IMG/VR virus record: IMGVR_UViG_3300037512_000782
Span: 252,732-316,731 of that record
DNA from: a virus
Taxonomy: Duplodnaviria; Heunggongvirae; Uroviricota; Caudoviricetes
Strand: one strand, 5' to 3'
Length of the DNA: 64,000 bases
Within the stretch, counting starts at the first letter, position 1. Each line of letters begins with the position of its first letter. The position numbers were made by a program, and so were the translations under genes. Under the pieces are notes generated by a model that was not told where the DNA came from, ran no database searches, and saw nothing but the letters and a program-made list of their open reading frames with translations. Positions 1-64,000 of this stretch are shown in pieces.

Positions 1-10
1 CGCTCATAAA

Positions 11-37
11 AACTGATACTAACCCAGCGGGGCTGCC
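11..37 (+). promoter_or_regulatory. cassette element copy 1
   Basis: AACTGATACTAACCCAGCGGGGCTGCC; stem AACCCAGCG/CGCTGGGTT. Confidence 0.85.
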
Positions 38-83
38 TCGCTGGGTTATTTCTTTTATACAAACCAACAACCAAGGAGTTAAT

Positions 84-323
84 ATGGCACAGATTGACTG
101 GAATCAGAAAGGACAGGACTTCGCGGAAAACTGGGTACGCGGAAGTCAGCTACCGGAATTTCCCGACGATACAGCAAAGGAACAGTTCACCGAAGGCTAC
201 AAGGTCGGCTGGTGGAACCGTGGAAAGAACGACGCGCAAGCTGGCCGGGAACATTTCAAGGATTTTCCGAACCGCACGGCGATGTTCAGCTACCATGACG
301 GCTGGGAAGACAATTTCTGTTGA
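84..323 (+). CDS. hypothetical protein (79 aa)
   Basis: SD AAGGAG after element 1. Confidence 0.75.
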   Translation: MAQIDWNQKGQDFAENWVRGSQLPEFPDDTAKEQFTEGYKVGWWNRGKNDAQAGREHFKDFPNRTAMFSYHDGWEDNFC

Positions 324-381
324 GGTGAGGCGACTGGGAGAGATCCCAGCCGCCTTTTTCTGCTCGCTGTCCGGATCGGAC

Positions 382-408
382 GACTGGCAGAGACCTTTCG
401 GGACTGCC
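382..408 (+). promoter_or_regulatory. cassette element copy 2
   Basis: GACTGGCAGAGACCTTTCGGGACTGCC. Confidence 0.75.
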
Positions 409-452
409 TCGACAAGATATTTTATTTATGTACCTCAACCAAGGAGCTTTAA

Positions 453-851
453 ATGAAGACCTATGATATCCCTACAGAAAAAAACGTCGTCGCTTTTAAG
501 GACTACGACTTCGACAACCCTTGCGTACCGGAAAAGTACGAGGGCGACTATCCTCACCGTAATTTCTTCAACAAGTACTTTATCCCCATTGTACGCAGCG
601 AAGTGAAGAAGCTGGCGAAGAAGCTTGGCGCTACGGTGAAGTTCAGCTACAACAACTTCGAGTGGACGGCCTTCTTCTGCAAGAACGGCAAGTACGTCTA
701 CGTCGATACGAGCGACCACCGCTGGAACAACTGGTACGACAACGTCATGTACCGCGAGGCCAGCAGCGACCACGACTACCACGGTATCACTGGCAACTAC
801 TGGTGCCGCTACGACAAGCTTGAAGAGAACCTGGCTTCGATCCTCGGCTAG
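453..851 (+). CDS. hypothetical protein
   Basis: SD AAGGAG; C-ending codon bias. Confidence 0.8.
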   Translation: MKTYDIPTEKNVVAFKDYDFDNPCVPEKYEGDYPHRNFFNKYFIPIVRSEVKKLAKKLGATVKFSYNNFEWTAFFCKNGKYVYVDTSDHRWNNWYDNVMYREASSDHDYHGITGNYWCRYDKLEENLASILG

Positions 852-876
852 GACTGTTCCAGACCCAGCGGCTGCC
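852..876 (+). promoter_or_regulatory. cassette element copy 3 (2-nt deletion in the G-run)
   Basis: GACTGTTCCAGACCCAGCGGCTGCC; stem ACCCAGCG/CGCTGGGT. Confidence 0.8.
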
Positions 877-924
877 TCGCTGGGTTATTTCTTTTATACA
901 ACCAACATAACCAAGGAGTTAAAA

Positions 925-1737
925 ATGCCTAAGATGAACATGTACACCATCAAGTTCTACCGTTCCACTGGATACAACTACGAAACCGACGGGTTCCACA
1001 ACCTCATGGATCGCGTGTGGGAAGCGTTTGACAAGAAGCGCGACGAACTTGTCCGCAAGTACAACGGTTCCTCGATCATTGACTCTTTCGTCCACAACAG
1101 CCGTTCCGATCACGACGGCGAAGAAGGCTTCTTCCAAGAAACGCTTCGCTGTCCGGAAGCTGACGCGAACGACCTCATTCGCTACTTCGCCAGTCTCGAC
1201 AGCAGTGCCGATGTGACCCACGACAAGAGCGAAGTCGTAGAATACAAGAAGGCCAAGACGCTCACCGAAGCGCAGCTCGTATTCCGTCGCTACAAAGACC
1301 GTCGCGTAAACCATCTCTGTTTCGTCATTCCGTCGGTCAAGTGCTACGAACAGCACTTTGTCAATGGTGAACCGACCGAATATGTGATCTGCAACCGTAG
1401 CGCACCCATCACGAAGGCGACCTTCCTCAAGATTTTTGATGGCGTGTTCGGCAAGTATGACGACTGCCCGTTTGAAGTGGCTGTACGTGACAAAAAATTT
1501 GTTGCAAAGCCTCGCAATGACGCCAAGCTCTCGTGGACTTACCTCACGAACCTTGGCTATAACACGAGCATTGATAATTTGAAGGCGTTGCTCTCCTATG
1601 CTCGCCACGGTGCAAAGAATATCGACTTCTATTTGGGCGATTGGCGCAATGGCGAAAAGCTCTACTTGTCTGACGAAGTCAAGATCGGCATTATCAAGGA
1701 ACAGATTGCCGAAAAGCAAGCGAAGCTCGCCAAGTAG
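925..1737 (+). CDS. hypothetical protein (270 aa)
   Basis: Start moved from 820 to the ATG at 925 after SD. Confidence 0.8.
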   Translation: MPKMNMYTIKFYRSTGYNYETDGFHNLMDRVWEAFDKKRDELVRKYNGSSIIDSFVHNSRSDHDGEEGFFQETLRCPEADANDLIRYFASLDSSADVTHDKSEVVEYKKAKTLTEAQLVFRRYKDRRVNHLCFVIPSVKCYEQHFVNGEPTEYVICNRSAPITKATFLKIFDGVFGKYDDCPFEVAVRDKKFVAKPRNDAKLSWTYLTNLGYNTSIDNLKALLSYARHGAKNIDFYLGDWRNGEKLYLSDEVKIGIIKEQIAEKQAKLAK

Positions 1738-1739
1738 AC

Positions 1740-1766
1740 GACTGGAAGAGACCCAGCGGGACTGCC
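1740..1766 (+). promoter_or_regulatory. cassette element copy 4
   Basis: GACTGGAAGAGACCCAGCGGGACTGCC. Confidence 0.85.
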
Positions 1767-1812
1767 TCGCTGGGTTATTTCCTTTACATAACCAATCAAC
1801 CAAGGAGTTATT

Positions 1813-2384
1813 ATGGGATGGACAAGTTGTTATCGCTGGTATTCGCCTACCGTGCTTCGCAAGGAATATGAACAGGGTATTGCTCGATCCGGCAAGATCA
1901 AGACGTTCGGCTGGTGCGGAAGCTTTCTGAAGTGCTTGCACGTGCCCACGAACCGTCCGTTTGTCGTCGATGTTATGGTGCGCTTCTTCGGCAAGCACGA
2001 AGGGTATGGCTACAAGGACATCGGGGCGCTTCCGGCCCCTATGATACCAACATCGCCGCCGCTCGCTGGCTGCGTCGTGAGCTTGCCAAGCGCAACCTCG
2101 ATCCGGAGTCCTTCGAGCACAACTGGCTGCTGTACTGTACGCGCAAGGCTCGCCACAACAAGATGCTCAAGGAGATCGCTCCAGGAACGGTATTGACTGC
2201 GCTCAGGGACTTCACTATCACTGGCGGCTACAAGTTCAGAGCTGGCGAAGCGATTTCGGTCATCAGCGTACGTCGAGGCCGCATAATCTGTACGCCTCAC
2301 TTAGCGCACTGGCCTACTATGAGCTTGTCGTCGGATATTTTCATTCCGTCGCCCTACAAGGACTATCCGCTGGTGGCCGTGTAG
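1813..2384 (+). pseudogene. frameshifted phage protein gene (or single-base assembly error near 2020-2030)
   Basis: SD-led ORF 1813 reads ...YGYKDIG; continuation ...GPYDTNIAAARWLRREL is in the -1 frame and ends at TAG 2384. Confidence 0.55.
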
Positions 2385-2410
2385 ACTGGAGGCAGCCCAG
2401 CGGGGCTGCC
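2384..2410 (+). promoter_or_regulatory. cassette element copy 5
   Basis: GACTGGAGGCAGCCCAGCGGGGCTGCC; alternative stem GGCAGCCC/GGGCTGCC. Confidence 0.85.
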
Positions 2411-2452
2411 GTCCAGTTTTATTTTATTTATACAATCAACCAAGGAGTTAAC

Positions 2453-2866
2453 ATGAAAACTACTCGTTCTTATGTAGGCGATGTCCTCATGTGTTCTCGT
2501 GCTATCGCCAAGCTGGTTCCTACTGAATGGAACGCATTTGCTGCAGCGGAAAACGACGCCAATCTTGAATATGAGGAAGACTACAAGCGCCTCGTGTCCG
2601 AAGTGAACGGCAAGCAGCTCCCCAGCCGCTGCGCCAACTCCCAACTGGTAAAGGCTGCTCGCGATGTCGTCGCCGCCGTCGCCGCCAAGGGCATATCGCT
2701 GACCGTCGGCTACATCTTCAACGAGGTAGAGGCCAGCGTCGTCTTCGGCTTCAACTACCAAGTCCTCGACTACTCTCTGAAGCAGTCCGAAGTCAAGCTC
2801 TTCGAGTCGCTGGGACTGGACATCGACGCCGTCTACATGGACAGCACGTCCTACCTTCCCAACTAG
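2453..2866 (+). CDS. hypothetical protein
   Basis: SD AAGGAG after element 5. Confidence 0.8.
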   Translation: MKTTRSYVGDVLMCSRAIAKLVPTEWNAFAAAENDANLEYEEDYKRLVSEVNGKQLPSRCANSQLVKAARDVVAAVAAKGISLTVGYIFNEVEASVVFGFNYQVLDYSLKQSEVKLFESLGLDIDAVYMDSTSYLPN

Positions 2867-2873
2867 GTAGCCT

Positions 2874-3053
2874 ATGAACAAGCAAGACGAAATAGAACGC
2901 CAGAAGGTCACTCTTTATACGTGGGTGTCCAAGGCGTTCTACAAGAACCTAAAATCTTTTACAGTCCCAGAGAAGTATTCCGAAGCGGCGAAGGATATTG
3001 CCAGCCAGGGCAACGGTTTTCGATACGACGGAAAGGTTCTCTCGTGGGACTAG
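2874..3053 (+). CDS. hypothetical protein (59 aa, not in ORF track)
   Basis: MNKQDEIERQKVTLYTWVSK...VLSWD*; fills the gap between genes. Confidence 0.55.
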   Translation: MNKQDEIERQKVTLYTWVSKAFYKNLKSFTVPEKYSEAAKDIASQGNGFRYDGKVLSWD

Positions 3054-3061
3054 GAGCTGCT

Positions 3062-3241
3062 ATGTTTAAATTTTTGAAACGGCTGTTCTGCCGTCATCAC
3101 TGGAAACGTAGTGTACAGCGACGGCGCAATTTCAATTATGGATCGACATCGTTTTCGTACTACGACTTCTGTGTGTGCAAGTGTACCAAATGCGGTAAGA
3201 AGAAACTTATGAAACAGTATCACTGGGTCGCAATGAACTGA
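3062..3241 (+). CDS. small Zn-ribbon-like protein
   Basis: LFCRHHW...CKCTKCGK; SD AGGAG. Confidence 0.65.
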   Translation: MFKFLKRLFCRHHWKRSVQRRRNFNYGSTSFSYYDFCVCKCTKCGKKKLMKQYHWVAMN

Positions 3242-3262
3242 CACCGTTCCGGCGGGGCTGCC
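3236..3262 (+). promoter_or_regulatory. cassette element copy 6
   Basis: AACTGACACCGTTCCGGCGGGGCTGCC. Confidence 0.85.
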
Positions 3263-3309
3263 TCGCTGGGTTATTTTCTTTATACAACCAATCAACCAAG
3301 GAGTTAACA

Positions 3310-3906
3310 ATGAAAAGATTGTTCAAGAAGGGCGACAAGGTCAACGTGAGCGGCGACTTGTCCAGTAAGGATTACAACGTGCGCGTTTCTTCTCCGGCTG
3401 TCGTCGATGAAGACCAGAAGACGAGCCGTTCTAACGTGTGGGTGACTATCGCCGAAGTAGACGGCGACCATAACGTGTCGCTCTACATCAAGCCGCGTAT
3501 GCTGTCGCTCGTCAAGGAAGAGCTGCCGCGTATCGAGAGCGACGACACCACTCGTGTCTGGGTCAACGAGGAAGCCGGACTGGTCGTGACGGACTTCTTG
3601 GGTTCTGGTGACAATCTGGACGACGACGACATCAAGCAGGGCTTCCACGCCTACTCGATGAACTCCGTCTACCACTTCGACCAGTTCCCAGAAGAGACGT
3701 TCGACTTCTCCAAGCTCGAAGACGTGAATGACGGCGACCTCGACTATGACGGCGACACTGTGGACTGCTACGACAGCAGCATGACCCTTCTGCACAACAC
3801 CGACGAATACGACAAGAAGGAACACTTCGAAATTATTCTCGGTATGCTCAACGTGACCCAGAAGGACGGCTGGAAACAAGTCGCTGGGCCGTTCTTCAAC
3901 GACTAA
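3310..3906 (+). CDS. hypothetical acidic protein
   Basis: SD after element 6. Confidence 0.8.
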   Translation: MKRLFKKGDKVNVSGDLSSKDYNVRVSSPAVVDEDQKTSRSNVWVTIAEVDGDHNVSLYIKPRMLSLVKEELPRIESDDTTRVWVNEEAGLVVTDFLGSGDNLDDDDIKQGFHAYSMNSVYHFDQFPEETFDFSKLEDVNDGDLDYDGDTVDCYDSSMTLLHNTDEYDKKEHFEIILGMLNVTQKDGWKQVAGPFFND

Positions 3907-3933
3907 GACTGGCGATAATCCGGCGGGGCTGCC
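3907..3933 (+). promoter_or_regulatory. cassette element copy 7
   Basis: GACTGGCGATAATCCGGCGGGGCTGCC; stem AATCCGGCG/CGCCGGATT. Confidence 0.85.
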
Positions 3934-3973
3934 TCGCCGGATTATTTTCTTTATACAACCAAGGAGATCAACC

Positions 3974-4411
3974 ATGCCTACCATGAGAGAATTTATCCAG
4001 TCCAATCCGGTCATCTTCGGCAACAAGCGTTTCACCAAGGCTCTTGACAAAGTATTCGGCGACGACCAGTCCAAGCACACCGTTCAGTTCACTTCAGACG
4101 GCGAGCGCGTCAACATCAATTACGCCTCGAAGGACGAAGGCAATCTCATCTTCCAACTCTGCAAAAACAGGGTTGGCGACGGCGAACCCTTCCCAGAATC
4201 GATCGAGGTGCGCCTCTATTACAAGTACAACGGCAGAGATATCTTCCATGACGGCTTCCAGTGCAAGTTCATACCGTACAACGCTACCCAGCAGACCATG
4301 ACAGCGGTACTGCGGCAGCTGTTCAAGATCCACAGTGAAATGACAAACATTCGGCGAGCCCAAGCACAAATCCATAGCCACTTGTTAAAGCTCCACAAGA
4401 TCATGGACTGA
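3974..4411 (+). CDS. hypothetical protein, paralog of 12289-12720
   Basis: Shared NPVIF/HPVLF and AQAQI/HQAQI motifs. Confidence 0.8.
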   Translation: MPTMREFIQSNPVIFGNKRFTKALDKVFGDDQSKHTVQFTSDGERVNINYASKDEGNLIFQLCKNRVGDGEPFPESIEVRLYYKYNGRDIFHDGFQCKFIPYNATQQTMTAVLRQLFKIHSEMTNIRRAQAQIHSHLLKLHKIMD

Positions 4412-4432
4412 CCCAGATCCGGCGGGGCTGCC
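4406..4432 (+). promoter_or_regulatory. cassette element copy 8
   Basis: GACTGACCCAGATCCGGCGGGGCTGCC; alternative stem GGGGCTGC/GCAGCCCC. Confidence 0.85.
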
Positions 4433-4471
4433 ACGCAGCCCCATTTCTTTTATACAACCAAGGAGTTAAAC

Positions 4472-4987
4472 ATGAGCGTTATCTACAACAACACCAAAAA
4501 TGCAACATTTGAAACCGCGAACGCATTCCTCGAAGCTCGCGCTCGCGAAGCTGGCCTCAAGGATTTCGAGTTCGAAAAGGCGTACACCTATCTGAACACG
4601 GAAGTCATCAGTGAAGGACACACGATCGAGTGCGTGTACTTTGAACACAAGTTGAGCCGCCGCAGTATCGGCGTGACCGTCGAGGACGGCGAGGTCACGA
4701 AGGTACTGGTGTACGACACGAACGGCGACTGTCTGAACGTCAAGCTGAACAGCGCAGCCAAGATTCGCAAGAACCCCAAGGACTTCTTCAAGCAGACCTT
4801 GACGCCCAAGAAATACAGTGCGTCGGCGAGCATTAACTACACTATCGAGGTCGAGTGCGTGGCCTACGACGAGGACGAAGCTCGCGAGAAGCTGAAAGAA
4901 GCTGCTTACAACAACTATCTGACAGCGAAGATCGACGGCGTTGACGCTACAATCGACGACATCAGCGACGACGGCTACGTAAAATAA
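4472..4987 (+). CDS. hypothetical protein
   Basis: SD after element 8. Confidence 0.8.
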   Translation: MSVIYNNTKNATFETANAFLEARAREAGLKDFEFEKAYTYLNTEVISEGHTIECVYFEHKLSRRSIGVTVEDGEVTKVLVYDTNGDCLNVKLNSAAKIRKNPKDFFKQTLTPKKYSASASINYTIEVECVAYDEDEAREKLKEAAYNNYLTAKIDGVDATIDDISDDGYVK

Positions 4988-5014
4988 GACTGGCGATAAC
5001 TCGGCGGGGCTGCC
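4988..5014 (+). promoter_or_regulatory. cassette element copy 9
   Basis: GACTGGCGATAACTCGGCGGGGCTGCC. Confidence 0.85.
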
Positions 5015-5054
5015 TCGCTGGGTTATTTTATTTTCACAACCAAGGAGATCTAAG

Positions 5055-5336
5055 ATGGCTACGAAAAAGCAAACCAAGAAGTCTAAAATGTTTCATTTGA
5101 GCGGCTTTCACAAATTCGAGGACGGCATTGAAATTATTAACGTCGAAACACTGTATACGACTCGCCGCAAGGCCGCCAAGGAAATCGCCGACATAATGAA
5201 CGAAACTATCCAGGAAAGCCGCTCTGACAAGCCGAAGGTAAAGGTCGCCGACTGCATGGACGGCTACAGACTGTCGCCGCATGACAGTTTCGAGGAGATC
5301 GGCATTGATATTGTCGAGTCGCACTTACCAGAATAG
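5055..5336 (+). CDS. hypothetical protein
   Basis: SD after element 9. Confidence 0.75.
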   Translation: MATKKQTKKSKMFHLSGFHKFEDGIEIINVETLYTTRRKAAKEIADIMNETIQESRSDKPKVKVADCMDGYRLSPHDSFEEIGIDIVESHLPE

Positions 5337-5362
5337 ACTGGTGCTGGATCGGCGGGACTGCC
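5336..5362 (+). promoter_or_regulatory. cassette element copy 10
   Basis: GACTGGTGCTGGATCGGCGGGACTGCC; stem GATCGGCG/CGCCGATC. Confidence 0.85.
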
Positions 5363-5410
5363 TCGCCGATCTATTCCCTTTATACAACCAATCAACCAAG
5401 GAGTTCTAAC

Positions 5411-6070
5411 ATGCTTTCAAGAGACCAGCTCATCCGTACTTGCCAAGACAACAACATCACGTGCCTTATGTGCTGCCAAGGCTACGAGGCCACCGAAGAG
5501 GACGTTCTGAACGACAACCCAGAACTTGCGCCGGACAACGACGACGCACAGTATCCCAGCCCAGAAGTCCAAAAGGAACGTGACCTCAAGGAATCGGTCA
5601 TGATCCGTATGCTGCAAGAAAACCTCGACTTCGGCCCTCTGATGGAAACCGACGACGAAACCGACCGTGACGATCATTCAGAACGCATGGGCGCTCGCTG
5701 CGACATCGTGGAAGTAATCGCCGAACGCTGGGTGGCTGGTTCCTACTCGGACAACTACCAGAAGACCGAACTGGAACTGGCTCAGGCCGACTGCAACGTG
5801 CTGGTTTCCAAGTGGTACGGTTCAGAACTACTCGACGAAATCGTCGAAGCTCTCTGGGCTACTGGGGAAACTATCACGAACGAACGTGTCGCCGAATACG
5901 TCGGTAGGACAAAGATTGCAGAATTTTTCACTACGACCTCTGCAAAGAACGCCGACGAATTTGCCGAAGAATGTTCTACTGGCTTCTCTGGCAGCCCTAT
6001 CGACGGCTCGCCGTTCACTCGTGACGCCAGCGACGCCTACGCCCACGAATACTGGGACGCCCACGTCTAA
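5411..6070 (+). CDS. hypothetical acidic protein
   Basis: SD after element 10. Confidence 0.8.
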   Translation: MLSRDQLIRTCQDNNITCLMCCQGYEATEEDVLNDNPELAPDNDDAQYPSPEVQKERDLKESVMIRMLQENLDFGPLMETDDETDRDDHSERMGARCDIVEVIAERWVAGSYSDNYQKTELELAQADCNVLVSKWYGSELLDEIVEALWATGETITNERVAEYVGRTKIAEFFTTTSAKNADEFAEECSTGFSGSPIDGSPFTRDASDAYAHEYWDAHV

Positions 6071-6097
6071 GACTGGAACGGATCCGGCGGGGCTGCC
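6071..6097 (+). promoter_or_regulatory. cassette element copy 11
   Basis: GACTGGAACGGATCCGGCGGGGCTGCC. Confidence 0.85.
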
Positions 6098-6150
6098 TCG
6101 CCGGATTATTCATTCTACACAACCAAACAACAAACAACCAAGGAGTTATT

Positions 6151-7035
6151 ATGAAGGTTATTTCTCTGTTCGACGGCATTTCTTGCGGTCAAGTCGCTCT
6201 CAACCGTGCTGGCATCAAGGTAGACCAGTACGTCGCCTTCGAGATCGAGGCTTCCGCCATCAAGATCACCCAAGCCAACTTCCCTGACACTGTCCAAGGC
6301 GGCGACGTGACCAAGGCCGACTTCACCCAGTACCCAGCCGACCTCATCATCGGCGGCAGCCCTTGCCAGTTCTGGTCTGGCGCTCGCGCTGGCCACGGTC
6401 GCGAAACTACAGCCGACGGTCTGGGCTGGTCGCTCTTCCAGCAGTATGTCCGCGCCAAGAACGAAAGCGGCGCTCGCTGGTTCCTCTACGAGAACAACGC
6501 CTCGATCCACCAGAACATCAAGGACGCCATCAGTGACGCGCTGGGTGTCCAGCCGATCGAGATCAACTCCGCGCTGGTATCCGCCCAGAACCGCCGTCGC
6601 TGCTACTGGACGAACATTCCCAACGTGGCACAGCCAGCCGACCGTGGGATCTTGTTGTCGTCCGTACTGGAACACGGCACTGTTGACCGCGAAAAATCTT
6701 TGTGCTTGACGCGCCGCTATTCCGAAGCCTACGGAACCCAAGCCTATATGTGTCGCCGCTATCTCGGCAAGTCCATGGGTCAGATGGTGTTCGAGGGCGA
6801 CATGGAAGCTCTGAAAAATCTTTTCAAGCGCAACGACCACTTCAGCGACATGGACGGCGAACTCACTGGCTGCCGTATCCGCCAGCTCACGCCGCTGGAA
6901 GCTGAAAGGCTCCAGACACTGCCAGACAACTACACGGCTTCTGAACCGAACCGCAAGAAGCGTCTGGAAGCCATCGGCAACGGCTGGACGGTCGAAGTCA
7001 TCGCCCACTTGCTGTCTGGACTGGCTGAAAAATAA
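6151..7035 (+). CDS. DNA (cytosine-5)-methyltransferase
   Basis: Motif I SLFDGISCG, motif IV GGSPCQ, VI ENN, VIII QNRRR, IX-X LTPLEAERLQ...IGNGW. Confidence 0.92.
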   Translation: MKVISLFDGISCGQVALNRAGIKVDQYVAFEIEASAIKITQANFPDTVQGGDVTKADFTQYPADLIIGGSPCQFWSGARAGHGRETTADGLGWSLFQQYVRAKNESGARWFLYENNASIHQNIKDAISDALGVQPIEINSALVSAQNRRRCYWTNIPNVAQPADRGILLSSVLEHGTVDREKSLCLTRRYSEAYGTQAYMCRRYLGKSMGQMVFEGDMEALKNLFKRNDHFSDMDGELTGCRIRQLTPLEAERLQTLPDNYTASEPNRKKRLEAIGNGWTVEVIAHLLSGLAEK

Positions 7036-7045
7036 ATTTTGAAAT

Positions 7046-7072
7046 GGAGCTGGAGAAATCCAGCTCCGTTTT
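7046..7072 (+). terminator. intrinsic terminator after MTase gene
   Basis: GGAGCTGGA-GAAA-TCCAGCTCC then GTTTT. Confidence 0.75.
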
Positions 7073-7092
7073 CGTCTATCCAGTCCTCTGAC

Positions 7093-7119
7093 AACTGGCA
7101 CACTGGCGGCGGGGCTGCT
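7093..7119 (+). promoter_or_regulatory. cassette element copy 12 (no own stem)
   Basis: AACTGGCACACTGGCGGCGGGGCTGCT. Confidence 0.75.
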
Positions 7120-7162
7120 GGATCGACGTATTCATCAGATACAACCCAAACAAGGAGACATT

Positions 7163-7510
7163 ATGGGACTCGACATTACTCTCAAGACATGCAAGAGCGA
7201 CAAATATTTTCGCAAGGTCAACTTCTTGATTCCGTTCGTGGAATCAAAGATCGGCTGCACGGTGGAGAACTGTGAGACAGTCAAGCTGACCAAGGACAAC
7301 CTCGTGGAACTGGTTGATCGGTGCAAGGAAGTGCTTGCCGATCACTCTAAGGCCGAGAAGCTGCTGCCTACTCGCGACGGGTTCTTCTTCGGCGGCACAG
7401 ACTACGACGAATGGCACTTCGATGATGTCAAGGAAGTACAAGACAAGGTAAGCGACCTTCTGTCAACGATGTCTAATCGGATGAAGGCCAGCTTCCATGC
7501 CTGGTGGTAG
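7163..7510 (+). CDS. conserved phage protein (MGLD...YFRK type)
   Basis: Pattern MGLDI..YFRKVNFL..FFFGGTDYDE; SD. Confidence 0.75.
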   Translation: MGLDITLKTCKSDKYFRKVNFLIPFVESKIGCTVENCETVKLTKDNLVELVDRCKEVLADHSKAEKLLPTRDGFFFGGTDYDEWHFDDVKEVQDKVSDLLSTMSNRMKASFHAWW

Positions 7511-7536
7511 ACTGGTTTCGATCCGGCGGGGCTGCC
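7510..7536 (+). promoter_or_regulatory. cassette element copy 13
   Basis: GACTGGTTTCGATCCGGCGGGGCTGCC. Confidence 0.85.
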
Positions 7537-7583
7537 TCGCTGGATTATTTTATTTCTACAACCCACACAACCAAGGAGATATT

Positions 7584-8018
7584 ATGGGATGCAGAGTTCA
7601 TGTAGTTAAGCGGCAGCCGGAGTACGGAACGTGCGGCTTCAACTGGAAATCCGAGGAGTTCAAGAGCTTCCTCGACGACATGGGATGCGAGACGACTGGC
7701 GAGAGCTACGCCGACGACTTCGAGTGCGACGTAGACTTGTACAAGAAGGCCGTCTGGGCGCTGTCCATCTACGTACACCGCAAGCAGTCTGATGCACGAA
7801 AGAGGAAGCCAGCCCAGAAGAGGCCGAAACGCTACGACAAGTTCCTCTCGTTCCTCGACGAACGTGGACTGACTGTGCGCGACTTCGAGGACGCCGTTTG
7901 CTCTATGGCAGACCTCGACGACAAGGCCAAGGCCGCCAAGGAGAGCCTGGAGACGATGGTCGGTATGCTTGTAGACCGCGACAAGAGCAGCACCTACATC
8001 GGTTTCTCTGCGTACTAG
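7584..8018 (+). CDS. hypothetical protein
   Basis: Start moved to the ATG at 7584 after SD. Confidence 0.75.
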   Translation: MGCRVHVVKRQPEYGTCGFNWKSEEFKSFLDDMGCETTGESYADDFECDVDLYKKAVWALSIYVHRKQSDARKRKPAQKRPKRYDKFLSFLDERGLTVRDFEDAVCSMADLDDKAKAAKESLETMVGMLVDRDKSSTYIGFSAY

Positions 8019-8020
8019 CA

Positions 8021-8047
8021 GACTGGTTTCAATCCAGCGGGGCTGCC
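8021..8047 (+). promoter_or_regulatory. cassette element copy 14
   Basis: GACTGGTTTCAATCCAGCGGGGCTGCC; stem AATCCAGCG/CGCTGGATT. Confidence 0.85.
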
Positions 8048-8087
8048 TCGCTGGATTATTTTATTTATACAACCAAAGGAGCTAACA

Positions 8088-8531
8088 ATGATCGAATACA
8101 AGAGATACAATAACTTAGATGAATTGACCGCTGGTCTGGGAGAATACGTAAATGACTGTCTGACCAACGCGCACGGCATTATCGGCAGCATCGACATCAA
8201 GGCCGAAGATGTGCCGAGTTCGGAAGAATGGGATGCCATCACGACGGACGACGCCAGAAAGGACGCTTGGGATAATGCGGTCGGCTGCTACGGCATTAAA
8301 GCTGTCGGACGTGAGTTCGATTCTGAAGCGTCGATCTTGGTCGGCGCGTACTATGGCACGAGCAACATTCTGACGAGCAAGCAGTTTGACTTTGATACGT
8401 CCGACGAAGATGTCGATGAAATTGTCCAAGGACTACTGGTCAATTTGCTTGCTGGCGGCGATGACCTCAATAGGTCGTACCTTGTCAGAATCACAGAAAC
8501 CGATGAAATGCCGGAGACGATGCTGCTGTAG
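8088..8531 (+). CDS. hypothetical protein
   Basis: SD after element 14. Confidence 0.8.
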   Translation: MIEYKRYNNLDELTAGLGEYVNDCLTNAHGIIGSIDIKAEDVPSSEEWDAITTDDARKDAWDNAVGCYGIKAVGREFDSEASILVGAYYGTSNILTSKQFDFDTSDEDVDEIVQGLLVNLLAGGDDLNRSYLVRITETDEMPETMLL

Positions 8532-8534
8532 CGG

Positions 8535-8561
8535 AACTGGCCTACATCCGGCGGGGCTGCC
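8535..8561 (+). promoter_or_regulatory. cassette element copy 15
   Basis: AACTGGCCTACATCCGGCGGGGCTGCC. Confidence 0.85.
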
Positions 8562-8599
8562 TCGCTGGATTATTCCCTTTATACAACCAAGGAGACATT

Positions 8600-8998
8600 A
8601 TGAAAGTTTACAAGTTAGTCAGAAAACTCAAGAACGGCAGCATCAAGCCGCTGTTCATCGGAAAGAAGCAGCCGTTCGTGATCGGTCAGAAGATGAAGTG
8701 CGAGTTCCTTCCTACCAAGGGGTTCGCTCCCAGATCGGTAGACGACAAGAACTCCGGCGGCTGGCACTGCTGCTTCCGTCCAGTCGCTCCGCACCTCGCC
8801 GAAACACTCAAGACTGGCGAAGAACGAGTCTGGCTCGAATGTGAGGCCGAAGGCACCACCAAGACCTACCACAGAGGCGAACACCAAGGCGGCGACTGGA
8901 TCCTTGCCGAGTACATCACGCCGCTGCGTGAAGTGCCGTGGGATGAAGTCCGCCAGATGCAAGAACAGTACAGCAACCAGCACAACACCGAGGAGTAA
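8600..8998 (+). CDS. hypothetical phage protein
   Basis: SD after element 15; GFAPRS..GWHC..PHL..VWLECE..QGGDW. Confidence 0.8.
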   Translation: MKVYKLVRKLKNGSIKPLFIGKKQPFVIGQKMKCEFLPTKGFAPRSVDDKNSGGWHCCFRPVAPHLAETLKTGEERVWLECEAEGTTKTYHRGEHQGGDWILAEYITPLREVPWDEVRQMQEQYSNQHNTEE

Positions 8999-9000
8999 AT

Positions 9001-9291
9001 ATGAAAAATTGCAAGATGAATACCAAGGTCAACGCCCTTATCAAGAAGGTCGAGGAAGCTCAAGAAAAAACTGTCGCCATTCTCGGCGACCTCAAAAACT
9101 GGAAGTCCTATCCCAATGAGGACGCCAGCAGCGACCGTCTGATCGAAAAGGTGTTCAAGGAAGTCGACGACTTCGTTAACACAGTAAACGGCTTGCAGAA
9201 GATGTCAGAGGCAGCCAGCCAGTTGCACACCCAGCAACTCGACGGCCTTGTAGACGACATTCTGCACAAGCGCGGAATATACAAGGAGTAG
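9001..9291 (+). CDS. hypothetical helical protein
   Basis: SD GAGGAG; coupled to upstream gene. Confidence 0.75.
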   Translation: MKNCKMNTKVNALIKKVEEAQEKTVAILGDLKNWKSYPNEDASSDRLIEKVFKEVDDFVNTVNGLQKMSEAASQLHTQQLDGLVDDILHKRGIYKE

Positions 9292-9317
9292 ACTGGCGGC
9301 AGCCCTGCGGGACTGCC
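9291..9317 (+). promoter_or_regulatory. cassette element copy 16
   Basis: GACTGGCGGCAGCCCTGCGGGACTGCC. Confidence 0.85.
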
Positions 9318-9360
9318 TCATTCTGATATAATTTAGACACAACCAATAAGGAGCTACATT

Positions 9361-10155
9361 ATGGCTAACAAGGAATCCAAAAAGCTTTTCCACGAGGACA
9401 CCAAGACGGTGACGCCGAACGGTATCGAACGCTACAGCTTCGACCGCGAGAAGCACACCTACGGCTTCAGTCTCGCTGGCAACATCAAGGTGGGCAAGAT
9501 CGCCACGTGGTCTACGCTGCTCGGCGACTACACCTACAAGGGTCTCAACGGTCTGCTCGCCGATATCAAGGGCACGTGCAAGAACTGTGCAGCTTGCAAG
9601 AAGAGCTGCTACGTCCGCGCCTCCTACCGCTTCCCTGGCGTCGTCCAGTCCCAGGCGATCAACACTTGGGGCCTCCGCCACGAACTCAAAAAGGTCGAGG
9701 CCGATCTCGCCACCCAGATCGAGAAGCACCACATCAAGATCGCCCGTATCAACCAGAGCGGCGAGCTTGAAAACGAACGCCAGATGGCCATGTGGTGCCG
9801 CCTCGCTATCCGCTTCCCCGATACCAAGTTCTACATCTATACCAAGATGTACGATATCGTCGGAAAATTCTTGGAAAAGGGCGACGTGCCGCCGAACTTC
9901 ACCGTGCTTTTCTCCGTCTGGCACGAGTACGGCGCGGAAGAGTACAAAAAATATTCTCACATGCCCAACGTCAAGGCGTTCGTCTTCGACGACGGCGTGA
10001 ACTGCCACTTGCCGACCAAGTGCTACTGCCCCGCGTACTTGATCCTCGACAAGAGCGGCAAGGCCAAGCTCAACCCCGATCCGAAGTCGCACTGTGAAAA
10101 CTGCCGACTTTGTATCGACAGCAAGGTCAAGGTGATCGCTTGCCACGACCATTAA
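9361..10155 (+). CDS. Gp88-like phage protein with Cys clusters
   Basis: GNIKVG, TCKNCAACKKSCY, RINQSGEL, FYIYTK, CENCRLC resemble the recalled GP88 family. Confidence 0.6.
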   Translation: MANKESKKLFHEDTKTVTPNGIERYSFDREKHTYGFSLAGNIKVGKIATWSTLLGDYTYKGLNGLLADIKGTCKNCAACKKSCYVRASYRFPGVVQSQAINTWGLRHELKKVEADLATQIEKHHIKIARINQSGELENERQMAMWCRLAIRFPDTKFYIYTKMYDIVGKFLEKGDVPPNFTVLFSVWHEYGAEEYKKYSHMPNVKAFVFDDGVNCHLPTKCYCPAYLILDKSGKAKLNPDPKSHCENCRLCIDSKVKVIACHDH

Positions 10156-10178
10156 AATAAATTTTCAACTCCCTGGTT

Positions 10179-10208
10179 CTGGGCGGAAGCAATTCCGCCC
10201 AGTTTTTT
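10179..10208 (+). terminator. intrinsic terminator
   Basis: CTGGGCGGAA-GCAA-TTCCGCCCAG then T6. Confidence 0.85.
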
Positions 10209-10227
10209 ATCGCCTACCCCATAGGGT

Positions 10228-10254
10228 GACTGGCAAAGAATCAGCGGGGCTGCT
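10228..10254 (+). promoter_or_regulatory. cassette element copy 17 (no own stem)
   Basis: GACTGGCAAAGAATCAGCGGGGCTGCT. Confidence 0.8.
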
Positions 10255-10292
10255 CCGAAATATTATTTATTCCATACAACCAAGGAGTAATT

Positions 10293-10736
10293 ATGATTAG
10301 TATTGACGACTTCATCAAGAACCATACCGATATAAGCACCGATGAACGAACGGTGCTGTTTGGCGCACTTAAAGTGAAAGGCATTCTTATGATGCCGAAC
10401 GATTTCACCTACACAATTAGTCCAGACGGTGTGCAGTTCTCCACAGCAAACAAAGTTAAATTTTTCGTCAGCCAGACAAGCATTGCAAAGTTCTTGCGCA
10501 TGCCTTTCTGGGTTATCACCACGACAGCTGGCAAGCCAGTCTATCATATCTACGGAACTCAACTCGCGGCCAACCGAGGACAAATGTTCCTTCAATCCCT
10601 AATGAAAGATCCGACGGCTATTCAACCAGCCAAAAGAATTGTGGGCGAAAAGCTCCTCGAATCGACAGCCGACGGCGAAAGATACTGGCACTACAACTGG
10701 AAGCCGTCCAGCATAGTGAAGAAACTGTCTGACTAG
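10293..10736 (+). CDS. hypothetical protein
   Basis: SD after element 17. Confidence 0.75.
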   Translation: MISIDDFIKNHTDISTDERTVLFGALKVKGILMMPNDFTYTISPDGVQFSTANKVKFFVSQTSIAKFLRMPFWVITTTAGKPVYHIYGTQLAANRGQMFLQSLMKDPTAIQPAKRIVGEKLLESTADGERYWHYNWKPSSIVKKLSD

Positions 10737-10741
10737 ACGGT

Positions 10742-10768
10742 AACTGGCTAGTCCACGGCGGGGCTGCC
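10742..10768 (+). promoter_or_regulatory. cassette element copy 18
   Basis: AACTGGCTAGTCCACGGCGGGGCTGCC. Confidence 0.85.
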
Positions 10769-10808
10769 TCGCCGTCTTATTCATTCTACACAACCAAGGA
10801 GATCAAAA

Positions 10809-11363
10809 ATGAAACAGTTTAGCTTGATTATTTTCCATCAGGACGACAGAACCGCCGAATCCGTCGACATGTATCCAGTCGAGAAGGAAGCCATCAACGA
10901 GCTTCACGCTTGGGCACGTAAGAAGATCGAGGAAGACGAGTACTTCAGAAGCCGTCTGGAAAACGTCTACTTCGACGGCACGATGTTCGAGGGCGATCTG
11001 GACGACACCGAAGCATTGCTGGCTGCCCTCAGAGAGACGACCGACAGCGTGTCCTTTGAAACCACGGGCGGCGACTACATCGACTGCTCCATCTGGCAAC
11101 ACGAATGCAACTTCGTTGCCGTCCACGGCGCACAGTATGACAACCAGAACGGCGATCTCCGTTCCTTTGTCAAGATTTGCGCCACCGTCGGCGAGGCGAT
11201 CCAGTTTGTCATCGACGACTTCAAGAGGCTCGCCGAGGCATACAAGGAACAGTCCGACGGTATCACGTTCCCCACGGCGAAAATGCTGCTCCAGACCAAG
11301 TGCGCGGAGTCGCCGAACACCTGGCCCGTCTGGACGAAGTGGACGATCTCGACGGAACCGTAA
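10809..11363 (+). CDS. hypothetical protein
   Basis: SD after element 18. Confidence 0.8.
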   Translation: MKQFSLIIFHQDDRTAESVDMYPVEKEAINELHAWARKKIEEDEYFRSRLENVYFDGTMFEGDLDDTEALLAALRETTDSVSFETTGGDYIDCSIWQHECNFVAVHGAQYDNQNGDLRSFVKICATVGEAIQFVIDDFKRLAEAYKEQSDGITFPTAKMLLQTKCAESPNTWPVWTKWTISTEP

Positions 11364-11390
11364 GACTGGCCGCCAGCTGGCGGGACTGCC
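11364..11390 (+). promoter_or_regulatory. cassette element copy 19
   Basis: GACTGGCCGCCAGCTGGCGGGACTGCC; stem AGCTGGCG/CGCCAGCT. Confidence 0.85.
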
Positions 11391-11444
11391 TCGCCAGCTT
11401 ATTCATTCTACACAACCAACCAAACCAATCAAGGAGATTTAATC

Positions 11445-11891
11445 ATGGGTTATACAAACTACTGGAAACCGAACAAGGCAAAGATCGACGCTACCGAGAG
11501 CTTCCCCAAGGAAATGCTCGAACAGATGGAAAAGGTCAGAGCCAAGTTCAACGACGGTGTCATGTCCAAGGAGATCCAGTCCGACCTGATCGGATCCGTC
11601 ACGCTCGGCGATACAATCTGCCTCACTGGAACGTGCGAAGGGTTTGAGTTCGATCTGTGCAAGGATTCCAGAACGGGCGACCGTATCGGCGTCGACTCTT
11701 GGAAGTTCTGCAAGACGTGCCGCGAGCCCTACGACATGGCGGTCAAGTGCTTCCTCATGCTCCTCCAGCGCTACGGTTTCATCACCGAATGGAGCCACGA
11801 CGACAACAACCGCTGCGATACCTACAAGGACGCGATCAAGTTCGCCAAGAAGTGCGGCATCGACACTCGCGGTGTCTACGCCAAGCGATAA
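11445..11891 (+). CDS. conserved phage protein (MGYTxYW...FCKT..PYD type)
   Basis: Motif pattern; SD. Confidence 0.8.
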   Translation: MGYTNYWKPNKAKIDATESFPKEMLEQMEKVRAKFNDGVMSKEIQSDLIGSVTLGDTICLTGTCEGFEFDLCKDSRTGDRIGVDSWKFCKTCREPYDMAVKCFLMLLQRYGFITEWSHDDNNRCDTYKDAIKFAKKCGIDTRGVYAKR

Positions 11892-11894
11892 GGA

Positions 11895-12046
11895 TTTGCC
11901 CTACTCCCTGGGGCAGCCGACGGTGGCCTGGGACTAACACACCCAGCCACAACACACACCGCCGCCGTCGGCAAAATATTTTCTACACGCAGCGGGTTGT
12001 GTATCGGCCTCGACGGGTGCTGCGTGTCCTCCTTACCGTCGAGGCC
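11895..12046 (+). ncRNA. Structured non-coding leader upstream of the tRNA-like RNA
   Basis: Stems GCCGACGGTGG/CCGCCGTCGGC (11916-11972) enclosing CTGGG/CCCAG, and perfect GGCCTCGACGG/CCGTCGAGGCC (12006-12046); no ORF with SD. Confidence 0.4.
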
Positions 12047-12050
12047 ACAA

Positions 12051-12171
12051 GGGTCGATAGTATAACGGCAAATCACGCCGGACGGGCAAATCAGACAGTT
12101 GCGGCTCGCGAGGAACGGCTGTCTGGGAACCTGGCTTTCCGGAGATGTTGGTTCGAATCCAGCTCGGCCCA
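12051..12171 (+). tRNA. tRNA-like RNA with a 55-nt structured insertion replacing the anticodon loop; identity unassignable; CCA not encoded
   Basis: Acceptor GGGTCGA/TCGGCCC + A73; D-arm TAGTATAACGGCAAATCAC; anticodon stem CCGGA/TCCGG; T-arm GTTGG-TTCGAAT-CCAGC; 3' end reads ACTA. Confidence 0.65.
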
Positions 12172-12221
12172 CTAAAATTTTAATGCTCCCTGGTTAAACA
12201 GCGCCAGTTGGCCGACGTGCT

Positions 12222-12248
12222 GACTGGCGCTTCTCTCACGGGGCTGCC
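12222..12248 (+). promoter_or_regulatory. cassette element copy 20
   Basis: GACTGGCGCTTCTCTCACGGGGCTGCC. Confidence 0.8.
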
Positions 12249-12288
12249 TCTCTGATCGATTCTATATACACCACCAAGGAGATCTAAC

Positions 12289-12720
12289 ATGTCACGCTTA
12301 AAATTCAAGAAACTTCTGATCGAACATCCGGTTCTATTCCAGTCCAAGACCTTTACCGACGAACTGAAAGACCGTCTCAGCTACTTCGACCAGTTCAGCC
12401 ACCTTCGTTTCGAATACATCGAAACCGATCATGCCGCCGTGCTGAACGCCTTCAACGTGAAGAACACCGTCGGCAACCATTCATGGAACTCGATGCTTCA
12501 GATGGACTTCAAGCCGCAGTCCCAGAACGTCGTCGTCACCATCTTCGCCAAGCAGCTCACCCAGCAGACGACCTTCTCTCTGAAGTACAACCAGAACACG
12601 CTGCAGAAGGCGCTGAAGACCGTCTTCGACATTTGGCACCACGTCGATAGCATCGTCGCTCACCAAGCCCAGATCGAAGAGAACCTTCGAAACATGGGCA
12701 GCATCTTCCTCTACAACTAA
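12289..12720 (+). CDS. hypothetical protein, paralog of 3974-4411
   Basis: SD after element 20. Confidence 0.8.
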   Translation: MSRLKFKKLLIEHPVLFQSKTFTDELKDRLSYFDQFSHLRFEYIETDHAAVLNAFNVKNTVGNHSWNSMLQMDFKPQSQNVVVTIFAKQLTQQTTFSLKYNQNTLQKALKTVFDIWHHVDSIVAHQAQIEENLRNMGSIFLYN

Positions 12721-12732
12721 GGAGATTCTACT

Positions 12733-12924
12733 ATGGCACAGAAATTCAACGTATCCCTCGACGTGACCATCAAGGTCAACACGTCCTACGAAGTCAACGC
12801 CAAGAACGCCGATGCAGCAAAAGAAATTGCACAGGCGGCGGCGATTGCGCGACTCCGCGCAGAACACGCCGATCTGACCAACTCCGCCTACTTGGTGGAG
12901 TCCAGAGTCGTCTCCGTCCAATAA
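12733..12924 (+). CDS. hypothetical protein (63 aa)
   Basis: SD AAGGAG. Confidence 0.75.
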   Translation: MAQKFNVSLDVTIKVNTSYEVNAKNADAAKEIAQAAAIARLRAEHADLTNSAYLVESRVVSVQ

Positions 12925-12948
12925 ACTGCTAACAACAAGGAGCTACCT

Positions 12949-13248
12949 ATGAGATTCGATCCCCTTAACTTCTACGCCTACGAAATGGAACAACAGAAGC
13001 GCAACCAGCAGCGCAACCAGCAGCTTCTCCACAAGCAACTGTTCAACCGCGCATTCCAGCAGCACATTATCGAGAACCAGCACGGCAACATCGTCGTCCT
13101 CGACCACGTCAGAGCAGCGAACCACTTCAACCATCACCCGGACCTGTTCCTCACGATCCCGTTCAACTACGACTACCTCTGCCATGACAAGGAAGCCCTC
13201 GAACGGACGCTGAACGAAGCATGGCGTCAGACGAATACCCCGATTTAA
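12949..13248 (+). CDS. hypothetical Gln/Asn/His-rich protein
   Basis: SD AAGGAG. Confidence 0.7.
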   Translation: MRFDPLNFYAYEMEQQKRNQQRNQQLLHKQLFNRAFQQHIIENQHGNIVVLDHVRAANHFNHHPDLFLTIPFNYDYLCHDKEALERTLNEAWRQTNTPI

Positions 13249-13273
13249 ATTTTTAATGCTCCGTGGTTGGAAA

Positions 13274-13306
13274 GCTCCAGATCCTTCGGGATCTGGGGCA
13301 TTTTTT
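13274..13306 (+). terminator. intrinsic terminator
   Basis: GCTCCAGATCC-TTCG-GGATCTGGGGC then A-T6; cUUCGg tetraloop. Confidence 0.85.
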
Positions 13307-13324
13307 GTGCCGACGTCCCCAACT

Positions 13325-13351
13325 GACTGGCACGGTTCCAACGGGACTGCT
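13325..13351 (+). promoter_or_regulatory. cassette element copy 21 (no own stem)
   Basis: GACTGGCACGGTTCCAACGGGACTGCT. Confidence 0.8.
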
Positions 13352-13362
13352 AAAATTTTTTA

Positions 13363-13391
13363 TTGACAGACCACACGCGGTATATTATATT
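13363..13391 (+). promoter_or_regulatory. sigma70-type promoter
   Basis: TTGACA-N17-TATATT. Confidence 0.75.
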
Positions 13392-13424
13392 TGTACCACA
13401 CACCCACGCAACCAAGGAGACCCT

Positions 13425-13928
13425 ATGAACCGTGAATGCTTCGGCTTAATAACCAAGGAAACCAAGAAGTATCTCAAAGACCCCAACTTCGTCGTGTTCG
13501 GATATGTCCAGTCCAAGCTCGGCCTCGACAAGAACGCCGTGACGGAAGCCCTCAAGGACGCCCAGGGAATGAGCGTCACCAAGGTCGCACTCAACTTCCC
13601 CAAGACCGACCTCGAATACATCGTTATCCACTCGAAGCGCTGCTACGCCATGATCCGTCCGGACAAGGACTACCATAGCGGCAAGCTCTTTGTGACCATC
13701 CAGAACTACGAACCGTACGACGACAACCAGTCCATGCTGCCGTCGCCGCACCAGTACACCATCGAAGCGAAGACTGCGCTCGACTTCTACCACGCATTCG
13801 TCAGAGTCCACAACATCCTCGTGTTCAACGACATCGCCGTCAAGGCCCAAGCCGAACTCGCCGAAACCATCGAACAGGTCACCACCAACTGCACCGATGA
13901 CCCGTTCCTCAAGAAAGGATTTGTCTAA
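13425..13928 (+). CDS. hypothetical protein
   Basis: Start moved to the ATG at 13425 after SD. Confidence 0.8.
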   Translation: MNRECFGLITKETKKYLKDPNFVVFGYVQSKLGLDKNAVTEALKDAQGMSVTKVALNFPKTDLEYIVIHSKRCYAMIRPDKDYHSGKLFVTIQNYEPYDDNQSMLPSPHQYTIEAKTALDFYHAFVRVHNILVFNDIAVKAQAELAETIEQVTTNCTDDPFLKKGFV

Positions 13929-14317
13929 TGGCCGACATCAACATCAAAATCAAGGCTACACTGTGCGAGCCAAACCGTGGAACCTTCGACGAATTTCCGG
14001 AAGGAACCAAGATCCGTACCTTCTATATCCGCAACGAAGAGACCGACACCAATGTCACCGCCACGGTGATCTTCTTGCCGGACGGCAACCGTCTCTTCCG
14101 CTACATCACCGATAAGCTCGGACACCGTCTGATGGCATACACTTCCGCCGAAGTCGCCACTATCCACGCCTTCAACTGCTGGCTCTCCGAACACCAAGGC
14201 AAGCTCTACCCGACTGGCGATCATCCGGCGGGACTGCCTCTCGACCAGATTGAAGGGTACGTCGATCAACCTACAACCCACAACCAAGGAGATAACAATG
14301 CCGAATTGGGTAAATAA
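13928..14317 (+). CDS. hypothetical protein
   Basis: TAATG coupling; reads through element 22. Confidence 0.7.
   Translation: MADINIKIKATLCEPNRGTFDEFPEGTKIRTFYIRNEETDTNVTATVIFLPDGNRLFRYITDKLGHRLMAYTSAEVATIHAFNCWLSEHQGKLYPTGDHPAGLPLDQIEGYVDQPTTHNQGDNNAELGK
14212..14238 (+). promoter_or_regulatory. cassette element copy 22 (inside 3' end of upstream ORF)
   Basis: GACTGGCGATCATCCGGCGGGACTGCC. Confidence 0.8.
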
Positions 14318-15170
14318 TCAGCTCGTAATCAAGGGCGAAAAAGCAACTCTCGAAGAAATTGCCAAGAAGGGCAAGCCAGTCTATACCGTTCCGGCCAATA
14401 TGACCGTGGCCGAATACATCCGCCACGAGTGCGAAAAGGACAACCTCACCGAACACTGCACCAATCTGCTCATCCAACGCTATGAAGGTGTCGAACCGGA
14501 TGCCGAACGCAATATCCCCGTGTTCGATATCTACGGCAATACCGATGCGTTCTCCTTCAACCTCTTTGTCCCCCAGGACAAGGACGACCCCGACTATCAG
14601 AACGGTCTCGAATCGCACTGCACCACCAAGTTCAACTGGTACGACTGGAACCTCCACCACTGGGGAACCAAGTGGGATGCCTCCGACTCCTCCGTCGAAT
14701 GGGAAGGCGATGCTCTCGTCGTCAAGTTCAACACGCCTTGGTCTGTTCCGGTAGAATTTATCGAAGCGTTCTCCAAGCTCTATCCCAAGGTCTCCATCGC
14801 AGTCTACGCCTACGAAGAACAGGGCCAGTACACCCACGGTGTCTATGCCGACGGCGTTGGTGATATGGCTCCCTATGTCTGGTGCAGCGAACAAGTTGAC
14901 CGTGACGAAATCGCCAAGAAGTTCCTCGACGACTTCGCCCAGAAGAACGGTATCGAAAACATCGCCAGTATCATCAACCTCGAAACCTTCAAGGAAAAGG
15001 CGTTCTTCGATGTCCAAGACGAAGAAGACATCAGAAAGTACGCCGAACCGACCGTCGTCATCAACTACTTCGACGACAACAACGAACTCCTCGAACTCCT
15101 CAAGCAGTCCACCGACGAAGGCGACTGGGAGTACGACGAAAAGGAAAATAAGTTCTCCTACAAAAAATAA
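14298..15170 (+). CDS. YubB/DUF1281-like ferredoxin-fold phage protein
   Basis: MPNWVNN..WYDWNLHHWGTKWDA..FNTPWSVP. Confidence 0.75.
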   Translation: MPNWVNNQLVIKGEKATLEEIAKKGKPVYTVPANMTVAEYIRHECEKDNLTEHCTNLLIQRYEGVEPDAERNIPVFDIYGNTDAFSFNLFVPQDKDDPDYQNGLESHCTTKFNWYDWNLHHWGTKWDASDSSVEWEGDALVVKFNTPWSVPVEFIEAFSKLYPKVSIAVYAYEEQGQYTHGVYADGVGDMAPYVWCSEQVDRDEIAKKFLDDFAQKNGIENIASIINLETFKEKAFFDVQDEEDIRKYAEPTVVINYFDDNNELLELLKQSTDEGDWEYDEKENKFSYKK

Positions 15171-15185
15171 TTTTTTCCTTGGTTG

Positions 15186-15218
15186 GCCTACGGTTCCTTC
15201 TCGGAGCCGTAGGCTTTT
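15186..15218 (+). terminator. intrinsic terminator
   Basis: GCCTACGGTTCC-TTCTC-GGAGCCGTAGGC then TTTT. Confidence 0.8.
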
Positions 15219-15245
15219 GTTTCTTTTTCTTTACAAGAGGCTATC

Positions 15246-15473
15246 ATGGCTACCATCGCTGAACAGACTGTCATCGACGAACTCACCAAGCGCAAGATCA
15301 AGTTCGACCCCAAATCCATCAAGGAATCCAGTTCCGGTAGGATCGTCGAACTGCCGAACCCCACAATAAAACTTATCCGCGAAGAAGAAGGATGGACGAT
15401 CTTCGACTGCAAGAAGGGTAAGGTAGGCGGCGGAGACTCCCTCGCCGAATGCATCGAAGCGATCTATCCGTAG
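15246..15473 (+). CDS. hypothetical protein
   Basis: SD GAGG. Confidence 0.7.
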   Translation: MATIAEQTVIDELTKRKIKFDPKSIKESSSGRIVELPNPTIKLIREEEGWTIFDCKKGKVGGGDSLAECIEAIYP

Positions 15474-15482
15474 GAGTCCCAA

Positions 15483-15692
15483 ATGAAAACTTTCAGAGTC
15501 ATCTTGTCCCTCATCGTCCTCGTCGTCATCTTCACCGAGTTCGTCAAGGTGAGCCTTCCCTTCATGGACACACTCGACCGGAGCTGCGCACAAGGTCTCG
15601 CCACCGGAGCCGCTATAATACTGGCCCATATCTTCGGCGCTTCCGTAGTCCTCTATTACGGAATCGCTATAGATATCTTCGACGACGAGTAG
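15483..15692 (+). CDS. small 2-TM membrane protein
   Basis: Two hydrophobic segments; SD AGGAG. Confidence 0.7.
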   Translation: MKTFRVILSLIVLVVIFTEFVKVSLPFMDTLDRSCAQGLATGAAIILAHIFGASVVLYYGIAIDIFDDE

Positions 15693-15718
15693 ACTGGTAG
15701 ATCCATCGCGGGACTGCC
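15692..15718 (+). promoter_or_regulatory. cassette element copy 23
   Basis: GACTGGTAGATCCATCGCGGGACTGCC. Confidence 0.85.
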
Positions 15719-15761
15719 GCCCACAGTTATCAACTGGTACACAACCATAAGGAGATTCACA

Positions 15762-16517
15762 ATGGATATCATCTTCCCTCTTACCTATACCGTCGAATAC
15801 CGTCCGTCGGAGAGACACACCAAGACTCGCCGCCAGCTCAAGACCGAAAACACCGTCATCAATATCGCGACGATCACCCAGGAAGACTTCTTCCCTATCG
15901 CCTACAAGGTCAAGCGCTATACGACCGTGTACCCGAAAGTTCGCGACGGCGAACAGCTCTGGGAACTCGTCCATCACGGCGACCAAGTAAACGGAATCTA
16001 CTTCACCGAAACGATCCGCCGCTACAAGAAGAAGCTCTACAGACCGATCCGCCATACCTACGGTTCCGCCATCGCCCGTTCCTTCCCCAAGCCGGAAGAA
16101 GAACTCGCCAAGCGCCTCGAACAGTACCAGAACTTCTGCCGTCGCTTCTCCGACTGGAACGATCCGGATATTCCGTTCGACCCAGAAAAGTCAATCGTCC
16201 TCTCGGTGAACCTTCCGTACAACCGCGACGACGTCCGCAAGGAAGCAAACAAGTACGTCGTCTTCAAGGGTGTCCTCTGGGAACCAGTCGAGGAACCTCT
16301 CTACACCTATACCACCTTCGGCTGCGGCAACAACCACGGCGGAACCGGATTCTTCATCGAATACGGCAAGCGCTGCAACGCCGACAGAAAGATCTACTGG
16401 AAGGCCAACGAAAGGGAAGCCGCTATCAAGGCAGCCATCAAGGCGGCTCGCGAACGCGGCGACACCGAATACATCAAGGATATCGCCCACGCCAAGGAAA
16501 TGATCACGAAGTTCTAA
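15762..16517 (+). CDS. hypothetical protein
   Basis: SD after element 23. Confidence 0.8.
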   Translation: MDIIFPLTYTVEYRPSERHTKTRRQLKTENTVINIATITQEDFFPIAYKVKRYTTVYPKVRDGEQLWELVHHGDQVNGIYFTETIRRYKKKLYRPIRHTYGSAIARSFPKPEEELAKRLEQYQNFCRRFSDWNDPDIPFDPEKSIVLSVNLPYNRDDVRKEANKYVVFKGVLWEPVEEPLYTYTTFGCGNNHGGTGFFIEYGKRCNADRKIYWKANEREAAIKAAIKAARERGDTEYIKDIAHAKEMITKF

Positions 16518-16519
16518 AA

Positions 16520-16546
16520 AACTGGCAGCCCCTCGGCGGGACTGCC
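16520..16546 (+). promoter_or_regulatory. cassette element copy 24
   Basis: AACTGGCAGCCCCTCGGCGGGACTGCC. Confidence 0.85.
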
Positions 16547-16591
16547 TCTTTCGCCTATGCTTTAGGCACAACTCAACCAAGGAGATTAACC

Positions 16592-17164
16592 ATGTTCGTA
16601 AAATCCACTGCCAAGCTCGTCCCCTGCGTCTCTTTCAGCCACACTGGAGATATCTTTTTCTATGTATACTCCACCACTGACGAGAAGTACGTTGAATTCA
16701 AGGGAGACAAGTACAACAAGAAGGGCGAAATCCTCAGCGTCAACGACTCCCCTGCCATTACGCCACTCTTCCTTACCGACGAAAAAGACGTCCGTAAAGC
16801 AGCGAAGGAACTCCTGAAGCTCCGTCCCGAACCCTTCGGAAGCGAAGTTGCTGCCGTCATGCTCCGCGACGAGGGCAGTACTGGCATCCACTGGTATCGT
16901 ATCTCCAACAAGGGAACGCTCAAGCTCTTCGGCAACGCCGACCCCATCGACATTACCAACATGGAAGACGGCGAAACATACAGCGGCACCAAGACTCAGA
17001 TCTTCTTCTCGCCGATCACCGCCATCAGAACCGTCAGAGACTATCTCGTAGAAGTCTGCAACGGAATCATCGCCGAAGCCGTCGAACGCGAAACCAAGGA
17101 ACAGCAAGAGATCCTTAACGCAAAGTCCTTCATCGACAAGCTCCACAAGGCTCAAGAAATCTAA
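16592..17164 (+). CDS. hypothetical protein
   Basis: SD after element 24. Confidence 0.8.
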   Translation: MFVKSTAKLVPCVSFSHTGDIFFYVYSTTDEKYVEFKGDKYNKKGEILSVNDSPAITPLFLTDEKDVRKAAKELLKLRPEPFGSEVAAVMLRDEGSTGIHWYRISNKGTLKLFGNADPIDITNMEDGETYSGTKTQIFFSPITAIRTVRDYLVEVCNGIIAEAVERETKEQQEILNAKSFIDKLHKAQEI

Positions 17165-17174
17165 GGAGGCCGAC

Positions 17175-17579
17175 ATGTCCAAAAAAGATTCTCAATTCAT
17201 GAACGTCGTCAGAAACTTCGACCAGAAGCTCCTGAAGTACGTCCAGTCCTATCTGCTCCCTGCCTTCAAGGGCATGAAGTTCGGATCCCCTAAGTGCGAC
17301 TACAATATCGACGACGAAGGTACATCCTCCGTCAACGGTATCATCTTCGACCCCGCTGACAACAACACCAATTTCCACTACACCATCGCCGTCTATCAGA
17401 AAGACTACAAAGTCCGTGTCAGCATCACCAAATTCACCCACGGACACCTCTGTAGCGTATCTGACTTCGACCACTGGAATATCAACGAAGCCAATATCTC
17501 CAGCAAGGACATCAAGGACAAGTTCCTGACTCTCACAGACATGGAACAAAAATATTTTGAAAAACATCACGGAGTATAA
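17175..17579 (+). CDS. hypothetical protein
   Basis: SD AAGGAGG. Confidence 0.8.
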   Translation: MSKKDSQFMNVVRNFDQKLLKYVQSYLLPAFKGMKFGSPKCDYNIDDEGTSSVNGIIFDPADNNTNFHYTIAVYQKDYKVRVSITKFTHGHLCSVSDFDHWNINEANISSKDIKDKFLTLTDMEQKYFEKHHGV

Positions 17580-17583
17580 TTTT

Positions 17584-18069
17584 ATGCCTAGACTTACCGA
17601 CTTCATCGACAACCTCGTCGTACCCTGGATCAAGGAATCCCAACAAGAAACTCAGTCCGAAACCCAGACCGACAACCAGTGCCCCTATGGGGAACGGTTT
17701 GGGACGGAACTGAACCTTGCCCTCGGCGACGGCGCAGTACCAGTCAATCCCCATGCCGACACCGATCTCCTCACGGTCACGTTCGAGGCCGACATCAAGG
17801 GATCCATCGATCCGGATCCGGATATCATCATCAACCTCAGACTCCGTGTCGATCTCGACCCCAACAACCCTAACCCGGCCATGACGTGCAGACTCCTCAC
17901 CGACGAGGACACCACTCTGTACGAACTCACCGAAAGTGCTACGGATAACCCAAGAGGTCTCATCTACCAGACGATCTCGGCATACAAGGAGCAGCAGTAC
18001 ATGGACAAGCTGGAGAAAATCAAGGCCCAGGTCGCCGAAAACGAACTCAAACTCAACCGATTGTTTTAA
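17584..18069 (+). CDS. hypothetical protein
   Basis: Start moved to the ATG at 17584 (SD GGAG). Confidence 0.75.
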   Translation: MPRLTDFIDNLVVPWIKESQQETQSETQTDNQCPYGERFGTELNLALGDGAVPVNPHADTDLLTVTFEADIKGSIDPDPDIIINLRLRVDLDPNNPNPAMTCRLLTDEDTTLYELTESATDNPRGLIYQTISAYKEQQYMDKLEKIKAQVAENELKLNRLF

Positions 18070-18094
18070 CAATCTATCAACAATCTATCAACAA
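18069..18094. repeat. 11-bp tandem repeat ACAATCTATCA x2.4
   Basis: acaatctatca acaatctatca acaa. Confidence 0.85.
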
Positions 18095-18125
18095 GCTGTG
18101 AACAGTGCTTCACGGCTTCTTTTTT
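18093..18125 (+). terminator. intrinsic terminator
   Basis: AAGCTGTGAA-CAGTGC-TTCACGGCTT then C and a T-run. Confidence 0.75.
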
Positions 18126-18142
18126 CGCCGTCGGATCGGACA

Positions 18143-18169
18143 GACTGGCATGGACAGCACGGGGCTGAC
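18143..18169 (+). promoter_or_regulatory. cassette element copy 25 (degenerate)
   Basis: GACTGGCATGGACAGCACGGGGCTGAC. Confidence 0.65.
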
Positions 18170-18262
18170 ATGTCCCAAAATGTCCAGACCGTCGCGAACC
18201 CTTAAAAAATATTTTTTACTTACGTGCGCACGTATGGAACCGTGGGCACAAGGAGAACCATC

Positions 18263-18421
18263 ATGCAACATCAATATGAAATCCACGCACTTATCGGTGA
18301 CGACTATCATGACACTCACCACACCGTACGAGGTACGTATCGTGAATGTATGAAGGAACTCAGATCACGAAGGCAACCAGGCCAGAAACTAGACATCTTC
18401 CACAAGGAAATAATCAAGTGA
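18263..18421 (+). CDS. hypothetical protein (52 aa)
   Basis: SD AAGGAG. Confidence 0.6.
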   Translation: MQHQYEIHALIGDDYHDTHHTVRGTYRECMKELRSRRQPGQKLDIFHKEIIK

Positions 18422-18788
18422 CAACTTGTCCGCACACTTCCGCTATGTCGGTTTGTTCGCGAAGCGTTGTCTCCATTTAAAATCTCCACGAGGAGGAAGC
18501 TAACTTTATTAACCTGGGCTAACTTAGTCGCGCCTTACTTATTACCTTATCCGAACCCGTCCGCGCAGTCCGCACAGAGCCGCCGAAGGGCGAACCGAGG
18601 CCCACACGCGAGACCCCCAGGCCGACCGATGTTTCCCTACTTAATTGTAAACATTTAGCTACAAAACGTGCTTTCGAGTTTGACTGACGGACGGGGACTG
18701 CCCAACTCCGTGTACCAGTTCCCAACCCCACGAACGGCATCCCAACAGAATGCACAAGTGGGCATGATGTGAACCCCTGATCTTGAAA

Positions 18789-18814
18789 ACAACTTATCAA
18801 CAATCTATCCACAA
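18789..18814. repeat. Second cluster of the same 11-bp repeat
   Basis: acaacttatca acaatctatcc acaa; CTATCCACA matches the DnaA box TTATCCACA at 8 of 9 positions. Confidence 0.8.
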
Positions 18815-18888
18815 TGAATACCCAGATATCCACACCTTGCCGACGGTTCCCATCCAATGCCCCATAGGGCGCAAGTCGGGAACCTACG

Positions 18889-18915
18889 GACTTGTTGTGC
18901 GACTGCGGGACTGCC
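18889..18915 (+). promoter_or_regulatory. cassette element copy 26
   Basis: GACTTGTTGTGCGACTGCGGGACTGCC. Confidence 0.8.
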
Positions 18916-18961
18916 TCTCTGTATTATGGTACGCGAGGACAACCTACAAGGAGAATGCAAT

Positions 18962-19483
18962 ATGAATGAAACGGAACAAGTAAAGGACATTACACCTACC
19001 GTATGGCGCATACTTGGGTGTGTGCTATTGGGGCTAGTTGCTCTGTTCTGTCTTGGGTGGTTCACTGGCTGTAGCGGTGACAATGGTACGAGCGTACCGA
19101 GTAGGATCTGCTACGACAAGGAGCTTGGGTATTCGGATGTTGCCAACAATGGCGACTACACGGAATATGCTAGTGAGTGGCTGGAAGTTGCTTGTACTGG
19201 CGGATGGATAGGGAACGACTGCGTGTCGTACGACAACCACGCTACCATAGTGAAGCACGTCTGCTTGGAGAACGTGGACGATGATCCGAGTACGGAGCCG
19301 AGGCCGAGGACTAAGGAGAAGGTCTGCGCTGTGTACTACTACTTCAAGTCCCATAGTGACGGAACAATGCAGATATACATAGACGAGGGCGGCAAGGAGA
19401 GTACGGACGATGTAGTCAGCCGATTTACGAATGCGCACATTGATTTGGACATAAATAAGATAGATGAAGTCTGTCACTACTAG
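18962..19483 (+). CDS. putative lipoprotein
   Basis: Hydrophobic N-region then lipobox-like FTG-C; SD. Confidence 0.65.
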   Translation: MNETEQVKDITPTVWRILGCVLLGLVALFCLGWFTGCSGDNGTSVPSRICYDKELGYSDVANNGDYTEYASEWLEVACTGGWIGNDCVSYDNHATIVKHVCLENVDDDPSTEPRPRTKEKVCAVYYYFKSHSDGTMQIYIDEGGKESTDDVVSRFTNAHIDLDINKIDEVCHY

Positions 19484-19509
19484 AATGGTCGTGCGACTGC
19501 GGGACTGCC
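19483..19509 (+). promoter_or_regulatory. cassette element copy 27
   Basis: GAATGGTCGTGCGACTGCGGGACTGCC. Confidence 0.8.
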
Positions 19510-19550
19510 TCTCTGTACTATTGTGTATGAACAAACCAAGGAACACTAAA

Positions 19551-19901
19551 ATGAAGAAACTAATCATCATTATTGCTGCTTGCCTCTCCATTCACGCGAT
19601 GGCAAGCAAATGTACCGTCGAAAGCAACGGTACATCCGCATCCGCACGTTATATTGACATTGTGGATGGTTGCGAATATAGCATGCTGGTATTCAAGGAT
19701 AACAGCAAGCTCAAGGTCAATGGGACATGCCATGACGGGAGTTCTAGCGTATATACGGTCGAAAAGGTCAGCGGCATGTATTACGAAAGCCTTCTCGCAT
19801 GGGATAAATACGGCGTGATGATAACTGAACAGTATTCTACGCCTAAGAAACGCCCTGGCGACGTATGGCATGAACGCATGACCGAATTTTGCAACAACTA
19901 G
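19551..19901 (+). CDS. putative exported protein
   Basis: Signal peptide MKKLIIIIAACLSIHAMA. Confidence 0.7.
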   Translation: MKKLIIIIAACLSIHAMASKCTVESNGTSASARYIDIVDGCEYSMLVFKDNSKLKVNGTCHDGSSSVYTVEKVSGMYYESLLAWDKYGVMITEQYSTPKKRPGDVWHERMTEFCNN

Positions 19902-19910
19902 GAGGCCGAT

Positions 19911-20405
19911 ATGTTGTTTGACTCTTTGTTGAATCGACTTGGGTATCGTAAGGTCGTAAAGTCCCCTACATATTCCGAGTTCGTCAAGAAGAAGGAAGAT
20001 AGGGTAGAATACCTGAAGACCCTTGCCGTACCCTTGATCAAGAAAATCGTCGATGATTTTGTCAATAACGGCGAGTACATCAATTCTATTATCAAGCACA
20101 TTTACCGTCACCGAACAATGCAAGTCGAGTTTGCGTTTCACGACTGGGGCTGTCTTGGCAAGAAAGGTTATGAATATGAGTTTACCGACAGAAGCTTTTC
20201 GGTTAGATTTTCGGTTCATGAACGATATCAGTTGTATGGTTTTGACTATTCTGCCGTGTTTTACGAGGAATTGTCAAAATCGTTGAGTAGGTATGAACTT
20301 ACCGTGAAGCTCAATGAAGAATACGGAGAGCATTATATCGTTCCGTTGAACGAAGATACTGATAAGAGAGCCAAGCTTTGTTTGGACGCTATGGCGGTAA
20401 GCTAA
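19911..20405 (+). CDS. hypothetical protein
   Basis: SD AGGAGG. Confidence 0.75.
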   Translation: MLFDSLLNRLGYRKVVKSPTYSEFVKKKEDRVEYLKTLAVPLIKKIVDDFVNNGEYINSIIKHIYRHRTMQVEFAFHDWGCLGKKGYEYEFTDRSFSVRFSVHERYQLYGFDYSAVFYEELSKSLSRYELTVKLNEEYGEHYIVPLNEDTDKRAKLCLDAMAVS

Positions 20406-20425
20406 ATTTAAGGAAAGGATAACCA

Positions 20426-20875
20426 ATGGGATTACTTACAAGTCTTGCAGCGGCGAAATATTTGTTTAGCGGTAGTGGAAAGGGTGGCGGCGGAGGCCAT
20501 GCCGTGTACGTTCCGCCCTCGCCAGAGGAACTTGCCGCGATGGCGCAAAGAAAGGCCGAATATGCTCAGCGTTGGGCCGACTTCAAGGAACATACTCCGA
20601 TCGGCGTATTCGGCTCCAATTGTGCAGACTTTATCGCATGGGTGACTTTCGGGTCTCCTGGGTGGATTTGGTTTGTGCTTCTTGGGATATTGATTGCGTT
20701 GTTCCTAGTAGGGATGTACTTCGTCAAGGGCGACATGGACGAGGTGACACTAGAGAAAATGTGGTCATTTTGGATATGGTCAGCATTAGGCACGATGACA
20801 TTGGTACTGTTAGCCCTTGACTCCATCGTCATGCTGATACGGTTTGTCGTGTGGCTGTTCTCGCCAGTATTCTGA
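20426..20875 (+). CDS. membrane protein (2-3 TM)
   Basis: Hydrophobic segments; SD AAGGA. Confidence 0.75.
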   Translation: MGLLTSLAAAKYLFSGSGKGGGGGHAVYVPPSPEELAAMAQRKAEYAQRWADFKEHTPIGVFGSNCADFIAWVTFGSPGWIWFVLLGILIALFLVGMYFVKGDMDEVTLEKMWSFWIWSALGTMTLVLLALDSIVMLIRFVVWLFSPVF

Positions 20876-20878
20876 CTA

Positions 20879-20905
20879 GACTGGTCGTGGCGTGGCGGGA
20901 CTGCC
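20879..20905 (+). promoter_or_regulatory. cassette element copy 28
   Basis: GACTGGTCGTGGCGTGGCGGGACTGCC; stem GCGTGGC/GCCACGC. Confidence 0.85.
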
Positions 20906-20945
20906 ACGCTGGTTTATTGGGCGTGTACGAACCAAGGAGAACTAT

Positions 20946-21479
20946 ATGGGAATTGCCGATAAGGATGTCGTGAGGATAGGCGACCAGATGTGGATGAGCC
21001 GTGAGCTGTCCATGACCGCCGATCCGTCGAAGGGCATATACGAGGACAACGGTACTTCGTACTTCACTTGGGAAGCTGCGGTCAATGCCGCTGAATCGGT
21101 TGGCGACGGCTGGAGGCTCCCCACGGTGGCAGACTGGAAGAAGCTGACTGACTTCTGCGGTGGAACTTCGGTGGCTGGACGGAAGGTCAAGTCCGTTTCC
21201 GGATGGGAGAAGGCGTACGAGGGCAAGAACGGAGCCGACGAGGTTGGCTTCTGCGGAAGGCCGCTTGGCTACTATTCTCCTGGTTGCAAGCGAGTGATAT
21301 ACCAAGGGATTTCGGTTGGGTACTGGAGTACGGACTTCGACGACTACGTGAACGAGTACGGAGAGAAGGTACACGAACCCATCTATTGGGCGCTTGAGGC
21401 ACACCACTACGGGTTCGGCGAGGGATCCGTGGACGGTCGCGTGGGTCACTGCGTCCGACTGGTGAAGGACTGTGGGTAA
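20946..21479 (+). CDS. Fibrobacter succinogenes major paralogous (FISUMP) domain protein
   Basis: VRIGDQMWMSRELS, YFTWEAA, GWRLPTVADW, YWST, CVRLVKD. Confidence 0.8.
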   Translation: MGIADKDVVRIGDQMWMSRELSMTADPSKGIYEDNGTSYFTWEAAVNAAESVGDGWRLPTVADWKKLTDFCGGTSVAGRKVKSVSGWEKAYEGKNGADEVGFCGRPLGYYSPGCKRVIYQGISVGYWSTDFDDYVNEYGEKVHEPIYWALEAHHYGFGEGSVDGRVGHCVRLVKDCG

Positions 21480-21503
21480 AAATTTTTTAACATCGAGGGC
21501 ATT

Positions 21504-21941
21504 ATGAAAACGGAACGCAGACAAGCTACCAACTATGTGACGGGCGGCGTCGAGTACACCTTCTTGGTGGACGGTGCGCCCGTACCGAAGGAATTGGACT
21601 TGAAGGACTACTACATCGTCCGTCTTGGGAACTTCACCTACCGCATATTCAAGAAGGTGAAGACGGAAGTGGAGCATGCGGTTCTCGAAAGGTGGAACGC
21701 CAAGGGTCGCGAGTACTTGAACCTCTCTTGGGTTCCGAAGGGCTGGAGTCCGTCCGGAGCTTCGCTGATGGCTATAGCTAAGGGCGGAGAAGACCAGGTG
21801 GTCAGCGGTAGCCAAGCGGAGTGCAAGGCCGAGGACGGACAGATTCTGTACGCCCTTCCTCACGACTTCGACTGCTTGGGAGCCGCCGAGGACAACTTGC
21901 GCTTGATTGACGCCTTGCTGAAGATGCAAGGGAATGGCTAG
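21504..21941 (+). CDS. hypothetical protein
   Basis: SD GAGG. Confidence 0.7.
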   Translation: MKTERRQATNYVTGGVEYTFLVDGAPVPKELDLKDYYIVRLGNFTYRIFKKVKTEVEHAVLERWNAKGREYLNLSWVPKGWSPSGASLMAIAKGGEDQVVSGSQAECKAEDGQILYALPHDFDCLGAAEDNLRLIDALLKMQGNG

Positions 21942-21958
21942 GGCGTGGCGGGACTGCC
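21932..21958 (+). promoter_or_regulatory. cassette element copy 29
   Basis: GAATGGCTAGGGCGTGGCGGGACTGCC. Confidence 0.8.
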
Positions 21959-22001
21959 TCGCCCTTCTATGGGATATGCACAGCCGAAAAGGAGAACCGA
22001 T

Positions 22002-22367
22002 ATGAAGAAGCAACCTACCGAGAAGGAACTGACCGAGACCGCCGTGAAGAAGGGTCTCGCTGTCATCGACACCGCCAAGTACTTCATGGACGAAGTGAAC
22101 CGAGTGATCTCCGCTTGCACGAAGCGCAAGATCGTCGCACGTCGTCTCTACCACATGGGTCTGGGAGCTGGAACATTCCAAGTCCAGTATTCTCTGACCG
22201 AGGACAACGATAACAACGTCGTGGGAGAGGCTTTCGTCCTCGTCGAAGGTAAGACCGTCAAGGTCAGCATCCGCAAGCACAACCAGTTCGGCCATGTGGG
22301 AAGCCCCTACGTGAACCTCTACGGAAAGGCCGTTAAGAGGCAGTTCGAAAGGCTCCGCCTGGTCTAA
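22002..22367 (+). CDS. hypothetical protein
   Basis: Start moved to the ATG at 22002 after SD. Confidence 0.75.
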   Translation: MKKQPTEKELTETAVKKGLAVIDTAKYFMDEVNRVISACTKRKIVARRLYHMGLGAGTFQVQYSLTEDNDNNVVGEAFVLVEGKTVKVSIRKHNQFGHVGSPYVNLYGKAVKRQFERLRLV

Positions 22368-22379
22368 AGGAGAACAATC

Positions 22380-22652
22380 ATGGACGCAAGGCAGTTCGCA
22401 GAGCATATAGCCGAGTGGGGCAAGGGCCGCACCTTCGGAAGCGTGGAACAGATACTTGAAGGAATCGAGGCCGAGGCCAAGAAGGCCGTGTCCGAGGGCT
22501 GCATAGCTCGTTTCGCTTCCGTCAGCGACGCTGGCAAGGGATACTTTTTCGTAGTGGGCGACGGAAGTCCGTTCTGCTACCTTCGAGTGTTCACCACTGG
22601 CAAGAAAAAACTTTCAATCGTGAAGGTTCAGCAGCCCCGTCTGCTGAAATAG
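22380..22652 (+). CDS. hypothetical protein
   Basis: SD AAGGAG. Confidence 0.75.
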   Translation: MDARQFAEHIAEWGKGRTFGSVEQILEGIEAEAKKAVSEGCIARFASVSDAGKGYFFVVGDGSPFCYLRVFTTGKKKLSIVKVQQPRLLK

Positions 22653-22679
22653 GCACAACCTTATCAAGGAGACAGAAAA

Positions 22680-23165
22680 ATGTTAATAACCGAAAGAATC
22701 GCCAAGGCGGCGACAAAGACAATCCTCAAGAACGCCAAGGCAGACCTCGAAGCCACCCAAGGCAAGATGAAGAACGGGTTTGTTTCCGTGGAATCCGCGC
22801 TCGAACAAGTATTGACGGCCTACGACCGAGCCTTCGACAAGGGCTACGTCGTCAAGAAGTATTCGTACAAGGTGACGGTCTACAGCGAGACCCAGGGCTA
22901 CAGCCGTTCCATGAAGTACAAGAAGGCGACGGTGAAGTGTACCGTCCGCATCGAGGGCGGAAAGATCCGCGATATCGCGTTCGAGCGTGACGAACTCTAT
23001 CCTGAGCAGAAGGTATGGAGCAAGGTGGTCACTGACGGCTACGAGACGAGGAAGGACGCGCTGACCAGCTTCCTCCGCACAGACCATCCGTTCCGTACTG
23101 GCGACGAGAACGCCACTTGGGATGCGATGCTCCACAACATGCGCGACTTCGCCGTGTTCGGCTAG
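22680..23165 (+). CDS. hypothetical protein
   Basis: SD AAGGAG. Confidence 0.75.
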   Translation: MLITERIAKAATKTILKNAKADLEATQGKMKNGFVSVESALEQVLTAYDRAFDKGYVVKKYSYKVTVYSETQGYSRSMKYKKATVKCTVRIEGGKIRDIAFERDELYPEQKVWSKVVTDGYETRKDALTSFLRTDHPFRTGDENATWDAMLHNMRDFAVFG

Positions 23166-23191
23166 ACTGCTACATAGGTGGCGGGACTGCC
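23165..23191 (+). promoter_or_regulatory. cassette element copy 30
   Basis: GACTGCTACATAGGTGGCGGGACTGCC. Confidence 0.85.
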
Positions 23192-23246
23192 CCTTGTCCG
23201 TATGGGTAAGGGGCACCTACAACCATTCAACCAAGGAGTCATTACG

Positions 23247-23663
23247 ATGAAGAAGATTGCATTTGCATTTATACTGATTGTGGCGGCATTCTGCCACGCA
23301 GCCCCGTACTTTCTGATTGCGGACACGGCGAACAAGACGAAGCGCACTTGCGTACTTGTCAAGGAACCGTTGGGCACAAGCAAGGCCATGGTGTTCCGTT
23401 GCGTGAACGTTCCGGCGCATGCGGACACCGTACAGATCTCGGTGAACAAGAACTTGACGCACATCGAGGTGGACACTCTGTTTGCGGACGGTTCAAGGAA
23501 CGTGATGGCGTGTCTAGGAGAGCCGCTGTACAACCGAGTCGAGTGCCTATACGCCCGCATTGACGAGGTAGGCATAAAGGTCAGGAACAAGGTAGTGCCG
23601 CAGACTGGCACTATACAGAACATCTACAATGGCGTAAGGGAATACTACAAGCTGAAGAAGTAG
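23247..23663 (+). CDS. putative exported protein
   Basis: Signal peptide MKKIAFAFILIVAAFCHA. Confidence 0.75.
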   Translation: MKKIAFAFILIVAAFCHAAPYFLIADTANKTKRTCVLVKEPLGTSKAMVFRCVNVPAHADTVQISVNKNLTHIEVDTLFADGSRNVMACLGEPLYNRVECLYARIDEVGIKVRNKVVPQTGTIQNIYNGVREYYKLKK

Positions 23664-23667
23664 GAAA

Positions 23668-23694
23668 GACTGCTACGGAAGTGGCGGGACTGCC
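23668..23694 (+). promoter_or_regulatory. cassette element copy 31
   Basis: GACTGCTACGGAAGTGGCGGGACTGCC. Confidence 0.85.
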
Positions 23695-23749
23695 TCTTGT
23701 CCGTATGGATATGGGGCAACCTTCAAACATTCAACCAAGGAGAATCACC

Positions 23750-24250
23750 ATGAGTGACGAAGCATCTGAATTTAAGGCAATCCTGAAGACCAAGCCGAAG
23801 CCGTTCACCGCAAGCCTCAACATGAGGTGGAAGAGTCTCTACAGCCGAGTGAACAACTACATGACCAAGATGGTCGCGCACTACAACGCCCTCGTGGACT
23901 ACCACGCAGCTCTGTGCGACAAGTGGGGCGGCCCCGGCTGCTACTTGACCGAGATCTGCTGCGAGATCGAGCGATCCAGACACGACGCCATCGCGTTCCT
24001 CGAAAGGATTCGCGGTGTCATGGAAGGGCTGACGCTCGTCGGCTACGTCGTGCTGAAGAAGGACGTCAAGGACATGGCGCTGAAAGCTCTGCGTCCGGAA
24101 ATCAAGGGCATCTTCATGTTCTGCAACAGCATGGAAGAGGCCGCAGAAAGGCTCCGTATCTCCAAGGTAGGCGGTGTCGGACTGGCCGAGGACACCAGGA
24201 AATGGGGTTTAACAACTTACAAGGCGGTATTCGGATGGGAAAAGGACTGA
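23750..24250 (+). CDS. hypothetical protein
   Basis: Start moved to the ATG at 23750 after SD. Confidence 0.75.
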   Translation: MSDEASEFKAILKTKPKPFTASLNMRWKSLYSRVNNYMTKMVAHYNALVDYHAALCDKWGGPGCYLTEICCEIERSRHDAIAFLERIRGVMEGLTLVGYVVLKKDVKDMALKALRPEIKGIFMFCNSMEEAAERLRISKVGGVGLAEDTRKWGLTTYKAVFGWEKD

Positions 24251-24624
24251 TTCGCAGACCCCTCGAAAGGTTTGAATTTGAAAATTTTTATGTGATGACA
24301 CGCGCCTTCTACCCTGGCGCGGAGTTCACCGCAGAGACCGAACGCGACGGATTCGGATGGCTTTTCGGCTACGACACAAAGAAGCACGAGTTCGCCATGC
24401 ACTCCGCTTGCGTGATGGTTCAAGGCACGGTTGACGGGCCTATGTACTATGTGGCGGTAAGGCACGGACGGCAGTCTCACTGGCGCAGACTCTGCAAGAG
24501 CCACAGCGCCAAGCGCTTCCTGACGGCCTTGAAGAAGCTGTCGGAGATCGACTGGATATGCACCGAGACGAACAAGTGGGTGGACTATCTGCTGATTCGC
24601 GGGACTGCCACGGCTAGGCATTGA
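24235..24624 (+). CDS. hypothetical protein
   Basis: 3' part of track ORF 23827; overlaps the upstream stop; reads through element 32. Confidence 0.6.
   Translation: MGKGLIRRPLERFEFENFYVMTRAFYPGAEFTAETERDGFGWLFGYDTKKHEFAMHSACVMVQGTVDGPMYYVAVRHGRQSHWRRLCKSHSAKRFLTALKKLSEIDWICTETNKWVDYLLIRGTATARH
24583..24609 (+). promoter_or_regulatory. cassette element copy 32 (inside 3' end of upstream ORF)
   Basis: GACTATCTGCTGATTCGCGGGACTGCC. Confidence 0.75.
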
Positions 24625-24647
24625 TACTGCACACAAAGGAGAATGAA

Positions 24648-24935
24648 ATGGTTGGAACTATTACCGCACTTGTGATAGCGTTCGCCGTCGGACTGACGGC
24701 GGTAGGCGCTGTGGCCTTCTTCATGGCTGAACGCTACGAGGTCGCGTTCGTCTGCAACATCGTCGCTCTGTTCCTCTGGCTCCCGCAGATGGTAATGGAC
24801 GTCGAAGATCCGTGGTTCTTGATGGGCGACCTTCTTCTTGGGTGCTACTGCTTCGTGATTGCAGTATCAAGCGAGGACGAAGCCGTCGAGGACTCTGACT
24901 CAGTAGAACAATTTTTATTTGGCGAGGAAGAATAA
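24648..24935 (+). CDS. small multi-TM protein
   Basis: Three hydrophobic segments; SD. Confidence 0.75.
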   Translation: MVGTITALVIAFAVGLTAVGAVAFFMAERYEVAFVCNIVALFLWLPQMVMDVEDPWFLMGDLLLGCYCFVIAVSSEDEAVEDSDSVEQFLFGEEE

Positions 24936-25502
24936 ATGAATTTTGACCTGATTAACTTTCTGACAATTTTCGCGGCTGTAATGACAGTGGTCGGAACGGT
25001 CGCCGCTTTCTGGCGCAATTCCTTCGAGATCGCGTCGCTGTCGTACGGCATGGCCTTGTTCGTCTTTATGGTCTGGGTTATGCTGGACTTTCTGGCAACA
25101 GACCAAGTTGGTGCGACCACGCTTTCAACTATTTTGGACACCTATTTCATGCTTGTCATGGGCGGTATGTGCTTATTGTGCTACAAGTACGACATGCGGT
25201 GGAAGGAATACTTGGAGCGCAGAAGCGTGTACTATCCGAAAATGCGTATCGAGGATGTCAACGGTCGCCGTGGGACGTTCCTCGTATGGGTGAACCGAAA
25301 GGCCGGAAGAACACCAGAGGAAGTCGAAGAGTTCTTCAAGCCGTGCGGATACGTTGAAGTGACCGTACTCGACCACTACGCCGTGGTAAGGGTCAAGGAC
25401 GCCGAGAACACCCCAGATCGTGAGCTTGACAATGTCAGACAAGAGATAATGCAAATCGCGGATTTTCTCACCAAACCGAGAGACACCGACAAGGAGGTTT
25501 AG
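24936..25502 (+). CDS. membrane protein (3 TM + soluble C-domain)
   Basis: Hydrophobic N-half; coupled to upstream gene. Confidence 0.75.
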   Translation: MNFDLINFLTIFAAVMTVVGTVAAFWRNSFEIASLSYGMALFVFMVWVMLDFLATDQVGATTLSTILDTYFMLVMGGMCLLCYKYDMRWKEYLERRSVYYPKMRIEDVNGRRGTFLVWVNRKAGRTPEEVEEFFKPCGYVEVTVLDHYAVVRVKDAENTPDRELDNVRQEIMQIADFLTKPRDTDKEV

Positions 25503-25503
25503 A

Positions 25504-25776
25504 ATGGCAGAAACAAAAGGAACCGCATATCCCTTGAAGAAGGGGCAATGGGCTGAAATATCCGTCCTTGAGAACAAGCAAGTCAATCTTGGCGGATATA
25601 AGCGACACCCGTTCAGCGCAGAAGTTTCTGGTAGGAGTGTAGGCTCTCTCGTGAAGAGGCTGAAGGACTTGGGAATCGACATCACGGAAGAACAGAAGTG
25701 GGTTGCCACCTTGTACGTTTGCGAGGGCGACGCTCGAAAGGAGATCCTGAGTTTCGTGAACGGACACTGGAACTGA
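25504..25776 (+). CDS. hypothetical protein
   Basis: SD AAGGAGG. Confidence 0.75.
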   Translation: MAETKGTAYPLKKGQWAEISVLENKQVNLGGYKRHPFSAEVSGRSVGSLVKRLKDLGIDITEEQKWVATLYVCEGDARKEILSFVNGHWN

Positions 25777-25797
25777 TAGGGCCGTGGCGGGACTGCC
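25771..25797 (+). promoter_or_regulatory. cassette element copy 33
   Basis: AACTGATAGGGCCGTGGCGGGACTGCC. Confidence 0.85.
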
Positions 25798-25838
25798 ACG
25801 ACCCTTTATTCATTTGGCACAACCAACCGAGGTACAAC

Positions 25839-26171
25839 ATGGAATTTACAGACGAATTACTAAAGAAGCTGGCGTCCGAAGGTATCAACTTCAGCCGAGA
25901 AGACAACGGACACATCTGCTACATGTCCAACTATGAACACGCAAGCGCGGATATCGACCCAGTTGCCGAGAGCTTCAAGGTCGTGAACGAATGCTGCGAC
26001 CAAGACGAGTCCGGCGTCATCTGCGAACGTACGTTCGCCAACCAGTTCGACGGTCGCGTACCGAGCGCCGAGGAAGTCCTGAGGGACATCGCCAAGGCAT
26101 GCGGAGAGATCGACCAAGGACTTGAAAATGCATTCAACACTTTAAGCGGATACGACATCAAGTCGTACTAG
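25839..26171 (+). CDS. hypothetical protein
   Basis: Start moved to the ATG at 25839 (SD GAGGT). Confidence 0.75.
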   Translation: MEFTDELLKKLASEGINFSREDNGHICYMSNYEHASADIDPVAESFKVVNECCDQDESGVICERTFANQFDGRVPSAEEVLRDIAKACGEIDQGLENAFNTLSGYDIKSY

Positions 26172-26180
26172 GAGGCAACC

Positions 26181-26582
26181 ATGGCTCAAATGACCAAAAT
26201 ACTCAACCAGCTCAGCGACTTCAAGTTCCACGACAAGAAGCTCCAGACAGTCCTGGGGGACAGTCTGTTCGACTTCGCCGCTGGCCACCTCGACGATATC
26301 GACACCTTGCGCTTGACCGAACGATCCGTCCGTATTACGCTTACCGATGGGCGTGGGGATTTCTGGCTTACTTGGTTCGATGACAAGTGCATGTCCGGAT
26401 GCGGATGTACGGTCGAAGGCGACCAGTGCTACCTCTACTGGAAGGACGGCGAACCGCTGAAGGCCGTCAAGGAAAGAATCAGCAAGGTATACGACTTGTT
26501 CGTGATGACCCTCAACATCAAGAATACCCAGAGGGAACTCAAGGAGAAGTACGACGCCACCTTGCAAGACGTAATCAGATAA
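26181..26582 (+). CDS. hypothetical protein
   Basis: SD AGGAGG. Confidence 0.75.
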   Translation: MAQMTKILNQLSDFKFHDKKLQTVLGDSLFDFAAGHLDDIDTLRLTERSVRITLTDGRGDFWLTWFDDKCMSGCGCTVEGDQCYLYWKDGEPLKAVKERISKVYDLFVMTLNIKNTQRELKEKYDATLQDVIR

Positions 26583-26610
26583 AAAATAATTTTTATTTCT
26601 CTTGAAAGTA

Positions 26611-26639
26611 TTGACAAAATACTTTTCAAGAGTTATATT
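26611..26639 (+). promoter_or_regulatory. sigma70-type promoter
   Basis: TTGACA-N17-TATATT. Confidence 0.8.
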
Positions 26640-26653
26640 TTAACCAAGGAGAC

Positions 26654-27100
26654 ATGAAAATGACCGATAATTTTGTACAAGCCGAATGCTATCTGGAAAG
26701 CGGAACGTCCATCAAGGGCGATCTCGGCAGACCCTTCAACAAGAAGATGAAGGAAATCATCGACGCGCACAAGGCCGAATTGGAAGCCGCTGGTGTGTGC
26801 GTACAAGACTACGGCACGATACTGGAGTACACCAACAAACCGTCGGGTGGACGAGACTTGACTGGCCGCACTCAGCGTATCGGCTTCGTGGATGCCAAGA
26901 CGAGGTACTGGCTCATCCCTACTTGTCACCTCGAAGGCGGCGACAACACTTATATGAAGTCCATCAACGCGAAGGGAATCGAAGCCATCGACAAGCTGTT
27001 CGAGAACGAATGGTTCAAGGAACATGTCGCGCTGATGAAGTACCTCGGAAGTTCCTTTAAGTATCGTCCGTTGGTCAGTCCGTGCATTTGGTCTTTTTGA
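26654..27100 (+). CDS. hypothetical protein
   Basis: SD after sigma70 promoter. Confidence 0.75.
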   Translation: MKMTDNFVQAECYLESGTSIKGDLGRPFNKKMKEIIDAHKAELEAAGVCVQDYGTILEYTNKPSGGRDLTGRTQRIGFVDAKTRYWLIPTCHLEGGDNTYMKSINAKGIEAIDKLFENEWFKEHVALMKYLGSSFKYRPLVSPCIWSF

Positions 27101-27112
27101 TAAGGAATATCT

Positions 27113-27541
27113 ATGACAATCGCTACCGACGCCCTGATTAAGGGCAACCAGTTAATACACGAATACGTGAACTCTGGAAAGCAAGGGTTCCGTAATGAAA
27201 TCGTGGCCACGGAAATGAAGAAGATTCTGTCCAACTTCCGTGCCGACTGCCATATCACCAAGTCCCTGCTCGTCACCGAGAACGTTGTCCGTATCGACGT
27301 GGCTGACTACGAACACGACGAGAACAAGTATCTGGTCACTTGGCACGGACACCTTGGTCTGTGTTCCGTTAACTTCCGCGTGGGCATTGAACAGTGCAAC
27401 ATCTACTTCCACGACGACGACAGCAAGACCAAGATCCGAACGCTGCTCCGTAGGACTTTCTCAGTGTTCCGCACGTGCCTCGACCACCACAAGGCCGTTA
27501 TGCAGTTGAGCGAACAATATCCAGAGTGCATGGACGAATGA
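27113..27541 (+). CDS. hypothetical protein
   Basis: SD AAGGA. Confidence 0.75.
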   Translation: MTIATDALIKGNQLIHEYVNSGKQGFRNEIVATEMKKILSNFRADCHITKSLLVTENVVRIDVADYEHDENKYLVTWHGHLGLCSVNFRVGIEQCNIYFHDDDSKTKIRTLLRRTFSVFRTCLDHHKAVMQLSEQYPECMDE

Positions 27542-27562
27542 TCCGCCGACGGCGGGACTGCC
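27536..27562 (+). promoter_or_regulatory. cassette element copy 34
   Basis: GAATGATCCGCCGACGGCGGGACTGCC. Confidence 0.85.
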
Positions 27563-27607
27563 CTACAAGACTATCATCCAACCAACTTCAAAAGGAGACA
27601 ATAACCA

Positions 27608-28162
27608 ATGGAAACAAAGAATCTCAAGAAAGTAATCCGCCGCAAGCACCGCTGGGACTTGGCGCTCAACTTCGACCAGATGAGTGAAATCACGTGGGAA
27701 ACGTTGTTCGTCACGGTATCGTTCGCACTTGCCATTACGTCTGGCATCGGCTTGGTAAAGGCGACTAGCGTCAGCGGATTCCTCGTTTCGTACATCGGCA
27801 TTGTCGTGATGCTGGTGGCGTTCTCCATCAACTTCGTACATCTGTTCCGTCACCTCGTACTGATGGTATGTGCGGCATGGCACGTAGCCAAGCAGAACGT
27901 GGAAGAGCAGAAGGACATCGACTTCGGCACGACCACGACATACTACAACCCAGACACCCAGACGGAAATGTCCGAAGAGGACTACATCGACTTGGTGCGA
28001 AAGGAAGTCGCGAAGGAAATGGAAGACCAAGAAAAGAAGAACGGTCAAGCACGAATCGAGGCCGAAATGGCACGAAAGGAATTTGATAGAAAGGCGTGTA
28101 CCGTTCCCCATGGTGACGAATTGACTGCCGATCCGAAAACTGAAGAAAAAGGAGCCAACTGA
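27608..28162 (+). CDS. 2-TM membrane protein with charged C-tail
   Basis: Hydrophobic segments; SD. Confidence 0.75.
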   Translation: METKNLKKVIRRKHRWDLALNFDQMSEITWETLFVTVSFALAITSGIGLVKATSVSGFLVSYIGIVVMLVAFSINFVHLFRHLVLMVCAAWHVAKQNVEEQKDIDFGTTTTYYNPDTQTEMSEEDYIDLVRKEVAKEMEDQEKKNGQARIEAEMARKEFDRKACTVPHGDELTADPKTEEKGAN

Positions 28163-28545
28163 TGGAAAAATTCGTAAACATCTGGATTGTCATATCGGTC
28201 ATTGTCGTCTCCGCTTGTGGCGGTGCCTTGGTTGACAAAATCTACCACGAAACCCAAGAAGAATCTGACCATAAGAAGGTCGAGATTGAACAGAAGGTCT
28301 CCCAAGTATGCTTCGCTAGCTTGGTGGATATGGACAGAACGGTCAGCTACCTCAAGGGCCTGGACACCAACGGAGTCTCTTGCGCAAAGGTCGTGAACCA
28401 CTTGACCGCCAAGTACAACCGCGATCTCCGCGACTGGGAACTGAACAACGAGATAGTACGCCAACGGTACGAAGAACTGAAGAAGGTAGGCCGTAAGTAC
28501 TACGAGCTGACGAAAGATACGTCGGTGATACGGCTCCTCTATTAG
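28162..28545 (+). CDS. single-TM protein
   Basis: N-terminal hydrophobic helix; TGATG coupling. Confidence 0.75.
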   Translation: MEKFVNIWIVISVIVVSACGGALVDKIYHETQEESDHKKVEIEQKVSQVCFASLVDMDRTVSYLKGLDTNGVSCAKVVNHLTAKYNRDLRDWELNNEIVRQRYEELKKVGRKYYELTKDTSVIRLLY

Positions 28546-28548
28546 CCA

Positions 28549-28575
28549 GACTGGGACAGTCCCGGCGGGACTGCC
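28549..28575 (+). promoter_or_regulatory. cassette element copy 35
   Basis: GACTGGGACAGTCCCGGCGGGACTGCC; stem CAGTCCC/GGGACTG. Confidence 0.85.
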
Positions 28576-28614
28576 CCTTCTTACCATTCATAAAGCACAA
28601 CAAGGAGTATATCT

Positions 28615-28959
28615 ATGTCAGAAGCACCGTTTATAATCGTGATTCCGCCTACCGAGTCGCCGATCAAGTACGATGACGGCTTCTCCACCACATTCAAGAG
28701 CGATTTCACCATCGCCGATGCGTTCGGCGAAGACGCCGTGAGGGACACCTACAAACGAGCCTTCAACGAATGGAAGGGCCAGTACCGCTACCTCACCGAC
28801 CTCGTGATTACGCTGAACCACAAGATCTATGAACACCACGAGAAAGGCAACAAGGCGCTTGCTCAGGTCTACGACGAACTATGGAAGGCCGCTGACGCCT
28901 ACGCGCTTGACAACCTCAAGGACGATGAACTGTCCTATTTTCTCGAAACTACCGATTAG
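28615..28959 (+). CDS. hypothetical phage protein
   Basis: SD after element 35; DFTIADAFG..TYKRAFNEWK..LNHKI. Confidence 0.8.
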   Translation: MSEAPFIIVIPPTESPIKYDDGFSTTFKSDFTIADAFGEDAVRDTYKRAFNEWKGQYRYLTDLVITLNHKIYEHHEKGNKALAQVYDELWKAADAYALDNLKDDELSYFLETTD

Positions 28960-28967
28960 GGGGAACT

Positions 28968-29195
28968 ATGGCTGAACCCACAATCGTCATCCATAACGAC
29001 ATAGACCCAGTCTCGCAACTGCATGACCCAAAGGGCAACCTGGTTGGCGAGATAAAGAACGAACTCGCATTCATTGACGTGTGCCGACAGATCGTTGACC
29101 AGCATGCCGATGGCTACTATGTCATGCTGTATGGGCGTAAGTTTGCGCTTAACGAAGCCGACGCAGCCTTCCACCTAAAACTTCTAACGAGGTAG
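28968..29195 (+). CDS. hypothetical protein
   Basis: SD AGGGG. Confidence 0.7.
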   Translation: MAEPTIVIHNDIDPVSQLHDPKGNLVGEIKNELAFIDVCRQIVDQHADGYYVMLYGRKFALNEADAAFHLKLLTR

Positions 29196-29198
29196 ACA

Positions 29199-29450
29199 AT
29201 GAAACGATACCTTATCAACGCGATTCTCAGCGGCATATTATCTGGAATGATGCTAGTTGTGTTCGCCTACTTCTTGAATCAGTACATCTTTCTGTGTACA
29301 GACCTCTTGATGTACACTTCATCGAGCAACCGCGCCTTTATGTTCTTTACATGCGCTATCACGTTCGCCGTATTCTTGTGGAACACGATAAATTGCGTGT
29401 ACAGCACGGTGAAGCTGCTTTCGGTGGTGAATCGGCTTTCGGACAATTAG
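29199..29450 (+). CDS. small 2-TM protein
   Basis: Hydrophobic segments; SD GAGGT. Confidence 0.7.
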   Translation: MKRYLINAILSGILSGMMLVVFAYFLNQYIFLCTDLLMYTSSSNRAFMFFTCAITFAVFLWNTINCVYSTVKLLSVVNRLSDN

Positions 29451-29476
29451 ACTGGCGGCGGTCTCGCGGGACTGCC
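29450..29476 (+). promoter_or_regulatory. cassette element copy 36
   Basis: GACTGGCGGCGGTCTCGCGGGACTGCC. Confidence 0.85.
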
Positions 29477-29518
29477 ACCTTCTTTGATCATTTGTACAAC
29501 CCCAACAAGGAGACTTAT

Positions 29519-30220
29519 ATGAAGAACTTGACCAACACCATCACCGCCACAGAAACCGCATTACTAGTCCGCGTTCGCGACATCTTGCTAGAAAGTCCTT
29601 TGTACAAGGACTACGGCGACAAAGACCGCCTCTCAATGATCCCGGAATCCAAGTGGGTCGATTACCGAAAGGGCATCGTGACGATCCCCTTGGTAGACAA
29701 CTGTTTCCGTACTGGCGGCTACGCAAATATGAAGCAGTTCGCCGTGAAGCGCGTGGAAAACACGGTGAAGGCCATTCTCGAAGAGCATGTGATCAACGTG
29801 AAGTGGATCCGCAGCGACAAGCTGTGCGACAGCGTTGACTTCTGCGTAGAACACTATCATACGCCCAAGACAGTCAACCTTCCCAAGACCTATGGCATCG
29901 GCGCACTGAACGGCTACGACAAGAAGGTCGCCAAGCTTGCAGCCATCATCAAGGAACTGTGGGAGGCTGATAAATCGGAAGGCTCCTATTCCGTGGTGTT
30001 CTACTTGCACGAAGGCGATAATGTCATCAAGACCAGCTCCAAGCTGCTCATCGAAGGGCTTTGGAAATATTCGTACGAAAACACCGAACTTTCCTCGCTC
30101 ATGTCAGCGGCTCTTACGATGATGCAAGTCCGCGATGACCAGAAATTCAACTTCTTTAACCCGGATTCGTTGACCATCGAAGACAAATTCACTAAAGACC
30201 AGTTCAACATCAAGTTCTAA
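29519..30220 (+). CDS. hypothetical protein, tandem paralog of 30288-30971
   Basis: Start moved to the ATG at 29519 after SD; shared motifs. Confidence 0.8.
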   Translation: MKNLTNTITATETALLVRVRDILLESPLYKDYGDKDRLSMIPESKWVDYRKGIVTIPLVDNCFRTGGYANMKQFAVKRVENTVKAILEEHVINVKWIRSDKLCDSVDFCVEHYHTPKTVNLPKTYGIGALNGYDKKVAKLAAIIKELWEADKSEGSYSVVFYLHEGDNVIKTSSKLLIEGLWKYSYENTELSSLMSAALTMMQVRDDQKFNFFNPDSLTIEDKFTKDQFNIKF

Positions 30221-30245
30221 CTGATCCGCCGACGGCGGGACTGCC
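30219..30245 (+). promoter_or_regulatory. cassette element copy 37
   Basis: AACTGATCCGCCGACGGCGGGACTGCC; stem GCCGACGGC/GCCGTCGGC. Confidence 0.85.
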
Positions 30246-30287
30246 GTCGGCCTTTATTACGAAAGCAACCCAACAAGGAGAATCATC

Positions 30288-30971
30288 ATGGCACGATTTA
30301 ACCTCGACACCATCACCTCGCACGAAGACACCTTAATAGACACTATGAAGATCATGGTGTCCACGTCCAAGTTCTACAAGGAACACAGCCAGAAGGACTC
30401 CACCATCAAGGTAGACCGCCGTGCTGGCTCCGTGGAGTTCCGCATCGCGGACACTTCCTTCACCAAGGCCGATGACACGCTGAAGGTCGTTGCAAGGAAG
30501 CAAGCCAACGAGCTGCTTGCCGCCATGGACAAAGTGTTCGCTGAGGAGAAGACTTCGGTCGCGATCTCGTACGACCGCTACAACAACGTCAAGTACAAGT
30601 TCACTACCTATCACACTGCCGTCAAGCAGACCGTTCCGGTTTCTTTCGGCAAGGGTGGCCTGGGTAGCTGGACTGCAAAGGTGGTTCGCTTGGCAGAAGT
30701 CATCAACGAGTTCTACCACTTGAACACTTGCGAATTTCCGTTCTTCGTCCATTTCTTCACGATCGAAAATGGCGTGGCTGAGAAGGCCGCATATCCTCTC
30801 CAGATCCACAAGATCGACACGACCCACTCGAACTACGGCGCAGCCGTGTTCGCCGAAGCCTCCAGGCTTCTCCGCGCTTGCGAGGATGCCAAGGAATACG
30901 AATACTTCGAACCGAACTTCGTCAACATCCTCTGTGAAGACACGAAGGACATCTACCAGTTCAACCTTTAA
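30288..30971 (+). CDS. hypothetical protein, tandem paralog of 29519-30220
   Basis: SD after element 37. Confidence 0.8.
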   Translation: MARFNLDTITSHEDTLIDTMKIMVSTSKFYKEHSQKDSTIKVDRRAGSVEFRIADTSFTKADDTLKVVARKQANELLAAMDKVFAEEKTSVAISYDRYNNVKYKFTTYHTAVKQTVPVSFGKGGLGSWTAKVVRLAEVINEFYHLNTCEFPFFVHFFTIENGVAEKAAYPLQIHKIDTTHSNYGAAVFAEASRLLRACEDAKEYEYFEPNFVNILCEDTKDIYQFNL

Positions 30972-30986
30972 TTCCGAGGAGACCGC

Positions 30987-31244
30987 ATGTCGTATTACCA
31001 GACCACAATATCTTTTGTGAGACCCACGATTTTCAAGCCTACCAAAGACAAAGTACTGGATGATTGCAAACAAGCGTTTGCTGGAAGCTTGTCGGTAAAT
31101 ATTTGCTGTGGCGACTTGGTATGTATCAAAGGTGACGCAAAACTGTCGTTCGGCGGTATGATCCAGTTGCTCAACATCCTTGAAACAAACGGACTCACCG
31201 TTGACGATGTACACCTCTATCTGAACGAGTCACGAGAATATTAA
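30987..31244 (+). CDS. hypothetical protein
   Basis: SD GAGGAG. Confidence 0.7.
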   Translation: MSYYQTTISFVRPTIFKPTKDKVLDDCKQAFAGSLSVNICCGDLVCIKGDAKLSFGGMIQLLNILETNGLTVDDVHLYLNESREY

Positions 31245-31255
31245 AAGGAGTCATT

Positions 31256-31669
31256 ATGACCGAAGTCCAGAAAAAAATTTCTGCTATGTTCAAAAAGACC
31301 AACTTCGCTTGCATCACCGCCTTGAAGTACAGCCGAGTGGTGTTCGATTTCCGAGTCCTGACCAAAAAAGATTTTGATGAAGGCTGGGGAAAGACGCACT
31401 CTTCCGGATGCGTGGGCGGATGGAACGATGTCAAGAAGACTCACCGCTTTGTCGGCGTACTCACCATCAAGTATTGCGGACAGTACTTGCACTATGCGGT
31501 AAGCCACCGCGAACCCGTGTTCGCCGCAGCGCTCGTCCTCAAGAACACGCTTGCCAAGTTCGACGGCAAGAAACCAGATCCGATGCACCGAAAGATCATG
31601 CTCGTACACAAGAAATTTTTCGATGTCGTGTGCGAACCGCCAGCCACCAAGGAGATCCATGATGTTTGA
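31256..31669 (+). CDS. hypothetical protein
   Basis: SD AAGGAG. Confidence 0.75.
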   Translation: MTEVQKKISAMFKKTNFACITALKYSRVVFDFRVLTKKDFDEGWGKTHSSGCVGGWNDVKKTHRFVGVLTIKYCGQYLHYAVSHREPVFAAALVLKNTLAKFDGKKPDPMHRKIMLVHKKFFDVVCEPPATKEIHDV

Positions 31670-32051
31670 TACACACGTTGTCCGTCATACCGCCGTGACC
31701 AATGTCCACGTCACGAACGAGACCAACGATCACATCAAGGTCACGAACGAAGCGCAGCAGCAAGTCATCGAACTCGCGCAAGAAACCCCAAACAGCTTCT
31801 TTGTGCATTGCCATTACGGCGACAATGTATGGAAGGGTCTCTTCTACGAAAGGCCGTTCCTGAACAAGTTCATTTCGACCAGGGCCGCTTGCGACTCCGT
31901 CGAGTTCGGCATGACCCAGATCGCCAGCTATGAACCCAAAGAGAAGGTCGCAAAGCTCCTTGAGAAGCAAGGCGTTGTCATCAAGAAGCTCAAGGTGATG
32001 GACAAGTCGAGGGCGGTCTTCGCCGAAGTGGTCTGGGCTGACCAAGCATAA
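31659..32051 (+). CDS. hypothetical protein
   Basis: Start moved to the ATG at 31659 after SD. Confidence 0.7.
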   Translation: MMFDTHVVRHTAVTNVHVTNETNDHIKVTNEAQQQVIELAQETPNSFFVHCHYGDNVWKGLFYERPFLNKFISTRAACDSVEFGMTQIASYEPKEKVAKLLEKQGVVIKKLKVMDKSRAVFAEVVWADQA

Positions 32052-32062
32052 TACACTAAAGA

Positions 32063-32089
32063 GACTGTTCCGCCGACGGCGGGACTGCC
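32063..32089 (+). promoter_or_regulatory. cassette element copy 38
   Basis: GACTGTTCCGCCGACGGCGGGACTGCC. Confidence 0.85.
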
Positions 32090-32126
32090 TCTTTGCTTTA
32101 TACAAGATTCAACCAGAGGTTAAAAT

Positions 32127-32540
32127 ATGTTGCCACCCAAGACGATACATATCCTTCAGCACATGGACAGTCAGGAACGTGCAGAGGCGTTCCACGAGCT
32201 TCAACGACTCGGAGTGATTGACTACATGGAAATTGCTGAATGCAAGGCCATGCTCCGTGCAGAGTCTGAACCTTCCGAATTTCAGAAAGCGGCAAGCGAA
32301 ATGCTTCAGCGTGAAGTAAGAGAATTCGACGAAAGAACAAGCCGAATCAAGTACAAGAAATGCCCCGAATGTCATGGCGAAGGAAAACGCTACGTCACGA
32401 CATGCATTTCTCTTCGACAAGGGAACTTCCGTCGAAGTGATGGTTCATACCATTTCGACAAGGACGGAACAGAACGAGAAGCCCAATATGAATGGAAGAC
32501 ATGCCCTGACTGCAAGGGAACAGGAAAGGTAAGGGCATAG
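32127..32540 (+). CDS. DnaJ-type Cys zinc-finger protein
   Basis: CPECHGEG ... CPDCKGTG (CxxCxGxG pair). Confidence 0.7.
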   Translation: MLPPKTIHILQHMDSQERAEAFHELQRLGVIDYMEIAECKAMLRAESEPSEFQKAASEMLQREVREFDERTSRIKYKKCPECHGEGKRYVTTCISLRQGNFRRSDGSYHFDKDGTEREAQYEWKTCPDCKGTGKVRA

Positions 32541-32565
32541 TCTGAAATTAAGGTTCTTTAACCCC

Positions 32566-32594
32566 TTGACAAACACTTTGCTAAGAGTTATATT
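32566..32594 (+). promoter_or_regulatory. sigma70-type promoter
   Basis: TTGACA-N17-TATATT. Confidence 0.8.
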
Positions 32595-32615
32595 TTAGTC
32601 AAGGAGATCTAAAAT

Positions 32616-32894
32616 ATGTCTGTAACGCTTTACCACATCTTGCTAGCCGTGTTTTTCATTGGATTTCTCGCCGAATGGTTTAACAACCGCAAGAAACACC
32701 CTTTCATAAGCCTCGCCGTCAACACTATTCTCGTCATCGTGCTGCTTCCGATTCTCTATTACGAGATAGCAAACAACATGATGTGGGATATAATCTTGGA
32801 TTTTCTGATCGGCATATCGATCGGATATAGGGCGGCTGAAGCCGTAGACCACATCAACGACATCGTAGGAGACGAAAATGACGATACACCATAA
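32616..32894 (+). CDS. small multi-TM protein
   Basis: Hydrophobic; SD after sigma70 promoter. Confidence 0.75.
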   Translation: MSVTLYHILLAVFFIGFLAEWFNNRKKHPFISLAVNTILVIVLLPILYYEIANNMMWDIILDFLIGISIGYRAAEAVDHINDIVGDENDDTP

Positions 32895-33261
32895 CGGTTC
32901 CACCGTGAACATTACTTTGCTTGGAGGCCCGACGATTGTCGCCGCTTGGGATGTCCTTGAAGAATCCTACGGCGCTGAACTCGACGTCGAAACCCTCACG
33001 CACATCGTCCGCAAGGTTGAAAACTCGTCTGGCTACTCCTACATGACGGACGCGGAACGCGAAAAGGAGTTCTGGAAGGAACTCACGATGGCAGACCTCG
33101 TAAGGTGCCAAGAACGCTACGCGGAACGCTGCAAGAGTATGGACACCTACGATGCGTACGACGACATGCCGTTCAGCAGCCACGAAGTCGACCCGGAATG
33201 CCAGAAGCTCGAAGCATACATCGCAAAGGTCAAGAAGAAACTGGAGGCTCTTGATGGCTAA
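32878..33261 (+). CDS. hypothetical protein
   Basis: SD AGGAG. Confidence 0.7.
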   Translation: MTIHHNGSTVNITLLGGPTIVAAWDVLEESYGAELDVETLTHIVRKVENSSGYSYMTDAEREKEFWKELTMADLVRCQERYAERCKSMDTYDAYDDMPFSSHEVDPECQKLEAYIAKVKKKLEALDG

Positions 33262-33571
33262 AGAATACAAGAACCTAGCCGAACAGAAGTGGGACGAGTG
33301 GTGCGATAAGAACGGCATCACAAACAAGGAAACCTTGACGAGGGAACAGATCGTTCGCTTCCAAGACAGCGAAGAGTTCGGTGAAATCCTCGCCTCGCTT
33401 ACGCCCGATGCCCAGATAGCCTACTGCGTGTCCGTATGCGCATGGCCTCGGCTCAAGAAACTCTACGAGGAGTTCAAGAAGGAACAAGCATACTATCAGT
33501 ATGCGATGATGCTGGAAGCCTTGTTCGCTCGGTACGAACAATGGAAGGCCAGTCAACCAAAACCCAACTAA
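33254..33571 (+). CDS. hypothetical protein
   Basis: Start moved to the ATG at 33254 (SD GGAGG). Confidence 0.7.
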   Translation: MAKEYKNLAEQKWDEWCDKNGITNKETLTREQIVRFQDSEEFGEILASLTPDAQIAYCVSVCAWPRLKKLYEEFKKEQAYYQYAMMLEALFARYEQWKASQPKPN

Positions 33572-33582
33572 GGAGAATCATC

Positions 33583-33789
33583 ATGGCAACCTATACGAAA
33601 CAAGATGTAAGGAAGATGCTCTATCAAGCCGCCGATCAGATCAAGGAACTCGCAGACGATTACGTACAAGGTCGTCCGGCTGACATGGGCAAGATATCCC
33701 AGATTCACCTCGGCGTCAAGACTGGACTTGCCGTCATCGACGGATCTTGGGCACACGGCCTTGACAGCGAATTTCCGAAGCGCAAATGA
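33583..33789 (+). CDS. hypothetical protein (68 aa)
   Basis: Start moved to the ATG at 33583 after SD. Confidence 0.7.
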   Translation: MATYTKQDVRKMLYQAADQIKELADDYVQGRPADMGKISQIHLGVKTGLAVIDGSWAHGLDSEFPKRK

Positions 33790-33941
33790 GCTACGAAGAG
33801 GTCTACAAGAAAGGGCTGGCTGTCGGCTGGACTGGCTTGACCGTCCAAGAGCATGCCATCCTTCTTTATTACAAGGTCACTGAACGTGTCCTTGAATCCG
33901 AACGCACAACCAAAGGAGAATCCGAATGTTCCTCGAAATAA
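33786..33941 (+). CDS. hypothetical protein (51 aa, not in track)
   Basis: ATGA overlap with the upstream stop; MSYEEVYKKG... Confidence 0.45.
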   Translation: MSYEEVYKKGLAVGWTGLTVQEHAILLYYKVTERVLESERTTKGESECSSK

Positions 33942-34759
33942 TCTTGGCTGGTTTGGTCGCATACAGCGCCCACAACTCGGCACACAATGCCGCCAATAAC
34001 GCCACCGCATCTGTAATCGGCGCAGTCGAAAAGTCTACAAACAAGCTGGAACGCCATTTGTCCGTAGTCGAACTGAAGGTAGACCAGCTCAACATCAAGT
34101 TGGACACCAACCAAGTCCGTCTTATGAGGGCGATGACCTGGCACGACTACATCCAGACGCTCCATGTCAAGGGCGCGAAGTACAAGGGAGATAACTTGTA
34201 TGTGTACAAGGAGAAGCGCACCACTACGACGGCTGACCTCGTGACGAAGGAAGTCAAGGAAGTCAACGGACGCTTTACCCTGCTCAAGAACTTCAACGAC
34301 GATACAGAGAAGCTGTATGCGGAAGATTACCTTGTCTACGAAAAGTTCCCAAATGGCGAGATAAAGGTATATGATGACCAAGGCCGCGTGTATATGCACA
34401 CGAACCTAACGCACGACACCTACACATACTTGCCCAACGGAAAGACCCATTCAATCAAGTGGCACGACGGGGCCGTATGGATATATAAGTATGACAGACA
34501 CGGTCAGCCTATCGAAATCGAATCGTACAATATGCAGCCTACATCAAGGAAGCCAGTCCAGCCATTGGTGGAACTAGCTATCGACAAGTGGCAGAAATGT
34601 GTCCAGAAGAATCCAGTTGGCGCATGCGTGTCGAAGTGTGACGGTTCAATGATGTATAACAGTTGGACGGGCCGGACATATCCGTCACACTGCTTCGACA
34701 AATGCAAAGCAGAACAGCAGTCCATTTGCGGAACCAAGCCAGTCGGCCCACTATCATAA
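33926..34759 (+). CDS. membrane-anchored protein with coiled coil, Tyr-rich beta-hairpin repeats and Cys-rich C-tail
   Basis: N-terminal hydrophobic segment; KVYDDQGR, YTYLPNGK, YKYDRHGQ repeats; six C-terminal Cys. Confidence 0.75.
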   Translation: MFLEIILAGLVAYSAHNSAHNAANNATASVIGAVEKSTNKLERHLSVVELKVDQLNIKLDTNQVRLMRAMTWHDYIQTLHVKGAKYKGDNLYVYKEKRTTTTADLVTKEVKEVNGRFTLLKNFNDDTEKLYAEDYLVYEKFPNGEIKVYDDQGRVYMHTNLTHDTYTYLPNGKTHSIKWHDGAVWIYKYDRHGQPIEIESYNMQPTSRKPVQPLVELAIDKWQKCVQKNPVGACVSKCDGSMMYNSWTGRTYPSHCFDKCKAEQQSICGTKPVGPLS

Positions 34760-34768
34760 GGAGAAACC

Positions 34769-35158
34769 ATGTACGGATACAAGAAAGCGTGGTCTGCCAA
34801 AGGCCCAGCGGTAGTAAAGCTGGAGATCGACCCGACAACCGCCTTCATGGTGGTAGACATCGCGCACGAGCGTATGCGCGTGAACCAGTGCAAGGTGGTC
34901 GATATCCTCAACCTCGATGGGACAAAGGCCAAAGTCGATTTCGCCGCGTCCTACTACGATCCGTCGTTCATCTACTGCGTGGACGGAAAGACGATGACCA
35001 TGGAGAAGTTCGATTTCCGTTCGAGGTCGCAGCATTCAAGGGGCATCCATTGCTACACCTCGTTCGAAAAGGCGGCAAGCTACAATGTGTTCATCCGTAG
35101 GTTCACTTGGCCTCTATGGAAGCTGAAGACGTGGGTGTTCTACGACGTTTGCTACTAG
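34769..35158 (+). CDS. DUF5758-like phage protein
   Basis: VVKLEID..RVNQCKVVDI..SYYDPSFIY..GIHCY pattern recalled from the family. Confidence 0.5.
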   Translation: MYGYKKAWSAKGPAVVKLEIDPTTAFMVVDIAHERMRVNQCKVVDILNLDGTKAKVDFAASYYDPSFIYCVDGKTMTMEKFDFRSRSQHSRGIHCYTSFEKAASYNVFIRRFTWPLWKLKTWVFYDVCY

Positions 35159-35168
35159 AGGTGTCCGA

Positions 35169-35423
35169 ATGATCGATTGTACGCCCATCATCGTTGTCCT
35201 TGACCTACTTGTTTCCGCGCTGATCGCCGGAATGCTGTGGGGATTGAGGAACCCTGGCGACTTCGGCGGTCTGACCGACGAGGAATACGCAAGGGAAGAA
35301 TTTAGGAAGCAGCACCCAGGAAGGGAACTGGCGATCTACTTGACCCTATTCGTGATAGTGTCCGCCATATCACTTCCGATCGTGCTATCGCTGCACTGGC
35401 GAACGATCTGCATCTGTCCGTGA
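35169..35423 (+). CDS. small 2-TM protein
   Basis: Hydrophobic ends; SD GAGGT. Confidence 0.7.
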   Translation: MIDCTPIIVVLDLLVSALIAGMLWGLRNPGDFGGLTDEEYAREEFRKQHPGRELAIYLTLFVIVSAISLPIVLSLHWRTICICP

Positions 35424-35434
35424 TATCGATGCAT

Positions 35435-35461
35435 GACTGATCCAAGGTCTGCGGGACTGCC
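35435..35461 (+). promoter_or_regulatory. cassette element copy 39
   Basis: GACTGATCCAAGGTCTGCGGGACTGCC; stem GGTCTGCGG/CCGCAGACC. Confidence 0.85.
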
Positions 35462-35501
35462 TCCGCAGACCATTTTAACACGCACACACAAGGAGACTAC
35501 T

Positions 35502-36056
35502 ATGAAGAAGCTTTTACTAATCATTCTCGCTTTCGCCATGTCCGCAGTCGCGGTCGTGTTCGACAATACCATCAACCGCAAGGAAATGCGCATCTACATG
35601 CGCTCTGGGAACTGGAACACTGGCGACCGCTATACTACCATGCCAGTCGTCGTGAACGGCAAGGTGACTTGTCCCTATGTCGGCAGCATCTTCGCCGAGC
35701 CGTACAAGGACGGCACATGTCCGGCGGTGAACGTGTACCACTTGGTACGCATAGCCAGATCCAAGAAGGGTCTGGACTGCTATTACGACTACACGATAGG
35801 CAAGGACTTCATGTTCTCCGTCTACAACCAGCAAGGGTGCCCAGACATCCTAGCCGCATACGACGGACTAGAGTTCTTTCGTGGTGTCTACTTTGATTCC
35901 GTTGACAATTTCAAGCTGTACTACCCGGATTCGCTGCTCACGCAGACCTTCGAGGGCAACTTCGATTTGTATCCGAGGGTGAAGGCGCAGATCCGCTACC
36001 GACGGATCAACATGCGCAAGGACAAGAAGAACGAAGTAATCAGGTTCGGAGACTGA
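35502..36056 (+). CDS. putative exported protein
   Basis: Signal peptide MKKLLLIILAFAMSAVA. Confidence 0.75.
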   Translation: MKKLLLIILAFAMSAVAVVFDNTINRKEMRIYMRSGNWNTGDRYTTMPVVVNGKVTCPYVGSIFAEPYKDGTCPAVNVYHLVRIARSKKGLDCYYDYTIGKDFMFSVYNQQGCPDILAAYDGLEFFRGVYFDSVDNFKLYYPDSLLTQTFEGNFDLYPRVKAQIRYRRINMRKDKKNEVIRFGD

Positions 36057-36077
36057 TTCCGCCACGGCGGGACTGCC
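36051..36077 (+). promoter_or_regulatory. cassette element copy 40
   Basis: GACTGATTCCGCCACGGCGGGACTGCC. Confidence 0.85.
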
Positions 36078-36107
36078 TCCTTTTGTTATAAAAATTTACG
36101 CAAGGAC

Positions 36108-36136
36108 TTGACAAAAGTCAAAATAAGAGTTATATT
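36108..36136 (+). promoter_or_regulatory. sigma70-type promoter upstream of FtsK gene
   Basis: TTGACA-N17-TATATT. Confidence 0.8.
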
Positions 36137-36155
36137 ACTAGGCGGAGGTATCACC

Positions 36156-37826
36156 ATGTACAAAGGTTGCTACAATAGCTATAAGTTCGATATGACCGAC
36201 ACTCATGCCATTGCCTACTACGGCATTGACACCAAGGACTTCACGTTTATAAAGAACAGCTATGTGTTCAATCGTCGCACCAACTTGGAAGGTAGCGCCG
36301 ATGCCGATCTGGCTGAACGTGTTGTCGGAGCTATCTCTAGCTTCGGTGTGAATGGTGTCCAAGTGGATAGCATCGAGTGCGGCCCCGTGGTGACTCGCGT
36401 GAACTTGAAGTTGCCGTATGGTGTTCGCATCAAGACGGTTGCAGACTTGTCTAACGACATCGCTATGCAGCTCAATGTCAAGAGCGTGTCCGCTACTCCG
36501 GTGCCCGAAAAGGGTGTCCTCGCCTTGGACATTCCCGCCAAGGAACGCAAGGTCATCCGTTTGGGAAATGTTCACACGGAGAAGTCTAGCACTATGGCTC
36601 TTCCGCTTGAACTCGGCGTGTCTGTCACTGGCGAAGCTCGTGCTATCGACTTGGCGAAGGCTCCGCATCTTCTGATTGCTGGTCAGACTGGCTCTGGCAA
36701 GTCCGTCTGCATCAACTCCATCATCTGCTCGTTGCTCCGTAACGTGCCGCTGAACGACTTCGACTTGATGCTTGTCGATCCGAAGGGTGTCGAATTGAAC
36801 GATTACCGCTTCGTTCCGAACTGCATCAACAAGAAGGTTCTCGTCGAACCGAACGAGTCGCTTGATGGCCTCCGTTGGCTCTGCAAGGAAATGGATCGCC
36901 GCTATGCTATCTTGACGAAGTATGGGCATCGCAACCTTCAGTCCTACAACGATTGGGTGAGCAAGCAGCCTGTCGGTAAGGATTGTGTAGAGAAGATGCG
37001 CTATGTTGTCTGTGTGGTTGACGAGTTTGCCGACTTGATGATGACTGCTGGCACCGAACTCACGGCAATCGTGCAGAGACTGGCTCAGAAGAGCCGTGCG
37101 GTTGGTATTCACTTGATTCTCGCCACGCAGAGACCGTCTGTCAAGGTGGTCACTGGCGATCTCAAGGCAAACTTGCCGTGCCGTATCGCCTTCAAGGTCA
37201 GTTCCACCACCGACTCCGTGACCATCCTCGGTCATGGCGGTGCCGAACGCTTGCTCGGTATGGGCGACATGATTCTCAGCAACAACGATGTTGATGAGCG
37301 CTTGCATGGTGTGTATCTTGATGACCACGACATCTTCTACACCGTCGCGGTTCTCTACAACACGACCGTAAACTCCATCATTCGCGAAGTCGATTTCGTG
37401 AACGGAAAGGCATCTAACTCGTTGGGCGTTCCGTCTTGGCTCTTGGAGACCATGAGCGAATGCGGTCGCCGTCAGCTCGCTAGCGGTTCTCCGTCTTGGC
37501 TTGAAAAGCTCGTAGATATTAACCGCAAGGTTTGGGATCGCTCGGTTGACGAGAACAAGTACACCTTCGCCACGTTCATGTGCCGTATGGCAAAGTATTA
37601 TGGCGAGGTCGAAGCTATCCGTCCGCTTGTCGCTAGCAGCGTGTTCGGAAAGGCCGTGTCGGCTCGTTCTGTTGGCAATGTGTACGGCACTATGCTTGAT
37701 ACCATGCTTCGTCTTCCGACAAAGTATGCACTTGGTCTCGGATACTCCGACCCTGATGTAAAGCAAGCGTTGAGCCGAACTGCAAGTGTCAACGATCAGT
37801 TGGATTACTTGAAGTCCATCGCATAG
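36156..37826 (+). CDS. ftsK: FtsK/SpoIIIE-family DNA translocase motor (alpha/beta domains; no N-terminal TM)
   Basis: GPVVTR, PHLLIAGQTGSGKS (Walker A), VDPK, VVDEFADLM (Walker B), LATQRPS, GAERLLGMGDM; SD GGAGG. Confidence 0.9.
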   Translation: MYKGCYNSYKFDMTDTHAIAYYGIDTKDFTFIKNSYVFNRRTNLEGSADADLAERVVGAISSFGVNGVQVDSIECGPVVTRVNLKLPYGVRIKTVADLSNDIAMQLNVKSVSATPVPEKGVLALDIPAKERKVIRLGNVHTEKSSTMALPLELGVSVTGEARAIDLAKAPHLLIAGQTGSGKSVCINSIICSLLRNVPLNDFDLMLVDPKGVELNDYRFVPNCINKKVLVEPNESLDGLRWLCKEMDRRYAILTKYGHRNLQSYNDWVSKQPVGKDCVEKMRYVVCVVDEFADLMMTAGTELTAIVQRLAQKSRAVGIHLILATQRPSVKVVTGDLKANLPCRIAFKVSSTTDSVTILGHGGAERLLGMGDMILSNNDVDERLHGVYLDDHDIFYTVAVLYNTTVNSIIREVDFVNGKASNSLGVPSWLLETMSECGRRQLASGSPSWLEKLVDINRKVWDRSVDENKYTFATFMCRMAKYYGEVEAIRPLVASSVFGKAVSARSVGNVYGTMLDTMLRLPTKYALGLGYSDPDVKQALSRTASVNDQLDYLKSIA

Positions 37827-37852
37827 ACTAAAATAATGGGTACGGGGCTGCC
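37826..37852 (+). promoter_or_regulatory. cassette element copy 41
   Basis: GACTAAAATAATGGGTACGGGGCTGCC; 13-bp stem with two G-T pairs. Confidence 0.8.
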
Positions 37853-37896
37853 ACGGCTCCGTATCCATTTGTCACAAACTAACCAAAGGAAGCAAT

Positions 37897-38358
37897 ATGA
37901 AAACTGGATTAAAAGACCTCAAGGGCAATGAAATTAACATCGGCGACAAGTTTCGATTCATTTATACGGATCCTATGGGCAAGCCGTTTCCAGAAACTCT
38001 CGATGACGGCTTGTACGAAATCGCCTATGAACATGGCGCTGTCGTAGCCAAGTACATCGACGGCCACGGCGTAGAGACCGAGAACTCTCGCCTTCTCCGT
38101 AATTGGATTGAGACCGAGGAAGGCCGCTACATCAGCAACTACGGCCCTCTTACCGTCTTCAAGAACGATGTCGTGCTTGGCGAAGTCGTCGAAAAGGGTC
38201 CTGGCGAACTCGATGTCGAGAAGCTTCTCATGACGCTCATCGACAACATCGAATATGTCTACGCAAAGACCGACGGCACGTACGGAAACTTGCATCCGAA
38301 CATTTCTGGAAATGTACAGTACATCCGCGACCAGATCCGCAAGCACAAGAAAGATTAA
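37897..38358 (+). CDS. YopX-family phage protein
   Basis: KTGLKDLKGNEINIGD motif; C-terminal EVVG-like VVLGEV. Confidence 0.6.
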   Translation: MKTGLKDLKGNEINIGDKFRFIYTDPMGKPFPETLDDGLYEIAYEHGAVVAKYIDGHGVETENSRLLRNWIETEEGRYISNYGPLTVFKNDVVLGEVVEKGPGELDVEKLLMTLIDNIEYVYAKTDGTYGNLHPNISGNVQYIRDQIRKHKKD

Positions 38359-38376
38359 CTTTTTAGCTACTACCTA

Positions 38377-38405
38377 TTGACAAACCAGTAGGTAGAAGTT
38401 ATATT
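38377..38405 (+). promoter_or_regulatory. sigma70-type promoter
   Basis: TTGACA-N17-TATATT. Confidence 0.8.
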
Positions 38406-38423
38406 TTAACCAGAGGTAGAAAC

Positions 38424-38723
38424 ATGATTAGATACAAGGTCACATCGACCCACATAAACCCGGCCTACAGACCGAAAATAACTTGGGTGAACACCAAGGA
38501 AGAAGCCGAAGCCGTCAAGGCCCACGAGGCTCCGATCGCCGTCAGCGACATTCAAGAATGCGAAATTCCTGATGCCATGTACGAAAAGATCAAGGCTCGT
38601 CTCTCCGAAAGCGAACCGTTCTGCAAGCTGAAAGAATACGAACAGTTTGACGATATCTATATGTGCTATCGTCGTATGCTCTGCGCCCTCGACGATTTCT
38701 ACGATTCTCGCTACGCCTACTAG
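38424..38723 (+). CDS. hypothetical protein
   Basis: SD GAGGT after sigma70 promoter. Confidence 0.75.
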   Translation: MIRYKVTSTHINPAYRPKITWVNTKEEAEAVKAHEAPIAVSDIQECEIPDAMYEKIKARLSESEPFCKLKEYEQFDDIYMCYRRMLCALDDFYDSRYAY

Positions 38724-38731
38724 GAGCCGCC

Positions 38732-38962
38732 ATGAAGACAAAGTATATGATTCGTCGTGAGTTCTACGGAGTCATGCCTAAGTTGGGTGTATTCGACACC
38801 AAGCAGCTTGCCGAACGGCAGATTCAGTTGCTTCCAGAAGTAATGACGGACTACGACCACTTCGCCGTAGAGGAAATACCTTGTCCGGAATGCGAGGAAG
38901 AGTTCACCATCGACTTCCGTCGAGCAAACAAGAAACAAGATGAGGAAAAATCCAATGGTTAA
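38732..38962 (+). CDS. hypothetical protein
   Basis: Start moved to the ATG at 38732 (SD AGGAG). Confidence 0.7.
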   Translation: MKTKYMIRREFYGVMPKLGVFDTKQLAERQIQLLPEVMTDYDHFAVEEIPCPECEEEFTIDFRRANKKQDEEKSNG

Positions 38963-39230
38963 ATTCTACAAAGTCAGTTTGTCGCTCACTGGACTGATGT
39001 GCCTAGCGTCTGGCGTATACACGATATGGCGTTTCGACCAGTGGAATGACGGCGTTCTCCAAGTGATTTTGGGAACTATCTTACTGGTCGGCTACATCCT
39101 CTTGGATGTCTTGTCGAATATGGCGATTGTCACCAAGGTTGAAGTCATCAAGCCGGACGGCGTGAACGTGCAAATCGTCAACAAGAACTGTATCGACGGC
39201 AACGGGACTGCCTCGGACAAAGATAAATAA
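38955..39230 (+). CDS. 2-TM membrane protein
   Basis: Hydrophobic; reads through element 42. Confidence 0.7.
   Translation: MVKFYKVSLSLTGLMCLASGVYTIWRFDQWNDGVLQVILGTILLVGYILLDVLSNMAIVTKVEVIKPDGVNVQIVNKNCIDGNGTASDKDK
39186..39212 (+). promoter_or_regulatory. cassette element copy 42 (inside 3' end of upstream ORF)
   Basis: AACTGTATCGACGGCAACGGGACTGCC. Confidence 0.75.
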
Positions 39231-39265
39231 GGCACACTCAACAAATTAAACAAAAAGGAATTTTT

Positions 39266-39508
39266 ATGCGCTGTGGATTACGAAAAATAGATAAGTCTAT
39301 GCAAGACATCGTCAAGAACGCTGTACGAAGCGGTCGATGGGAACAGAAATGGGGTCGAAAGCACATGAAGCTCGTCATGAAGGATACTCCTTCCAAGTGG
39401 ATTCCCATTGCTGGCTCCTCTCGCGACCAGGCCCACGCAGCCAAGAACTTGACTTCCGAAATCCGCCGTCTCGAAAGAGAAGCTGGCTTCACTGAATTTT
39501 CTGTGTAG
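39266..39508 (+). CDS. small basic protein, possibly HicA-like
   Basis: RW..KWGRKHMKL..IPIAGSSRD..AAKNL pattern. Confidence 0.4.
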   Translation: MRCGLRKIDKSMQDIVKNAVRSGRWEQKWGRKHMKLVMKDTPSKWIPIAGSSRDQAHAAKNLTSEIRRLEREAGFTEFSV

Positions 39509-39517
39509 GGGTCAACA

Positions 39518-39808
39518 ATGACTTTTGACGAATACGAACAAAAACAGCACGAAGTCGACATGTTTAGAATGAATGTCCAGTGCGCAATCTGCGGAGTGCT
39601 TGGCATCAATGCTGGCGACACCGACGGATCCACATTCCACTTCAACCGCGTAAGCGATACCGATATCGAATACCATATCGACTACGTGGATGGCCGTCGC
39701 AAGGCAATCGACCGCAAGATGGACATCAAGCTCGTAGAGCTTGCAATGGAAGGCAACGTGGCCATGGCGCGTGACCAGTACCTTGAACTTTATTGCCGAG
39801 CGAGGTAA
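39518..39808 (+). CDS. hypothetical protein
   Basis: SD AGGGG. Confidence 0.7.
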   Translation: MTFDEYEQKQHEVDMFRMNVQCAICGVLGINAGDTDGSTFHFNRVSDTDIEYHIDYVDGRRKAIDRKMDIKLVELAMEGNVAMARDQYLELYCRAR

Positions 39809-39810
39809 GT

Positions 39811-40041
39811 ATGGCAATCGAAAACATCGAAGACTATTGGCGCGGTGAACCGAACTTCGGACTCCACAGACAAGAATGGGTGATCGAAGTCGACTGCCGA
39901 GGCACCGACATCGAAGACATCATTCCGAGGCAGCGCATCAAGCTGGCGACCACCAATCTCAAACCGCCTAGCGACGACAGATTCATTAGCATGTGCGCTA
40001 TGGGACTGGTGCCGACGGTTGGCGAATTACTCACAAGATAA
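39811..40041 (+). CDS. hypothetical protein
   Basis: Start moved to the ATG at 39811 (SD GAGGT). Confidence 0.65.
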   Translation: MAIENIEDYWRGEPNFGLHRQEWVIEVDCRGTDIEDIIPRQRIKLATTNLKPPSDDRFISMCAMGLVPTVGELLTR

Positions 40042-40061
40042 TCAAAAAAGGAATTACAACC

Positions 40062-40547
40062 ATGTTTACGAAAATCAGCAACTTCATTGAACGCATTTCC
40101 GAATGGTTCTTGTGGAGAAGCATCAAGAAGAAACTGCGCCCATTTGTCAAGGTAAGGAAGGTATTGCAGCCGAACGAAGTTCCGAGCTACATGCATCTCA
40201 TTCTCCGTTCGCTCCAGAATCGCGAGTATTCTGGAATTATCTTGCTGTCCAACAACAAGCGGATCTACAACTACATCCAGAGGACTCTGGGAGATACCAA
40301 TACAGTGTTCTTCCGTGAGCCGTTCACCTTCAATCCGGACAAGCTCTTCGACAAGATCAAGGAGTACGCCACGCCTCTCCATGTCGATTACGCGGTGACT
40401 GGCTACGGGAACGACTCTCCGTTCTACATTCTGGCCGTGCCGAACGACCGCAAGCCGAACGACGGACTGAACTACGATCAGCGGGACTGCCACAAGAAAC
40501 CATTGAATAAGCGCACCAAAAACCACAAAAAACACAACAAGGAGTAA
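40062..40547 (+). CDS. hypothetical protein
   Basis: Start moved to the ATG at 40062; reads through element 43. Confidence 0.7.
   Translation: MFTKISNFIERISEWFLWRSIKKKLRPFVKVRKVLQPNEVPSYMHLILRSLQNREYSGIILLSNNKRIYNYIQRTLGDTNTVFFREPFTFNPDKLFDKIKEYATPLHVDYAVTGYGNDSPFYILAVPNDRKPNDGLNYDQRDCHKKPLNKRTKNHKKHNKE
40465..40491 (+). promoter_or_regulatory. cassette element copy 43 (inside 3' end of upstream ORF)
   Basis: GACTGAACTACGATCAGCGGGACTGCC. Confidence 0.8.
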
Positions 40548-40553
40548 TCAACC

Positions 40554-41081
40554 ATGTTCACAACCCTCAGTATCCTCGTCTACCTCGCAGAAGTTATCGA
40601 ACGTGTCGAAGCCGTCACCTTCGGGCTCGGTCTGTTCTTCGGAATATCCGCCTGTATCTCGCTCATAATAATGGGCTGTTGCGCTGCTGAAAACGAGTTC
40701 GACACTTCGAAGACTGGCGTCAAGAAGTGGTGCAAGTACACCTTTATCAGCGTTATCGTCGCCGTCGTGTTCATCGCCTTGTCCGCTTTAGTTCCGACCA
40801 AGAAGGCCGTATACATGATTGCTGGCATACAAGCCGCCGAATACCTGGTCAACACCGAAACCGCCAAGGACATCGGCAACGAAGGCGTCAAGATCTTCAA
40901 GGACGTTGGAACTATCATCCACAGCTATGCGGTTGATGCGGTTGGCACAGTGAAGGAAAAGGTCACTGACGGAGCCAAGAAGGCGGCTGAAACTACTAGC
41001 AAGGTCGTCGAAGCCGTGAAGGACAGTGCATCTTCTGTGGTGAAGGAGACCGTCAAGGAAACCATAGGCACGGACAAGTGA
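40554..41081 (+). CDS. 2-TM membrane protein with amphipathic repeat tail
   Basis: Hydrophobic segments; VKE..V repeats. Confidence 0.75.
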   Translation: MFTTLSILVYLAEVIERVEAVTFGLGLFFGISACISLIIMGCCAAENEFDTSKTGVKKWCKYTFISVIVAVVFIALSALVPTKKAVYMIAGIQAAEYLVNTETAKDIGNEGVKIFKDVGTIIHSYAVDAVGTVKEKVTDGAKKAAETTSKVVEAVKDSASSVVKETVKETIGTDK

Positions 41082-41082
41082 T

Positions 41083-41778
41083 ATGATTGACACGCAGTTC
41101 GAAGAAAAAATCTCTGTACAGCTTGCTCAGCGCATCGAAGCTCGCATGCCGTTCGCCAAGAAAATCTATGACGCGGTCGGCAGCTTCTATGTGGCTGGCA
41201 ACAGCCTTAACGAGGAAGCGCCGAACGATTTCGACATATACCCCGTATGGAAGAATCAGTTCGACGATGTCCGCAGCAAGATCGGTGAAGACAACGTAGT
41301 GTGCGTGACGAAGAACGCCGTTACTGCGAAGATCGATGGCAGAACCGTCCAGTTCTGCAACTACTTCAAGCCGTCGCTCGAAGAACTTCTGAAGTCATTC
41401 GACTTCGCCCATGTCCAAGTGGGTGCGAGGTTCACCAAGGCGCTCGACGGTTCTCCGATAAGCAACGTGGACTTCACGCCTGACTGGCTCGTCGCCAAGT
41501 CCACCGGGCAGACGTTCTATACCCATTCCGAATATCCGATTTCCTCGCTCGTTCGTATCAACAAGTACATCAAGCGCGGAAACTACGTCGGAAAGTCGTA
41601 TATCAGGGATGTCGTCCGCATCTTGACCGACATCCTCAACCGTGGCATCGAGGACTACGAAGACTTCAAGGATCAGCTCGACGCCATCGACCTCGGCTTG
41701 TTCGGAGAAGACGCCAGTACGGTTCTCGGACTGTTCCACGCATTCCAGAACGTGAAGCCGACTCCGTCGATAGAATGA
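41083..41778 (+). CDS. nucleotidyltransferase-fold protein (PolA/CCA-like head)
   Basis: FYVAGNSL...PNDFDIY; VQFC; LLKSFDF. Confidence 0.6.
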   Translation: MIDTQFEEKISVQLAQRIEARMPFAKKIYDAVGSFYVAGNSLNEEAPNDFDIYPVWKNQFDDVRSKIGEDNVVCVTKNAVTAKIDGRTVQFCNYFKPSLEELLKSFDFAHVQVGARFTKALDGSPISNVDFTPDWLVAKSTGQTFYTHSEYPISSLVRINKYIKRGNYVGKSYIRDVVRILTDILNRGIEDYEDFKDQLDAIDLGLFGEDASTVLGLFHAFQNVKPTPSIE

Positions 41779-41799
41779 TTTGGGTACGGCGGGACTGCT
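41773..41799 (+). promoter_or_regulatory. cassette element copy 44
   Basis: GAATGATTTGGGTACGGCGGGACTGCT; stem CGGCGG/CCGCCG extended imperfectly. Confidence 0.8.
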
Positions 41800-41852
41800 C
41801 CGCCGACCGATCATTTTGGCAACCGACATCAACATCAACAAGGAGAACCATC

Positions 41853-42212
41853 ATGTGCAAGCCTAATGACAACATCGCAGAACGCTATGCAGCGTACCAG
41901 AAACAGCCTGGTTCCATGAAACGTGCGCTCTCCAACTTCAATCGTATTACGGAAGAACGCTTTGCCATGTTCAAGGACGTGGTCAAGGATCACGAGGATA
42001 TCGGCAAGGCGGCCATCGTCATCATGGCGACCAACTACGCATCGTACTTGATGAAGCTGGCAAATGACGAGACCAAGACGCCTGAACGCCGTGTGTACGA
42101 GCTTGCTGGCGCAATCGCTCCCATGTACGAGATGATGTATGATCGTCTGACCAAGGAGACTATCGAGGACATGATCAAGAAAGTTGGAACGGAGGAAAGT
42201 CCTAATGCGTAA
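41853..42212 (+). CDS. hypothetical helical protein
   Basis: Start moved to the ATG at 41853 after SD. Confidence 0.75.
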   Translation: MCKPNDNIAERYAAYQKQPGSMKRALSNFNRITEERFAMFKDVVKDHEDIGKAAIVIMATNYASYLMKLANDETKTPERRVYELAGAIAPMYEMMYDRLTKETIEDMIKKVGTEESPNA

Positions 42213-42534
42213 GTTTCTTCTAGTCCTTCTTCTGCCGACATTGATATTCGCTTCGATGAAGTTGGAGTGCGGTGTATTCGCTGGTGCGTGGGAAAGCGTC
42301 ACCAAGCAGAAGATCGAACCGCCTACCGAATGCTTCGCCGAGACGAAGTCGATGGCGGCGTTCTCCAAGAACCTCGACCGTGCTTGGATCCTCGACTCCG
42401 ACAAGTACATCTTCTGTGAGTTCAGCGCACCCAACATGAACTACTCGTGTATCGTCAACGGTGCGGACACGACAAGTATCGTTCCTAGCTATATTGTCAA
42501 CACGTACTATAACCTTAAAAAATTTTTACATTAG
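42205..42534 (+). CDS. putative exported protein
   Basis: Signal peptide MRKFLLVLLLPTLIFA. Confidence 0.7.
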   Translation: MRKFLLVLLLPTLIFASMKLECGVFAGAWESVTKQKIEPPTECFAETKSMAAFSKNLDRAWILDSDKYIFCEFSAPNMNYSCIVNGADTTSIVPSYIVNTYYNLKKFLH

Positions 42535-42604
42535 GAATTAACTCGACTGTCAAGGTCTTTACTATATTTCATCACATCAACAACCATTAACAAAAGGAAA
42601 CGGA

Positions 42605-43102
42605 ATGAATACCAATACCGCAGAAACTAACACTACTGGAGATCTTTCACGAAAGAACCTCCCCTACACCGCCCAAGAAGACAAGAAGCTTCGCGACGGT
42701 GCAACTACGCTCCCTGGCCGTACGCTGAAGGCCGTGTATCAGCGCCGTCGTCAACTCGGACTCGTGAAGCAAGCCGCGTGGAATGAGGATGAACTCAAAC
42801 TCGCCCGTCAGAACATCGTTCCGGCTGGCCGTACTAAGGCCGCTCTCCGCTGTCTCCGCCACAAGCTCGGCCTCAACAAGAAGACCACCATGACCGCTAG
42901 CGGCCAGATGGAACTGACGCTTGCTCCGGTGTCCGCACACAACAACCAGCACATTTCCGACATCGTCGGCAAGTTCGTGAAGACCGTGAACATTCTCCGC
43001 AAGAGTGGAATGTCCGTCGCCGACATCGCCGACCAGACTGGCAAGACCAAGGAACAGGTGCAGAACGCCATCAATCTGGCCGATTCTCTCCGTTCCAAAT
43101 AA
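42605..43102 (+). CDS. Myb/SANT-like tandem repeats + C-terminal HTH (putative regulator)
   Basis: YTAQEDKKLR..RTLKAVYQRRRQLGL; WNEDELKL..RTKAALRCLRHKLGL; GMSVADIADQTGKTKEQV. Confidence 0.65.
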   Translation: MNTNTAETNTTGDLSRKNLPYTAQEDKKLRDGATTLPGRTLKAVYQRRRQLGLVKQAAWNEDELKLARQNIVPAGRTKAALRCLRHKLGLNKKTTMTASGQMELTLAPVSAHNNQHISDIVGKFVKTVNILRKSGMSVADIADQTGKTKEQVQNAINLADSLRSK

Positions 43103-43116
43103 TTTTTAATTATCGC

Positions 43117-43153
43117 AATGGGAGTCTGGGCGTGTACCGGATTCCCATTTTTT
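43117..43153 (+). terminator. intrinsic terminator
   Basis: AATGGGAGTCTGG/CCGGATTCCCATT then a T-run. Confidence 0.7.
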
Positions 43154-43174
43154 ATAGCACAAAGAGGTGTTTGT

Positions 43175-43771
43175 ATGGAAAAAGTTTTTACCAAGCGCGT
43201 ATACAACAAGTGGACGCCCGAAGAGGACGACATGATCCGCCGTGGCGAGATTCCGCCCAACCATCCGAGCTACGCCAACTGTCTAACTCGCGCACGTAAG
43301 CTGGGCTTCAAGTTCGTCAAGAAGCGCCAAGAAGGAGGCCGCTGGAGCGAACTCCAGGACAACATGGTACGCAAGGGCGTAGTGCCCCCAGAGAAGGGTC
43401 TGGAACGCGCCATACAGCGAGGCAACGAGCTTGGCGTAGACTTCTTGAAGCTGTTCTACGAGAAGATGGACACTAACGGCTTGCAAGGGCTTACGAAGGA
43501 CGAACGCATGCTCATCATGGCCGCGAACGAGAACTCCTTGAAGGAGTTCAAGGTCAAGGACAGCGCCGCCATACACAAAGCCGCGCAGCGAGGAAAGAAA
43601 TACTTCTTGATGCATGCGAAGTCGCTGCTCTCGATTCAGGACATCGCGAACAAGGAGAACTGTTCTCGACAGAATGTCCATCGACTGATCGATGCGTACA
43701 AGATCCAGTATTTCAACGAACACTGTTTCGACCAAGCGGTCAAGGAAGCTGAAGATGAAGGAATTCTTTAA
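43175..43771 (+). CDS. Myb-like repeats + sigma-region-4-like HTH (putative regulator)
   Basis: WTPEEDDMIR..RARKLG; WSELQDNMVR..RGNELG; SIQDIANKENCSRQNVHRLI. Confidence 0.65.
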   Translation: MEKVFTKRVYNKWTPEEDDMIRRGEIPPNHPSYANCLTRARKLGFKFVKKRQEGGRWSELQDNMVRKGVVPPEKGLERAIQRGNELGVDFLKLFYEKMDTNGLQGLTKDERMLIMAANENSLKEFKVKDSAAIHKAAQRGKKYFLMHAKSLLSIQDIANKENCSRQNVHRLIDAYKIQYFNEHCFDQAVKEAEDEGIL

Positions 43772-44060
43772 GGATGTGGGCTGGAGTGCGTTGTGCTTTA
43801 CTGGCGCACTCATCTTGCTGACGGTCGCACTCGTGGTGATTGCCGCCGTCGTGGCTCCGTGCTTCATCGTGCCCGGTCTGCTGGTCGAACACTGGGGCAA
43901 GACGTGGTATACAATGCTTCTTGGGCTGGCGTCCATTATCGTGTACTGGAGCATTGTCGATGTAATCAGTTCCGCCATTTGGCGCAAGATTACTGGCCGT
44001 CCAAAGCTCAAGCGAGGCGAGATCTACATTGAATACGCCGAATCTGGAGAACGCTCGTAA
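43755..44060 (+). CDS. 2-TM membrane protein
   Basis: Start moved to the ATG at 43755; hydrophobic. Confidence 0.7.
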   Translation: MKEFFKDVGWSALCFTGALILLTVALVVIAAVVAPCFIVPGLLVEHWGKTWYTMLLGLASIIVYWSIVDVISSAIWRKITGRPKLKRGEIYIEYAESGERS

Positions 44061-44086
44061 TGAGCATCGATTACTAGAGGTTTAAC

Positions 44087-44428
44087 ATGGCAAAGCAGAA
44101 AGCGTCCATCTTGGACTGGACGGCAAACAAGGAGTCCAAGGAGAAGTACCAGCTCAAGTTCCGTCTGGAGAACTTGCCTGGTGTTGGCACCATCGAAATG
44201 GTTGCTGGCGAATGCGTCGCCGACAGTCCGGTTACGGCTGGCAAGGCGATGGAAGCAAACTTGCAGCGCCGCGTCGGGACTGCCAAGTACAAGTATGTAG
44301 CCGAAGCGAAGATCGTTGACGAGAACGGCAAGGATAGGGCCTTCTTGCAGATCGACAAGAGCTACAACAAACAAACCAATGCCTACGTCACCACGCCCTC
44401 GTGGGGACACTGGCTAAATGTATTCTAA
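44087..44428 (+). CDS. hypothetical protein
   Basis: SD GAGGT. Confidence 0.75.
   Translation: MAKQKASILDWTANKESKEKYQLKFRLENLPGVGTIEMVAGECVADSPVTAGKAMEANLQRRVGTAKYKYVAEAKIVDENGKDRAFLQIDKSYNKQTNAYVTTPSWGHWLNVF
44258..44284 (+). promoter_or_regulatory. cassette element copy 45 (mid-ORF, uncertain)
   Basis: AACTTGCAGCGCCGCGTCGGGACTGCC; correct spacing but lacks the A/C-rich leader. Confidence 0.45.
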
Positions 44429-44882
44429 TATGATGAGTGCGCTAGACATATTTGAAGCATACAAAGGGCGCGACTTTGAATATGAGGTAGGAAAGCCTAG
44501 CATTATTCGAGGTGCCGCCCCTTGCATACGCCTTAGCATCAAAGTTGGTTTCCGTGTAATGAACTTCGTTACACAGACGAAAACACGTTCGATGTCGGCA
44601 ATGGTCGAGCGGTCACATAAGCCGAATGACTTATTTCGGATTGGTACGGATTTATACGTGAACGACTTCGTGTATGCGGAGACGGATCAGTTCAACGGCA
44701 TTACGTTCTCGTGCGTATATTTCCGTAAATGCTTAAACAATCCGGAGTTTCTTGTTAACGAAGTGGTTACTCAGATGAAACTGTTCATCAATAAATTAAC
44801 CAACGAGAAACCAGAGTCGAATGTCGGTCGCACTCTCAAGCATCCATTAGATTCATACTGGCTAAAAGGGTTGCTTGCGTAA
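44418..44882 (+). CDS. hypothetical protein
   Basis: Overlaps upstream stop; more AT-rich codons. Confidence 0.65.
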   Translation: MYSNMMSALDIFEAYKGRDFEYEVGKPSIIRGAAPCIRLSIKVGFRVMNFVTQTKTRSMSAMVERSHKPNDLFRIGTDLYVNDFVYAETDQFNGITFSCVYFRKCLNNPEFLVNEVVTQMKLFINKLTNEKPESNVGRTLKHPLDSYWLKGLLA

Positions 44883-44930
44883 ACATCTATTGAAGCCAGT
44901 ATCAAGGAAATTAAAAGGAATTTATTTGAA

Positions 44931-45689
44931 ATGAAAAACGTTATCTACATCGCCGATATCGACCAAGATATCGACGACCTCCTCACCATCAGATACATGG
45001 CAGAGCGAAGCGTATTCCTCAAGGGAGTCGTTCTCGATCCGATGCCGACAAGCGACGTCGGCAAGGCCCGTGTGAAACTGATCGAGTCTTGGGGAGTCAA
45101 GGTGTTCGACAGCATCCCGGAAGATGCCGAACCGAAAAGTCCGATGGGCGTCGCCGAACCGACGGAAATCGTCTATTGCGGCGGTGCGCTCACCAAGGTC
45201 GCCGAATACGTCAAGGATCACAAGCTCCAGCAGCTCGTGATGAACGGCGGATTCGTCGGCGAACCGATCGTGCCCTCGAACAAGGCGCTTCCGAAATTCC
45301 GTGGGAAGTCCGCCGTCCGTACTTTCAACTTCAACTGCGATGTCGCGGCTGCAGACGCCGTTCTGAAGTCAGACAACATCGAACAGATCATCCTCGTAGG
45401 CAAAAACGTCTGTCACGATGACAGAAACACCTTCGAGGTCATCTGGAAGGACGAGAAGTACCTCACCGAAGGACTTCCGGTCAGACCGGGAAAGAAGCTG
45501 CACGACTTGCTTGCGGTATATGAAGGACTTGTGTTCTACGGACTCAGTGGATACAAGGACAACCATGTGCTCGTGTACAAGGAAGTGTACCCCTTCAACA
45601 ACGGACTGAAGGGCAACATGACCGAGTGGGGCAGCTCACTCGAACCTACTGGCTACAAGAAAGTCCTTGCCGCCGTGGGTTGGGTCTAG
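44931..45689 (+). CDS. inosine/uridine-preferring nucleoside hydrolase-like protein
   Basis: N-terminal DIDQDIDD Ca-binding motif; NFNCDVAAADAVL; HDLLAV. Confidence 0.7.
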   Translation: MKNVIYIADIDQDIDDLLTIRYMAERSVFLKGVVLDPMPTSDVGKARVKLIESWGVKVFDSIPEDAEPKSPMGVAEPTEIVYCGGALTKVAEYVKDHKLQQLVMNGGFVGEPIVPSNKALPKFRGKSAVRTFNFNCDVAAADAVLKSDNIEQIILVGKNVCHDDRNTFEVIWKDEKYLTEGLPVRPGKKLHDLLAVYEGLVFYGLSGYKDNHVLVYKEVYPFNNGLKGNMTEWGSSLEPTGYKKVLAAVGWV

Positions 45690-45710
45690 CATAATTAACT
45701 GGAGAGCATT

Positions 45711-46796
45711 ATGTCTACTGAAAAATCTGAAAATGGTGCTGGCCTCATATCGTTCGACAAATGTATGGACATCTTCAAGAGCGGCGGCGACTGCCAGATG
45801 CTGTTTGATGGGAAATGGATACCTTTCGAGCCAGCTGCAGTAATCCGCAAGTTCCGCCTAGCACCTCAGTTGTCCAAGAAGGACGGCCCCAGAGTTGTAC
45901 GGTATGCGTTGTATCGTCTATCACAGATCATGTGCGAATACTGCCAGAATTTGGCTTTCGGTCTTCCAGAAAAAGGCCCTAAGCCCAACTGGAAGCATAC
46001 CTATCCGGTCAATTGGAAGGAGAACCAGCCGAGGCTATTTGGGCGACTGAAAGACATCTTCAAGACGTATTTCCGTATAGTCTCTGCGCCGTACAAGAAT
46101 GAACATGTCGTCGGGAACGGTGTAGTCGGCGTTCCGCACTACATCATTCAACGTCGGTGCATTGACTCTGATCAGTGGGTTTCTGTATTCGCTGTTCGAT
46201 ACATGACGTACAACGGATACGACAAGTACGAATCTCGTTCGTGCGCATCTTGGGAAGGCGAACATACGACGGACTGGGGAATCGTGCTGATGTCCGACTT
46301 GGCTGGCAAATACATCCAAGAAGACCGATGCAACGGACATATTGACACGTCTCGCTATTTGAGGGCCGAAAGTACAGACCACTTCAATCGAGGTAAGACC
46401 GTTATCGTAAGGCAGCAGCGCATATTCACGCTCGACCCTACGAGTAAGCCCGGTGACGAAGTGCTGCACAACATTGCATTGGTGCTGTCACACTATCTGG
46501 AACAGCTTTCCTCGCTTGACATCCGCTTTCCGAACTTCAAGAGCTTCATCGACAAGCAGCTTGCCGACATGATGGATTCGTCCTATACGATCTACAACGG
46601 CGAAAAATGCACTCACGTCACGATGAAGGAATCTGTATTCGATGCGGTCAAAGAATACATGGAAGCAGTCATTGGTAAACTCAAGCATGGCGATTATTAC
46701 CAAGACTATGTCTTTACCAAGGCGATAATGCTCCGCTACTTCAACGACAAGTACAACGACACGATCGACCGAGTCGATTATAGTTCGTCGTTCTAA
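45711..46796 (+). CDS. hypothetical protein (361 aa)
   Basis: SD GGAG; long ORF. Confidence 0.75.
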   Translation: MSTEKSENGAGLISFDKCMDIFKSGGDCQMLFDGKWIPFEPAAVIRKFRLAPQLSKKDGPRVVRYALYRLSQIMCEYCQNLAFGLPEKGPKPNWKHTYPVNWKENQPRLFGRLKDIFKTYFRIVSAPYKNEHVVGNGVVGVPHYIIQRRCIDSDQWVSVFAVRYMTYNGYDKYESRSCASWEGEHTTDWGIVLMSDLAGKYIQEDRCNGHIDTSRYLRAESTDHFNRGKTVIVRQQRIFTLDPTSKPGDEVLHNIALVLSHYLEQLSSLDIRFPNFKSFIDKQLADMMDSSYTIYNGEKCTHVTMKESVFDAVKEYMEAVIGKLKHGDYYQDYVFTKAIMLRYFNDKYNDTIDRVDYSSSF

Positions 46797-47476
46797 ATCT
46801 TGGATCCGGATCTGGCCAGGAAGTGCATCTCGACCTTCGTCGCGACGTAGTTTCTAAGGCCCCTAGAGCGTATCCAGTAGCCGAAAATATGTTCGGCAAG
46901 GTATCCGTCGATGCGGCGGTTAGAATCGCTCAGACCACGGTATTTGTCGAAAGCAGCCAACTTAGGGAACAGCCATTCGCAATACTCGTCCACCACGGCC
47001 TTCGTGGAGACGAACATGTTGCACTGGACTAGTTCCCTTTCTTGCGTATAGTCGGCGAACCTGTCGCCGAGTCCGTTGAACTTGCTGTTCATTATTTCGA
47101 TGAACGCATTGAATTCGTCGGCTGGGCCAGCCTTCTGGAACCAGTCGTAGCCAGAGCTGAACCCGGTGACCTTGGGATGGTGTCGGAATCGGCAAGTGAT
47201 GATGTCGTTATCCTTGAGGATAGTCTCGACTTCCTCCTTGCTCATTCGCTGCTTGTTCTTCTTCGGCGAGGCGAAGAAGCGTCTGTAGTGTTCCAGACCT
47301 ACATACTTCGATGTGGCGTTCTTCCAGAGGTAGAACAAGCCAGTGAGTTCACAGTACCAAGGGTTCAATAGGTCAATGTTCGCGCCGTCGTGCGGTGCGT
47401 CGACGATAAATTTCTCGCGGATATCGTCGCATTCAAGAAAGAGGTTCTTCGAGGAACCGACAACGTAAATACTCAT
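46793..47476 (-). CDS. DUF4422 (glycosyltransferase-associated) protein
   Basis: NIDLLNPWYCELTGLFYLWKN..YVGLEHYRRFF..CNMFV..GYLAEH. Confidence 0.8.
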   Translation of the reverse strand: MSIYVVGSSKNLFLECDDIREKFIVDAPHDGANIDLLNPWYCELTGLFYLWKNATSKYVGLEHYRRFFASPKKNKQRMSKEEVETILKDNDIITCRFRHHPKVTGFSSGYDWFQKAGPADEFNAFIEIMNSKFNGLGDRFADYTQERELVQCNMFVSTKAVVDEYCEWLFPKLAAFDKYRGLSDSNRRIDGYLAEHIFGYWIRSRGLRNYVATKVEMHFLARSGSKI

Positions 47477-47558
47477 GCGGTATAAATTAGGTTAATTCCA
47501 TTTTGAATACCAGTTTAGCTAACCTATAAACTGCGTATATCGTATAAGGGATTTGACC

Positions 47559-48296
47559 ATGAACCAACTATTCATCGACAAGCTGCACGAGAGCATGAAC
47601 GACAAGAACAAGAACCTCTTGGAAGCAGTTGAACTACTCTACCGCACTTGCGAACAGAAGGCCCAGCTGGAAAGCAAGTTCGGCAAGGCAGCCGCCATTG
47701 GCGGAATTGCCGCCGGATCGTACTTGACTGGCCTTGGAACTGGCGTAGCCAATGCCGACAAGATCAACGGCGCGATCGACGCTGGCAAGCAGACGGTGCA
47801 GCAGATGAAGGATGACGCCAATCAGTACGTCAAGGACGAGAATACCGTGGCGACCGTAAAGAACCGTTCCTACGACGGTCTGGCGCTCAAGAACAAGGGC
47901 TACAAGTTCGTAAGCGCCGATCAGAAGCCGGAACTCTTCAAGAAGACCGACAGCGGCGTACCGTCGTTCAACGGAATCGCCGTGAGCGACCTCGACAAGC
48001 AGCCGTATGTGCAAGCCGGATGGTACGTCTCCCCAGACGGCACGAAGTATTACTCCACCATCACTGGCGACGTGTATAAGATGCCGGACGGCCAGACCTT
48101 CGATAACGCCACATCCGATAACCCAGGCAACCGCGTAGGCCCAGGCGTCCTCATGACTGGCGACGTGACCGACGACGATATCGAGAAGTGCTCACTCTCC
48201 ATGGCTGGCAAGTATGGCCCAGACAAGGATTGCGGCCCCGCTGGCTACGTTCTGCACGACGACAAGTATCTCGACTGGGTTGGTGCCGAAAAGTAA
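47559..48296 (+). CDS. hypothetical protein with LxE/ES N-terminus and Gly-Ala hydrophobic segment
   Basis: KLHES, LLEA, QLES then KAAAIGGIAAG. Confidence 0.75.
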   Translation: MNQLFIDKLHESMNDKNKNLLEAVELLYRTCEQKAQLESKFGKAAAIGGIAAGSYLTGLGTGVANADKINGAIDAGKQTVQQMKDDANQYVKDENTVATVKNRSYDGLALKNKGYKFVSADQKPELFKKTDSGVPSFNGIAVSDLDKQPYVQAGWYVSPDGTKYYSTITGDVYKMPDGQTFDNATSDNPGNRVGPGVLMTGDVTDDDIEKCSLSMAGKYGPDKDCGPAGYVLHDDKYLDWVGAEK

Positions 48297-48316
48297 TTCA
48301 ATCCATCAATAAGAAT

Positions 48317-48344
48317 AGCCACCTAGAAGAACTAGGTGGCTTTC
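48317..48344. terminator. probable bidirectional terminator at convergent junction
   Basis: AGCCACCTAG-AAGAA-CTAGGTGGCT. Confidence 0.75.
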
Positions 48345-48361
48345 TTCGTTTGTGCTATCTC

Positions 48362-48442
48362 CTACACAAACTTGACCAGCAAAACCACGAGGGCGATGAT
48401 GCTGGCCACTATGGCAACATCCGTGTAATCATCGAGCTTCAT
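48362..48442 (-). CDS. 26-aa membrane peptide (not in track)
   Basis: MKLDDYTDVAIVASIIALVVLLVKFV*; overlaps upstream stop. Confidence 0.4.
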   Translation of the reverse strand: MKLDDYTDVAIVASIIALVVLLVKFV

Positions 48443-48923
48443 TGGACGCCTTTATCCTTTGTGCTAGCACGTCGATCATGCGGTTTCTCACGTTCTCCAG
48501 AGCGAACCGAGATACGCTGGTCTCGTACGGAGCAAGAATGCCGTCGATGTCCTTGATACACCGAGCGCGGTCAAGTTCTGGCGAGAAGATTCCGCAGTTG
48601 AACATGTCGATGAGCGACGGGTTCTCCATCGACTTGTACGTAATCTCGCGCTGGTTCTTTAGGATCCAGTCCCAAGCGCCTTGAGGAAGCCAACCGTTGA
48701 CATTGGCTGGGTCGAGTTCGGTAACGAGCATGAGCTGGTGCGACTCGTCGGAATTGCGTACCCACGGCACTAGACGGTCTGTTATTTCCTTTACGCTCAT
48801 GTCGGACACGACGACCCAGTTGCACTCCATGTAGTGCATCCACTTATCGAAGGAATCCTTGATGAACCTTTCCAGTCGGTTGTCTTCCGGCTTGTTAAGC
48901 GAAATAAGATAAAACTTGCTCAT
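48429..48923 (-). CDS. protein with Cas2/VapD-like (SinR-annotated family) N-domain
   Basis: YLISL..WMHYMECNWVVVSD.S..EITDRL..LVTEL..NGWLP..WDWI. Confidence 0.5.
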   Translation of the reverse strand: MSKFYLISLNKPEDNRLERFIKDSFDKWMHYMECNWVVVSDMSVKEITDRLVPWVRNSDESHQLMLVTELDPANVNGWLPQGAWDWILKNQREITYKSMENPSLIDMFNCGIFSPELDRARCIKDIDGILAPYETSVSRFALENVRNRMIDVLAQRIKASNEAR

Positions 48924-48929
48924 ACTCTA

Positions 48930-48958
48930 AATATAGCATAACTATGCGTATGTGTCAA
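48930..48958 (-). promoter_or_regulatory. sigma70-type promoter
   Basis: TTGACA-N17-TATATT on the - strand, just before ATG 48923. Confidence 0.8.
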
Positions 48959-49051
48959 ATGACAGTTCCGCCGGGGCCGTAGAAATTTTGACCAGACCGT
49001 TCCTTTCGGTCTTCTCTCTCGTTGAAGCATAGCCAGCTTCGCTTCATGCGC

Positions 49052-49273
49052 CTAGCCAATTTCCGAATCCACCTTATCATTGTCGATAGTAACCTTCAAG
49101 CTAAAGTTAGAAGATTTCACCTTCGGCACGATCCGTGCATATATGTGTATGCTGCCTCGGTCGAACTCGAAATGGTCGAGAACGACATCGACATCAGATA
49201 CGCCTGGGTTTGCCGCCAGATAAGCGATCTTTGCTCGGCTCAGCTGATCGTCGATATAGTTATTGGATGCCAT
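49052..49273 (-). CDS. hypothetical protein
   Basis: SD GAGGT; follows the phosphoesterase gene. Confidence 0.6.
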   Translation of the reverse strand: MASNNYIDDQLSRAKIAYLAANPGVSDVDVVLDHFEFDRGSIHIYARIVPKVKSSNFSLKVTIDNDKVDSEIG

Positions 49274-49281
49274 ATAACCTC

Positions 49282-50208
49282 TTAAAGCTCGATGATGAAG
49301 TCGTTGTCGCTGCCGTCAACGGAGCCGCGTTCCAGCTTGTCTCCAGTGTAGTCGAGCAGTTCGATGTACCTAGAGCGTTCGCCGGGATAGCCAAGGGGAT
49401 TGCACCAGATGTGGATTCGGTTTCCCTTAGAGTTGACGTATTCGGCCTTCCTACGGCCATGTACGTGACCGCAGAACCAGTAGGAATCGTCCGGCATCTC
49501 TTCGAGATACTTTTCGGCGTCGAAGTAGAAGACGTAGTTCCACGGATCGTTGCGGAAGTCGAACGACACGCCAAGCTGGTACGGCACGAAATGTGTCATG
49601 ATGGCCTTCGGATGCGCTTGGACAATATTCATCATCTTCTTGTCGTAGTGGTTCCAGATGGCGGCTGGTTCTTGGCTGAAATATCTCCAATGATGTCCGT
49701 CGAACCAGTTCCTACGCCAAGCGGTGAACGCATCCAGACCATAAGACGGGGCTTCGCACTTGAAGTCGCACATGCCCATGCATCCGCCGAAGTTTTCGCG
49801 GATATGCATGAGAGGGCCGTCTTCGCCGTCGAGAAGGAATACGTTGTCATAAGAGCGACAGAAGTCCTTCATACGGGCGATCTTCTGTTCAGTCGAAGCG
49901 AACGGAAGATTGGCCTTGGACGGCGTACTGCCGCGCACGACGAGGTCGTGGTTGCCAAGAACCATGACAACTCGTTTGTACTTGTTGCTAAGCCACGGAA
50001 CGATACGGGTGAACGTCAAGTAATCGTTGGAGTAGTCTCCAGCGAGGAATATGCCTTCAGTCTCTGGGATCGCGTAGTACTTCCAGAGATATTCGAGGGT
50101 TTCGATGGTGACGGATTCTTCCGGATCGTCCACACGCGCCCTCACCTTGCCGACGGCGTCTTCAAAGTGAGTGTCGACGTGTATGTCGCTTAACAGCAAG
50201 TATTTCAT
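49282..50208 (-). CDS. calcineurin-like metallophosphoesterase
   Basis: SDIH, AGDYSN, GNHD, THFVP, CGHVH; start moved to 50208. Confidence 0.9.
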   Translation of the reverse strand: MKYLLLSDIHVDTHFEDAVGKVRARVDDPEESVTIETLEYLWKYYAIPETEGIFLAGDYSNDYLTFTRIVPWLSNKYKRVVMVLGNHDLVVRGSTPSKANLPFASTEQKIARMKDFCRSYDNVFLLDGEDGPLMHIRENFGGCMGMCDFKCEAPSYGLDAFTAWRRNWFDGHHWRYFSQEPAAIWNHYDKKMMNIVQAHPKAIMTHFVPYQLGVSFDFRNDPWNYVFYFDAEKYLEEMPDDSYWFCGHVHGRRKAEYVNSKGNRIHIWCNPLGYPGERSRYIELLDYTGDKLERGSVDGSDNDFIIEL

Positions 50209-50666
50209 TGGGTAATTTCCTTGATTATCTTGTTCGTAGCTTCGATTTGTCTGAGCGTGACCTTCTTGAGCGCTTCGGCCACGTAGTTCGCATCGACGAC
50301 CTTGTAGCGGTTGGTGTAGAAGTTTTCTTGGCACTTGTATGTCTTCCACAAGAATCCGCTTGAATCCGTACTAAGAACCTCGGCGCAGCGAGACGGCGTG
50401 ATGTGTACGCAGTCCACATCAGACGACATCGGCGTCACATGTACAACCTTCTCGATTAGCATATAGGACGGGTTGTCATCGTTCTTGTAGTTACGATACA
50501 TTTGTTCGTCCTTTTCTTCGTCAAGATCCCAAGGGATGTTGCTGATTTCCACCCATTTGCCGACAAGGCCGCTATACTTCTGCATGGCGGTTTCTTCCTT
50601 TGCCTTGAAGTAGGCGTCACGCGCATTTTCATAATCGGCTTCCAGTTCTTCAAGTGTCTTGCTCAT
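50205..50666 (-). CDS. hypothetical protein
   Basis: Coupled; SD AAGGA. Confidence 0.75.
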   Translation of the reverse strand: MSKTLEELEADYENARDAYFKAKEETAMQKYSGLVGKWVEISNIPWDLDEEKDEQMYRNYKNDDNPSYMLIEKVVHVTPMSSDVDCVHITPSRCAEVLSTDSSGFLWKTYKCQENFYTNRYKVVDANYVAEALKKVTLRQIEATNKIIKEITQ

Positions 50667-50986
50667 TTTTTATTCCTTTTCCTTAACTCTCTAAGTTCGG
50701 CGGCTTTGGCCTTGATGACATTCCAACGATGATGAGCCGCGTCCAGACCGCCTTCGAAATACTGGTCGATTACTTCTGTCGGTATGTAGCGCATCGTGTA
50801 TTTCGACTCAATTCCGTGCGGCCACAGCTCAAAAAAGATGTATCGGTCGTAGGATGGCATACGCATCTTTACATGGATCTCGTAGTCTTTCGGCTCGATT
50901 CTCAGAATGTCGTATGCCGCCGAGTTCAGCTTATTGCAAAGCTCGTCATGCCGTCGGTTGACGTCGGCTATTTCGTACTCCACCAT
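50663..50986 (-). CDS. hypothetical protein
   Basis: Start moved to MVEYE at 50986. Confidence 0.65.
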   Translation of the reverse strand: MVEYEIADVNRRHDELCNKLNSAAYDILRIEPKDYEIHVKMRMPSYDRYIFFELWPHGIESKYTMRYIPTEVIDQYFEGGLDAAHHRWNVIKAKAAELRELRKRNKK

Positions 50987-51534
50987 GACTTTACTGGCCC
51001 TCCAATCGGTTTGACGCTTACAAGCTTGTCTGCAAGCAGAGTAGGCTCGCATGTACGGATAATCGGTAGGCTGACATCAAACTTACCGATATCCTGATTC
51101 TTGAGTTGTTCTTGGCGTTGCTTGTCACGGCGTTCTTTTTCGGCCAGCCATGCGTCCCAGATTTCCTTGTCGTGGAAGAATACCAGCTTACCGTCAACGA
51201 CCTCGCAGCGTTCGCTATTCGGGTTGATGTCGAATGCATTGAAATACTTTACGAAGACTGGAATGTCGCATTCTTCGGACGCCAAGCCATCCTTGAACAT
51301 GACGATCTGTTCCAGCGTACCCGGCTGAGCCTTCTGGCGAGTAATTGTCTTGCCAGTTCCCAGCGGCATGACGGTTTCCATCTCGTCGCAAGGGATGATC
51401 ATCTTGTAGAAGCCGACGCCGAAGGCGTGGATGTAATTGCATCCAGCCTCGATCAGATTACCGTCGAAGTCGCGGTAATACAGCGGCAAGTCGCCGTGCT
51501 GCTTGTAGATTCGTACAAGTTCACCAAGTTCCAT
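50968..51534 (-). CDS. hypothetical protein
   Basis: SD GGAAGG. Confidence 0.7.
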   Translation of the reverse strand: MELGELVRIYKQHGDLPLYYRDFDGNLIEAGCNYIHAFGVGFYKMIIPCDEMETVMPLGTGKTITRQKAQPGTLEQIVMFKDGLASEECDIPVFVKYFNAFDINPNSERCEVVDGKLVFFHDKEIWDAWLAEKERRDKQRQEQLKNQDIGKFDVSLPIIRTCEPTLLADKLVSVKPIGGPVKSWWSTK

Positions 51535-51536
51535 GA

Positions 51537-51881
51537 CTAGCCTTCCTTCGCTCGCTTGTCGAGATAGTTATGCAACCAGTCGCGCTGTGTTTTCATGCGC
51601 TCCATGGCCTCGTCCTTTTTGCCGTTGTAGTAGTCGTTGATAGCGCTACACGGAATGTGCATCCATTCGTTTGCGCGACCAGTCTTCGTGCGGAACGACA
51701 TGGACATAGTCAAGTCGTCGCCGATGACATCGGTAAAGACGTTGAACTCGAACTTGGCGTCGTCATCGCTGATCTGCAGCAAGTCATTGACCGCAACGAG
51801 AACGATGCTTTCAAGCATGATACGGCGGTCACGGAGTTCCTGGATCTTCAGGTAGAGGTTGAGTGGGTGCGTTTCGGACAT
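51537..51881 (-). CDS. hypothetical protein
   Basis: TAATG coupling. Confidence 0.7.
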   Translation of the reverse strand: MSETHPLNLYLKIQELRDRRIMLESIVLVAVNDLLQISDDDAKFEFNVFTDVIGDDLTMSMSFRTKTGRANEWMHIPCSAINDYYNGKKDEAMERMKTQRDWLHNYLDKRAKEG

Positions 51882-52153
51882 TAGGTATCCTCTTCGTAGG
51901 TCTTGAGGAAGATGTTCGGCTTGCAGAAGTAGAATTCGCCTTCCACGCCACGGATAACGTAATCGCCGACGGTAGCGACGTGCTCGGCCTTCACTTCTTC
52001 GTCGCCGTCTTCGAGTGTTCCGATGATGAGCTTGCCGGACTTCAAGTGGGCATTGTCGCCAGCGAATGCCTTGACGGCGTCAAAGTTGTCACCAGTCCAG
52101 ATAATGGCCATGACGGAAACGGGTTTCTTGCGGAAAGATTTCGGCTGATTCAT
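51881..52153 (-). CDS. conserved phage protein (RKKPV...GDY..GEFY.CKP.IF..TYE family)
   Basis: FRKKPVSVMAIIWTG..VGDYVIRGVEGEFYFCKPNIFLKTYE. Confidence 0.8.
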   Translation of the reverse strand: MNQPKSFRKKPVSVMAIIWTGDNFDAVKAFAGDNAHLKSGKLIIGTLEDGDEEVKAEHVATVGDYVIRGVEGEFYFCKPNIFLKTYEEDT

Positions 52154-52163
52154 GATAGCTCCT

Positions 52164-52514
52164 TTAGGTTAAGTTCCAAATGTTGTCGTTCAAAATTTTC
52201 TGGTCTTCCGGATCCAGCGGCTTGGACTCGGCGATCATTTTTGCGGCCATGTTGGCGGCGGCTTCGGCAAGCTCAGCGTCCGTGACGTGCTGGCGAGGCC
52301 ATTCGCGGATGTGGCCATCCTCGTACTTGGTCTTGTAGATTTCTACGTCCCAAAGACCCTTATCCGTCTTCCAGTAGTGTGCCCAGTTTTCGACATAGTC
52401 CCCGATGTGGAGACTGGGGAATACCTTGGACACCCAATGGATCGGATGGTCGAATTCGTCGAGCTCCGGCTTCATGTTCGGGTCGACTGCTTTAGTTTGT
52501 TTGATATCTGCCAT
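52164..52514 (-). CDS. hypothetical protein
   Basis: SD AGGT. Confidence 0.7.
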   Translation of the reverse strand: MADIKQTKAVDPNMKPELDEFDHPIHWVSKVFPSLHIGDYVENWAHYWKTDKGLWDVEIYKTKYEDGHIREWPRQHVTDAELAEAAANMAAKMIAESKPLDPEDQKILNDNIWNLT

Positions 52515-52516
52515 AA

Positions 52517-53041
52517 TTACCTGTCAACCGCTTGGATTTCGAAATCACCGAATCGTTCTTTCAGATTCTTTTTGGCTTCTTCGGCGGATTCCTTGCTGAC
52601 GTAGACGTATGCTTTGCTGATATCGTCACACAGATACTGGTACGGATGCGTTGACCACCACATGTCCTTGTCAACCTTCTTGAGGACATAGTGAGTACTA
52701 GTCGCCTTGTAGGCTTGTGTGGACACTTCCAAAGTATCCATCTTCTGGGTTACTGGGAATGCCAGTGGTTCGTTACCCAGCGTGTGGTGCTCCACAGTAC
52801 AACCATAGAGGGCCACTACATGCGTTCCGTTACGGAGCCAGTCTTGAGTGTCGCCGATCTTGGGATACTGCGGAAAGTTGTCTTCTGGTAGCTTGACGAT
52901 GTCGTCAGGAAGTTTCTGCGTCGGCGTGACCTTGATGTCGGTGCCAGCTTTCTGCGCATTCGGAATGAGTCCAAGCTGGATAAGCCTAGCGTACTCGTCC
53001 GGAGTACACGTAACAAGTTGTCCGTTAAGCATTATTTCCAT
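52517..53041 (-). CDS. hypothetical protein
   Basis: SD AGGAG. Confidence 0.7.
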   Translation of the reverse strand: MEIMLNGQLVTCTPDEYARLIQLGLIPNAQKAGTDIKVTPTQKLPDDIVKLPEDNFPQYPKIGDTQDWLRNGTHVVALYGCTVEHHTLGNEPLAFPVTQKMDTLEVSTQAYKATSTHYVLKKVDKDMWWSTHPYQYLCDDISKAYVYVSKESAEEAKKNLKERFGDFEIQAVDR

Positions 53042-54131
53042 GGTTATCGTCTCCTACCAATTTATTCAGCACTTCCATTTCGTAGTTGATGTGTCCGGAA
53101 ATGTCCTTGATGCAGTTTCTGATTGCGAATTTAAGCGAATCGAGTTCCGCCTTGGTTCTCTTCAGCTCTTCGCGGAGGATGTCGCGTTCGCCCTTGATTC
53201 CAGCGACCTCGGAGCAATATGCGAGGATTCCACCCAAGTTATTTGCTTTTGCATCGTCATCATCGCACCACTTGTCTTGCGGGACGAGGGTACGGCGATT
53301 GTTTTCGACAGCATAGATGTTGATGTTGAAGAACCAGTGCGTCTTTCCGGTCTCAATCACATAGGCTGGGCCGTCGCCGTTGAGCAGATGCATGGCGAAA
53401 TTACGAGCTTGGTCGAACGTGGTGAACTTGTCCGTTACAAACATGGGAGTAGCTTCGTCATGGAAATTCGAAGGCTTCGGTACGCGAGAATGCTCGACCA
53501 AGAAAGTCATGCTTGAGTTCTTGTATTCGTTCGGCACGACGAACTTCTCTGGCGTTTCGAGCCACGATTCTTTGGGAAGGAACATCGTGTCGTGACATTC
53601 CGGACAACATGTCTGGATGCGGACATCAGTCTTCCAGCAGCCGCAAGTTACCAGCTGCATGGCGTAGCGGCGGTTCTCCTTGACGATACGGTTGGCTTCC
53701 TTCTTCGCTTCGTCGAGCGTCTTGAATTCCATCGACACGTCTCGGATCCATCCGTCAGCGTGAAGCTTGTACCAAACCTTGTACCACTGGCTGGGCTGAT
53801 TTTTTGTATCGAGTTCCTTGATGGTCTCGTCAATGCTCTTGCTCAGTTCGCACCATTCGTCCCAAGGGACTTCCTTCTCGTACTCGCCGACTTCGACGAT
53901 ACGGATGTTCGATGCGATCGTATTCGAGTCGCCAAAATACTTTGCTCGGAAATCCGCACGTCCCAAGTCGTTAGCGAACTTGACGGCGGCGTTGCGAGAA
54001 GTGAATGACTCAGTGTCTTCCAATTCCGCACCACAAGACCATCCCTTTTGCTTGAGAAAGCATACGCGCCACCGCATAGAAGTTGTTTGCATGCCTACTC
54101 GCTGATTATCTCTTTCAGTCTGGTTTGCCAT
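53025..54131 (-). CDS. hypothetical protein with three tandem ~85-aa repeats and C-terminal coiled coil
   Basis: FTSRNAAVKFA / FKTLDEAKKEA / FTTFDQARNFA; VPWDEW / LPKESW / VPQDKW. Confidence 0.75.
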   Translation of the reverse strand: MANQTERDNQRVGMQTTSMRWRVCFLKQKGWSCGAELEDTESFTSRNAAVKFANDLGRADFRAKYFGDSNTIASNIRIVEVGEYEKEVPWDEWCELSKSIDETIKELDTKNQPSQWYKVWYKLHADGWIRDVSMEFKTLDEAKKEANRIVKENRRYAMQLVTCGCWKTDVRIQTCCPECHDTMFLPKESWLETPEKFVVPNEYKNSSMTFLVEHSRVPKPSNFHDEATPMFVTDKFTTFDQARNFAMHLLNGDGPAYVIETGKTHWFFNINIYAVENNRRTLVPQDKWCDDDDAKANNLGGILAYCSEVAGIKGERDILREELKRTKAELDSLKFAIRNCIKDISGHINYEMEVLNKLVGDDNHGNNA

Positions 54132-54421
54132 ATAGTTGAGTCCTTTTGCCAAATAAGTTTCTTGTACTTGCACACTTCAGGAGACAAGTTTTCGCACTTG
54201 TACACTTGTGCTCGTGTCTCGAAAAATGCGCTGGCGGCATCCATCACGCGGGTATCCCAGCTAGAATATAGAGACACTTCCGCAATCACCATGACGGCGA
54301 ACAATATCGACATCCCAGTGCCCAAGTCGGTGTCGCCGACCTCGTATGCTGCAAATGCCGCAGCCATGCCGATAAATGCCCCTATGCCGCAAACAATTAC
54401 CAAGAAATAAGATAAAAACAT
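54095..54421 (-). CDS. 2-TM protein, paralog of 57987-58361
   Basis: Start moved to 54421 (TAATG coupling). Confidence 0.7.
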   Translation of the reverse strand: MFLSYFLVIVCGIGAFIGMAAAFAAYEVGDTDLGTGMSILFAVMVIAEVSLYSSWDTRVMDAASAFFETRAQVYKCENLSPEVCKYKKLIWQKDSTIWQTRLKEIISE

Positions 54422-55032
54422 TACTTGTGCTCCACTGGAGGTTTGAAGTGATAGTCTCGGACACACTTGTAGCCGGGTTCGTCTACGATCTGCAGCAAGT
54501 CCAAGTTAGCAAACTTGAACCCCTTCGAACGAATCACGTCGAACGGAGTTATGTCCATGTTGCCCGTCATGAAGTGGTAAAGGTAACGGATCAGCATGCC
54601 ATGCGAAACGACTACGCAGCGGTGCATGCCGAAGTCAATTTGCAGCTGCCTACCGAATCCGTGCAAGATTTCCATCGCACGGTTGATCATGTCGGTATTG
54701 GTAACATTAACGCAAGAGTTGAACTCCGCTTCGTCGATTTCCCAGAACTTTCGGCTACCCAGTCCGGCGCAGTCGAATTCACGGAACAAGTCGTTTTCGA
54801 TGATCTCCACGTTCTCCACGTCGCCGAATAGCATCTGTGCGGTCTGCCGACACCGCTTTGCTGGAGAACAGAAGATAGGCATGCCGGGATACCTTGGCAC
54901 GAACTTGCCGATACGTTCTTCCCATTCAGCTGGCTTCTCCATGGAGACGATATCGGCATTGTCGTAGCCGTTCACCATGGATCCGGTGAAGTTAGCCGCC
55001 GTGGGCGCATGCCTAATGAAGTAGAATATCAT
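54421..55032 (-). CDS. histidine phosphatase (phosphoglycerate mutase superfamily)
   Basis: FIRHAPTAAN, SPAKRCRQTA, VVVSHGMLIR. Confidence 0.88.
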   Translation of the reverse strand: MIFYFIRHAPTAANFTGSMVNGYDNADIVSMEKPAEWEERIGKFVPRYPGMPIFCSPAKRCRQTAQMLFGDVENVEIIENDLFREFDCAGLGSRKFWEIDEAEFNSCVNVTNTDMINRAMEILHGFGRQLQIDFGMHRCVVVSHGMLIRYLYHFMTGNMDITPFDVIRSKGFKFANLDLLQIVDEPGYKCVRDYHFKPPVEHK

Positions 55033-55541
55033 GCTCCCCAGCCTTCCAGCAGCTTGCCCACGTTCGTCAATGCCTTCTGCTTGATCTCTTCGACCTTGGC
55101 GGAGTCGACGATAGCGCTGATTTCGCTGAAGTCGATGCGGTAGTTTTCTTCGTTCGAGTTGGTAATCTTGACGTTGCCAGTATTGTCCGCGTTGATGTCG
55201 GCCAGACGAGCGTCGTACGTAGTGCAGCTGTAATCGATTTCAAGACGCTTTCCGCACACATACATGAAGTCGTAGCTTACGGACAATACGTCTTCCACCA
55301 GAACGATCGTCGTCTTGTGGAAGTTGTCGAACGAGCTGATACGAGTGTAGTTCTTGCCGTACATGAAGATGTACTTGCCCTTGTACTTGGTGACAAAGTC
55401 GTCGCGCTTGCTTACGGCATGTTCTTGCTTGACCGTCTGCAGACGGCTGTCGGCACACTGGCGGAGTTCGCGCAGTTCGTTTTCGTTGTCACACGCTTCG
55501 ATGGCTTCCTTGACTGCAGCCCAGTTATCTGTATTGGCCAT
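55029..55541 (-). CDS. hypothetical protein
   Basis: SD GAGGT after sigma70 promoter. Confidence 0.75.
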   Translation of the reverse strand: MANTDNWAAVKEAIEACDNENELRELRQCADSRLQTVKQEHAVSKRDDFVTKYKGKYIFMYGKNYTRISSFDNFHKTTIVLVEDVLSVSYDFMYVCGKRLEIDYSCTTYDARLADINADNTGNVKITNSNEENYRIDFSEISAIVDSAKVEEIKQKALTNVGKLLEGWGA

Positions 55542-55567
55542 ATCAAACCTCATTCAAATCAGAGTAG

Positions 55568-55596
55568 AATATAGCAAATTCCTATTCATTTTTCAA
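55568..55596 (-). promoter_or_regulatory. sigma70-type promoter
   Basis: TTGAAA-N17-TATATT on the - strand. Confidence 0.6.
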
Positions 55597-55854
55597 CAGC
55601 TTTCCGCGTTCATACAGTTCTGCAGTACGCATCGCCTCGGCTTCAGTATAGAAGTAGGTGTAGCCGTCGAACGGTTCCTTCAAGCAGAACTGGTTGTCGA
55701 TATGTCTGGCCTCATCGAAGAACGGATTGAACACGTATCGCAAGTGCTCGATGGCGGTAATGCTGCGCCAGAAGAACAAGAACTTGCGGTACTGGGGAAT
55801 GAACCAGACTTCGCCGTTAGGCTGTTTCACTTTCTTTATGCGCCATACCATCAT
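55582..55854 (-). CDS. hypothetical protein
   Basis: ATGA coupling; WFIPQYRKFLFFW. Confidence 0.7.
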   Translation of the reverse strand: MMVWRIKKVKQPNGEVWFIPQYRKFLFFWRSITAIEHLRYVFNPFFDEARHIDNQFCLKEPFDGYTYFYTEAEAMRTAELYERGKLLKNE

Positions 55855-56618
55855 TGCAGCATCGCCCTATACGAATAATAACGTTGCATGACCGTCTCGA
55901 CGTAGGCCACGGTTTCCTTGTGTACATTGTCCTTTTCGAGGTCGCCTTCGATCCACTTCTGGTACTTCATCGCACCGCCGGGGCCACCGTTGTAAGCGGC
56001 AGCTACAAGTACGTTGTTCTGAAACTGCTTGTACAGCTTCGAGAGGTACTGGACGGAAAGCTTTATGTTGTACCGAGGGTCGGTAAGCAAGGTGAGGTCG
56101 AACTTCATTCCGGCATGTCTGGCCATCGCCTCGGCAGTCTTCGGCATCAGCTGTCCAAGTCCGATGGCTCCAGCAGGGGACACCACGTCCTTGTTGAACT
56201 TTGACTCGGACTCTACCATCGCGAGAAGGAAGGCGTACTCGACTGACGAGTTGAACTCGGACTCCTCGTAGAGTATGCTTGCCAGTCTGGCGGCGTACTT
56301 TAGATCGATGTCCCGTCTTGCGTGACGGATGATGTTTGCGCCGATGGCGATCTGCTTGGATCGAGAACGGTTGGTCTCTGTGATTTCGTGGAGAGCAGAC
56401 ACATGGTTGTCCAGACTGTCCAGACGAGACACCATCGAGTCAGTGTAGACCTGGTTCTGCGCCAAGCGGTTCTCGATGGCGTCGAACTTCGTTGACGCTT
56501 CTCCGGCGAAGAAGCACACGAGGCATACGAGTGCCACGAGGATGATGGATTCTAGTGTGATGAAGATGCGCTTGTTGCGGCGTCTCTTGTGGTGTTTGCT
56601 TGTTGGCTTGTTTTTCAT
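55851..56618 (-). CDS. lytic transglycosylase (SLT domain) with N-terminal membrane anchor
   Basis: AMVESESKF, SPAGAIGLGQLMP, AAAYNGGPG, ETVAYV; KHHKRRRNKR + TM. Confidence 0.9.
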   Translation of the reverse strand: MKNKPTSKHHKRRRNKRIFITLESIILVALVCLVCFFAGEASTKFDAIENRLAQNQVYTDSMVSRLDSLDNHVSALHEITETNRSRSKQIAIGANIIRHARRDIDLKYAARLASILYEESEFNSSVEYAFLLAMVESESKFNKDVVSPAGAIGLGQLMPKTAEAMARHAGMKFDLTLLTDPRYNIKLSVQYLSKLYKQFQNNVLVAAAYNGGPGGAMKYQKWIEGDLEKDNVHKETVAYVETVMQRYYSYRAMLQ

Positions 56619-56647
56619 GTTAGATTATTGTGTCCTGGAATATCGTG

Positions 56648-57085
56648 TTACCGATACGGTCGTTGCAGTAACGGTGAGTCTTTGAATATCAAGCGACCGA
56701 TACGGTCGTTGCATTCCTTTCTGACGGCTTCGAAGTCGTCATACATCTTGTCGTCTGGCTCTAGGGTGAATTCGTCGGTCAGTCGGACTTTAACCTTGGC
56801 GTACCAGTCCGGCGCATTAAACAAGTGGACGAGGTGCTTCCTACGAAGTATGCCCATTCGGTTTGCGAAGCTACGTAGGTACTGAAGATTCTTGTAAAGG
56901 TCGAGGTCGCCTCGACCCCAACGTTCGCCGTAATCTTCGGCGTCTTTTTGGGCAAGCCTACGGCGTTCCGCCAGAGTGTCCTCGCTGATGATGCCGCTGT
57001 TCTGCATGGCCTGGGCATGCCATTCAGCGACTTGCAGCAGCTCGTGCTCGGTCATCTGGTCAAAGGATTTCTGGGTTTCTGCCAT
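56648..57085 (-). CDS. hypothetical protein
   Basis: SD GAGGA. Confidence 0.7.
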   Translation of the reverse strand: MAETQKSFDQMTEHELLQVAEWHAQAMQNSGIISEDTLAERRRLAQKDAEDYGERWGRGDLDLYKNLQYLRSFANRMGILRRKHLVHLFNAPDWYAKVKVRLTDEFTLEPDDKMYDDFEAVRKECNDRIGRLIFKDSPLLQRPYR

Positions 57086-57086
57086 A

Positions 57087-57365
57087 CTATTCCTCTACGC
57101 AGCTGATGCCTACCGGATACGGATAGCTGTCCATGTTGTGCGACTTACTGGACGAGTTAAACGGATTTTGGTAGTCCGTGCGGTTATCGATCTTGCATTT
57201 CAGCTTTTTCTGCTTCACTTGCTGTTCGATGCAGAAAGCTCGGTAGACGCCGTTCTTTTTCGCTTGTTCGGCGACCGTTTCGCACTGCTGAATCGTTTTA
57301 AATGTCAGATTGGTGTCGATACCGCCATGATACATTATCATGATAAGAACGAATACAATGCTCAT
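57087..57365 (-). CDS. small exported/membrane protein
   Basis: Hydrophobic N-terminus; Cys pair. Confidence 0.65.
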   Translation of the reverse strand: MSIVFVLIMIMYHGGIDTNLTFKTIQQCETVAEQAKKNGVYRAFCIEQQVKQKKLKCKIDNRTDYQNPFNSSSKSHNMDSYPYPVGISCVEE

Positions 57366-57366
57366 A

Positions 57367-57990
57367 TTATACCTTCCTTACTTGTTCAAGTTCTTTTCGC
57401 CATTCGATAACCTTCTGCTCGGACGCCTCGTCCATGCGAAGGCCGAAGATGGACATCAGCGTGTTCGCCGTATCGACGGCTGCAAGCGTCTTCTGCAGCT
57501 CGGCTTGGCGAGCTTGTGCATCCTTGATCCGTTTCTCGATCGCCGCCACATGCTTCTTGAAGATGCTGTACTTGAGGTCGATTAGTTCGAGAAGGTGGTC
57601 GTAGGAATACACTGTCAGCTTCTTGGGAACCGTACGGACGTATTCGCAAGTCATGTAGGATCCGCAGCCGACGGACAGTCTGAACCGCAAGTAGCCTTCG
57701 CAATAGAACGCCTCGACGGCAAAATCATCCACGGTCTCAAAATATCCCATCGAAGGGTTCGGCTCGTCGGTGAACGACTTGTCGTCCAAGATCATGAGAT
57801 AGAATATATCCATGAGCTTCCGTTCTTCTTCGGAATAGTCCGTATCGAGATGGTGGTGCTTCTTGCTGCGCTTCGCTTTGACTGCCGCATCTACCAGTTG
57901 CTTGTATCGGTTCTGGCTAGGCTGGTCGCATACGGCCCACTGCTGAATGATCTCGAACTTTTCGATGGTGCGCTTGTCTAGGTAATTCAT
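57367..57990 (-). CDS. hypothetical protein with coiled coil
   Basis: ATGA coupling. Confidence 0.75.
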   Translation of the reverse strand: MNYLDKRTIEKFEIIQQWAVCDQPSQNRYKQLVDAAVKAKRSKKHHHLDTDYSEEERKLMDIFYLMILDDKSFTDEPNPSMGYFETVDDFAVEAFYCEGYLRFRLSVGCGSYMTCEYVRTVPKKLTVYSYDHLLELIDLKYSIFKKHVAAIEKRIKDAQARQAELQKTLAAVDTANTLMSIFGLRMDEASEQKVIEWRKELEQVRKV

Positions 57991-58361
57991 TTGTGACCTT
58001 CGTATTTGAGTAATTCGTGCTTGAGGGAATCCGTGTGGAACTTCTTGTAAGCGTCGTTCGGCACGATGTACCTGACGGAATCCCTATACCAGTCGAGTCG
58101 CTTGCTCATGCACTTGTCGGACGAGTCGTAGCAGTCCGGCTTGTGTTCCATGACGTATTTCGCCGCGACATCCATGTCGTACAGCGAGTACAAGTCGTGA
58201 ATGAAGAAGCCAAGCGGAATGCACATAATGAGTGACAGAAACAGCACTACCTCGCCGCCGAACGGAACTCGTCTGGACATCCACACGCAGTAGAGGATGC
58301 CCAGAACGAACACGATAATGCCAGCGACAAGGCGTACCTTGAAAGCAAATACAATGTCCAT
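57987..58361 (-). CDS. 2-TM protein, paralog of 54095-54421
   Basis: Start moved to 58361 (TAATG coupling). Confidence 0.7.
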   Translation of the reverse strand: MDIVFAFKVRLVAGIIVFVLGILYCVWMSRRVPFGGEVVLFLSLIMCIPLGFFIHDLYSLYDMDVAAKYVMEHKPDCYDSSDKCMSKRLDWYRDSVRYIVPNDAYKKFHTDSLKHELLKYEGHK

Positions 58362-58618
58362 TATTGCGGCTTCTTGAGGTGATAAAGTTTGAAGGCGGCC
58401 TCGATGATGCAAGGAATGTCCATTTCCTTGACGAAGTACGTGTGGTTGAAGTCCCAGATGTCGTCGATGTCGCCGAGTGCGAGGTTGTTATCCTTGACGA
58501 TCTTGTCGATGAAGGACTTGTCCGTGGACTGGGCGATGACGGTTTCGTTCCAGTGGTCTGGGTCGCCCTTCCCAGAGAACTGCATTTCGCGATGCATGAG
58601 GATGTATAACTTATTCAT
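58361..58618 (-). CDS. hypothetical protein
   Basis: Follows sigma70 promoter. Confidence 0.7.
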   Translation of the reverse strand: MNKLYILMHREMQFSGKGDPDHWNETVIAQSTDKSFIDKIVKDNNLALGDIDDIWDFNHTYFVKEMDIPCIIEAAFKLYHLKKPQ

Positions 58619-58625
58619 GCCCTAA

Positions 58626-58654
58626 AATATATCAAAAAACACCAGTCTTGTCAA
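58626..58654 (-). promoter_or_regulatory. sigma70-type promoter
   Basis: TTGACA-N17-TATATT on the - strand, just before ATG 58618. Confidence 0.8.
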
Positions 58655-58684
58655 CTGGTATTTAACTAAAAATGTAATTTTTAT

Positions 58685-59284
58685 TTAAAAATCTAATTTA
58701 CGGTCGTTCCATGGTGGACATTCATACTGCGGATAGAGCGACTTCGAGTAGATGTAGATGGGGCCTCCAGACAGAACACAGTCTGGCGTAGGGCCGTTGT
58801 ATTTCTCCTCGGTGAACCCGTTGAACTTGTAGAACTCGCGAGCCGGAATGTTGTTCTCGTTCGTGTAGAGGCGAGCGTACTTGAAGCCGCGCTCTCGGCA
58901 CTCTTCGCAGAAGCTGTTGAGCATCCTCGTAGCGACGCGCTCTCGTCTGTATGACGGCATGACTCCGATCCATCCAAGCCAAGCGCTTTCCGGATCGATG
59001 GCTTCCGTATAAATTCCGGACATGCCGATAAATTCGCCTTCTGGGTTGTCGAACGTAGAGAGCTTCCACAGATAGTAATTCCATAGGTCGTTGGGGTCGT
59101 GGTCGTCGGAGCAAGACTCGCTGAAGCAGCTCTTCAGTACGCCGTCTTCCTCGTCGTACATGTGTTCTTCGGGGAAGATGATGGCGAACATTTCGTGCGC
59201 CTTATCGACAAGATCTTTCGTAACAAGGTGTTTGGTGAGCATATAGTCAGCCTCGCATTTGTGTGTAAGATCGTGAGAGGTCAT
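58685..59284 (-). CDS. GNAT acetyltransferase
   Basis: LGWIGVMPSYRRERVATRML; NIPAREFYKFNGF. Confidence 0.85.
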   Translation of the reverse strand: MTSHDLTHKCEADYMLTKHLVTKDLVDKAHEMFAIIFPEEHMYDEEDGVLKSCFSESCSDDHDPNDLWNYYLWKLSTFDNPEGEFIGMSGIYTEAIDPESAWLGWIGVMPSYRRERVATRMLNSFCEECRERGFKYARLYTNENNIPAREFYKFNGFTEEKYNGPTPDCVLSGGPIYIYSKSLYPQYECPPWNDRKLDF

Positions 59285-59622
59285 GAGTGGTGTACCGTGT
59301 AGTAGTGCTTTCCGTCCACGGTGAAGTGGTTCCATCCTACGCAATAGTTCTCGGCGTTCTGCATCAGCTGGCAGGTTGGATCGTCGTAGTCGTACGTGTT
59401 ATACGTCTTGTAATACTTGCCGTCTTCGGCTGGCTCGTCCCAAGAGTCGATCTCGTACTTCTCCTTCTCCTCGGTGACTTCCTTGTGGAGCTGTTGCGAA
59501 CAACAGAATCCGTAATCCCAGTCGTCGAGGTTAGCGCCGTGCTCCCACAGCTCTTTTCTGGACAGCCCGGTGAGCTGTTCCAAGTCCTCGACGGTGTTAA
59601 AGAAAGTAAGGTCTCGTATCAT
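59281..59622 (-). CDS. hypothetical protein
   Basis: SD GGAG; coupled. Confidence 0.7.
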   Translation of the reverse strand: MIRDLTFFNTVEDLEQLTGLSRKELWEHGANLDDWDYGFCCSQQLHKEVTEEKEKYEIDSWDEPAEDGKYYKTYNTYDYDDPTCQLMQNAENYCVGWNHFTVDGKHYYTVHHS

Positions 59623-60004
59623 GGCGTCTCCAGATGTAGGAGTTCTCTCCGTTAGGCTCGAAACCTTGCTTCTCGTAGAATATCTTGCTTTCCGGCAAGC
59701 TGTTCAAGGTTATGAATTTATAACCCTTCTTGAGTTCGTTCATGGCGTTGGTGCCGAAGTCGAGAAGGTGGCAGTCCGAAGTGACCTCGAACGAGAACAC
59801 CCTGATAGAATTCTCCGCGTCCTCTTGGTAGATGGCGACGGACATGAGCTTTCCGTAGCGCACTTGGAGCATCACGAGCACGTCGCTGCCGTCAAGGTTC
59901 TCGTAGTCGTTCTTGTCGCACATGGCATGCGTCAACGGAAAGTTGACGAGGGAAAGCTTGTCTGTAAAAGCCTTGCGGTAAATCGTAACTAGGAACTGTG
60001 TCAC
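59597..60004 (-). CDS. GNAT-like protein
   Basis: GTNAM..ITLNSLPESKIFYEKQGF. Confidence 0.55.
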   Translation of the reverse strand: MTQFLVTIYRKAFTDKLSLVNFPLTHAMCDKNDYENLDGSDVLVMLQVRYGKLMSVAIYQEDAENSIRVFSFEVTSDCHLLDFGTNAMNELKKGYKFITLNSLPESKIFYEKQGFEPNGENSYIWRRHDTRPYFL

Positions 60005-60438
60005 GAGTTCTCCTTGATCAGCTTCTGTTTCAGCTGCTCCATTTCGTTGTCCATCCGTTCGAGCATGGCCTTCAGGTGGCCGACCTGTTCCTTGCAGAAT
60101 GACAGCTCGTTCTGGTAATGTTCCTTCTTCTTTGGGTCTGTAGCCTTTTCGACCTTCTTCTCAAGCCGCTTGATTTGCTTCTCGTATGCGGGGATACAGT
60201 CGTCGAAGTCGTGGTGCCAGTGGGTTCCCTTGCACCAGAACTCGGATACGTTCTTGCCCTCGGAATGGAAGGCGATGCCGGGAGACTGCCATAGGTAGGG
60301 GAACAAGTCCTCGACTGAACGGATAGGGACTTCCTTTCCGTCTTCGATAACCTTGTCCTTCTCGGTATCGAACTCGTCTAGTAAGGTGCCCATGCTGCAC
60401 CTACCGAGGTCTCTGTACGATTTAAGCGTGAACTTCAT
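60001..60438 (-). CDS. hypothetical protein with coiled coil
   Basis: SD GAGG. Confidence 0.7.
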   Translation of the reverse strand: MKFTLKSYRDLGRCSMGTLLDEFDTEKDKVIEDGKEVPIRSVEDLFPYLWQSPGIAFHSEGKNVSEFWCKGTHWHHDFDDCIPAYEKQIKRLEKKVEKATDPKKKEHYQNELSFCKEQVGHLKAMLERMDNEMEQLKQKLIKENS

Positions 60439-60445
60439 TTCCGCC

Positions 60446-60622
60446 TCATAGGTTGTCCAACTTGTCGCAGAGCCAGTCGCATAGGATAGCGCCTAGCAAG
60501 ACGCACCCAGGTATGCCGATCAAGTATTCCGGATCGGAGTAGGTGAACAGTGCATAAGCGCTGAACCCAAAGAAGCCGATTAAAAGGGCGGCCAAAACAA
60601 AAAATGCAACTCGATTGGACAT
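60446..60622 (-). CDS. 58-aa 2-TM protein (not in track)
   Basis: MSNRVAFFVLAALLIGFFG...DKLDNL*; SD AAGGA. Confidence 0.6.
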   Translation of the reverse strand: MSNRVAFFVLAALLIGFFGFSAYALFTYSDPEYLIGIPGCVLLGAILCDWLCDKLDNL

Positions 60623-60667
60623 AGTTGTTCCTTCTGAGTTGCAAATTAGTTTATTTCTCGATTTGTG

Positions 60668-61000
60668 TCAAGCTTGCAGATGCTGGTTGATCAGCGAGAC
60701 ATATTCAGGCATGTCGTGCGACATTCCGACCAGTCGGTCAATTTCCTTGCCATCACGGAACAAGAGCATCGCCGGAACCGTCATGACATCGTAATTGGTG
60801 CAGAGGTCGCCGCCGTAAGCGGAATCCACATCGATGCTCATGAAGTTGACTCGGCCAGAGTACTTTTCCGACACGTCTTCCCACAGGGGCATCATGAGAC
60901 AGCTCTTGCGAGACCACTTGGCACCGATGACTACGACGACCAACCGATCGGTGTCAAGCGACTTCTCGAAGGCAGTTCTGTCTAGCGGTGTCGTAAGCAT
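60668..61000 (-). CDS. thioredoxin-fold protein with SxxS in place of CxxC
   Basis: GAKWSRKSCLMMP aligns to WCGPCKMIAP; SIDVD; cis-Pro TVP; GKEIDRLVG. Confidence 0.8.
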   Translation of the reverse strand: MLTTPLDRTAFEKSLDTDRLVVVVIGAKWSRKSCLMMPLWEDVSEKYSGRVNFMSIDVDSAYGGDLCTNYDVMTVPAMLLFRDGKEIDRLVGMSHDMPEYVSLINQHLQA

Positions 61001-61002
61001 GC

Positions 61003-61362
61003 CTACTCCTTGAAAAGCGAGAGGAAGTCGATGACTTCACGCGCTTCGGCGGTCTCTTTCAAGAAGACCGTTTCCAGCTCGAACTCGTGGTAGTCCTTCG
61101 CCAGATACTTCGTGAACACGAAGCCGTGTTCGAGGAGGAATATGGCGTCCTCCTTGGAGTACCAGTGGAGAAGGTCTTCCACGTTCGAGCAAGAGGAGAA
61201 CCAGTTCTTGCCGTCGATGTGGTAACGCGGGTCGTACCCCATCGGCAAGTCCTTCGCCTCGCCCTTACAGTCCTTGCAGCCCCAGACATACTCGTTCTTC
61301 GAGTTGTACCAGAGGCCGTTGTTCTCGTCAACCGCTTCAAGTCGGTAAAGCCACTTGGACAT
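61003..61362 (-). CDS. hypothetical phage protein
   Basis: LYRLE..NGLWY..LPM..WFSSC; SD AAGGGAG. Confidence 0.75.
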   Translation of the reverse strand: MSKWLYRLEAVDENNGLWYNSKNEYVWGCKDCKGEAKDLPMGYDPRYHIDGKNWFSSCSNVEDLLHWYSKEDAIFLLEHGFVFTKYLAKDYHEFELETVFLKETAEAREVIDFLSLFKE

Positions 61363-61371
61363 AGTCTCTCC

Positions 61372-62574
61372 TTATACCGTGAGGTACATCGGTGCCGCCT
61401 TGATCGGCTTCGGACGGATGCTGATTTCCGACACGCTCTTGATATCCTTCATGTGGATGTAGTTGATCGTGTCGCCCTTCTTGGTCGGATGCGGAATGCT
61501 TTCGTCCAAGTAGATGTAGTCAAGGCTTTCGTCCACGTTCAAGCGCACGATGCCAGTCTCGTCCATCGTCATCTTGATGGCAGAGAGATAGACGGTGATA
61601 TCGTTGCCGAGGAAGCCCTTGGTGGACGGCTTGACCTTGGAAGTCGATCCCATGTACTTCAAGCTGCGCATGTCGATGCCGACGGTTTCTCTTGTCTGGA
61701 GAGAGTCGATGCTCATGCTGAGCGTACCGGAGTATTCGTATCCGTTGATATTCACGTTGCACTGCAGAGCAGATACGCCGATACGGTCGAGGTTCAAGTC
61801 ACGCAAGGTCTCGTTGATGTCGATACCAGCGTTGAGTTCAGCCGCGATGGCGGAAAGGCCGTCGTAGTTGATCGGGTAGTTCTGCATGATCTGCACGGCG
61901 TACTTGATGGACTTCTGGTCGACACCCTTGGTCTCGTTCGTCAAGTACTCGATCATCTCCACGTCGGACAGCGGCTTGAACTCGAAGTGGTAGTAGAAGC
62001 GGCCAGGACGGTTGATCATGAACTGGGAAATCTTGTGTCGGTAGTTGACGGAAGCGATGAACATGCGCTTCTGGCTGGAGCCGAGGCCGTCGAGCATCGA
62101 GAGGAAGGTGCCTTGGTCTTCGCTCTTGTCGTCGGTGTCGAAGTTCTTTTCGAACTCGTCCATCACCACGAGCACGGGCTGCGTGATGCTGTTGATGAGT
62201 CCGACATAGGCTTCGAGAGCCTTCGTACGGCTGAGGACGATCACCGGAATGTCGCGCTTGAGCGCTTCGTTCATGGCGATACGGATGAACAAGGTCTTGC
62301 CCATGCCGCGTTCACCGGACAAGAGGACGCCAGTGTTGCGCGGACGGCGGTCGTATGCGGCGAAGCACTTGGCCACTTGGGACGGAACCTTGCCGTAGAC
62401 CTTCTTGGGAATGGAGAGATCGATGTTGTCGACGATTTCGAGCTTGGGGCCAGACATGGGCGGCATGACGATCTGATAGACATGGGGTTCGAGAACGCTC
62501 GTAACTTCTCGGAGGCTGCCGATCGGCGTGTAGGTCGATCCGGACTTAACGTAATTCATAGAGATATTTTCCAT
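61372..62574 (-). CDS. AAA+ ATPase
   Basis: Walker A GERGMGKT; Walker B VVMDEFEK; sensor ASVN; NRPGRF arginine finger. Confidence 0.88.
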   Translation of the reverse strand: MENISMNYVKSGSTYTPIGSLREVTSVLEPHVYQIVMPPMSGPKLEIVDNIDLSIPKKVYGKVPSQVAKCFAAYDRRPRNTGVLLSGERGMGKTLFIRIAMNEALKRDIPVIVLSRTKALEAYVGLINSITQPVLVVMDEFEKNFDTDDKSEDQGTFLSMLDGLGSSQKRMFIASVNYRHKISQFMINRPGRFYYHFEFKPLSDVEMIEYLTNETKGVDQKSIKYAVQIMQNYPINYDGLSAIAAELNAGIDINETLRDLNLDRIGVSALQCNVNINGYEYSGTLSMSIDSLQTRETVGIDMRSLKYMGSTSKVKPSTKGFLGNDITVYLSAIKMTMDETGIVRLNVDESLDYIYLDESIPHPTKKGDTINYIHMKDIKSVSEISIRPKPIKAAPMYLTV

Positions 62575-62643
62575 GTCCGCAAATATAGTAAAACCGACCA
62601 GCCTTGGCTAGTCGGTGTGTGGTATAATTATGTAAAATTTACT

Positions 62644-63777
62644 TTACTTTTCCACGTTCATTTCCATGACGGTGAACGCGATGAAGTAGAGCACCGCAAG
62701 AACGATGTACAGAGAGTTGCCAGTAAACGTATTGGCGAGAAGTGGGCCGACTATTCCGCCGATGCTCCATCCAGTCAAGGTGATAGAGTGTACACGCGAC
62801 GCATTGCTCATTCCGAAGCGCTTAGCCAGCAAGCTAGGCAACACGCTGAAGTTTCCGCCGTAGGCGGCCTCGCACAGAAGTATGCCGATTACGGACAACA
62901 TAGGACTTCCGGTAATGCAGAACACAGCGCCCAAGATACCGAAGCTACATACAAAGTGGTACGCGGCCTTTCTTCCTATTTTGTCCGAAATGGACGAGAA
63001 TCCTAGACGTCCGCCAGCGTTGGACAAGGCAGTCCCGGACAGCACCATCGCGATGGCCGAGATACCGAGCGCGGTAAGCAGTCCCTTCTCTTGTGAGATA
63101 ATAGCGAGTCCGCAAGAGATATTGGTCATGAACATGAACCATATCGACCACCATTCCTTGTTCTTCAAGATGTACGAATAACGGAAGCCGTTGTCGTACG
63201 TCGTTTCGGACAAAGGATAAGGGTACTTGCGCAGAAGCAACGAAGACACCAGCATCACGACGGCGTAGATGCCGCCCATGATGAAGAACATGTTGGACAA
63301 GCTAACATTGGCAAGCAGCCATTCAATGACTGGCGACGCGATGAACTTCGCAAGGCCGAAACCAGTGATCGCAAGTCCGGACGCGAGTCCCTTGTGGTCG
63401 CTGAAGAACGCCATCAGAGTCTTTACTGGCGTGACGTAGCCGATTCCGGTTCCAGCGCCGATTACCGCAGTCGAGATATAGAAGGCCGGAACTGAACCGA
63501 CGGCGACCGCAGTTCCCAGCATCATGAAGCCAGTGATGAAGACAACCGTCGAGAGCCATGCGCCCATGCGCGGATTCTTCTCGATGACTTGTCCAAATGC
63601 TGCGGCGCACATGCCGAGGAAGAAGATGATGAGCATGAAGCCGATATCCGTCTGGAACCTCGTCAGTGCGAAGGCTTCCATCAAGTTAGCGGCAAACTGT
63701 GACCAGCAGTAGACCGAACCGATGCACGTGGTCAAGGCGACACCGGGAATAGCGCAATTAAGCCATTTGTTGGGCAT
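62644..63777 (-). CDS. MFS transporter, oxalate/formate antiporter (OFA)-like
   Basis: About 12 TM; GSVYCWS, GIGYVTPV..FFSDHKGLASGLAITGFG, NAGGRLGFSSISDKIGR, YGGNFSVLP. Confidence 0.88.
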   Translation of the reverse strand: MPNKWLNCAIPGVALTTCIGSVYCWSQFAANLMEAFALTRFQTDIGFMLIIFFLGMCAAAFGQVIEKNPRMGAWLSTVVFITGFMMLGTAVAVGSVPAFYISTAVIGAGTGIGYVTPVKTLMAFFSDHKGLASGLAITGFGLAKFIASPVIEWLLANVSLSNMFFIMGGIYAVVMLVSSLLLRKYPYPLSETTYDNGFRYSYILKNKEWWSIWFMFMTNISCGLAIISQEKGLLTALGISAIAMVLSGTALSNAGGRLGFSSISDKIGRKAAYHFVCSFGILGAVFCITGSPMLSVIGILLCEAAYGGNFSVLPSLLAKRFGMSNASRVHSITLTGWSIGGIVGPLLANTFTGNSLYIVLAVLYFIAFTVMEMNVEK

Positions 63778-63809
63778 ATCTGTCCTTTTGGAGTTGCCAG
63801 CAGTTTATC

Positions 63810-64000
63810 CTAGAACTTCAGTCGGACGAACAAGTTGAAGAGCTGGTCGGACTTCCTCTTGAGCTGCGTCTCTTGCTTCTTATTGACCGCTTGGAGTTCC
63901 TTGACTGCAGTAATGAGCTGATCCTTCGTCATGTCTTGAAGGTCTTCGTTCGTAAGGTCAGCAGCTTGCTTGGCGAGACGGCTTCCGAGCCAGTCGCCCA
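63810..64000 (-). CDS. 3' fragment of a coiled-coil protein gene (truncated by window edge)
   Basis: ...MTKDQLITAVKELQAVNKKQETQLKRK...VRLKF*. Confidence 0.6.
   Translation of the reverse strand, partial: GDWLGSRLAKQAADLTNEDLQDMTKDQLITAVKELQAVNKKQETQLKRKSDQLFNLFVRLKF

Follow-up and report, generated by a model that had tools for sequence, protein, structure and literature searches.

In an uncultivated jumbo phage from bovine rumen or gut samples (348,092-bp record, 91% complete according to CheckV), a conserved gene specifies an RNA that has a tRNA body but carries a hairpin arm in place of the anticodon loop. The gene occupies positions 12051–12171 on the plus strand of the window, i.e. the whole stretch of 64,000 nt that was analysed, and these limits correspond to the predicted mature RNA before CCA addition. 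With moderate confidence, it is read here as a conserved, non-decoding tRNA-derived RNA gene, whose body would serve processing and stability and whose hairpin would act as the functional payload. The element was considered more than a chance resemblance because homologues recur at the same position with covarying stems. Among the possibilities listed in the original prediction, which was made from this DNA alone, a tRNA-mimic non-coding RNA other than tmRNA is now favoured, because the cloverleaf is conserved and covarying, the 3' trailer is of the tRNA type and there is no conserved anticodon loop.

Relatives of the locus were gathered via the 148-aa protein encoded upstream of the tRNA-like gene (61 relatives from metagenome assemblies, 45–87% identity) and by one pattern scan of JGI metagenomes. 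Approximately 12 distinct copies of the element were recovered, always in the same slot after the gene for the 148-aa protein and a pseudoknot, with the flanking protein being 53–87% identical in the related metagenomic phages that share this slot. The copies were assigned to form A (123 nt; window, L043, L045, L048, L057, L067, L069, L070 and L075), form B (115 nt; L058 and seven identical loci) and form C (119 nt; L077). Since these lengths differ by non-multiples of three, the element is not coding. It is cleanly absent from the relatives L046, L050, L071 and L072, and no insert-less allele was found among the ~12 variants. The INPHARED phage collection contained no DNA match to positions 11000–14000 of the window. 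Exact-pattern scans of IMG/VR returned nothing for the 3' 22-mer, a degenerate D-arm/anticodon-stem pattern or the 3' half of a tRNA from L046. The downstream 143-aa protein had no relatives in IMG/VR, and those of the upstream protein in this database were only ~30% identical.

The window copy was matched by the Rfam tRNA model (RF00005) with 40.7 bits, above the curated threshold of 29 (gathering score; E = 3.6e-5 for the window as a whole); the alignment spans model positions 1–71 and treats 55 nt as a single insertion. Covariance model R1 gave a score of 149.9 bits. For the form B copy in L058, no match to the tRNA model reached an E-value of 0.1. The 5' strand of the acceptor stem (12051–12057) pairs with 12164–12170 over 7 bp, including one U·G pair (4:69), and is followed by U8 and A9; the discriminator A is located at 12171. 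The D arm (12060–12076) comprises a weak stem of four positions, whose letters are invariant in all variants, and a loop with a conserved GG. The 5-bp anticodon stem (12078–12082 pairing with 12138–12142) encloses the insert (12083–12137), as seen in both the Rfam alignment and predicted folds. Next come a 4-nt variable loop (AGAU) and the T arm (12147–12163), with the stem GUUGG/CCAGC (12147–12151/12159–12163) and the loop UUCGAAU. The discriminator is directly followed by the trailer C-T-A (12172–12174), with A-C-T being kept in forms A, B and C. The sequence and the Rfam alignment agree with the anatomy proposed earlier (an acceptor stem with one G-T pair, a 5-bp anticodon stem, a 4-nt variable loop, TTCGAAT and a 55-nt insert). 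The absence of an encoded CCA and of a G3:U70 pair was likewise confirmed, the pair at this position being G3-C70. A Gly/Asp-like D arm had also been proposed: the arm is present, but the likeness is generous, as just two of the four stem pairs are Watson-Crick (G10-C25 and U11-A24, followed by A·C and U·U) and the stem was flagged by cmscan. As a side observation, the acceptor stem and T arm are identical to those of tRNA-Tyr(GUA) from 78 cyanobacterial and Chloroflexi genomes. A tRNA-Tyr identity deduced from these parts was given no weight, because the likeness is lost in forms B and C.

The structure was tested on an alignment of 10 variants (A2). The acceptor and T stems were paired in 100% of the cells and the anticodon stem in 97.9%. 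None of 500 shuffles attained the observed pairing, which dropped to 28–47% when partners were slid by 1–3 columns, and RNAalifold recovered the same cloverleaf stems. Compensatory switches were detected at 3:70 (G-C to C-G) and 27:43 (C-G to A-U in forms B and C), together with further pair changes at 5:68 (C-G, U·G or U-A), 4:69 (U·G or C-G) and 50:64 (U·G or C-G); the changes in the T stem were from U·G to C-G and from G-C to G·U. Four D-loop positions after the GG are hypervariable, and U8, A14, the GG and the T loop are fixed. Judged from the sequences, this substitution pattern is that of a working tRNA-shaped RNA. The covariation reflects few independent events, as it stems from three diverged lineages, and the whole locus is 85–96% identical within form A; the informative comparison is that of form A with forms B and C, for which the surrounding DNA is 68–73% and the tRNA body 77–81% identical.

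For the insert, ViennaRNA predicted two helices, one of 11 bp (12091–12101/12116–12126) that is closed by a 14-nt loop and a proximal one of 4 bp. In the minimum free energy folds, the distal hairpin spans 12091–12126 on the plus strand, and its loop contains the palindrome CUCGCGAG. The folding energy of the insert is ordinary when compared to shuffles (z = −1.45 and −1.67). All three forms have retained an irregular hairpin arm (55 nt in A, 47 nt in B and 51 nt in C), which stacks on the anticodon stem, and the junction motifs CAAAU and AACCUG are common to them. A 20-nt apical segment including CUCGCGAG is identical between forms A and C; the apical hairpin of form B differs from theirs and has a GCAU loop. 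Insert identity amounts to 83.6% for A versus C and to 42–48% for B versus A or C (48% for C versus B), while the bodies of forms C and B are 92.5% identical. Form C thus combines a B-like body with an A-like insert, so that body and insert have separate histories. The original prediction had named the lack of conserved homologues with a covarying insert as a sign of a decayed tRNA; homologues do exist, and the covariation sits in the tRNA stems, with the distal hairpin being replaced rather than covaried between forms. Neither extra copies of the insert nor complementarity to it were found elsewhere in the phage genome. A search of the payload cores against 596 Gb of prokaryote genomes for mimicry of host RNAs or CRISPR repeats gave four and two scattered matches in unrelated high-GC genomes, approximately the number expected by chance. 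Inspection of the insert sequence revealed no T-loop or acceptor-like top-half shape. A K-turn formed by the tandem G·A pairs of form C was considered and rejected, because the strand order is wrong.

With default settings, ARAGORN called neither a tRNA nor a tmRNA for the tRNA-like gene. With introns allowed, it called a tRNA-Ala(GGC) in both the window copy and L045, each with a 48-nt intron, which in the window copy was placed between positions 31 and 32; overall, its calls were inconsistent among the variants, being Ala(GGC), Arg(ACG) or Pro(AGG), or missing altogether. The 7-mer taken as the Ala(GGC) anticodon loop (CUGGCUU, 12131–12137, plus strand) is not conserved. In form A, it has U33 but also U37, and it is partly paired in the predicted folds. 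In forms B and C, positions 12134–12137 are missing and hence the 7-mer is not present; as reasoned from their sequences, no split of the flanks yields a 7-nt loop with U33, nor one in which U33 is combined with a purine at position 37. The orthologues therefore do not share the 7-nt loop with U33, a purine at position 37 and a conserved anticodon by which a decoding tRNA was to be recognised. Alanine identity is excluded by the G3-C70 pair, and the phage already has an ordinary tRNA-Ala(GGC). The RNA is probably unable to read codons. For annotation, this serves as a warning that intron-tolerant tRNA finders give such genes arbitrary anticodons.

The element is preceded by a conserved H-type pseudoknot (11987–12047, plus strand), a separate module of 18 pairs (97.5% of the cells paired, eight pairs changed on both sides, score reached by 0 of 500 shuffles) that all relatives possess, whether or not they have the tRNA-like gene. 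A loop of the pseudoknot carries CUCCUU, which is complementary to the AAGGAG Shine-Dalgarno sequence of the phage. On the downstream side, a conserved hairpin (12197–12229, plus strand), with one compensatory change in form B, overlaps the GACTGG of the next gene's regulatory cassette, and the transcription unit might end there. In L050 and L071, the place of the tRNA-like gene behind the pseudoknot is taken by an intrinsic terminator. In L055, another odd tRNA-like element (L055:3655–3746), whose D loop has 21 nt and whose anticodon loop has 9 nt, occupies this slot. L046 contains two further insert-bearing tRNAs, one of which (L046:717–845) has a 57-nt insert that ARAGORN placed directly 5' to an anticodon loop of canonical appearance; an odd tRNA-like element is located at L046:1873–1992. 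It seems that unusual tRNA-derived RNAs are exchanged for one another at this slot within the lineage.

Such surroundings raise the possibility of a cis-acting processing handle, whose tRNA shape would just recruit RNase P and RNase Z to define the ends of neighbouring RNAs and whose released RNA would have no role, comparable to tRNA punctuation or the MALAT1-mascRNA pair. The element lies between two co-directional genes, 4–6 nt past a very stable pseudoknot that could protect a new 3' end, and the terminators of L050 and L071 as well as the odd tRNA-like element of L055 are consistent with this idea. However, RNase P and RNase Z need just the acceptor/T minihelix and the elbow. Their needs would not select a covarying anticodon stem (27:43, C-G to A-U), nor would selection be expected for an arm of 47–55 nt in three forms or for the apical segment that is identical in A and C. 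A mere handle is thus unlikely. Because the anticodon stem and the long arm have been kept although the two enzymes would not need them, the arm itself appears to be used.

The locus is part of an early-type, hyperplastic accessory region with more than 30 small genes that have a common regulatory cassette, consisting of GACTGG, a hairpin with a GGGCTGCC loop, a T-rich box and AAGGAG; a 16-mer from this cassette gave 14 single matches in IMG/VR. The 42 ordinary tRNA genes of the phage are located at 163–180 kb, and the tRNA-like gene stands alone at 264.8 kb (85–100 kb away). None of these 42 tRNAs has an encoded CCA, and most carry N73-C-T-A, with the corresponding A-C-T-A being present in the tRNA-like gene. 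Its 3' signals are thus like those of the genome's other tRNAs, whereas its 5' flank is unlike the usual TAT of the cluster. The phage also encodes a CCA-adding enzyme, a Thg1-like enzyme, RtcB and a TROVE/Ro60 protein. Together with the 42 tRNAs, these proteins amount to a heavy investment in tRNA maintenance, which would be in keeping with a decoy or inhibitor of host defence nucleases or modifiers that target tRNAs. This widens the decoy for anticodon nucleases named in the original prediction to enzymes acting on the acceptor end or the elbow. The early, hyperplastic location, the patchy occurrence among relatives and the replacement by other odd tRNA-likes at the slot also point in this direction. 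A decoy is awkward for anticodon nucleases of the PrrC or RloC type, which lack a target in an RNA without an anticodon loop. In addition, a stoichiometric RNA decoy would be inefficient against an enzyme unless bound without turnover, and the idea is entirely inferential. We judge it to be as unlikely as a mere processing handle.

The original prediction also included an intron-containing tRNA. In the model considered here, a protein endonuclease would remove the insert, with the phage RtcB joining the halves to give the anticodon GGC in form A. In addition to the ARAGORN calls for the window and L045, the phage-encoded RtcB and the 7-mer with U33 retained in form A, this model draws on the insert ends, which form a near-direct repeat (CGGGC/CUGGC), and on the tRNA at L046:717–845, with its insert at a similar spot. 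There is also a loose likeness to a bulge-helix-bulge motif, in which a 4-bp helix is accompanied by four bulged nucleotides (3' strand) and an internal loop (5' strand). As in archaeal and eukaryal bulge-helix-bulge introns, form A has, at the foot of its insert, a 4-bp helix flanked on opposite strands by unpaired nucleotides. It differs from them in having a 4-nt bulge and a 4×3 internal loop instead of two 3-nt bulges, and the 4-nt 3' bulge is missing in forms B and C. The original prediction had called the fit of a bulge-helix-bulge imperfect; a relaxed likeness is seen in form A only. Restoration of a canonical stem-loop in all orthologues is impossible, given that forms B and C cannot yield a 7-nt loop with U33, yet the cloverleaf is conserved in them. 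Further points against the model are U37 in the putative loop, the lack of alanyl-tRNA synthetase identity caused by G3-C70, the redundancy with the existing tRNA-Ala(GGC), the change of the ARAGORN anticodon among near-identical variants and the absence of an insert-less allele.

The enzymatic and RNA-library data also bear on splicing. No match to the tRNA-splicing endonuclease family PF01974 was found in the 348-kb phage record, while archaeal controls did match. EndA-type endonucleases are not known from bacteria, and the tRNAs of the phage look bacterial. Neither an Rnl2-type ligase nor a reverse transcriptase was detected in the phage; the search for a T4 Rnl1-type ligase gave no match, but its controls were silent as well. 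A 168-nt contig from a metatranscriptome library covers 12051–12177 with four differences and no gap, and its flanks are unlike the window. It fits a form A relative with an extra 108-nt segment, as found in L043. The insert is retained in that RNA library, so that the contig crosses it unspliced; as a single low-depth contig from a library that may contain DNA, it is not proof of transcription. No joint across 12083–12137 was present in four read runs, whose contigs are of low depth, so that the missing spliced form carries no weight; the RNA-run coverage of leader and trailer in these low-depth contigs was little or none. Short, highly conserved inserts that are not group I introns have been reported from the anticodon region of Lak megaphage tRNAs and described as "enigmatic" (Devoto et al. 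2019, PMC6784885), which lends the intron model some plausibility. In contrast to the element studied here, an assignable tRNA results when the Lak inserts are taken out, and both insert-bearing and insert-less alleles exist (PMC6784885); two of our three forms cannot restore a loop. A group I intron was rejected, in agreement with the earlier remark that the insert is too short: 55 nt compare with a core of ~200 nt or more (P1–P9), and no Rfam intron family matched at E-values up to 10. The proposal of an intron-containing tRNA has consequently been weakened by forms B and C, the missing insert-less allele, the lack of an endonuclease and the unspliced contig; form A and RtcB leave some room for it, and it is regarded as quite unlikely.

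In YrlA RNAs, a long helical arm occupies the position of the anticodon stem and bears a tRNA-like module made up of D, T and acceptor parts (Chen et al. 2014, PMC4201824). They are defined by the motif GNCGAAN0-1G near the 5' end and a gene within ~4 kb of Ro60 on the same strand, and YrlA from M. smegmatis is cleaved by RNase P and receives CCA (PMC4201824). The tRNA-like gene resembles YrlA (RF02553) in specifying a non-decoding RNA with a tRNA-like module and a long arm, a kind of RNA that, in the case of YrlA, is recognised by tRNA enzymes. It differs in topology: YrlA is circularly permuted and ends in the arm, with its "acceptor" being closed, whereas the RNA described here ends at a normal acceptor and has a loop-closed arm. 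Membership in the YrlA family was rejected, because no RF02553 match was obtained at the locus even at E-values up to 10, the insert lacks the defining motif and the gene is 93 kb away from the Ro60 gene. A Y-RNA-type partner of the phage Ro60 protein was still considered, with a YrlA-like shape that ends at the acceptor; its arm would serve as the binding site for Ro60 and its tRNA-like body as a tether for another factor. The phage does possess Ro60 and RtcB, as well as two YrlA-like RNAs just upstream of the Ro60 gene (RF02553, 36–38 bits, below the gathering score). These RNAs are adjacent candidate partners that are already in place, and their sole similarity to the tRNA-like RNA is the 5-mer GACAG in form A. 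Moreover, the positions of the two genes (264.8 kb versus 171.4–172.8 kb for Ro60) contrast with the 4-kb limit for YrlA genes. A role of this kind is thus very unlikely. A tRNA gene that was inactivated when a palindromic DNA element inserted into it, and that is now dead and decaying, would account for the weak D stem, the near-duplicate 5-mers at the insert ends (reminiscent of a target-site duplication) and the location away from the tRNA cluster, but it is largely refuted by covariation and extremely improbable, since three stems are kept paired by compensatory changes while the surrounding DNA is 68–73% identical, the T loop, GG and U8 are intact, the genome holds no second copy of the insert and relatives have the element either fully present or cleanly absent. 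The suggestion of a mini-tmRNA was abandoned. The RNA shares with tmRNA the tRNA-like nature and the lack of an anticodon, but tmRNA is characterised by a G3:U70 pair, pseudoknots, a tag ORF and the lack of a D stem. The tRNA-like gene shows none of these traits; it has a D arm and received no tmRNA call from ARAGORN.

For a non-decoding tRNA-derived RNA, the following sequence of events can be proposed. RNase P would cut the transcript at G12051, and the 3' end would be trimmed after A12171 and receive CCA, as for the phage's own CCA-less tRNAs, with the phage CCA-adding enzyme being available for this step. The product would be a stable tRNA-shaped RNA that is unable to pair with codons. Its tRNA chassis (acceptor stem, D/T elbow and anticodon stem) may ensure processing, stability and recognition by tRNA-binding proteins, and the arm may represent a specific, exchangeable payload for a putative partner, on which the RNA would act in trans. 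Most plausibly, this partner would be a protein with a part in the struggle of phage and host over tRNAs or RNA repair. The same arrangement has reportedly been engineered by Ponchon and Dardel (2007), who are said to have designed a scaffold for the expression of recombinant RNAs in which a payload RNA takes the place of a tRNA's anticodon loop. The architecture is identical, and in the engineered case the chassis provides processing and nuclease resistance; that scaffold is a laboratory design, whereas the phage RNA would be a natural counterpart with predicted processing and stability. The engineered scaffold was taken up again in a follow-up study (PMC3753655). Full-text literature searches found no description of an RNA gene with the architecture reported here, the nearest items being the Lak megaphage tRNA introns (PMC6784885) and YrlA (PMC4201824).

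The module swapping observed, with different inserts on one body and different odd tRNA-likes in one slot, suggests a fast-evolving function that is typical of host-virus conflict. On this basis, a broader picture can be put forward tentatively, as a possibility short of a likely one: rumen jumbo phages may carry natural, interchangeable tRNA scaffolds in an early-region slot behind a conserved pseudoknot, with swappable payload hairpins in the anticodon or D loop. The chassis would hijack the tRNA processing and stability of the host, and the payload would bind and neutralise a host factor in RNA-based counter-defence or takeover, in a manner distinct from Y RNAs and introns. Phage tRNA genes are usually seen as a codon supply or as spares against nucleases. 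The tRNA-like gene keeps all features for tRNA handling without decoding, which would point to a second use of the tRNA fold by phages, as a carrier through which host enzymes produce, trim and stabilise a small structured RNA. Should this be confirmed, the laboratory tRNA scaffold would have a natural counterpart, and a class of tRNA mimics would be added to tmRNA and Y RNAs.

The tRNA-like gene, whose anticodon loop is replaced by a 55-nt insert (window 12051-12171, plus strand), is preceded by two structured modules. The proximal one is a conserved H-type pseudoknot (window 11987-12047) with stems of 7 and 11 bp, for which no match was obtained in Rfam. Across relatives, 97.5% of the base-pair cells were paired, and compensatory double changes were observed in 8 of the 18 pairs. 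One loop of the pseudoknot carries CUCCUU, the complement of the phage Shine-Dalgarno motif AAGGAG. In the distal module (window 11905-11985), a 12-bp stem encloses a small hairpin, whose loop is of a conserved CUAACAC type, together with a CCACAAC tract; a T-rich box comes next. Pairing of the 12-bp stem is kept in the related metagenome locus L046 despite a completely different sequence. The two modules are separable, because in the related locus L055 a 162-aa gene lies between the pseudoknot and the counterpart of the distal module.

In relatives, the pseudoknot was found with or without the tRNA-like gene after it. In L055, the slot behind it is taken by a different, 92-nt tRNA-like (L055:3655-3746) with a D loop of 21 nt and a 9-nt anticodon loop that contains the palindrome CAGCUG and lacks U33. 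Two insert-bearing tRNAs were identified in L046: one (L046:717-845), adjoining an HNH endonuclease gene, has a 57-nt insert directly 5' of a canonical-looking UUGGGAC loop, and the other (L046:1873-1992; Rfam tRNA score 34 bits) carries its insert, 45 nt long, within the D loop. The covariance model of the element (R1) additionally scored, at 27 bits, a tRNA-like whose anticodon-stem strands are separated by a 69-nt insert (L066:1061-1198, minus strand). It resides on an unrelated 60-kb metagenome contig and could be a regular archaeal tRNA with an intron.

The acceptor stem and T arm of the window's gene (12051-12057 and 12150-12171) are letter-identical to those of tRNA-Tyr(GUA) from 78 cyanobacterial and Chloroflexi genomes. 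Since this identity is not shared by forms B and C, the two other diverged versions of the gene, it probably reflects coincidence or distant ancestry. A T arm of 17 nt is moreover common to the element and one Y-like RNA of the phage itself. The phage carries a TROVE/Ro60 gene (473-aa ORF) preceded by Y RNAs (L078:1400-3513, corresponding to 170.7-172.8 kb of the phage genome). At least two circularly permuted tRNA-like Y RNAs lie ahead of this gene, and a third is probably present; the Rfam YrlA model gave 36.5 and 37.7 bits for the phage Y-like RNAs, below its gathering score of 69.

At genome 16.9-17.9 kb, 205.1 kb and 216.9 kb, the phage also encodes the ligase RtcB, a Thg1-like 3'-5' polymerase and a CCA-adding enzyme. 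EndA, Rnl2 and reverse transcriptase were not detected in its genome. None of its 42 ordinary tRNA genes (genome 163-180 kb), which include Thr(AGU) with A34, encodes CCA. Most of them have the trailer N73-C-T-A and TAT directly 5' of position 1.

Some form-A relatives carry, exactly behind the trailer of the tRNA-like gene, an inserted segment of 108 nt that has long inverted repeats (L043:3238-3344; likewise in L057 and L075). In the window, an intergenic cassette is found at 12221-12285, which recurs at more than 30 other sites (genome 233-265 kb) and precedes most early genes. It comprises GACTGG, a hairpin whose GGGCTGCC loop is invariant, a TATT...TATACAA box and AAGGAG, and could serve as a terminator/promoter or a processing signal.
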